Source: a virus
Taxonomy: Duplodnaviria > Heunggongvirae > Uroviricota > Caudoviricetes
Virus record (IMG/VR): IMGVR_UViG_2822641076_000001
Span: 121,830 to 153,621 of that record
Strand: one strand, 5' to 3'
DNA: 31,792 bases
The position numbers and the translations under genes are program-made. Each line of letters starts with the position of its first letter. Within the stretch, counting starts at the first letter, position 1. Positions 1 to 31,792 of this stretch are shown here, piece after piece. A model generated the notes under the pieces. It was not told the DNA's origin and ran no database searches. It saw nothing but the letters and a program-made list of their open reading frames with translations.

Positions 1-11
1 AGAAAACGAAC

Positions 12-431
12 ATGCACAGAGACCAAAATTTCATTGTGAAAATCAAGGGAGAGTATATCACATCCTTACAAATAGATAATGACGGTAAAATCAGGCACAT
101 CGAAATGAGCGAAGATATGCAGGATGCGAAGACATTTAAGGTTGGTTCGACTCTATACGACTTTAAATCAAATCCGAAGAAGGTACTAGAGGAAAATTAC
201 AAGGATGTTGGATACGAACTTATCCCTGTGAAGTTAATGGTGGATTATGAGAATCCTATCTTCACAGAAGGAGATTTAATTGCAGTGAAGTTTGAACCTA
301 TGGTACATGGAAAAGTTGTTTCTATTTTCCCATTTGGTAATAACGATATCAGAGTAGAGCTAAATACTAGTGACGGAAATACTCACACTCTTAATTTACC
401 ACCACACATGTTAGTTAAAGTACACGGTTAA
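12..431 (+). CDS. hypothetical phage protein
   Basis: 139-aa ORF co-oriented with the downstream gene string; no motif recognised; start uncertain at the window edge. Confidence 0.6.
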   Translation: MHRDQNFIVKIKGEYITSLQIDNDGKIRHIEMSEDMQDAKTFKVGSTLYDFKSNPKKVLEENYKDVGYELIPVKLMVDYENPIFTEGDLIAVKFEPMVHGKVVSIFPFGNNDIRVELNTSDGNTHTLNLPPHMLVKVHG

Positions 432-468
432 AAATTTAAACAAACGTTTGATTAAAGGAGAGAAAACA

Positions 469-771
469 ATGTTAGGAATCATGGAAAAACCAAAAGAGCA
501 AGCTTACAAAGGAATAGCTGTAAAGCGTAGTACAGCATTGCCGTTAACATTCGGTCAATTAGTAGACAAGATTAAAGTCGGAGAAGTTGCTCACGCTACA
601 TTCAATGGCGATGAGGATGAGTGGTTTGTAACTCTAACTGAAAATGACTCACTTCGCTACTGTGATAAAGATGGCGGACGGGTAGGAATCTTAGTATCAG
701 TAACTTACAGTGTTTTAAAAGCAGATTACGAGATTATTAAATCAAAGAAAGAGGTTGAACAGAATGATTAA
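469..771 (+). CDS. hypothetical phage protein
   Basis: ATG at 469 follows SD AAAGGAG; overlaps the next gene. Confidence 0.7.
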   Translation: MLGIMEKPKEQAYKGIAVKRSTALPLTFGQLVDKIKVGEVAHATFNGDEDEWFVTLTENDSLRYCDKDGGRVGILVSVTYSVLKADYEIIKSKKEVEQND

Positions 772-1186
772 AACAATCAAGGAAGATATGAAACAAGCAA
801 TGCGAGACAAGAATAAAATAAAACTTTCAACATTACGTATGCTGATTGCATCGACAGAGAAAGAGCGAATTGCCTCTAAAGTTGAAGAGTTAAGCTCAGA
901 AGCAGTCATTACTTGTATCAACCGTGAAATTAAAGCTATCGGTCAAGAGATTGACGGTCTTGTATTAGCAGGTCGTGATACATCTTCTCAAGAGGAGCAA
1001 AAGGCAATCTTAATGGAATATCTACCAAAGCAGTTAACAGAAGATGAGATTGCTGAGAAGGTACGTGAAGTTACTGCAACTGCTCCAAACATGGGATTAG
1101 CGATGAAGCAGTTGTCAGCAGAATTAAAGGGTAAGGCAGATATGTCACTTGTATCTAAATTAGTCAAAGAAGCGTTCAGCAAATAA
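764..1186 (+). CDS. GatB/YqeY domain protein
   Basis: IKEDMKQAMRDKNKIKLSTLRML...EYLPKQLTEDEI...MGLAMKQL..ELKGKADMSLVS is the YqeY pattern; SD GAGG upstream of ATG 764. Confidence 0.9.
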   Translation: MIKTIKEDMKQAMRDKNKIKLSTLRMLIASTEKERIASKVEELSSEAVITCINREIKAIGQEIDGLVLAGRDTSSQEEQKAILMEYLPKQLTEDEIAEKVREVTATAPNMGLAMKQLSAELKGKADMSLVSKLVKEAFSK

Positions 1187-1213
1187 TTAGCTAGAAGCGA
1201 GGAACAAAATAAG

Positions 1214-1378
1214 ATGTTTATAATCAAAAAAATAATGGGATATTGTGATGGCTGTAAGAAGTTCTTCATGCTAACACATACCGTACATATGACTCACCGA
1301 AGCGGTTTGAAAGAAAAGTTAAGCTGTTGTGACGACTGTGCTGACTTCTATGAGGACATGCAGAGTCATTGGAAATAA
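1214..1378 (+). CDS. small CxxC...CxxC zinc-finger-like protein (54 aa; absent from ORF track)
   Basis: Manual translation MFIIKKIMGYCDGCKKFFMLTHTVHMTHRSGLKEKLSCCDDCADFYEDMQSHWK*; fills the gap between neighbours. Confidence 0.7.
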   Translation: MFIIKKIMGYCDGCKKFFMLTHTVHMTHRSGLKEKLSCCDDCADFYEDMQSHWK

Positions 1379-1398
1379 TCAATGAGGAGGAGCTTTTG

Positions 1399-1653
1399 AT
1401 GGAAAAGCAAATCGAAGCTCTCTCTATTGCACTTCACTGTATGTGGGAGCATTCTGACGACCCTTTGGTGAAGGAAGCAGGAAGAGTTTTAGAGGAAATA
1501 AGAGAGAAAGCTGAGAACGCAAGTCGAGTATTTACCAATGGAAAAGGCTTTAGGAAATATGTAGGACAAGACAAAAAGGATACAGACAACGCTAGAAAAG
1601 GATGGTATCAAGCAGATGTCATGATATTCAAGCGAGAGGATAATCAATGTTGA
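1399..1653 (+). CDS. hypothetical protein
   Basis: ATG 1399 after strong SD GAGGAGG. Confidence 0.7.
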   Translation: MEKQIEALSIALHCMWEHSDDPLVKEAGRVLEEIREKAENASRVFTNGKGFRKYVGQDKKDTDNARKGWYQADVMIFKREDNQC

Positions 1654-1829
1654 GTCCGTGGTTTAAAGAAGAGAATGAAATAATTTTAGACAACAATGTA
1701 GTTGTTAAGGAGAGTGAAGTTCCTAAAGAAATCAATCTCGATGGTGTTCCAATAGAGATATTGATTTGGGTACTCCTTTCAATAATTGCATGTCTAATTA
1801 TCATGGTGAGAACGAGGAGAAAAAGATGA
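1647..1829 (+). CDS. small single-pass membrane protein
   Basis: SD GAGAGG; C-terminal hydrophobic stretch ILIWVLLSIIACLIIMV followed by RTRRKR. Confidence 0.7.
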   Translation: MLSPWFKEENEIILDNNVVVKESEVPKEINLDGVPIEILIWVLLSIIACLIIMVRTRRKR

Positions 1830-2053
1830 GACATTTTACGATTATTAAGAAGTTTCCACACTACGACACTGATAAGAGTGGAGAGCCAACATCAACTACT
1901 CTATATGACGAGGACGATGTAATGATTTTAACAGGTGATGATTATCATGACAAAATCGACGAGATGATTGAAGGATTCTTCCATGCTCTCGACTACATCT
2001 GTGGTACTGGAACGTACAAGGTTAAAACTATGAGTATAAATGAGGCGGAATAG
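1826..2053 (+). CDS. hypothetical protein
   Basis: ATG 1826 overlaps the upstream stop (ATGA); SD GAGGAG. Confidence 0.7.
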   Translation: MRHFTIIKKFPHYDTDKSGEPTSTTLYDEDDVMILTGDDYHDKIDEMIEGFFHALDYICGTGTYKVKTMSINEAE

Positions 2054-2533
2054 ATGCAAAAGTATTGGAATCAAGTAGAGATTGCTGAGATTAAATCTAT
2101 TAGTGGAGTAGGCGGAAGCTTTGGCGACGACATGGATGTTTATTTCATAGTATTCATGAAGGACGGAAGTACAGCTCAATTTCACTACAATTCACGAATT
2201 GCTTACGAGAAGCGTCGAGAACTTAAAAAACTATACAACGAGTTTAATAATGTTGGTGAGACTTATCAGTTAATGAATGAAGCAGATATCCGAGTAGGTG
2301 GTGTATCAATCCCGTTCGGTGTACGTGTTGATAATAGTCTTGATGAATCAGAGATTAAGACTTTCTTAGAGATTGAAGAGTTAACAAAGCAAGGAAAAAT
2401 CATTGATAACGGACGCAGACAGCTAGCCTACATCTGCTTACTAGATATTCAGAATGGCAAGATTGTTCGAGGCACATTAACAGATGCATATCGCAAACAG
2501 TTGGATGCTATGGGCATTGTCTATGAAGAATAG
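2054..2533 (+). CDS. hypothetical protein
   Basis: 159-aa ORF abutting the upstream stop; SD GAGG. Confidence 0.75.
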   Translation: MQKYWNQVEIAEIKSISGVGGSFGDDMDVYFIVFMKDGSTAQFHYNSRIAYEKRRELKKLYNEFNNVGETYQLMNEADIRVGGVSIPFGVRVDNSLDESEIKTFLEIEELTKQGKIIDNGRRQLAYICLLDIQNGKIVRGTLTDAYRKQLDAMGIVYEE

Positions 2534-2768
2534 TGAAATCCCCGAAATCAAATTAGTAGATGGACGATTAGGTCTTCCAGTTGATTTGATTAAAGAAATT
2601 GAACTAGTTGATGAGATTATCGAAGGAGAGCAATACAATGTCCTAATCACTTTGAAGAGCAGTAAAAAGCTACTTGTGTTCTTTGTGGAAGAGGAGCTTG
2701 AAAAATTCATCAAGACTCTCCCTAAGATTCTAGAACTAATCAAAGATGATGAAGAATATCTGCCTTAA
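2523..2768 (+). CDS. hypothetical protein
   Basis: Overlapping ORF in the operon; start uncertain. Confidence 0.55.
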   Translation: MKNSEIPEIKLVDGRLGLPVDLIKEIELVDEIIEGEQYNVLITLKSSKKLLVFFVEEELEKFIKTLPKILELIKDDEEYLP

Positions 2769-2838
2769 AAATAAGGGATTTTTGGATCTGATTTATTCAG
2801 TAAAATAATAGTTTTATACAACAGAGGGAGCGATACAT

Positions 2839-3195
2839 GTGCCGAAAGTTGTGGTCGCAGGAAGTAGAGACTTCAAGGATTATAAAACGCTCCACGACCG
2901 CTTATTAGCTAATCTAAAGAGATTCCCAAAAGAAGAGATAGAGATTGTTAGTGGTGGAGCTAGAGGAGCAGATTGGCTAGGAGAGCAGTTTGCTAAGCAA
3001 TATGGATTGAAACTTACGGTGTTCCCTGCTGAATGGGAAGAATACGGTAACTCAGCAGGACATCGAAGAAACTATGACATGGCTAAGTATTCCGATATCT
3101 GCTTCTGTTTTTGGGACGGGGCGAGTCGAGGAACTAAGGGAATGATTGACTTGGCTATTAGAAACAAAATAGAGCTACATCTTTACGTAGCTTAA
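2839..3195 (+). CDS. SLOG-superfamily (YspA-like/DUF2493) protein
   Basis: VVVAGSRDF, IVSGGARGAD, AGHRRN, FWDGASRGTKGMI motifs. Confidence 0.88.
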   Translation: MPKVVVAGSRDFKDYKTLHDRLLANLKRFPKEEIEIVSGGARGADWLGEQFAKQYGLKLTVFPAEWEEYGNSAGHRRNYDMAKYSDICFCFWDGASRGTKGMIDLAIRNKIELHLYVA

Positions 3196-3209
3196 AAGGG
3201 AGTGGAATC

Positions 3210-3611
3210 ATGCATATTACAGAGTTATTGCAGAAGCTTCAAATTGGTCAGAGGGCATACCGAATGAAAGATGGAAAAAAGGACTACATCAAACGTGAAG
3301 AGTATGGAATTGTTTTTGAATCTCCTAATTTCATGCTTGGACTATCACAAGATGTATTAGAATCTGACTGGAAAGTTGAACGAATTTATTTAACTCCAAG
3401 TGAGATTGCAGGTGCGTTAGCAGATGGTCGAGAGCTTGTCAGGTATAACTATAATGAGGAGTTCATGGGAATCTACCGATTTTCCAAGGAGCGTGGATTA
3501 ATGGAGCTTTATAGCAAAGACAGTGAAAGATGGCATACGGTTCATCCTGCAATGGATGCTATCTTCACTACTAAATGGTTACATCGTACAAATACAAGAC
3601 CAATTAAATAA
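3210..3611 (+). CDS. hypothetical protein
   Basis: 133-aa ORF with SD GGGAG. Confidence 0.75.
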   Translation: MHITELLQKLQIGQRAYRMKDGKKDYIKREEYGIVFESPNFMLGLSQDVLESDWKVERIYLTPSEIAGALADGRELVRYNYNEEFMGIYRFSKERGLMELYSKDSERWHTVHPAMDAIFTTKWLHRTNTRPIK

Positions 3612-3632
3612 GGATTTAAAGGAGAGGGAATT

Positions 3633-4235
3633 ATGGAATCAACTAAATACACACAAGAGCTAGTAGGAGACTACATCACATTACACACAGGGAAGCGTTT
3701 CTACCCACTACAGCCACGCAAAGAGGACATCACTATCTTTGATATTGCTCACTCTTTATCACGCATGGTGCGCTATGCAGGACACTTAGACGCACTATAC
3801 ACAGTTGGAGAGCATTCACTGGGATGTTACCACTTAGCTGTTAAATTAGGATTACCTTTACGAGTTCAGATGTTTGCTTTAATGCACGATGGCTCAGAAT
3901 CTATTGTCTGTGACGTACCACGTCCAGTAAAACAGGTCATTCCTCAATACAAAGAGATTGAAGACCGTATCATGAACACGATTTGGGACATGGTTGAAAT
4001 CGGGAAGCCGACACAAGAAGAGTACCGTCTTGTTAAAATGTTAGACAATACAATGTTGTACCATGAGTTTGAACAGCTAGCAGGTCGTATTCATGAATTT
4101 CCCGACGTGGAATATTTTGAAGACACATCAATTAACTTAACTTGTCGTCGTAATCGAGATGAGGTAAAGGCTGAATTTATTGATGTATATAACCATTTGA
4201 AAGAGGAGATTTCTTATCATTCCTTACAAATGTAA
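3633..4235 (+). CDS. HD-domain phosphohydrolase (YfbR-like 5'-deoxynucleotidase family)
   Basis: IAHSLSRMVRYAGH...YTVGEHS...LMHDGSE..VCDVPRPVK...D metal-binding pattern. Confidence 0.85.
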   Translation: MESTKYTQELVGDYITLHTGKRFYPLQPRKEDITIFDIAHSLSRMVRYAGHLDALYTVGEHSLGCYHLAVKLGLPLRVQMFALMHDGSESIVCDVPRPVKQVIPQYKEIEDRIMNTIWDMVEIGKPTQEEYRLVKMLDNTMLYHEFEQLAGRIHEFPDVEYFEDTSINLTCRRNRDEVKAEFIDVYNHLKEEISYHSLQM

Positions 4236-4258
4236 TAAATAATGAATAGGGTGATTTT

Positions 4259-4816
4259 ATGAACCAAGAAAGATTAGTCATTGTCACGGGTATGAGCGGA
4301 GCAGGTAAAACCTACCTGTCCCGACGAGCCTTTGGCAATCATACAGAATGTGTTTCTCACACTACTCGTCCAATGCGAGAAGGAGAGGTTCACGGATTAG
4401 ATTACTACTTCATCAGTCAAGAGGAATACGCTGAAATGAGTATTAATAGAGAGTTTGCTGAGATTTCAAATTATCATTACAACTCATATGGAGTAACAAA
4501 GAAAGAGATTAACTCAATCATTGAAGCAGAAGGATTTGCATATGTAGTCGTGGACTTCCAAGGCTATCAACAGCTTAAAGAAATATATCCAAATGCTATT
4601 GGTATTTTCATTTATGCATCTAAGGATGATTGTGTCTACAACATGCTACAACGTGGAGATACCGTTGAATCAGCTTTAAAGCGCAATGAGACATATGAAG
4701 AAGAGTTAAAAAATAAAGGGCATTATGATTTTGTAATTAAAAACGAACGCAATATGGCATCACTTACAATCGAGATTCTATCACGAATCAAAGAAATGTA
4801 CGCCAAGGTGAATTAA
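4259..4816 (+). CDS. gmk: guanylate kinase-like nucleoside monophosphate kinase
   Basis: P-loop GMSGAGKT plus the GMK signature SHTTRPMREGEVHGLDYYF. Confidence 0.88.
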   Translation: MNQERLVIVTGMSGAGKTYLSRRAFGNHTECVSHTTRPMREGEVHGLDYYFISQEEYAEMSINREFAEISNYHYNSYGVTKKEINSIIEAEGFAYVVVDFQGYQQLKEIYPNAIGIFIYASKDDCVYNMLQRGDTVESALKRNETYEEELKNKGHYDFVIKNERNMASLTIEILSRIKEMYAKVN

Positions 4817-5398
4817 TTGGAATTAGTTTTAAATCTCGAACTGCCTACATCTCTTAATAAGCTCTATACGAATCAAGCTAACTTTAATCCAAAAACAAAA
4901 CGATATGTGCCAACAGGTAAGCGGATTCTGAGCAAAGAGGGTAGAGCTTGTAAGATGCGACTGCAAAAGTATGCGAAGTTGCAATTACGAGAACAGAAAG
5001 CCAACTGGGACTACGAATACACCAAGGAAAACTTCATCTACATGGATACAGTTATCTACTTCAATAAGCGTGGACGTGATGACAACAACATTTATAAGTT
5101 GTTGTGTGATGCTCTTGAAAAGATTGTCTATGACAATGACTCACGAGTTCTAATCCGCACACAACGTATTCTGTATGACAAAGAGAATCCAAGGGTTGTA
5201 GTTCGACTGAAACCAGTTAAATACAGAGGAATCTTTAGAGACCAAGAACAGGTTAATGAGTTTGAGAAGAATTGTAAGACATGTTCGAGATATCGGAAAG
5301 GTTCATGTTCAATCTTAAAGCAAGCTAAACAAGGATTTATCCAAGCAGAGTTAGATGAGAAGATTCTGACTTGTCATTCCTACAAGTGTAAAAAATAA
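4817..5398 (+). CDS. rusA: RusA-family Holliday junction resolvase with Cys-rich C-terminal extension
   Basis: LPTSLNKLY N-terminus; RDDNNIYKLLCDALEKIVYDNDSRV catalytic Asp pattern; TTG start. Confidence 0.85.
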   Translation: MELVLNLELPTSLNKLYTNQANFNPKTKRYVPTGKRILSKEGRACKMRLQKYAKLQLREQKANWDYEYTKENFIYMDTVIYFNKRGRDDNNIYKLLCDALEKIVYDNDSRVLIRTQRILYDKENPRVVVRLKPVKYRGIFRDQEQVNEFEKNCKTCSRYRKGSCSILKQAKQGFIQAELDEKILTCHSYKCKK

Positions 5399-5418
5399 TG
5401 AATTGGAGAGGGAAACAA

Positions 5419-6285
5419 ATGAAAAAATATATGAAGATTGTACGCTATGGAAAAGGTTCTATCAATATGATTAAAGCAGGAGAACACATCACAGTTACAG
5501 AGAAATTAGATGGAGCTAATGCTTCGTTCAAGCGTGATGGAAACCAAATTCTCTGCTTCTCACGTAATAAGCAATTAGATGAAAAAGAGACGCTTCGTGG
5601 GTTCTACAACTGGGTTCAAGAAAATATTGTAGCAGAAAAATTAGTTGAAGGTGCAATCTATTATGGCGAGTGGTTAGTGCGCCACAAGTTGGACTATGGT
5701 GAAAATGCAAACCAATTCTACTTATTTGATATCTATGATGAAGAACTTGAGAGATATTGTTCATTCCCATCAGTTAAAAATGAAGCTGAGCGACTTAACA
5801 TCAATCTAGTCCCATTACTTTACTCAGGAATGTTCCAGTCTCACGAACACTTAGAGTCGTTTGTAGGGCAGTCGCAATTAGGCGAGGTAGGAGAAGGGGT
5901 AGTGGTTAAGAACACTTCTGCTACGAATAAACATGGTGAACAACAATTCTTCAAGATTGTCTCCTCTTCATTTAAAGAAATGAATGGTGCAATTCCTAAG
6001 AAACAGAAGGAAGCACCACAGCGACTTGGTTCAGATTTCGTTGAGAAGTTCCTAACAACTGGACGAGTTGAAAAGATGTTACATAAGCTAGTTGATGAAG
6101 GATTACTTGAAGAAGACTATGACGTGACAGACATGGGGGTTATCCTTAAAAATATGGGTTCACGTATGTTTGATGACATCATGGAAGAGGAAGCCGATAC
6201 ATTATTCACTGACATTAAGCAGGGTATCGGACGAAAATTACCTTCACTAGTTAAAGAAGTTTTACTAGAAAATAATAAAATGTAA
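5419..6285 (+). CDS. ATP-dependent RNA ligase (Rnl2-like)
   Basis: Motif I EKLDGAN, YGEW, FYLFDI, motif IV EGVVVK, motif V FKIVS..FKE. Confidence 0.85.
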   Translation: MKKYMKIVRYGKGSINMIKAGEHITVTEKLDGANASFKRDGNQILCFSRNKQLDEKETLRGFYNWVQENIVAEKLVEGAIYYGEWLVRHKLDYGENANQFYLFDIYDEELERYCSFPSVKNEAERLNINLVPLLYSGMFQSHEHLESFVGQSQLGEVGEGVVVKNTSATNKHGEQQFFKIVSSSFKEMNGAIPKKQKEAPQRLGSDFVEKFLTTGRVEKMLHKLVDEGLLEEDYDVTDMGVILKNMGSRMFDDIMEEEADTLFTDIKQGIGRKLPSLVKEVLLENNKM

Positions 6286-6295
6286 TAGCAATTTA

Positions 6296-6330
6296 GAGGA
6301 CTTGGAATATTTTTCCCTGTCCTCTTTTTT
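6296..6330 (+). terminator. intrinsic terminator of the early/middle operon
   Basis: GAGGAC...GTCCTC stem followed by T6. Confidence 0.7.
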
Positions 6331-6387
6331 CATTATTTGTTATACTTGCATTTAGAACAAAAGTATTACAGTGAGAGGTGGGGTGAT

Positions 6388-7380
6388 GTGAGAGAAAATA
6401 TAGAGAAAATATTTAGACAAGAGGTTCGGGAGAAGAAAAGAATCGGTTCTAATATATTTAGCAGGGTTTCTACTAGGAAGGGTGGAAGTTACTTTCACGT
6501 TCCCTATTTATATATGTCCAAGAAAGAGCAGAAAAAATTAAGCGGAGAGGTGCGAGCGTACAATATGTATGAGATTATTTCTATAGAAGAATTTAACAAG
6601 AAAAGCAAAGACGAGCAGAAGATGTTATTTGAAGCATGGAGAGAGAAACATACAAATGGTCAAATTATGCAAGGAATGGGTATAAGTAAAGGTGCATTCA
6701 GTAAATGGATGGACGAGTTAAACATTGAAAGAAAACCAAGCAATTTATCAAGAGGCATAAGTGAGTCTGAGAAGATTGAAGTATCAGAAGAAGAGCTAGA
6801 ATCTATGAAGAAAGAATTATGCGATTACGAGACATTTAAAATGTTACCATCACACCAACAGGAAGAATTATTTAATATTTATTATGGAACTCTATATAAA
6901 AAAGGAAAACAACTAGCAAATGCATGGGATGTAAATCCAAGTGTTATCTATTCTTTACAGTATAAATTTAATCAAAAGAATAAAAAAGAAGAAGCTAAAC
7001 AACAAAAACAAGAACAAATAACTATAGACGAGCAACCTAAGGAAGAGATTAAAAAAGAGGAGATTAAAGCTCCTGTGGTACAGCCTGTAGTAGAGCAAAT
7101 TGCTCAAGAAGAGGTAGCTGTAACACTTCAAGAAGAGGTGGCAGAAGAAGCAGAAGAAGTAGTTGCTGTAGCACCTGCACTAGAAGTTGTAAAAGCAAAA
7201 GAACCAAAGAAAGACTCTAATACAGTTGATGTAGAGCTTAACGGTCAAGTATTTAATTTCGAACTAAAAGGTGAGTTTAACACTAAAAAATTCCTTAAAC
7301 GTATGAAGTTCATGCTAAAAATGTTAGAGGATGAACAAGGGTCATTTGATATAGAAATTAAGGTTAAACAGAAAAACTAG
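6388..7380 (+). CDS. hypothetical phage protein with two HTH-like repeats and an acidic tail
   Basis: GTG 6388 after SD GAGGTG; repeats F..(KS/LP)..(E/Q)Q..LF...(IM/LA)..(M/W).(I/V)....(F/I); Glu/Val/Ala-rich linker. Confidence 0.75.
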   Translation: MRENIEKIFRQEVREKKRIGSNIFSRVSTRKGGSYFHVPYLYMSKKEQKKLSGEVRAYNMYEIISIEEFNKKSKDEQKMLFEAWREKHTNGQIMQGMGISKGAFSKWMDELNIERKPSNLSRGISESEKIEVSEEELESMKKELCDYETFKMLPSHQQEELFNIYYGTLYKKGKQLANAWDVNPSVIYSLQYKFNQKNKKEEAKQQKQEQITIDEQPKEEIKKEEIKAPVVQPVVEQIAQEEVAVTLQEEVAEEAEEVVAVAPALEVVKAKEPKKDSNTVDVELNGQVFNFELKGEFNTKKFLKRMKFMLKMLEDEQGSFDIEIKVKQKN

Positions 7381-7417
7381 GCATTATTCCAATGTTGTTT
7401 CTTCTTGTTAGTATTGA

Positions 7418-7426
7418 TGATATAAT
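7418..7426 (+). promoter_or_regulatory. extended -10 sigmaA promoter for the type I toxin
   Basis: TG-A-TATAAT about 80 nt upstream of the toxin ATG; -35 poor. Confidence 0.6.
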
Positions 7427-7504
7427 CAAGAGGTAACTTAATATTGCAGGGTGGGAGGTTGCATTTCCCTTTCTCTATTTTTGAGAGAAGGGAGGTGAAA
7501 CCTT

Positions 7505-7657
7505 ATGGATATTCTATTGCTTATACTAATTGAGATGCTAAAGACGATTGTCAGAGAAACAGTAGTCTTCGGTTTCAAGAAATTAAGTAAGAAACGCAAT
7601 AAGAAAACCACCCGCTCCCTCAAGCGTGGTGGTTCACGAAAAAAACGAAACAAATAG
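7505..7657 (+). CDS. type I toxin-like peptide (50 aa; hydrophobic N-terminus, very basic C-terminus; absent from ORF track)
   Basis: MDILLLILIEMLKTIVRETVVFGFKKLSKKRNKKTTRSLKRGGSRKKRNK*; SD AAGGGAGGTG can pair with upstream TCCCTTTCTCT; YonT-like architecture. Confidence 0.75.
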   Translation: MDILLLILIEMLKTIVRETVVFGFKKLSKKRNKKTTRSLKRGGSRKKRNK

Positions 7658-7740
7658 ATTTGTGCAACCAACCACCTTGCGGTGAAGGGTTACAATCGCA
7701 GAGGTGTTGACAGCACCTCTGTTTTAGTATATGGATTTCT
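7601..7740 (-). ncRNA. predicted antisense antitoxin RNA overlapping the toxin 3' end
   Basis: - strand TG-T-TATACT (-10 at 7747-7752); - strand terminator AACCACCACGC/GCGGGTGGTT + TTCTT at 7601-7634; hairpin CAGAGGTG/CACCTCTG at 7699-7721. Confidence 0.65.
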
Positions 7741-7780
7741 ATCTATAGTATAACACAACGTAAAAATTTTTAAAACAAAT

Positions 7781-7888
7781 AGAAAAAGAACCACCCTAAA
7801 CGAGTGGTCTAAGTGAAAGTAAAAGAAAACGCAAAAATATTGCAGACTACCACAGCATAGTAGCCACATTAATAAAGCGTAATATCTT
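7781..7888 (-). ncRNA. predicted orphan antitoxin-like sRNA
   Basis: TTGCTT(7918-7923)-N17-TATAAT(7895-7900); terminator GACCAC/GTGGTT + CTTTTT at 7781-7809; resembles the first antitoxin. Confidence 0.5.
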
Positions 7889-7914
7889 AATTATATTATA
7901 AAGGTAATTGTTAT

Positions 7915-8016
7915 AAAAAGCAAGAGAGCAACCACACATGTTGCCCTATATAAAATAGTTACACATACACACACATGGTTAAAGGAGAAGTGGTAGTTCA
8001 TCTTTAACCGAACACA
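7915..8016 (-). ncRNA. predicted LexA-repressed sRNA (~100 nt)
   Basis: Promoter TTGCAA-N17-TATAAT; stem GGTTAAAG/CTTTAACC; terminator GGGCAAC/GTTGCTC + TCTTGCTTTTT; no credible SD-led ORF. Confidence 0.55.
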
Positions 8017-8051
8017 TGTTTTATTATATACGAACAATAGTTCTGTTGCAA
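8009..8051 (-). promoter_or_regulatory. sigmaA promoter with two LexA (Cheo/DinR) boxes
   Basis: -35 TTGCAA 8046-8051, -10 TATAAT 8023-8028, 17-bp spacer; CGAAC-AATA-GTTCT at 8031-8044 and CGAAC-ACAT-GTTTT at 8009-8022 versus consensus CGAAC-N4-GTTCG. Confidence 0.75.
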
Positions 8052-8176
8052 GGTATTTTTTTCTAATTATCATATTAGTTTATCCTTCTTTTTAGATAAA
8101 TGGTAGTTCTGATATTCGCAAAATTATATGATATAATTTTCTTAATTAATCAAATAATTTGAAAAGAAGGGATGGT

Positions 8177-9334
8177 ATGGTACAAATAAAGGTAACACCC
8201 GAAAAACTTGAGCAGGTCGCACAACAAGTTAGAAATGCAAGACATGATATAGAGTCGATACATAAACAGTTATATAATCAAATGGAAGATTTGTGTAGTA
8301 GATGGTCAGGTGCAACAGCTCAAAGTTTTTATTACATGTTTAATGATGCTAAACCGAAAGTGTTTGTTATTATTAGTGAGATGGATAAGATAGCAGACGA
8401 ATTAATTCATTCTGCTGTAAAGTTCCGTGAAGCAGATAAACTGGCGGTTGAACTTCCTATTGATGAAGGTGCAATGTGTGGCAAACCCAAATCTGATTTA
8501 GAGAAAGCTTGGGATGGTCTTTATGTTGGTTCAGGAAAAGGTGTTGGAGACGCTTGGGAAGGATTTAAAGCGTTAGGTGACGGTGAAACATGGTCAAACA
8601 TGTGGGATGCTGTTGTCAATTATGATGAGACTCTTCCTGCTATGTGGAACGCTTTCTCAGATTCTTTTATGAATGACGTTTGGCATGGTGATGTCGAAAG
8701 CGGATTCCGCTGGGGTTCTTATTTAGTAACGTCAGTTGGATTGGGACTTCTCGGAGGAAAAGGATTGGATAAAGCTTCTACACTTGCTAGAGGCGCTAGA
8801 TTCTCTAAAATAACTCAAATTACCCCACCACGTTTACAACCTGCTTTTGCAGGTGTTGGGCTAACTGGTGAGGCATTACTTAGTACATTACCATCATCGG
8901 GACACTGGGGAAATTATTTGAGTAGCTATCTTATGTTTGCTAGACCGCATTGGCGAGAATCTGAAAAACATGCAGAAGGAATGTACCCCGAACCAAAGTA
9001 CAGTGACCAAGTATCATTTAAAAATAGAGAAGAAGTCCCTTACGGAACAAAAGGAAGCACAAGACCTGACCGATATAGTCACGAAGCAGGTCACAGCATA
9101 GAAGTTAAAAACTACAATGTTATGACATCTAGTGGTAGACGTTCATTAATAAACATTGTAGTAAAACAGTTTGAAGATAGATTAAAACATCTACCCGAAG
9201 GTTCGCATCAAACTGTCGTGATAGATGTGAGAGGGCAAGATGTAACAAGAGAAATATTGAAGCAGATAAGAGAAGAGATAAACCAAAGAACATTTGGACA
9301 GGCAGAAATTATCATTAAAAAAGATATAAAATAA
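8177..9334 (+). CDS. WXG100-domain T7SS polymorphic toxin with pre-toxin TG-like linker and C-terminal PD-(D/E)xK nuclease
   Basis: N-terminal MVQIKVTPEKLEQVA...RWSG...KFREAD; GLGLLGGKGLDKA linker; C-terminal RPD...IEVKNY. Confidence 0.85.
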   Translation: MVQIKVTPEKLEQVAQQVRNARHDIESIHKQLYNQMEDLCSRWSGATAQSFYYMFNDAKPKVFVIISEMDKIADELIHSAVKFREADKLAVELPIDEGAMCGKPKSDLEKAWDGLYVGSGKGVGDAWEGFKALGDGETWSNMWDAVVNYDETLPAMWNAFSDSFMNDVWHGDVESGFRWGSYLVTSVGLGLLGGKGLDKASTLARGARFSKITQITPPRLQPAFAGVGLTGEALLSTLPSSGHWGNYLSSYLMFARPHWRESEKHAEGMYPEPKYSDQVSFKNREEVPYGTKGSTRPDRYSHEAGHSIEVKNYNVMTSSGRRSLINIVVKQFEDRLKHLPEGSHQTVVIDVRGQDVTREILKQIREEINQRTFGQAEIIIKKDIK

Positions 9335-9348
9335 GTAGGTGATTGAAT

Positions 9349-9765
9349 ATGGCAACGGGATTTATGGTCGATTTTTATTGGTATGAACTAGGTACATCTG
9401 ACTTTGTACATTCATTTTTCTCAACTATTAGTTATCATTTAGAAAAAGAGGGTTGGGGAGAAAAATACCCTTGTTTAATGAAAGAATTATATAGTGGAAA
9501 ACTGAAGACCGAAAATCTTTCAAAAGCAATTAAAGAAACAAATGAGATACGTGAGAAATTAAAGATATTCTTACCATCAGAAGTAGTATGGGATATTGAG
9601 GATTTATCCAAACAGCCACCTTGGGGTGACAACATTTCATCAGAAATAACAGACCTGTCTAACTATTTTGTAACAAGTGATGGGAAAGATATGTTTGAAG
9701 TATTGCTCTACGCTCTCAATGAAGCGCTAGAGGAAGGTGTCGATTTAGAAATAAAAAATGTATAA
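9349..9765 (+). CDS. cognate immunity protein (Imm70-like)
   Basis: Immediately downstream of the toxin; GF.VDFYWYELGTSDFVHSFFSTI.YHLEKEGWGEKYP.LM.ELYSG pattern; acidic. Confidence 0.75.
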   Translation: MATGFMVDFYWYELGTSDFVHSFFSTISYHLEKEGWGEKYPCLMKELYSGKLKTENLSKAIKETNEIREKLKIFLPSEVVWDIEDLSKQPPWGDNISSEITDLSNYFVTSDGKDMFEVLLYALNEALEEGVDLEIKNV

Positions 9766-9771
9766 TCAAAT

Positions 9772-9802
9772 AAAAAGACATGGATTATTCCGTGTCTTTT
9801 TT
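9772..9802. terminator. bidirectional terminator
   Basis: AAAAAGACA.GGA/TCC.TGTCTTTTT between convergent genes. Confidence 0.7.
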
Positions 9803-10135
9803 CGTGTTTCTTCCTATTATATATCTCATACCCTCTTCAATTAAATCATTAGTTTTAACTCCTAATCTTTCAGCTCTCACTTTAACACGAGAATAGAGGT
9901 CATCACTGAACGTCGTATTGACTGTTTTGCGGTTATTCGACTTTACTATAACCACATTATGTCTACCTTTAAACTTCTCTAATGTGTGTCTCATACCATC
10001 TTCAAGAAGGAAATTATACGAAGTATCCTGCTCGACAGCAATCATTTTAATCTTCTTTAACATATCTATATCAAGCCTAGTGCAACGATTTTTACGGTCT
10101 TCATCTCTTATACGTATCTGACTAGTGTAAGCCAT
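9785..10135 (-). CDS. tandem ribbon-helix-helix DNA-binding protein
   Basis: Two RHH-like units RKNRCTRLDIDMLKKIKMIAVEQDTSYNFLLEDGM and RKTVNTTFSDDLYSRVKVRAERLGVKTNDLIEEGM; SD GGAGG before ATG 10135. Confidence 0.8.
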   Translation of the reverse strand: MAYTSQIRIRDEDRKNRCTRLDIDMLKKIKMIAVEQDTSYNFLLEDGMRHTLEKFKGRHNVVIVKSNNRKTVNTTFSDDLYSRVKVRAERLGVKTNDLIEEGMRYIIGRNTKKDTE

Positions 10136-10138
10136 TTG

Positions 10139-10209
10139 TTTACCTCCAACATGCAATTTGGTATAATTTTCATATAGATAACTATATAAAAACCAATCAT
10201 AGTAGTCAA
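10139..10209. promoter_or_regulatory. overlapping divergent sigmaA promoters with a central palindrome
   Basis: + TTTACC(10139)-N17-TG.TATAAT(10162-10167); - TTGACT(10204-10209)-N17-TATAGT(10181-10186); TATAG-ATAA-CTATA at 10173-10186. Confidence 0.6.
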
Positions 10210-10223
10210 GGGTGGGATAGTAT

Positions 10224-10739
10224 TTGCAGGTAAATTATGATTTGTTAGATATGGTAATGTTAGACGAAGAGATGTATGAACGTTGGTTTGAAGAGATACA
10301 GAAGTTTAATTGTAGCAATGATACAATGAGTAATTATCTTAAACAAAGCGCTTATTATAATTATACCGAATATGAAGAAAATACAACTTTAGTCATATTT
10401 GATGATTGGCTATTTGGGTATTTCACATTAAAAATGGGAGAGATGAATTTATCAAATACATGCAAACCTGCATTGGAAATTAAAAGATTAGCAGTACAAA
10501 ACTCAATGCAGAATAGAAATCTAGGTAGTATGGTCATAGAATATATTGAGGGTATTGCTAGACAAGTTAATGTCAGATTTATAAAACTTGATGGATTGAA
10601 AGAATACGAAGGATGGTATCAGAAGCAAGGATTTAAAGTCATTGAATTAAATGATTCAGGAAATTACACACCAACAGTATTAATGTACAAAGACTTGTAT
10701 GATGAACGCTTGACAGAAGAATATCTTGAGGGACGATAA
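10224..10739 (+). CDS. GNAT acetyltransferase of the TacT/AtaT-like type
   Basis: FNCSNDTMSNYLKQSA, GYFTL, PALEIKRLAV..SMQNRNLG, IKLDGL...WYQKQGF; TTG start. Confidence 0.8.
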   Translation: MQVNYDLLDMVMLDEEMYERWFEEIQKFNCSNDTMSNYLKQSAYYNYTEYEENTTLVIFDDWLFGYFTLKMGEMNLSNTCKPALEIKRLAVQNSMQNRNLGSMVIEYIEGIARQVNVRFIKLDGLKEYEGWYQKQGFKVIELNDSGNYTPTVLMYKDLYDERLTEEYLEGR

Positions 10740-11014
10740 AAGTGTGAAATATTTCATGCTTTTTTATTTCGTCTCAAAACAAAAGAATACTCCTTATTTT
10801 GAGATAGCTAGTTATTTTTGTACAGAAACTAATACAGCATAAGGCACTAACATAGAAGTGTTTGATAATTAAACATTAGCAACTAATGAGCCGTTCACAG
10901 AAAATAATAAATAACCAACTAACATATTTAATGTTGCTATAAAAACATTTCAATTTTGTCTCAATAACACGTCATTACTCGTCTTTTTGAAACGATACTC
11001 AAAAAAGTCATATA

Positions 11015-11042
11015 GCTTCCTATAAGATAGGTTATGTAAACA
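11015..11042 (+). other. dif-like XerC/D (CodV/RipX) recombination site
   Basis: GCTTCCTATAA-GATAGG-TTATGTAAACA versus B. subtilis dif ACTTCCTAGAA-TATATA-TTATGTAAACT: 9/11, 3/6, 10/11. Confidence 0.8.
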
Positions 11043-11062
11043 AGAAAAATCTTTGAACGCAC

Positions 11063-11109
11063 GAAGAGCCTAAGATATGGTAGATTTTTTCCACCCTCTT
11101 AGGCTCTTC
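11063..11109. repeat. 13-bp perfect inverted repeat next to the dif-like site
   Basis: GAAGAGCCTAAGA-N21-TCTTAGGCTCTTC. Confidence 0.75.
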
Positions 11110-11215
11110 TCAATTATGTATTCTTCTAGTCAATTTTCAAGTTAACTCGTGCAACAGTACTGTTCAGATATCTACTGATATTTTACCATAGATTACAATT
11201 GACATCAATATAAAA

Positions 11216-11527
11216 TTAGAACACAATGTGTACGTTTCCGTCTTCGAATATTTCTACACGCTGATAGCAGTCGAGGTAATCAGATGTCGGTTCGACAAGT
11301 CGAGAACCATCCATGAGAGCTGACACTTTGCTTTCCAAAAATCTCAAGTATAAATCTGAATCATAGACTACATCGTAGAATTTGCAAAATTGTCCATCTA
11401 TGACTACTGAACCTGCAAATCTAAATTGAGAGAATCTTTCTTCAAAATAATCATATGCTTCATCATGACTATTAAATGCAGGTAAATTAGTTTCGAACTC
11501 TCTTGTAATTATATCCACAATCATCAC
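11216..11527 (-). CDS. hypothetical protein
   Basis: 103 aa; strong SD AAAGGAGTG. Confidence 0.75.
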   Translation of the reverse strand: MMIVDIITREFETNLPAFNSHDEAYDYFEERFSQFRFAGSVVIDGQFCKFYDVVYDSDLYLRFLESKVSALMDGSRLVEPTSDYLDCYQRVEIFEDGNVHIVF

Positions 11528-11749
11528 TCCTCTTTTTCTATTTTAACATATTTATTATGTAATTTTTATAGTATAATGAAGTAGAGTTATTAATATTCGT
11601 CATTACCCTATTGGACTCTAGCTATCTAGAGTTCATGTTTTTAATTCAGAATATTATGAATTTTGTTGAAAAACATTGATAAATTAAACTTAATGATTCC
11701 AAATTCTGTTATTATATTATTAAAAGATATATAGGACGAGGAGGATACT

Positions 11750-12844
11750 ATGAACGTTTCAGTTAAGGGAAATGAGAGAGTTACACAACTGTTAAATGAG
11801 TGGTATGTAGAAATTCGTGCTAGAAGGATTGGACAAGCACATCGACTGAAAGAAGAAATTGATAAACAGATTAATAATATAGAAGAAGACCAAAATCTCT
11901 TATTATATTATTCACTTCTAGATTTCCGCTTTCAATATGTTATTGATAATCTAGGTGTCTCTGCAAATAGTTTTGATAAGGTTGAGTCTTTCGAGATTCC
12001 TACAAATAATTTCTTAACTTACTATTACCATTTCTTTAAAGCAATCCACGCTTCAAGTATTGGTAATTATACAATTGCAAAAGAACACTTCGACAAAGCG
12101 GAAAGCCTTCTTGAATTAGTACCCGATGTGATTGAAAAAGCTGAGTTTTACTATAAGCTAGGTGCTTTCCATTATGATATTTATGAATCACTTAACTCAG
12201 TTAAATATGCTACGAAAGCAAAAGAAATTTTTGAGAAGAATGAGAATTATGAACGAAACGTGGGATTCTGTGAAAACCTTTTAGGTATGGCATGTACTAA
12301 TCTAAGAGAATGGATATTAGCAGAAGAACATCTTGTGAAAGCTATGGATATTTTTCAAAAGCTTAATGAGGAAAAATTCATCCTTATGGTTCGCCATAAT
12401 CTAGGTCTTCTTTATGCAGGACAAAACATGTCTGAATTAGCTATCAGATATTTATCGGAAGTATCTGAGAAAAAACCGAACCACTTTAAAGCAATATTCA
12501 TTGAAGCGAAGGAACATTATAAATTAGGAGAGTACGATACGACAGCAACATTGATTGCAAAAGGACATCAATTATGTACTGAGCTTGGCAATAAAGAATA
12601 CTGTCATCATTTCGAAATTTTAAACGCTCTTAATGGAAACGTTCTAGCCGAAGAGCTTGAAGGAATTGTTTTAGCAGGAGTTTCATATTTTGAAAAAGAA
12701 GAACTATATGAATACATTCAAGAATATGAGGAGCAATTAGCAGTTCGCTTTTATAAAGAAAGCAACGACTCAAAAGCAAGCAAATACTTCTATTCAAGTA
12801 CTCAAGCAAGAAAAAAATCTCTTGATAAGGGGGCATTAAAATGA
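11750..12844 (+). CDS. rap: Rap-family response regulator aspartate phosphatase (TPR)
   Basis: LLNEWY.EI...EEDQNLLLYYSLLDFRF N-terminal bundle; TPR-like repeats; SD GAGGAGG. Confidence 0.92.
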   Translation: MNVSVKGNERVTQLLNEWYVEIRARRIGQAHRLKEEIDKQINNIEEDQNLLLYYSLLDFRFQYVIDNLGVSANSFDKVESFEIPTNNFLTYYYHFFKAIHASSIGNYTIAKEHFDKAESLLELVPDVIEKAEFYYKLGAFHYDIYESLNSVKYATKAKEIFEKNENYERNVGFCENLLGMACTNLREWILAEEHLVKAMDIFQKLNEEKFILMVRHNLGLLYAGQNMSELAIRYLSEVSEKKPNHFKAIFIEAKEHYKLGEYDTTATLIAKGHQLCTELGNKEYCHHFEILNALNGNVLAEELEGIVLAGVSYFEKEELYEYIQEYEEQLAVRFYKESNDSKASKYFYSSTQARKKSLDKGALK

Positions 12845-12972
12845 AGAAAGTAATATCTAGTTTAATCGGGATTATTACTGTTTTAACATTGACGTTCGGT
12901 GTTCAACCACCTACAGAAGTACAGCAAGCTTCCGATGTAGTTCAATACGCACATGGAGACCACGGTGGTTGA
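12841..12972 (+). CDS. phr: Phr signalling pre-peptide (43 aa; absent from ORF track); predicted mature peptide GDHGG
   Basis: MKKVISSLIGIITVLTLTFGVQPPTEVQQASDVVQYAHGDHGG*; signal-peptide-like N-terminus; ATGA overlap with the rap stop. Confidence 0.9.
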   Translation: MKKVISSLIGIITVLTLTFGVQPPTEVQQASDVVQYAHGDHGG

Positions 12973-12989
12973 TAATTTAAATGTGACAG

Positions 12990-13020
12990 AGACTAGGTGA
13001 ATTTCATCTAGTCTTTTTTT
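12990..13020 (+). terminator. rap-phr terminator
   Basis: AGACTAG.TGAA/TTCA.CTAGTCT + T run. Confidence 0.75.
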
Positions 13021-13165
13021 ATTTATCATCTTGCATACCAGTTGACTCCCATCATTACCATCATTTGTGCAAGGATATAGAATTGATTGTATGATATAAT
13101 AATATGTCAATGTTTTGGTTTAAGGTATATGGGTTTGTGATACTAAAATAGGATGTGTTGTTAAA

Positions 13166-13522
13166 TTGCTCAAAGATACGGTTGGTTTAAATCTAAGACG
13201 TATTAGAAAGCTACGTGGATACACGTTAAAAACACTATCTGAGCAGACAGGTCTCTCGTTTGGCTACATATCAAAAATTGAAAACGGTCGCAACCTCCCT
13301 AGTCTTGAAGCTATGGAGAAAATCTCAGATGTATTAGAAACTGAGATTTATTTTTTCTTTCTACCGAACAACGAAGAATCTGTAGAAAGATTATATGAAT
13401 GGAGTTCTTTACTTGAGGATTTTGTGACACGAGGCATCACTCCACATGACGTAAGAGAGGCAATTGAAGCAATAGATAAAGCATACAGCATTCTAATAAA
13501 GCAAAAAGCTAATGTAAAATAA
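13166..13522 (+). CDS. XRE-family HTH regulator with SinR/SinI-like C-terminal domain
   Basis: LRRIRKLRGYTLKTLSEQTGLSFGYISKIENG.NLPSLEAMEKIS; C-terminal EWSSLLEDFVTRGITPHDVREAI parallels SinR EWEKLVRDAMTSGVSKKQFREFL. Confidence 0.85.
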   Translation: MLKDTVGLNLRRIRKLRGYTLKTLSEQTGLSFGYISKIENGRNLPSLEAMEKISDVLETEIYFFFLPNNEESVERLYEWSSLLEDFVTRGITPHDVREAIEAIDKAYSILIKQKANVK

Positions 13523-13537
13523 TACATTAGCTTTTTT
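13503..13537. terminator. terminator overlapping the XRE stop
   Basis: AAAAAGCTAATGTA/TACATTAGCTTTTT 14-bp stem. Confidence 0.7.
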
Positions 13538-13559
13538 GAGCGATTAAATAAATTTATTA

Positions 13560-13733
13560 GTCTATAAGTCTATAAATGTCTATAAGTCTATACGTGTCTA
13601 TAAAGGGTTATAAGGTCTTGCAAATCTTCGGTTCTATAAGGTTAGGGTTAAATTGTCTATAGGTCTATAAATTTAATTATGAAAGATATGTAACAATATA
13701 ATTATATGTTTCGAAGTCTATAAGTTTCTATAT
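13560..13733 (+). repeat. array of GTCTATAA-like octamers
   Basis: Copies at 13560, 13568, 13578, 13586, 13596, 13655, 13663, 13716; variants at 13606, 13632, 13726. Confidence 0.85.
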
Positions 13734-13894
13734 TTTGAGATGCATAAATTGTCAATATAAGGTTATATATATGCATACTCAATCGCTCAATAATACTATA
13801 TTGTTATATTAGAATTTTCCTAGCAAGAAAACTTCTATACTTATATTACTATTTTTTTAGCACTTATGCAACTAAAAATGGTAAATTTTTATAT

Positions 13895-13934
13895 AAAAAA
13901 ATAAGGTATTAACGTAAAATGCTGTCAATACCTT
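13895..13934 (-). terminator. terminator ending the late/lysis operon
   Basis: AAGGTATT...AATACCTT stem followed by ATTTTTTT on the - strand. Confidence 0.65.
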
Positions 13935-13958
13935 AAAATTTTAACTTTTCAGTTATGT

Positions 13959-14282
13959 TTATTTATTCCAAGCTTCACCAAATTCTGCCTTTAATTGTTT
14001 AACTGTGGAATTGATTACATGGTCTACCTGTTCTTCCTTAATTTTGATTCCGTGATGATTAGCCATTTCTACTAATTGCTTCTTCGCAATGGTTAGTTTT
14101 TGCTCTCCTCCTAAAGCCCCATAGCTTTGCTGTACTGATTTAACAACAATATTAACTAGTAATTCTTGTTGTTTCAGTTGAGCAAGGATTCCTTTCTTCT
14201 TGAGTAATCGGATTCCATAGCCTCCGACTGTAACTAGGATGAATCCTACAGCGTACATTAATAGTTGTTCTAAAGAAAACAT
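13959..14282 (-). CDS. LL-H-family holin-like protein
   Basis: One N-terminal TM, then LVNIVVKSVQQ...GEQKL..AK pattern; SD GGAGG before ATG 14282. Confidence 0.7.
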   Translation of the reverse strand: MFSLEQLLMYAVGFILVTVGGYGIRLLKKKGILAQLKQQELLVNIVVKSVQQSYGALGGEQKLTIAKKQLVEMANHHGIKIKEEQVDHVINSTVKQLKAEFGEAWNK

Positions 14283-14343
14283 ATATAATTCCTCCAATTT
14301 CTTAACCTATATAAATAGGACATTATGAGATAAAATAGTAATT

Positions 14344-15237
14344 TTATTTCAAGACCATTCGTAAATCTAAAATCGGTTTCCAGTCACCACCGTGACTTCC
14401 TTTTACTCTAACTCTTACATATTTAGATAGGATATCTAGATATTTTCCGTTAGCTTTGACAGAAGCGTCATCAGGCGCACCACCCATAGGATATGTAATA
14501 CCATGAATATTAACGCCATCATGAGACCACTCAAGGTAAGCATCTAATCTAGTATTGAATTGTTGGATTTCATGAGGTAGTAACTCTCCACCTGCCATAC
14601 CTTTTCCGCTAAGCATTGATGTCAATGCTAATTGATTATAGTTATCTACATCAATGAAATCAGTTACATGACCAGTGTCCATCTCAGGGTTTTCGGCTGA
14701 CGGTAATTCTAACTTTCCTCCAAATAGACTAACGACCTTACGCTTAGATGGCGCAACATTCACATCAAGTGTCTTATTCTTAATTGTTGTTTCAGTAGTA
14801 GGATTCAATACCTTAACATCCACAGATTTGTTAGTAATATTTGCATCTAGTGCTTTAGTTGGATTCAACACATTTACATCCATTGTTTTATTAGTGATGT
14901 TTGCATTCACTGTCTCTGTCGGGTTTAGTACTTTGACATCTAGAGATGTATTAGTCACTTTAGATTCGACTGTTCTAACAGGATTTAATACATTCACATT
15001 CAATGAATCATTAGTAACCTTTGTTTCTAGTGATTTATCTGCTAGCTGAACTACTAATTTATCATTTTTAATAGTTACTTCACCTGTTGAAGCAGTACCA
15101 CCACCTCCACCAACACTTCCACCTTTAACTACTACTGGAATTGCTCCACCTTCTGTTAGAGGTTTGTAAACATTTTTCTTCTCATCGTAAGTAAACAACT
15201 CAATTTTTTGAGCAGGCATACTTGTTTCTCTAGTCAT
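14344..15237 (-). CDS. hypothetical protein with ~5 x 20-aa repeats and a C-terminal beta-rich domain
   Basis: (V/I)TNxS(L/M/V)(D/N)V(K/N)VLNPT repeats; poly-Gly linker; C-terminal EWSHDG...YVRVRV. Confidence 0.8.
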   Translation of the reverse strand: MTRETSMPAQKIELFTYDEKKNVYKPLTEGGAIPVVVKGGSVGGGGGTASTGEVTIKNDKLVVQLADKSLETKVTNDSLNVNVLNPVRTVESKVTNTSLDVKVLNPTETVNANITNKTMDVNVLNPTKALDANITNKSVDVKVLNPTTETTIKNKTLDVNVAPSKRKVVSLFGGKLELPSAENPEMDTGHVTDFIDVDNYNQLALTSMLSGKGMAGGELLPHEIQQFNTRLDAYLEWSHDGVNIHGITYPMGGAPDDASVKANGKYLDILSKYVRVRVKGSHGGDWKPILDLRMVLK

Positions 15238-15272
15238 AAAATCACTCCATTTTTAATTTGTTAATTAGAAAT

Positions 15273-15298
15273 AAGCCGACTCAATTAAGAGTCAGCTT
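15273..15298 (-). terminator. hairpin downstream of the endolysin
   Basis: AAGCTGACTC/GAGTCGGCTT stem followed by ATTTCT. Confidence 0.55.
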
Positions 15299-15322
15299 GT
15301 ATGTATTTCTATTGATTATTTC

Positions 15323-16300
15323 TTATCGAACTTCTACGAATGATGGGCTTGCAGTGATGTAGAAGTATTTACACTTGTACATCTTAGAACCGTTAACCAT
15401 TAGCTCATCCACGATAGTGAACGCTTCGCCTTTTTTAACAGTCTTCTCTTTATCATTCCAGTCAGCAGAGCTGTAAACCCATAGCTCATCAACTTTAACT
15501 ACAACTAACTTACCTGCATTACCAGTATTTCTACGAGCAAAAGTGATGTATGAAGGGTCTCCATATACCCATTGGTCTCCGCCAAGATTTAACCATCCAT
15601 CTTTCTCAGCCCAAACAACATAGCTTTCGCCATTGTTCAACTTACGAAGAACCGTGCTGTTTGTGCTTGGAGCATTACGAAGATTAATGTTAGCCCCTTC
15701 GATATATGCGATACCAAGACCTTGAGTACCTGCATCTTTACCATTTCCACCACTTGGAGGGGCAATAGTGTTGCCACCATTAGTAGCTCCTTCTACCATT
15801 CTCTTAAATCCATCGAATCCACCTTTGCGGTCTAGGATTGGACGTGGGCAATATTTACCGCTCCAACGTTGATGTGGAACAACATTTCCTAAGCCAATTC
15901 CAGTGTATCCCATTAGGAATTTAACTAATTTAGCAACGTTTGCTAATGCTTGTTCAAAGTTACCGTCAGAGTTTTCACAAGTCTCGATACCGATAGATTG
16001 ACGGTTTCCTGTTCCACTTGCTCCATCACCTGCGTGCCAACCATTTTCGTTTAACGGTAAATGTTGAACAATGCGCTTGTCATCTACTGTGAAGTGCCAA
16101 GATACACCTGCTGAACCTCCACCATTATTAACGAAGTTTGAATGCGCTCTTGCATCTGCGCCTTTGCTCTTATTCTCAGTTGTGTGAACTGTGATAAACT
16201 TAGGACTCATAGAATATGCAGGACGGTTACTATTTCCTTTCGGGATGATTCTTGCCTCGAATGGTACTCCATTAATACTGCTTACATTTAATACTGTCAT
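15323..16300 (-). CDS. endolysin, N-acetylmuramoyl-L-alanine amidase (Amidase_2, XlyA-like) with SH3b-type cell-wall-binding domains
   Basis: ITVHTT, SWHFTVDD, GWHAGDG, SIGIETC, VVPHQRWSGKYCP; C-terminal NINLRNAPS...GWLNLGGDQW. Confidence 0.93.
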   Translation of the reverse strand: MTVLNVSSINGVPFEARIIPKGNSNRPAYSMSPKFITVHTTENKSKGADARAHSNFVNNGGGSAGVSWHFTVDDKRIVQHLPLNENGWHAGDGASGTGNRQSIGIETCENSDGNFEQALANVAKLVKFLMGYTGIGLGNVVPHQRWSGKYCPRPILDRKGGFDGFKRMVEGATNGGNTIAPPSGGNGKDAGTQGLGIAYIEGANINLRNAPSTNSTVLRKLNNGESYVVWAEKDGWLNLGGDQWVYGDPSYITFARRNTGNAGKLVVVKVDELWVYSSADWNDKEKTVKKGEAFTIVDELMVNGSKMYKCKYFYITASPSFVEVR

Positions 16301-16410
16301 AAAAACATCTCTCCTAATAATTTAATTTGTTTTCCAAAAACCAAAGTTACGGACGACTAGTTAAGCACTACATATAAATCACTCCTTTCAAGTTTCATTA
16401 TTTTTTACAC

Positions 16411-16854
16411 TTATAATCTTTTTTTAGAAAGCTCGTCTCCTTTTTGTTCCTGAGCTTCCTTATAGTGTTCTAGGTACTGAATGATGAACTGTGGCACGGG
16501 TACACCTAAAAGCATTAAATTTTCTGTGATGGAGATGCCCTCCACAGCTACGTAGAAACCTACAACAATTGTTCTAAAGATTGGCATGTCATTTCCCAAC
16601 ATTTTGTCCATCATATTTGCGATGATAATTACAACTAAGATTCCTGCTTTACGGAAAAGACCATACATCATTACACGGCTTCTTACACCACTTGTGGAAG
16701 CACCTTTTGCAATCCCTGTTAATATATCTAGAGCCATAAAAGTAAATAGCACTCCTAGAGATACATGCCAACTTCCAAACAGGTAATTTACAAGTGCAGT
16801 AAATGATGTAACCCATGCATAGTAAATAGATTGGTTGTTTAAAGCTACATTCAC
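16411..16854 (-). CDS. phage holin (holin_4/TcdE-like family)
   Basis: GTG 16854 after SD AAAGGAGG; LDILTGIAKG...GLFRKAG...EGISITENL..LGVPVP. Confidence 0.88.
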   Translation of the reverse strand: MNVALNNQSIYYAWVTSFTALVNYLFGSWHVSLGVLFTFMALDILTGIAKGASTSGVRSRVMMYGLFRKAGILVVIIIANMMDKMLGNDMPIFRTIVVGFYVAVEGISITENLMLLGVPVPQFIIQYLEHYKEAQEQKGDELSKKRL

Positions 16855-16915
16855 GGTTATCCTCCTTTCTGTTTTCTTTTTATGTGAAATGAAAGGAAGG
16901 GAACGCTTGCCCTTC

Positions 16916-19900
16916 TCAATCATTTTTCATCTCTCCTAATAATTTCATTATTTTTTCCATTTGTTCTTTAAGTTGAAGATTCTCTTCTTTAATAGAATGA
17001 ACCTCTTCTTCTAAGGATTTAACCTTCTTATTAAGCTCTTGTGTACCTTTCCATAGCATAGCTTCAACCGCATATGAAGAAATACTTCGGTCATCTCTGA
17101 CAATCTCATCAGGTGACTCCTCTACCACTAGACCAAGTTGATTTGCGCCAGTTGTTAAAATATTGTTGTTATATACATCTAAATGTTGTAATTTCTTTGG
17201 TGGTTGACATGTGTGTCTACCAAAATCAATCATGTCGTATGTATAAACAGGCGTGTCACAAATCTTATCTAATGCACTCTTCTCATATTCTTTGATGTTG
17301 GTTTTCCACTTACTTAAAGATGGACGAAGATAATCATTCGCTAAAACGTTCTTGAATCCATTGTCTGTTGAACGTTTGAACTCCATAACGTTACCACCAG
17401 TGTAGTCTTTTATCATTGACTCGCCTACAATCATTGCAGGATAATCAAATCGTTTAAATCCACCAAGATACTTGTATCTAGCAGAGAACATATGCTCATT
17501 GCCTTTGGATTCGTATGTCAAGTCATCACCTAAGTGACCAATTGTACCTGCTGTACCAACTGCTACTTCTTCAAATGGTAGTTGTCCATTTTTTAAATGA
17601 ACAAGTGAATCATCAGGATTATAGATACTTGCCACAGTACCTTCTACAAGTTGTGCGCCATCAAATGCTACCCATCCTACACCAAATATATCTAAGTTTA
17701 GTTTGAATCCATAAGGTAGGTTATTAGGTGCTGTAAAAGTGTACGAGCTTCGATTGATTGAACCATCTAGTTTAGTTTGTGCGAATTGGTGTCCTGACAT
17801 CTGTGTAATCGCATTGCCGTTTTTATCAACAAATTGAATACGAATATTAGGATATCCCTGCACCAGTTTTCCGCCATCAGATGCACATCTAGCAAATGCA
17901 CTAAATGTGTAAGTTCTACCTTGAGCAATGGTAGGTGATTCTAATACTCCACGAACCCAGTGAGAGGAATTTACTTTAATTGCTTTACTACCGAATAGAT
18001 GTGGTCTATTTGTATAATCACCAGTATCAATCTCAAGTCTTGGTGCGCCCAACTGCTTCCAAAATGGAGAGTGAGCAATGGTAAATGTACTATCTGCATC
18101 GGGTACAGTTCCATTTGGAGTCATGAACTCAAAACTATGGTCGGGAATAAGATTTGAACGTGGAATAATAGAATAAGTCGAGTCTGTATAAGCATCTTTC
18201 AGCAGAAAATCAGCATCAGATACGGTTACTCCTCGTGAATCTAATTTAACTTTGTTGTTTTCAATGGAAATCCTATCTGCATCAATCTTACCTGCTTTAA
18301 GAGACCTCACATCAAGTGTCTCAGCTTCAACGTGTCCACCGTGGACTTTGACTTGCTTAGCACAATATAGCTCCCACTCATAGATATGGTTGCCGTTATT
18401 AAACACGTTACCATTCGCATACAATCGTAGGTATCTAGCAGAGATTGCAGGAGTAAAGTTATCAATCGTAGGGTTGTACTCTTTGTTTCCACTTTCTTCC
18501 TCAGAAATAGATGTAGCCCATCCTTTATTTCCACTCTTACCTACAGCATAATTCCAATTCGTTTTATCAGTAGAATACTTAATTTTGTACCAATAGAATC
18601 GTTTACCACCAGTGTAGAAGAATGCTCTAGATTCAGAGATTCGATATGTCTTACCTAAATCAATCTCAATATAGCTACCTTCTGCACCATTGTTACTCTG
18701 ATTCCCACTACCAAATTGAGAGAATACGTTGTAATCAACTTTGTTCTTACCATTTGTAGGTGTTGTTCCTGAGTTTGCAGGGACAGGAGTGAATCCACTA
18801 ACAGGCTTACCTCTTGCAATGTTTCCTTCTTGAACCTCGCCTTCACCAACCGTAAGTTTGTCTGTTGTAATAGACTCAACAGCTAAATGCTTACCTTTGA
18901 TTGTGCCATCAACAATTAATGTTCCCTCTGACATTCTCTTACAGAATAAAGAATCAAACATCGTGTAGTTATTAGCATTCTTTTCTCCGCCAACAGAAAC
19001 ACCAATTCGCATCGCAACGACACCTTTTGGAATAGTCACTGTCCAAGCGATTTGCTTCCAAGTTGTATTCAATGTATCAGAGCCGATAAGGTGATTAACT
19101 ACTTTACCTGCTTTATCTAATATTTGAACAATGAATGTTCTTGTCGTATCAGAACCACTCAGAAGTCTTGCTTGACCTTCAAGGTAATATTGCTCACCTT
19201 CGATAACTTTCATAGGCTTGCTATCGTAAATATCATTAAACTGACCATTCCACTTGATTCTCAAGTAATGATTTCCTTGATGAGCATTAGTAGGGTCATT
19301 GATAATTTCAAAGGTATTACCTGTGAATCCTAAGTTTCCGTACTCCATCGTTCCGTTACTAAACAGGTTATCCCAGTTACCAATCGCAACTTTATTCGAA
19401 ATGATAGATTCGTTTTTCAACTTTCCTCCATCAATTTCCGTCGTACCTGTAGCAGTCCATTGGTCAACACGCTCATAAGCTGTATCCCATGATTTGCGGT
19501 CTTTAACGAGTTGAAGATTCGCATTCTTGATTTGTTCTTTCGCTTCATTCGCTGATTTATTTGCTTCATCAGCTTTCTTCTTAGCCTCATCAGCAGAACC
19601 TTGAATCTTAGTGGAAACCGCTTTTAAGAGTTTGACTTTCGTATCATAATAGTCTTTGAATTTATTTCTAAACTCATCACCATTGATAACCGATGCAGGT
19701 ACAACAGGGAAAAGGATTGGTTTTAAGTAAGCGTCTAATGCATTGTAAGCGTTTATGAAAGCTGTTTTTTCAGCGCCAATACCATACTGATTTGCCTGAG
19801 CTTCTAAGGTTGGTTTCTCAGCCGAAATTTCCTGTAATTCCTTCCTTATGCCTAGTTTCTCATAAGGTGTAATTACATTGTCATCAGCCATTTCATTTAA

Positions 19901-22900
19901 TTCTTTCAAAGCATTACTTGCTTTGTTTTGAGCTTCATTAGCTTTACCTTGTGCGTTATCAGCTAACTCTTTAGCTTTATTACTAATAGTCTTTTGTAAA
20001 TAAGCCTTCTTATCGTAAACAGTCTTGAACTGACCACGTAAAGTGTCTCCTACAATATCAGATGTATTAGCCATGTCCTTTAAAATTGGAGCTAAATAAT
20101 TTGCTAAAGCATTTAGAGCTTCTTCATATCTAGTCTTCTCTGTCGTGATTTTGTAGTAATCTGCATTTGCTACAATGTTTGCTCTTTCGGCTTGCAGAAC
20201 TTCTAACTCTCTCTTGATAGTTTGTTTCTCTGTGGCTGTTAACTTATCATCACGAATCATTTCCATCAGTTTGTCAGTTGCTTTTTCAGCATCACCCGAA
20301 GCTTTGTTCCACTTGTTTGCATCTTTGATGAATTTCTCATCTAACTGACCACTTGCTCTTGTTAGATTGAAAGTACCATCAGCATTGAATGTCTTTTTAA
20401 GATTTCCATCAAAGGAATCAAATGTAACTTTACCTTTAAGATTAATCTTCTCAGACAACATCTCAATTGCTCGTGCAGTTTGAATGATTTGTGAAGTGAT
20501 TGCTTCACCATTAATCTGATTCGTTTCAGTAACTACTAAACTGATTTTGCCTGCAACTTGTTCAATCATAGAGTTCAATTCTGTCGCTAATTCGTCAACA
20601 TGAGGTGTCCAAGAAGTGATAACTCTACCAAGCTGTAACATTGGACGTGCGAACCACATCGTACCATTCTTTCTCACACTCAATGTAATTCTTATTCTAG
20701 TTGCCTTTGCAGGAACAGTTCCCATTACAGAAATTCGTTTCCATTTCTTATTATCAATAGCTTGATAATCTTGTTGTGTCTCAGATAGATATGTATCACC
20801 TTCGTAGTATTGAATAGCGATTTTCCCACCTGCATCAAGGTCATATTTCTCTACATACTGATAGACACTTGCAGTATATTGTTGACCTTCTTTACAATCA
20901 ATCCACTCAGAATTAGCAGTCGTAAATGAATTGGTTGTTTGATTTTTAGCAGAAACTTTGATTGAATTTGAACCTTCAAACTTAATGTTTCGGTCTACAT
21001 CGACACTGCGATTTGCATCCTTAGTAGTTGTCCATTTACCTAATCCATTGTCGAACTCAGTATCATGCAACATGTTATTTGATGATAAAAACTTCACATC
21101 ATCTTTGCTATAAACATCATTAGCATCAGCTTTATTCTTGAATTGAGTAGATTTTGTAACAGTACTTACGATTGCATCGTCAGTGATTTTTTGCTGTGCT
21201 TCTCTTAATTGTTGAGCTAAACTATCAGCATTTTCAACCATATCTTTGAACGCTTTACTATTTGTTACCTTCGCAACAATCCTGTCTTCTCCAACTTCAA
21301 ATGATACCTCTGTGATGTTCTCTTGAAGCTTATCTAATAATTTATTTCTAAGTTGGTCTTCGGCAGTGTAGTAAGCTCTGAACTTATCATTAAATGTCTT
21401 TCTGACAATATTAGTAGCTACACTCATATTGCTAGCATCCAACAGTGGCTTATCTCCATGCTTCTCAACGAATAGGTAGCGGTTTAACTCAGTATATTTC
21501 TGTTCTAGAACCTTTAACTCTATTGGTCTTTTTGAAGCTTCAACCCACATCTTTACAGCCTGTCCGTTTAAGTTTTTGTAATTTTCAGCTATTTTATCCC
21601 ATTCTTCTTTTGTTCTACTCTTTTCGTATGAAGATAGCACACTATCATTTGTGAACTCTTCGAAGAAATTATTTGAACTTGTCCATTTTTCAACTAAGTT
21701 TACCGTCTTATCACCAGTGCGAACCTTAAATGCCTTAGCATCAATTTCTACACCGTTCTTATCAAACTTAAATGTTCCTGCTTCATTGACCATGTCTAAG
21801 TTTTCACCTGCAATGATTTGACCAATGATTCTTTCAGCGACAATACCCGTTGGCTTGATTGCTGTTTTCCAAGTCTCACCATTATCACGACTCAATGCTA
21901 GTACACCCGATTGAGCTACCAATACATCGTTTGGATAATCAGGATTACGGATAATGATACCTCGACCACCAATAGTTACAGAGTTATTTACACCTGCATT
22001 AATCTGCTGTTTCGTTGCATCCCATTCACTAGACAGTAATGATTGAACATCTTTAGAAACGTCTTTTACTTGATTCCACTTTGACTTATTGCTCTCAACT
22101 GTTGCCGATGCATGTGAAGATTGATAAAGCAATTTGATTAATTTATCTTCATCCGTCTCGATATTAGTCACGTTAGCAATCGTCAGTGAAATGGATGCGC
22201 TTTCAAAATTGTAGTTAACACCAATAATAGTAGCCAACGTATTAATCCCCATTTGAGGATATGCAATGTGTATCTTGTCACCTAATCGAACCTTGTCCCA
22301 GTTATGTTGCTCATCGACAATTTCCAATAGGTTTACGATGTCGATATTAATAACCATTGTTGGCTCACGAAGAGTTTTAAATGCCTCTTTACCTGCTTGA
22401 TACAGCTCTTCGGGGTCAGTGATTCTATCATCGCTCCATTCCTTCTCGATGATATAAAGATTTCTTTCTTCGATAAGATGAGGCTCGAAATTGTATTCAA
22501 GAGATAAAGAATCTCTCATTTCATATAGCTCGTCTTCTACTTCATTCAATCTCTGTCTGTAACTTCTAAGTATAATTTGCTGTGTTCTTAAAGCACTTGC
22601 CTTAGCTTTCTTCTCTTGAGTTAACTCTTCAGTTAGCTTTTTATTCTCAGAAGCTTTTGCCATATCTAACTTATCCATCGTTACATTCAATTGACCTTCT
22701 GCAAGTGTTACTTGTGTTTCTTGCTCAGCAACTAGTGTTGATTCACTAATTTTTTGGTCAATCAATCGTTTGACTTCAAGTTTATTCTTCTCAATCTTCT
22801 CATCTAAATCTAGGATAGCGTGACATAATTCATCACTCATATAGTAGCTACTGCGAATCACATTTTTCTTAGCATCACGCTCGAATGGATACATGAAGAA

Positions 22901-23653
22901 GCTAAAATCTTCTAAATATCCTACACCAGTAGGGCTTACTGAGTTAATTGATAGTCCATCACTACCATAAACCTTTAATCTTGTAACCATTTCATCCGTC
23001 GTTCTTTCACGGCTAATGGTATTTAGATACTTGCCATAGTTAATTGTAAATCCACGATTTTTACCAATTTCTTCGGCTTTATATAATTTAATTTCTCTAT
23101 TTTCTGTATCCCAAACAAGTACAGCATTCAATGTTTGAGCGATTTGAATCACTGCATCTAAAGCTGTAGTTGAAGAGAAATCATATGCTCTGTACATATT
23201 TTCTAGCTCAGCAGACATTTCACTGATATACCAACCTGTTCCTGATAAAACATCAGCAAATACTTGTCGAGGGCTATATGACTCAACGTTGTATTCACGA
23301 ATAATCTTACCTGCTAATTCGTATCCAAGAGAAATTGCACTGACTGTCATTTTGTCGATATCACTACCATCATCAGTAATGGCTTTAATCATAAACCATT
23401 CTTTATGTGCGCCCACTTTGACCTTTGTTAAGAAACGTTCCCTCACTAAAGCTGTGTTTGGATTGTCAATTAACTGGTGATTAAAATCAACTTTATAAGG
23501 GATAGTGAACGTAAGCTCGTTTAAATCACCAAGCTTCGTATCTAATGAGATTTCGGATGCTTCCGATAATCGAGATACCACTCGCATATTAGGTTTTGCT
23601 AAATGCAGAACTGGTTTCTGTGGTCTTTTGGTTCTATCTATGTCTAAAAACAT
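16916..23653 (-). CDS. Tal-type central tail spike / receptor-binding protein with CBM-like modules, F5/8-type domain and C-terminal intramolecular chaperone (S74)
   Basis: N-terminal prophage-tail fold (ELTFTIP...WFMIKAITD...TRLKVYGSDGL); NLxxxxxFE CBM-like starts; YIEIDLG...ARYLRL; PSLSKWKTNI...GLVVEE...LWKGTQEL coiled coil. Confidence 0.85.
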   Translation of the reverse strand: MFLDIDRTKRPQKPVLHLAKPNMRVVSRLSEASEISLDTKLGDLNELTFTIPYKVDFNHQLIDNPNTALVRERFLTKVKVGAHKEWFMIKAITDDGSDIDKMTVSAISLGYELAGKIIREYNVESYSPRQVFADVLSGTGWYISEMSAELENMYRAYDFSSTTALDAVIQIAQTLNAVLVWDTENREIKLYKAEEIGKNRGFTINYGKYLNTISRERTTDEMVTRLKVYGSDGLSINSVSPTGVGYLEDFSFFMYPFERDAKKNVIRSSYYMSDELCHAILDLDEKIEKNKLEVKRLIDQKISESTLVAEQETQVTLAEGQLNVTMDKLDMAKASENKKLTEELTQEKKAKASALRTQQIILRSYRQRLNEVEDELYEMRDSLSLEYNFEPHLIEERNLYIIEKEWSDDRITDPEELYQAGKEAFKTLREPTMVINIDIVNLLEIVDEQHNWDKVRLGDKIHIAYPQMGINTLATIIGVNYNFESASISLTIANVTNIETDEDKLIKLLYQSSHASATVESNKSKWNQVKDVSKDVQSLLSSEWDATKQQINAGVNNSVTIGGRGIIIRNPDYPNDVLVAQSGVLALSRDNGETWKTAIKPTGIVAERIIGQIIAGENLDMVNEAGTFKFDKNGVEIDAKAFKVRTGDKTVNLVEKWTSSNNFFEEFTNDSVLSSYEKSRTKEEWDKIAENYKNLNGQAVKMWVEASKRPIELKVLEQKYTELNRYLFVEKHGDKPLLDASNMSVATNIVRKTFNDKFRAYYTAEDQLRNKLLDKLQENITEVSFEVGEDRIVAKVTNSKAFKDMVENADSLAQQLREAQQKITDDAIVSTVTKSTQFKNKADANDVYSKDDVKFLSSNNMLHDTEFDNGLGKWTTTKDANRSVDVDRNIKFEGSNSIKVSAKNQTTNSFTTANSEWIDCKEGQQYTASVYQYVEKYDLDAGGKIAIQYYEGDTYLSETQQDYQAIDNKKWKRISVMGTVPAKATRIRITLSVRKNGTMWFARPMLQLGRVITSWTPHVDELATELNSMIEQVAGKISLVVTETNQINGEAITSQIIQTARAIEMLSEKINLKGKVTFDSFDGNLKKTFNADGTFNLTRASGQLDEKFIKDANKWNKASGDAEKATDKLMEMIRDDKLTATEKQTIKRELEVLQAERANIVANADYYKITTEKTRYEEALNALANYLAPILKDMANTSDIVGDTLRGQFKTVYDKKAYLQKTISNKAKELADNAQGKANEAQNKASNALKELNEMADDNVITPYEKLGIRKELQEISAEKPTLEAQANQYGIGAEKTAFINAYNALDAYLKPILFPVVPASVINGDEFRNKFKDYYDTKVKLLKAVSTKIQGSADEAKKKADEANKSANEAKEQIKNANLQLVKDRKSWDTAYERVDQWTATGTTEIDGGKLKNESIISNKVAIGNWDNLFSNGTMEYGNLGFTGNTFEIINDPTNAHQGNHYLRIKWNGQFNDIYDSKPMKVIEGEQYYLEGQARLLSGSDTTRTFIVQILDKAGKVVNHLIGSDTLNTTWKQIAWTVTIPKGVVAMRIGVSVGGEKNANNYTMFDSLFCKRMSEGTLIVDGTIKGKHLAVESITTDKLTVGEGEVQEGNIARGKPVSGFTPVPANSGTTPTNGKNKVDYNVFSQFGSGNQSNNGAEGSYIEIDLGKTYRISESRAFFYTGGKRFYWYKIKYSTDKTNWNYAVGKSGNKGWATSISEEESGNKEYNPTIDNFTPAISARYLRLYANGNVFNNGNHIYEWELYCAKQVKVHGGHVEAETLDVRSLKAGKIDADRISIENNKVKLDSRGVTVSDADFLLKDAYTDSTYSIIPRSNLIPDHSFEFMTPNGTVPDADSTFTIAHSPFWKQLGAPRLEIDTGDYTNRPHLFGSKAIKVNSSHWVRGVLESPTIAQGRTYTFSAFARCASDGGKLVQGYPNIRIQFVDKNGNAITQMSGHQFAQTKLDGSINRSSYTFTAPNNLPYGFKLNLDIFGVGWVAFDGAQLVEGTVASIYNPDDSLVHLKNGQLPFEEVAVGTAGTIGHLGDDLTYESKGNEHMFSARYKYLGGFKRFDYPAMIVGESMIKDYTGGNVMEFKRSTDNGFKNVLANDYLRPSLSKWKTNIKEYEKSALDKICDTPVYTYDMIDFGRHTCQPPKKLQHLDVYNNNILTTGANQLGLVVEESPDEIVRDDRSISSYAVEAMLWKGTQELNKKVKSLEEEVHSIKEENLQLKEQMEKIMKLLGEMKND

Positions 23654-23750
23654 CGTATTGCTTACTTCCCCTTTCGTATTCTAAGAAAACCCAAAATAGA
23701 CAGATGCATATGCACCTGCCTTGTTCAGATTCATTATTTATTACACTTGT

Positions 23751-23826
23751 ATCATACCATAAAATCTGACAATTGTCAAACTAGTCTTAACTCATAATTA
23801 TAACATAAAATACTGATTTTATGCAA
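23751..23826 (-). promoter_or_regulatory. tandem sigmaA-like promoters with palindromic operators upstream of the spike/lysis genes
   Basis: TTGCAT(23821-23826)-N18-TG.TATAAT(23797-23802); TTGACA(23774-23779)-N17-TG.TATGAT(23751-23756); CATAAAAT-ACTG-ATTTTATG at 23804-23823; TGACAATTGTCA at 23767-23778. Confidence 0.7.
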
Positions 23827-23843
23827 GATGTAAGATATAACCC

Positions 23844-24695
23844 TTAGTATTTTTCGTCAGTTAAATACTCAAATTCGGGCGGTGTAATTTTTTTCAGATT
23901 ACACACCTTTCTCAATTGCTGAACAGTTGCCCAATTTCTAAGGAATCTATCTTTCCACTTAGGATAATCTTTGCTAGTTGGACTTGGCTCTACTTTAGTA
24001 GGCTTTTCCTCAACAACCTCTTCAACCACATCTTTTGCTTCCTCTTTAATTTCATCATTTGTTTTATCTTGTTTTTCTTTGATAATTTCATCAACAACTT
24101 CTTTGACAACTTCTTTGATTTCGTCTTTTAAACCTTCTTTGTCTTTATCTTTCATACCTTCAATTACTTTATCAGTTACTTCTTCAACGATTTTTTCTTT
24201 TTCAGAATCATCAATAACTTTAACTTCATCAATAGTAGCCTTACCATCTTTTTCGTCTTCTTGCTCTTTTACTTCGGCTACTTCTTCTTTTGGCTTTTCC
24301 TCTTTGATTTCACCTGTTGTTTCCTCATTAACTACTTCTTCAACAACATTGCCTTCATTTGGGGATACTTCTTTTTGCACTTCATTTACTGTTGGATTTT
24401 CTACAAGACCATCCTCAACATCAGTTACAGTCGCTTTATCCTCTTCTACTTTTGTCTCTTTTAATTCATCGACTGTCTCACTTTCGTCCTCGACTTCTCC
24501 TTCGACACCTTCATTTAATACTGGTGTCTCATCTTTGATTGTCGGCTCAGTCACATCCACTTTATTTTCAACTTCAACTTCATTTGCAGTTTCTTTTTGC
24601 ACTTCTTCTAGTGGTGTTACTGTTTCATCCGTAATAACCTCTTCATTTGCTGTATTCATTTCATCACTTCTCATTAAGAATCTTGGTTTTGCCAT
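23844..24695 (-). CDS. XkdX-like domain fused to a long acidic low-complexity N-terminal extension
   Basis: C-terminal YPKWKDRFLRNWATVQQLRKVCNLKKITPPEFEYLTDEKY; strong SD AGGAGG; position after fibre and chaperone genes. Confidence 0.75.
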   Translation of the reverse strand: MAKPRFLMRSDEMNTANEEVITDETVTPLEEVQKETANEVEVENKVDVTEPTIKDETPVLNEGVEGEVEDESETVDELKETKVEEDKATVTDVEDGLVENPTVNEVQKEVSPNEGNVVEEVVNEETTGEIKEEKPKEEVAEVKEQEDEKDGKATIDEVKVIDDSEKEKIVEEVTDKVIEGMKDKDKEGLKDEIKEVVKEVVDEIIKEKQDKTNDEIKEEAKDVVEEVVEEKPTKVEPSPTSKDYPKWKDRFLRNWATVQQLRKVCNLKKITPPEFEYLTDEKY

Positions 24696-25240
24696 TATTC
24701 TGTACCTCCTACTAATCCATCTATCTTCTCTTCTAATTCCATTAATTTAATTTCTAAATCAGTTAACTGTTGACCTAATTCGTCTTTCTCTTCTTTAAGC
24801 TTTTCGTTCTCCTCAGTTAAACTAATCTCTAAGTCTGTCATTGTCTGACCTAATTCATCGTGCTTTCCACTTTGTTCTACTAGGTCAATTTCAAGGTCTG
24901 AAACTTGTTGACCTAGTTGTTCATTCGTCTCACCATGCTCCATCAGTTGAATCTCTAAATCTGAGATTTGCTGACCAACCATTTCCTCTCCTGTTGGCAC
25001 ACGATTTTCTCGCTCTTGTTTCAACCATTCCTTTTCAGTCATAGTATCAGACCATGTTTTTGTCTTCGGATTAAAAATAGCCACTCCATAAACAGTTATA
25101 GGTGGCTGAACATCTGTGCAATTTGAAGGGATAACCAAATAGCTATCCCCTGTTTCTTCGTCTACTTCTATAGGAAGTTCAAAATCATGAACAGGTTGCA
25201 CGTATTCAAACTTTTCATTAAACATGTAAAAAATACTCAT
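24695..25240 (-). CDS. tail-fibre assembly chaperone-like (XkdW-position) protein with coiled-coil repeats
   Basis: ATG 25240 after SD AGGGG; NCTDVQPP..YG.AIFNP...W; four GQQ(I/V/L)(S/T)DLEI.L.E repeats. Confidence 0.7.
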   Translation of the reverse strand: MSIFYMFNEKFEYVQPVHDFELPIEVDEETGDSYLVIPSNCTDVQPPITVYGVAIFNPKTKTWSDTMTEKEWLKQERENRVPTGEEMVGQQISDLEIQLMEHGETNEQLGQQVSDLEIDLVEQSGKHDELGQTMTDLEISLTEENEKLKEEKDELGQQLTDLEIKLMELEEKIDGLVGGTE

Positions 25241-25256
25241 TTCATTCCCCTTTCTT

Positions 25257-28200
25257 TTACTTGTAGTAACCATTGATGATGATGAAACTAGAAGCACTTC
25301 TTGAGTTTTGGCAAATTAAGTCTCCACCCCAACTCACATGAACTGCACATGGAACATAATTTGCTCCACCAGTTGTATCATATGTTGCAGTAATAGCAGT
25401 CCAATAGCTAGGCTTCATGAAGTCAGGTAATTTACCAATAGCTACACCTGCATTTGTACTTCCTCCTGTAACCAACCCTCTGATATGCTTGAATCCAAAT
25501 TGGTCAATTCCATAGAATAGAGCATTTCCCTCAGGAAGTGGCTTGAATCCATTTTGATAGTTTGTGAATGCACTCCACTTGATATGACTTCCATCATCAG
25601 TAAGAGCAACTTTTTTACCGTCATAACTGAATGTTCCGTCATCTTTTAATTGCAAGTATTTACCTGATTTAGAGTTGTGTAGGTATGCATCACCTGCACC
25701 GCAACCAATAATTGCATTCTTACCATTTTGTGTAACATGTAATTGACCATCGTAAACTTCAAACTTACCGTTACTTAAAACACCATTTGGCATGTCTTTT
25801 GCGTAGTTCAAGTTAATCTTATCGTTCGCAAAACCTACTAAAGCACGTTTACCGTGAACAAGTAAATCTTGACCTCTTATAGCAAAAGCACCTGCTTCGA
25901 ACTGACCGCCATTAATTACCTTTAGGTTGTAACCACCTTCAACTTGAACAGCCTTTGTGCCATTATCAATTGCAAGATGTGTTTTCCCTTCTTTTCTATC
26001 ATAGAAACCAGTTCTATCAGCTCTGCTGAAAATACTTGTATGGTCATGGAAGTAAATATTTGGTTCTCCTCCATTGTTTAGTGAAATATTTTTACCTGCA
26101 ACAAGATTTCCTTCTACAACTGTATCTACAGCGTTGATATTAACTCTTTGCATTTGTTTGCCATTGTAACCAGTAATACGTAGATTCTTCGCTTCATCAG
26201 CAGTTGTACCGCTTTGAATGTAGTTTGAATCTCCTTCATATGGTAGGATGCGGATTTTCCCTGCTCCATTTTGTGCTATGATAGGAGTTGATTTTTCGCC
26301 TGCTACATTCACTAGAAGTTGACCAGTCATCGTGTCTCCACTTTTTGCAACTCGGTTGTTCACATCATTTACGGTTGCAATGTCTACTCCGTTCTTAGTT
26401 AGTCTAATTGGTTCGAAGTTTAATTGACCAGTATTTGGATTTAATCCAAATACATTTCTCTTATTCTTCCAATCGTATAATCCTAACCCTGTTTTATTGA
26501 AATAGAAACCTGCATCAATATCTGTTGATTGTGCAAATACTCTTCTTTCTCCTCCGTTTGTATCAAATTTCAAGTTACCTGTCATTGTATCTCCTGTTTT
26601 AGATACTTGCTTAGCGTCACCTGTATTAATAGCAGAGTTTAAAGTATCTTCATCTGCTAATCGTCTCCATGCTGACCATGAAGCTTTTGCCCATGCAGAA
26701 CGAACGAAAACTTGAGAGTTTTGGTGTGAAGTGTAACGTTGGAATAATGCTTGGTTACTTCCAGTTCGATAAACTTCTAACACACCATATGGATAACAAT
26801 TTGGTGGCGTACTAGCATGTCTAGTTCCTGTTGCATCTGTAACAAGATATAATCCTGTTTCAGTAATAGCGTGCCAATCTTGTTGTACAGTTATCGTTTG
26901 TGAAGAATCTCTCATGACATTCCATCCTTTATGGATTACATCATTTCCATCAACCGTTAGCTTACCTGCGACATTCACTCCATTTGCAAAGTCTTTGCCA
27001 TAGTTAAGTTCTAATTTATCGCCACCATTTGTAGCAAACCCAACCATTGCACGCTTATCGTGGACTAACAAGTCTTGACCACCGTTAGTTCTCCAAAAAC
27101 CCCAACCATTCGGTGTGACTGTCTTTTTCCACGGTTGCCATACTTTATTGTACATCTGACGCTCATACGTCTCTACTGTAGTAGTATTAAACCATGTAGC
27201 ACGTTGATGAACCCATCCATCCCCATGACGCATGATTTCGATGAACCACCAATTACCCGTAGCTGGAAGTGGCGCATCTTTCATTTCAGCACCCATGTAA
27301 TACCCACCTGCTTGAAGACTATTGAAGCTTTGGTTACTTACTGAAATAGGTCTTCCATCATCTTGCGTTAATTTATGTTTCTGACCAATACCTGCAACAA
27401 GTGATGAAACTTCATCTTTCATAGCAATTTCTTTACTATTAACAAGAACCCTTTTACCAACAAGATTTAAATCTCCACCAGTCTCATTGTTGATTGTCAT
27501 TAGGTCTGAACCTGCTCCTCCGAATCCCATATAAGCTCCACGTTTTGTTGGCTCTTTTGTTCTAGGGAAGAAAGATAGATATCCGTGGTCTGCTGAACCT
27601 GCTACAACTTTTGGATTAATCATATGAAGGTCATCAGTAGTATCACTTGTTTTATTTAGCTTTTTGTTTAAATCATCAGAGGTCGCAACAGCTTTACCCA
27701 TTACTGTTAGACCGTTTGAGTTTAATTTCATCATTTCACTAGTAGTTGTACTGTTTTTAGTCAACCATTTGAAATGTTCATTTCCATTGTCGCCAGTCTC
27801 AAAGGCTAAGTAGCTATCAGTATCAGCATCGCTGTCATTTTTAAAGTAAACCTTAGCATAATCTGTATTCATATTCCATGTGATACCATCTAGGGTTTTA
27901 TTGAAGTTTAAGTTACCAGTCATAGTGTCACCTGTTTTAGATACCTGTTTAGCGATATCATCGGAAGTTGCAACGTCTTTCCCGTTGATTTGCATTTTCA
28001 TAGCAACTACAGCGTCTTTGTCATCTTTACCTTGGATTTTCCACAATTTATTCTTAGCGTCATAGAATGATTGCATCTTTCCTACGCCATACGTTGTAGT
28101 GTTATAACTACCAATCTCAAAGTATCCTTTGTCACTTACAAGACCATTACCTGCTACAATCTGTCCATTTGTAGTTAATGCGCTGTGAACTTGCACACCA

Positions 28201-29027
28201 TTCTTGAAGTCACCTAAGTAGTTTATTACCAGTCTGTCATCAGCCTGAGCTACCATAGCTCTTTTATCTCTAGCTAGCAAGTCTTGACCACCATTTGTAC
28301 TCCATAATCCCCAGTCTTTATGAATCTTGTCATCTTTCACATGAGCTAAAACATTCTTCATGTCTTCATCGGTAAAATAGCCTACTGGTCTAGAGGTACT
28401 ACTTAAATTACATTCTGTAGTTCCAAAGAAATAACCTTGCAACAATGCAGAATCGTGATTTTCAACAGGAACAACTTTATTGCCTCTAGGGTCTGTAAAG
28501 TCTGTCTCTTGAACTACAGCTCGTTTACCAAATTTCAATAGATTTGTAATGTTGTATGTATACCCACCCACTAGATATACGTGAGTTAAGCCACTCTCAA
28601 GATTCGATAAGATTTTCTTAACTAATGGTTTATCTGTTGCATAAGTCTGTCTATGAATAACTTCATGGAAAGGAGCATTGCTTCCCCAACTTGTAGGCAT
28701 GGTATGCAGAGATAAAGATAAGTTCGGATTCCCTTGATTATCTTGATGAGCATTCCTTTGAATTAATACCTTTGTATAACCATCGAAAGAAACGGGGTAT
28801 GCTTTCTTCGGGTCTAGCTTTGTTAAATCAATTCTATACTGTGATGTGATTCGCTCATCTGTATATTTATTTGCATTGCCTAAAGTATCATTCCATACTT
28901 TCTTTTCCGCATCAGTTACTAATCTATTATTGCCATCTTGAATGATGTTTCCACCTTTAGTTTTAGGGTAATAAACGTCCCACCCTTGAGCTGTCTTACG
29001 TTTCATCGTAATATTTTTATCAGCCAT
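25257..29027 (-). CDS. modular side tail fibre / receptor-binding protein
   Basis: YYPKT N-terminus; repeated KTGDTMTGNL hinges; two knob-like domains ending W..W(K/R); three GQDLL..KRA.V modules; beta-rich C-terminal head. Confidence 0.88.
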   Translation of the reverse strand: MADKNITMKRKTAQGWDVYYPKTKGGNIIQDGNNRLVTDAEKKVWNDTLGNANKYTDERITSQYRIDLTKLDPKKAYPVSFDGYTKVLIQRNAHQDNQGNPNLSLSLHTMPTSWGSNAPFHEVIHRQTYATDKPLVKKILSNLESGLTHVYLVGGYTYNITNLLKFGKRAVVQETDFTDPRGNKVVPVENHDSALLQGYFFGTTECNLSSTSRPVGYFTDEDMKNVLAHVKDDKIHKDWGLWSTNGGQDLLARDKRAMVAQADDRLVINYLGDFKNGVQVHSALTTNGQIVAGNGLVSDKGYFEIGSYNTTTYGVGKMQSFYDAKNKLWKIQGKDDKDAVVAMKMQINGKDVATSDDIAKQVSKTGDTMTGNLNFNKTLDGITWNMNTDYAKVYFKNDSDADTDSYLAFETGDNGNEHFKWLTKNSTTTSEMMKLNSNGLTVMGKAVATSDDLNKKLNKTSDTTDDLHMINPKVVAGSADHGYLSFFPRTKEPTKRGAYMGFGGAGSDLMTINNETGGDLNLVGKRVLVNSKEIAMKDEVSSLVAGIGQKHKLTQDDGRPISVSNQSFNSLQAGGYYMGAEMKDAPLPATGNWWFIEIMRHGDGWVHQRATWFNTTTVETYERQMYNKVWQPWKKTVTPNGWGFWRTNGGQDLLVHDKRAMVGFATNGGDKLELNYGKDFANGVNVAGKLTVDGNDVIHKGWNVMRDSSQTITVQQDWHAITETGLYLVTDATGTRHASTPPNCYPYGVLEVYRTGSNQALFQRYTSHQNSQVFVRSAWAKASWSAWRRLADEDTLNSAINTGDAKQVSKTGDTMTGNLKFDTNGGERRVFAQSTDIDAGFYFNKTGLGLYDWKNKRNVFGLNPNTGQLNFEPIRLTKNGVDIATVNDVNNRVAKSGDTMTGQLLVNVAGEKSTPIIAQNGAGKIRILPYEGDSNYIQSGTTADEAKNLRITGYNGKQMQRVNINAVDTVVEGNLVAGKNISLNNGGEPNIYFHDHTSIFSRADRTGFYDRKEGKTHLAIDNGTKAVQVEGGYNLKVINGGQFEAGAFAIRGQDLLVHGKRALVGFANDKINLNYAKDMPNGVLSNGKFEVYDGQLHVTQNGKNAIIGCGAGDAYLHNSKSGKYLQLKDDGTFSYDGKKVALTDDGSHIKWSAFTNYQNGFKPLPEGNALFYGIDQFGFKHIRGLVTGGSTNAGVAIGKLPDFMKPSYWTAITATYDTTGGANYVPCAVHVSWGGDLICQNSRSASSFIIINGYYK

Positions 29028-29055
29028 TTTTACACCTTCCATTCCTTATTAAAAT

Positions 29056-29081
29056 AGGTGTGAAACAATTGCTTCACACCT
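29056..29081 (-). terminator. hairpin between baseplate and fibre genes
   Basis: AGGTGTGAA/TTCACACCT followed by ATTTT. Confidence 0.55.
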
Positions 29082-30361
29082 CAACCTTCATGAAACCAAA
29101 ATGTATTCAAATTATCTGTTTTCGGCTCTGTAGCGGAAACGACAATATTGAATCCTTCTTTGGCTAAATATTCTTTTTGAATATCAAGAGCATTTTCACC
29201 TTGCTTCTTAGCATAATCACCTTGACCTTTCGCATAATCAGCTTGTGTTTTAGCATTCGCTCCCTGAGCTTTTGCATAGTCACCTTGAGCCTTAGCATAA
29301 TCGCCTTGTTGCTTAGCGTAAGTCGCTTGGTCATTTGCGTTCTTAGTTGCTGTATTCGCATTATTTGTAGCAGTTACAGTTTCCAGTCTAGTCTTTTCGG
29401 TCTCCGCAATTTTGTTCGTAGCTTCAAGTACTTTGGCATTTACTTTCGTATCTACTTCTTTGACTTTCGTATCGAACTCTCCGACCTTTTTGGTTAACGT
29501 TGTGTTTACCTCAGTTATTTTTGCATTCGTTTTGTTATCGACTTCTGTGATTTTATTGTTAACCTTTGTATCCATCTCTTTAGATTTATTAGAAAAATTC
29601 GTATCAATTTCAGCGTTCTTATCAGCTTTATACTTATCTAATTCAGCCTTTTTATCTGATACATATTTTTCATACTCAGCTTTTTTAGTATTAACAAATG
29701 AATCAGATTTGGTAATCACAGCATTAGTTTTCGTGTCTACTTCGCTGATTTTATCAGTCATTTTCTTTTCGCTAGCTACTGTTCTATTTTCAACCTCTGC
29801 AATCTTATCTGCGATTTTCTTTTCACTAGCCTTAGTACGATTTTCAATATCAGTGATTTTCGCATTGGCATTGTTCGTAGTTTTAATAGACTCTTGTCTA
29901 GCACTCTCTGTTTCTGTGATTTTCTTATTCCCTCTATCTAACATTGCATAAGTCTCATCGACTAATGTTTTCAATGTATCAGTAGGCTTACCACCTTCGT
30001 ATTCAGTCCAAATACGACTCATAGGAATTAAGAAAACCCCAGTACCCATGAACTTAAATTTCAATCGCTTACCATGAGCAGATTCATGGAAATAAACTAC
30101 ACCATCACGATAATCAACACTATAATCAGTAGGATTCTTGATTTCATTCTTAGTCTTTACTTCATTCCAAAGAACATCTTTTGCATCACTAACCACAACC
30201 TTGTTCACTCTATCAGGAACTTCTTTAAGTGGCGCACGTCCATTTTGAACTACTATCATCTCTGTAATATCTAAATACGGGTCACTTGAATCACCTTTAC
30301 GCTTAATATAATGCAATGGTGAGCCTTCGGGGATATTACCCTCATGAGCAAATTTCGGCAT
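29081..30361 (-). CDS. baseplate/fibre adaptor with long coiled coil (BppU-like position)
   Basis: Globular N-terminus, 11-aa periodic K/E/T coiled coil, 7-aa AKxQGDY repeats, short C-terminal VVSATEP...FWF motif. Confidence 0.65.
   Translation of the reverse strand: MPKFAHEGNIPEGSPLHYIKRKGDSSDPYLDITEMIVVQNGRAPLKEVPDRVNKVVVSDAKDVLWNEVKTKNEIKNPTDYSVDYRDGVVYFHESAHGKRLKFKFMGTGVFLIPMSRIWTEYEGGKPTDTLKTLVDETYAMLDRGNKKITETESARQESIKTTNNANAKITDIENRTKASEKKIADKIAEVENRTVASEKKMTDKISEVDTKTNAVITKSDSFVNTKKAEYEKYVSDKKAELDKYKADKNAEIDTNFSNKSKEMDTKVNNKITEVDNKTNAKITEVNTTLTKKVGEFDTKVKEVDTKVNAKVLEATNKIAETEKTRLETVTATNNANTATKNANDQATYAKQQGDYAKAQGDYAKAQGANAKTQADYAKGQGDYAKKQGENALDIQKEYLAKEGFNIVVSATEPKTDNLNTFWFHEG
29190..29340 (-). 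repeat. 21-nt coding repeats (AKxQ(G/A)DY)
   Basis: About 7 heptads: ANDQATY AKQQGDY AKAQGDY AKAQGAN AKTQADY AKGQGDY AKKQGEN. Confidence 0.8.
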
Positions 30362-30379
30362 ACTCTCACCTTCCTTTCA

Positions 30380-31156
30380 TTAGAATCTGAATTTATTTTG
30401 ATACCTAAATCGAACCTTACAATTACCTTCGATTTCAAAATGATTGTCTCCATATAAGAGTGCAGGGACATCGCCAATCATGCTGTCATATCTATACACA
30501 CCCATACGGCTTGTTTCTATCAATTCTTTTTCACAGTTCACATAAATATCTTCTTTATCTTTGAGATTAATTAATTCAAAGATACGTCCGTGGTCACTGT
30601 GATTTATAAAAGTAACTTTTCCATCTCCGATTTTAGTAAGTGAAATTTCGGGCATTGTTGTTACGTCTCCTGTGTTACGAAGGACTACTCTAGTCTTCCC
30701 TTTGCTTTCACTTAAATCATAGACATCAGTCATGTATATCGGACTATATAAGTATGGTGAATTGCATCGCATTTTCAGCGTGACATAACCTTCTTTGAGT
30801 CCGTTGTGAGTGATGCTTGAGTCATTCACAGGCATACAGTAATAGATTTTATCAAACTCCTCTGAGAAATAGAGAGGTTGATAATAGTCTTGATATAGCC
30901 ATTGGATAACTTCTCGTATCTTCTTCTCATCGTAAGTTTCCTCAAAAGCAAATGTTAATTCGAACTCAAGTGGCTCTTCATCTACTCTGAATAGATAAGG
31001 ATTTGGATTTCCTTTTACTTTCTGCTCTACAATACTTCTGTTGGCTACGAATTGTTCCTGATACATCCCATCCGACATATTAACATTTACAATCCCAAAC
31101 TCAGAAGACCATTGTCCTGCATAATTGAAATATAGACTTTCCTTTTTAGTTGCCAT
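30380..31156 (-). CDS. distal tail protein (Dit)
   Basis: Follows the tape measure; FNYAGQWSSEFG..., PLEFELTF, VIQWL...Y.PLYF, TLKMRCNSPYLYS, NTGDV...PEI, LLYGDNHFEI. Confidence 0.85.
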   Translation of the reverse strand: MATKKESLYFNYAGQWSSEFGIVNVNMSDGMYQEQFVANRSIVEQKVKGNPNPYLFRVDEEPLEFELTFAFEETYDEKKIREVIQWLYQDYYQPLYFSEEFDKIYYCMPVNDSSITHNGLKEGYVTLKMRCNSPYLYSPIYMTDVYDLSESKGKTRVVLRNTGDVTTMPEISLTKIGDGKVTFINHSDHGRIFELINLKDKEDIYVNCEKELIETSRMGVYRYDSMIGDVPALLYGDNHFEIEGNCKVRFRYQNKFRF

Positions 31157-31210
31157 CTTTTCACCTCTGATTCATTATTTATTTCATTTGTAAAAAAGAG
31201 AAAAACAAAG

Positions 31211-31230
31211 AAGATAGGTCTCCCTATCTT
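31211..31230 (-). terminator. hairpin overlapping the tape-measure stop
   Basis: AAGATAGG-N4-CCTATCTT followed by CTTTGTTTTT on the - strand. Confidence 0.6.
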
Positions 31231-31792
31231 CCAAGTTTCTTCAATCCTCCAACTACTGTTTTCAACACTGTTTCTCCGCCTTTTTTATCTCCTGTCAACT
31301 TATCTACATACAAGTTAATCTCATATGAGCTACTAGCTCCTGCCATAGCAGGTTTAGCACCGTTGAAGCTTGATAATAATTGAGGAACTTGAGGCATGAA
31401 TTGCTTAACCTCTTTCATGATTTCAGCAGTACGTAAGATATCACCAGTTTGCTCTCTGTTAAGAACTAACTCCTTCTTATGAAGCATTGCCATCTTGCCT
31501 TCGTTACCCATCCAGTCACCAGTGTAACCACCAGTATCGAATGCTTGGATGTAGTTTTTGTGAGACCATCCTTCTGTCGTTCCTCGTGCGTTAGAGAATC
31601 TAACTTTCCACCAATCTCCGCTTTCGCCAAGGATTTGAAGGTTCGCACCCTGTAGGATTCTACGGATGATTTCTCCTTGCATACTTGGATTGTTACGAAT
31701 ATGCAGGTAACTATCGTCAGTAACCTTAACCACTCGACCTCTTGTTGGCATCGGAGGTTTTGGTGGTGGCGGTGGTGGCGGTGGGGGAGGAG
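31224..31792 (-). CDS. tape measure protein C-terminus (partial) with poly-Pro linker and SH3b domain
   Basis: Frame stays open to the window edge; PPPPPPPPPPKPPMP; LHIRNNPS..GEII..I..G....ILGESGDWWKV; FDTGGYTG.W...GKMAMLHKKELVLN is typical of TMP C-termini. Confidence 0.8.
   Translation of the reverse strand, partial: PPPPPPPPPPKPPMPTRGRVVKVTDDSYLHIRNNPSMQGEIIRRILQGANLQILGESGDWWKVRFSNARGTTEGWSHKNYIQAFDTGGYTGDWMGNEGKMAMLHKKELVLNREQTGDILRTAEIMKEVKQFMPQVPQLLSSFNGAKPAMAGASSSYEINLYVDKLTGDKKGGETVLKTVVGGLKKLGR

Follow-up and report, generated by a model that had tools for sequence, protein, structure and literature searches.

A composite dif-like module of Bacillus plasmids in the genome of a probable phage-plasmid: a candidate site for host Xer recombination

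We analysed a stretch of 31,792 nucleotides (henceforth referred to as 'the window') that forms the final 31.8 kb of a 153,621-bp IMG/VR record of a tailed phage, which is rated 94% complete, has no end repeats and truncates the last open reading frame of the window at its own end. A 28-mer in this window is likely to be the crossover core of an Xer-type site for resolving multimers, carried by a plasmid-prophage (phage-plasmid) of the Bacillus cereus group. It forms the right-hand edge of a non-coding module of ~290 bp, and the same composite layout is found on large Bacillus plasmids.

The dif-like 28-mer and its surroundings

The 28-mer occupies positions 11015-11042 (+) of the window and consists of GCTTCCTATAA, GATAGG and TTATGTAAACA. 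Its coordinates and its match to the dif site of B. subtilis (reference sequence taken from PMC3025954) had been given in a preliminary description based on the sequence alone and were reproduced exactly: 22 of 28 positions agree, comprising 9/11 in the left arm, 3/6 in the core and 10/11 in the right arm. By the same measure, the runner-up 28-mer across the whole 153.6-kb genome reaches 19/28. When compared with Bacillus chromosomal and plasmid arms, the left, CodV (XerC)-type arm GCTTCCTATAA (11015-11025, +) agrees at 10/11 positions, the sole difference being the G at position 1, a variant that is common among mobile-element sites; the right, RipX (XerD)-type arm TTATGTAAACA (11032-11042, +) also matches at 10/11. 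The 6-bp central region GATAGG (11026-11031, +) shares 3/6 positions with the chromosomal TATATA, namely positions 2-4 (ATA), and its mismatches adjoin both arms. Two 11-bp inverted arms, separated by 6 bp and matching the arms of the host dif, make up the layout of an Xer/dif core site. A query consisting of the arms only (ACTTCCTATAA-N6-TTATGTAAACT) found the site with 2 mismatches, i.e. 20/22 arm positions are those of the Bacillus dif arms. Allowing up to 3 mismatches, the same query had no match in 100 dinucleotide shuffles of the window, and at up to 2 mismatches none was seen in 200 first-order Markov simulations of the 153.6-kb genome, the best of which reached 3 mismatches once. The match to dif exceeds chance, and the dif-like 28-mer is present in a single copy in the phage genome.

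The 28-mer lies inside a 476-bp gap between a GNAT gene on the + strand (ending at 10739) and an open reading frame of 103 amino acids on the − strand (11216-11527). We confirmed that the + and − gene blocks converge at the site, as had been described, and the cumulative GC skew also peaks there, at 133-136 kb. From left to right the gene order is WXG100/LXG-type toxin, Imm70, RHH, GNAT, the site, the 103-aa ORF, a Rap-type gene, HTH, holin and, farther on, the tail genes, and the site is in an accessory zone beyond the lysis genes. At window 8159-9765 lies the gene for a protein of 391 amino acids with WXG100 as its N-terminal domain, by its layout a polymorphic toxin of the LXG type, and an Imm70 immunity gene follows; as read from their domains, these genes are a phage-borne toxin/immunity cassette. 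The Rap-type gene (RapH_N plus TPR; window 11750-13522) is followed by an HTH_3 gene, a pair that may provide a quorum-sensing input to lysogeny. At the DNA level, rap genes of large B. thuringiensis plasmids share 81-84% identity with this one, and the 2,245-aa tail protein has counterparts in PBC2 and other large Bacillus siphoviruses at 42-45% identity; on the strength of this tail-protein kinship and rap identity we take the host to be a member of the B. cereus group. Megablast and blastn searches of the region against the phage collection gave no matches. Just to the right of the site, a strong hairpin (11063-11107; −26 kcal/mol, z = −6.2) lies outside the plasmid-shared module and is probably a terminator that shields the site.

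The preliminary description had also pointed to three SpoIIIE-type octamers, GAGAAGGG, at window 5891 (+), 7485 (+) and 16910 (−), all directed toward the site. Both the positions and the direction were right, and the octamers of the whole genome (6, against a mean of 4.0) point toward the site in 6/6 cases. The support that they were thought to give to the site fell away, since 87% of the other G5A3 octamers converge on it as well (p = 0.44); these octamers point toward the site because they follow the coding strand. The GAGAAGGG skew does not exceed what composition explains and was rejected as evidence of a chromosome-type dif guided by polar translocase motifs (KOPS/SRS).

The composite module on plasmids and in a related phage

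When the 476-bp gap was compared with PLSDB by blastn, B. cereus-group plasmids matched at 70-79% identity across window 10760-11041. The homologous stretch comprises ~255 bp of upstream non-coding DNA together with the 28-mer and does not continue to the right of the latter; the genes that flank it are different in every plasmid (que genes, an ars operon, ArsR-type genes and others). The module of plasmid CF4-51 p1 matches at 79% identity. One composite layout was found (alignments A1 and A2, and scripts) in 15 elements, namely the phage and 14 plasmids, the latter being a minimum count and coming from B. cereus, B. thuringiensis, B. mycoides, B. subtilis (pBS72), B. halotolerans, B. licheniformis and Peribacillus simplex. 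From left to right, this layout consists of a palindrome of 33-34 bp, a spacer of 20-22 bp, a left arm aCT.CctATAA, a variable 6-bp core and the right arm TTATGTAAACT. Across the 15 elements the left arm is variable and the right arm is constant save for its final base in the phage, so that TTATGTAAAC is invariant in 15/15, and the cores differ, those of the plasmids being TAAAGG, TAAAGA, TATAGG, GATTTC, TAAATC, TTTATC and TACATC. In the spacer (10994-11014, 21 bp in the phage) the length is fixed, with 21 bp in 12/15 elements, and the sequence is free. The earlier view that the 28-mer is an Xer-type site, and neither the host terminus nor an att junction, was supported; the preliminary description had not noticed the two palindromes or the kinship of the module with plasmids.

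The proximal palindrome (GTCTCA-N24-TGAAAC; 10958-10993), the right half of which is TGAAAC in the phage and not TGAGAC, stands at an equal distance from the arm in the 14 plasmids, and the distance from palindrome centre to core centre works out at ~53 bp, or five helical turns. The distal palindrome (10771-10805, with the centre AAGAATACT) is a second copy of the motif. Both copies are on the CodV-arm side and share a 33-34-bp consensus, TCTCA..AAGnATACT..TGAGA, and the specific motif was found in the phage genome at the site locus only. A distal copy lies 135-215 bp upstream of the proximal one in 15/18 plasmid or phage elements and at 0/17 chromosomal sites.

A search with the endolysin led to a related phage, IMGVR_UViG_2541047117_000001 (henceforth referred to as G001), which is 80-97% identical to the phage studied here, and 80-91% in blocks syntenic with the window. 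Its contig of 152,852 bp is rated 100% complete, and the format of its ID suggests that it came from an isolate genome. G001 has exactly one dif-like site, which is syntenic, reads GCTTCTTATAA GATATC TTATGTAAACT and is accompanied by both palindromes. Between the two phages, identity amounts to 75% in the GNAT gene, 65% in the stretch separating the two palindromes and 64% in the spacer, and rises to 85% in the distal and 94% in the proximal palindrome; the arms agree at 20/22 positions and the core at 4/6 (GATAGG versus GATATC). The site is therefore conserved in a related phage, a point on which the preliminary description had made its interpretation depend, and the retention of arms and palindromes above a background of 64-65% is, as judged from this alignment, the footprint of selection. 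The 170 bp that separate the site from the 103-aa ORF are 89-100% identical in the two phages, with 100% at window 11100-11149. In place of the ORF itself, right of the site, G001 has unrelated DNA, and this replacement looks like a cassette swap beside a recombination site.

Some carriers depart from the common layout. The plasmids Bt L1 unnamed2 and pG9842_140 have both the RepA type and the site in common with the phage, and no homologue of the phage tail protein was found in either. The proximal palindrome is missing in Bt L1 unnamed2, where the replacing DNA holds a stray XerD-arm-like TTATGTTAACT ~20-40 nt upstream of the site; pG9842_140 keeps a degenerate regex match at −56 and has the diverged TTATGTAGTCT at the corresponding position. 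These arm-like remnants may be the scar of a past recombination between Xer sites. In addition to the main composite site, pHS18-2 (NZ_CP012101.1) and pBM206 (NZ_CP072058.1) each contain another three dif-like sites, whose left arms are of the form ..ATAAC; two of these stand in tandem, 0.2-2 kb apart, an arrangement reminiscent of pdif modules. The labels of four PLSDB 'plasmid' records (NZ_CP093325.1, NZ_CP030101.1, NZ_CP083716.1 and CP079755.1) are doubtful: those of Bacillus (5.5 Mb), Listeria (2.9 Mb) and B. velezensis (807 kb) resemble chromosomes or parts of them, and a 361-kb 'Klebsiella grimontii' record that carries a B. cereus-type module is probably mislabelled.

IMG/VR contigs also contain 49 distinct dif-like sites that combine canonical Firmicute arms with varied cores and form families, each with upstream conserved DNA of its own. 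One such family has a CCTTAA core after a CGAACAT..ATGTTCG inverted repeat, in elements of 12-19 kb that, to judge from their IDs, come from isolate genomes; in a second family, made up of 7 large contigs from one metagenome, the core is GCAACT. The palindrome was found at 0/49 of these sites, and 58 IMG/VR contigs with canonical arms were rejected as kin of the phage, being unrelated to it and lacking the palindrome. The word of the distal palindrome was absent from viral contigs and had a single match in bacterial genome contigs, in a Fibrobacterota MAG, which we judged to be due to chance.

The palindromes and chromosomal dif

The chromosome-like records made it possible to look for the palindrome beside dif itself. 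The 5.5-Mb Bacillus chromosome has its dif, ACTTCCTATAA TATATA TTATGTTAACT, at the midpoint and a degenerate copy of the palindrome near it; the dif of the B. cereus group, which contains AATATATATT, is known to lie at the skew maximum (PMC3210476). A dif of the B. subtilis type is present in the 807-kb B. velezensis record, which appears from this dif sequence and the flanking genes to be chromosomal, and here a palindrome with the centre AAGTATACTT ends 20 bp before dif. No palindrome was found at the Listeria dif. A metagenome scan for dif sites with a TATATA core gave 100 distinct sites with enough flank, and 17 of these have TCTC-N22-28-GAGA ending 22-25 nt before the arm, where a rough estimate of the chance expectation is ~0.06 sites per 100. 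A distal copy within 500 bp was found at none of the 17, and such a copy was seen on mobile elements only. As the palindrome occurs at chromosomal dif, the mobile elements would seem to copy an extended Bacillus dif, alter its core and add a second palindrome.

The favoured reading of the palindromes, held with somewhat more than even confidence, is that they are protein-binding accessory sites. We think it rather unlikely that they are hairpins, either intrinsic terminators or cruciforms, that only insulate dif-type sites from transcription. Such hairpins would agree with the symmetry of three positions flanking TCTC/GAGA, which is above that of shuffled partners (p ≤ 0.003 at two positions), with the excess of G:T pairs (16) over A:C pairs (8) and with the T-runs that come after the block in some plasmids. 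Against this, the sequence itself, and not just its pairing, is constant in the core letters and in the centre AAGnATACT, the distance of 20-22 bp to the arm is fixed despite the free sequence of the spacer, and covariation on alignment A2 is no higher than in shuffles. The phage blocks, moreover, form weak folds (−8.2 and −6.9 kcal/mol, z about −1.3), an A-run comes after the proximal block, and by eye T-runs are missing after many chromosomal copies. The palindromes matched no Rfam family, and no consensus terminator was called at them.

If the palindromes bind a protein, a wider reading is possible, which we put forward tentatively: in a clade of Bacillaceae, dif itself would be composite, the palindrome TCTCA..AAGTATACTT..TGAGA at ~21 bp (20-22) from the CodV arm would dock a putative factor that controls CodV/RipX, and plasmids and phage-plasmids would have copied the composite, changed the core and added a palindrome for autonomous, resolution-only recombination. 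If true, this bears on the missing direct activator of CodV/RipX, as neither SftA nor SpoIIIE is known to activate these recombinases directly (PMC5357621).

Replicon, recombinases and alternative explanations

The phage encodes a RepA initiator with HTH_36 and DnaA_N domains that shares 30-33% identity with the initiators of plasmids, pBS72 among them, and downstream of repA are 8-9 palindromic iterons and an AT-rich tract, which suggests a theta-type replicon with a pBS72-type RepA/iteron origin. G001 has an initiator of 97% identity, and ~70.5 kb, or ~166 degrees of the circle, separate it from the site. The first 95 bases of the G001 contig equal its last 95, and it follows from this overlap that the assembly of G001 represents a closed, extrachromosomal molecule in which the site is intact. 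The circular, extrachromosomal state envisaged in the preliminary description is thereby suggested for G001; since the record to which the window belongs has no end repeats and is 94% complete, we infer circularity of the phage studied here from its relative. The phage also encodes an MrpR-type repressor (its third recombinase-fold gene). Neither a serine recombinase nor a ParA-type partition gene was found in its genome, and an actin-like partition protein adjoining repA was not confirmed, the match being weak (E = 0.0025) and two further searches empty. The element is probably a large B. cereus-group phage that is maintained as a plasmid.

As to the recombinase, no Phage_integrase domain was found in the window, and the earlier remark that an integrase is lacking holds for the window but not for the genome, which has two tyrosine recombinase genes with this domain, at 7.7 kb and 30.8 kb. 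The former encodes a 324-aa Xer-like protein (genome 7,702-8,676, −) that has the R..HxxR..H..Y motifs, is apparently catalytically intact, and matches XerA/XerC-like structures, at the level of the family only. Both in the phage and in Bacillus phage PBC2 the Xer-like gene lies within or adjoins the virion structural genes, that of PBC2 (8784-9761) coming directly before the tape-measure gene. No homologue of the 324-aa protein was found in 3/5 module-bearing plasmids, and no tyrosine recombinase was found in pBS72, though the composite site is present there; host enzymes are thus the likely catalysts. CodV is known to favour the left half-site and RipX the right-hand one, which is the conserved half (PMC5357621), and the pattern of conservation seen here agrees with this. 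Because the half-sites are conserved in this manner and the arms equal those of the host dif, CodV and RipX of the host are most likely to be the enzymes that act at the site.

The explanation that we prefer sets out from the observed site and its statistics, the module, its conservation and presence on plasmids, and the replicon; which enzymes act, which way the reaction runs and what the palindromes do is inferred from these. Host CodV would bind the left arm and host RipX the right arm. In a dimer of the circular phage genome, two directly repeated copies of the site would synapse and recombine, which would yield monomers and ensure stable inheritance. The non-chromosomal core (GATAGG instead of TATATA) would keep the site from recombining productively with the dif of the host or with plasmids in the same cell that have other cores. 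The two CodV-side palindromes, one 21 bp from the arm and one ~190 bp farther, would be accessory elements that most probably bind a putative host protein shaping the synapse and, like the accessory sequences of cer and psi, favour intramolecular resolution.

Several alternatives were weighed against resolution by the host enzymes. That the phage's own 324-aa Xer-like recombinase uses the site, in a Cre/lox-like manner and from a gene far away, seems rather improbable: phage-plasmid P1 does use its own recombinase, and this precedent, the intact R..HxxR..H..Y motifs and the XerA/XerC-like structure matches all speak for it, but the composite site is also found on pBS72 and on plasmids without a homologue, its arms are host dif arms, the palindrome also flanks chromosomal dif, and the gene is ~28 kb from the site even when measured across the record ends. 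Because the site lies among plasmid-like accessory genes (Rap, toxin/immunity), the module could instead be passenger DNA, taken from a resident plasmid along with neighbouring accessory genes and without a selected role in the phage. We regard this as improbable. The 81-84% identity of rap to B. thuringiensis plasmid rap, the 79% match of the module to CF4-51 p1 and the swap of the adjacent 103-aa ORF in the relative fit such an origin, whereas the arms and both palindromes are kept at 85-94% in the two phages against 64-75% in the surrounding DNA, and the site is single-copy, at the point of gene convergence, and almost opposite the origin in the complete G001.

The preliminary description had left two roles open, and one of them, IMEX-style integration at dif, was not supported: we consider it highly improbable that the 28-mer is an attachment site by which the phage integrates at the chromosomal dif or at a plasmid Xer site via host Xer. 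Both phage records, of which one is self-closing, contain the site uninterrupted and away from their ends, and the genome has two Phage_integrase-domain genes; furthermore, a theta-type plasmid replicon is present, the module also serves plasmids, and the core mismatches dif at the positions adjacent to the arms. On the other side are the dif-like arms, the lack of an integrase adjoining the site or in the window, the location just past the lysis genes, which is the usual place of attP in temperate siphoviruses, and the agreement of core positions 2-4 (ATA) with dif. The other proposed role, in which host CodV/RipX resolve dimers of a circular plasmid-prophage and the divergent core limits fusion with the chromosome, fits the plasmid-shared module, the plasmid-type replicon, the closed G001 contig and the conservation in G001.

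Among known systems, the nearest are cer of ColE1 and psi of pSC101. In common with these, the phage site has a core of the host XerC/D type with a centre unlike that of chromosomal dif, putative accessory DNA of ~150-250 bp on the XerC-arm side only and, in the role proposed for the phage, a place in multimer resolution of an autonomous circular replicon. It differs in that the host is a Firmicute (with CodV/RipX) and the carrier a 153-kb tailed phage, and in that PepA, ArgR or ArcA sites are replaced by two copies of a 33-34-bp palindrome, one of which is also found at chromosomal dif. The chromosomal dif of B. subtilis and its use by CodV/RipX were reportedly described by Sciochetti in 1999 and 2001. 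The same system has since been reviewed (PMC5357621). The phage site shares with it the 11-6-11 layout and near-identical arms and, on the evidence of the B. velezensis record, a palindrome 20-22 bp from the left arm, but its core is GATAGG and not TATATA, it has the extra distal palindrome, and it sits on a phage-plasmid instead of at a chromosome terminus. Cre/loxP of P1 serves a tailed phage that is likewise kept as a circular plasmid and needs site-specific resolution of dimers; P1, however, encodes the recombinase itself, and its site of 34 bp bears no relation to dif, whereas the phage site copies host dif and host enzymes are likely to act on it. The IMEX phages of Vibrio (CTXphi, VGJphi and TLCphi) are also mobile elements with a dif-like site for host Xer, but they integrate at chromosomal dif with hybrid flanks, and the phage here has a plasmid replicon and an intact site. 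Finally, the pdif modules of Acinetobacter plasmids are plasmid-borne dif-like sites with varied cores, and some Bacillus plasmids also have several sites; pdif sites form inverted pairs that bracket gene modules, whereas the phage has one site with accessory palindromes (PMC11705084).

In the literature searched, which covered Xer sites of Bacillus plasmids, the arm and palindrome sequences, and pBS72, we found no description of the composite site. Host-Xer-dependent resolution sites of plasmids are textbook knowledge for enterobacteria, and for plasmids or phages of Bacillus the searched literature yielded no description of such a site. The ~290-bp module is defined and testable, and is common to a tailed phage-plasmid and to many large Bacillus plasmids, the carriers including toxin-bearing B. 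thuringiensis plasmids and pBS72. The replicon of pBS72 underlies Bacillus cloning vectors, and the module could be a practical stability element for Bacillus vectors. Since the palindrome is also found at chromosomal dif, it offers a concrete lead to a putative accessory factor of Xer recombination in Bacillus.
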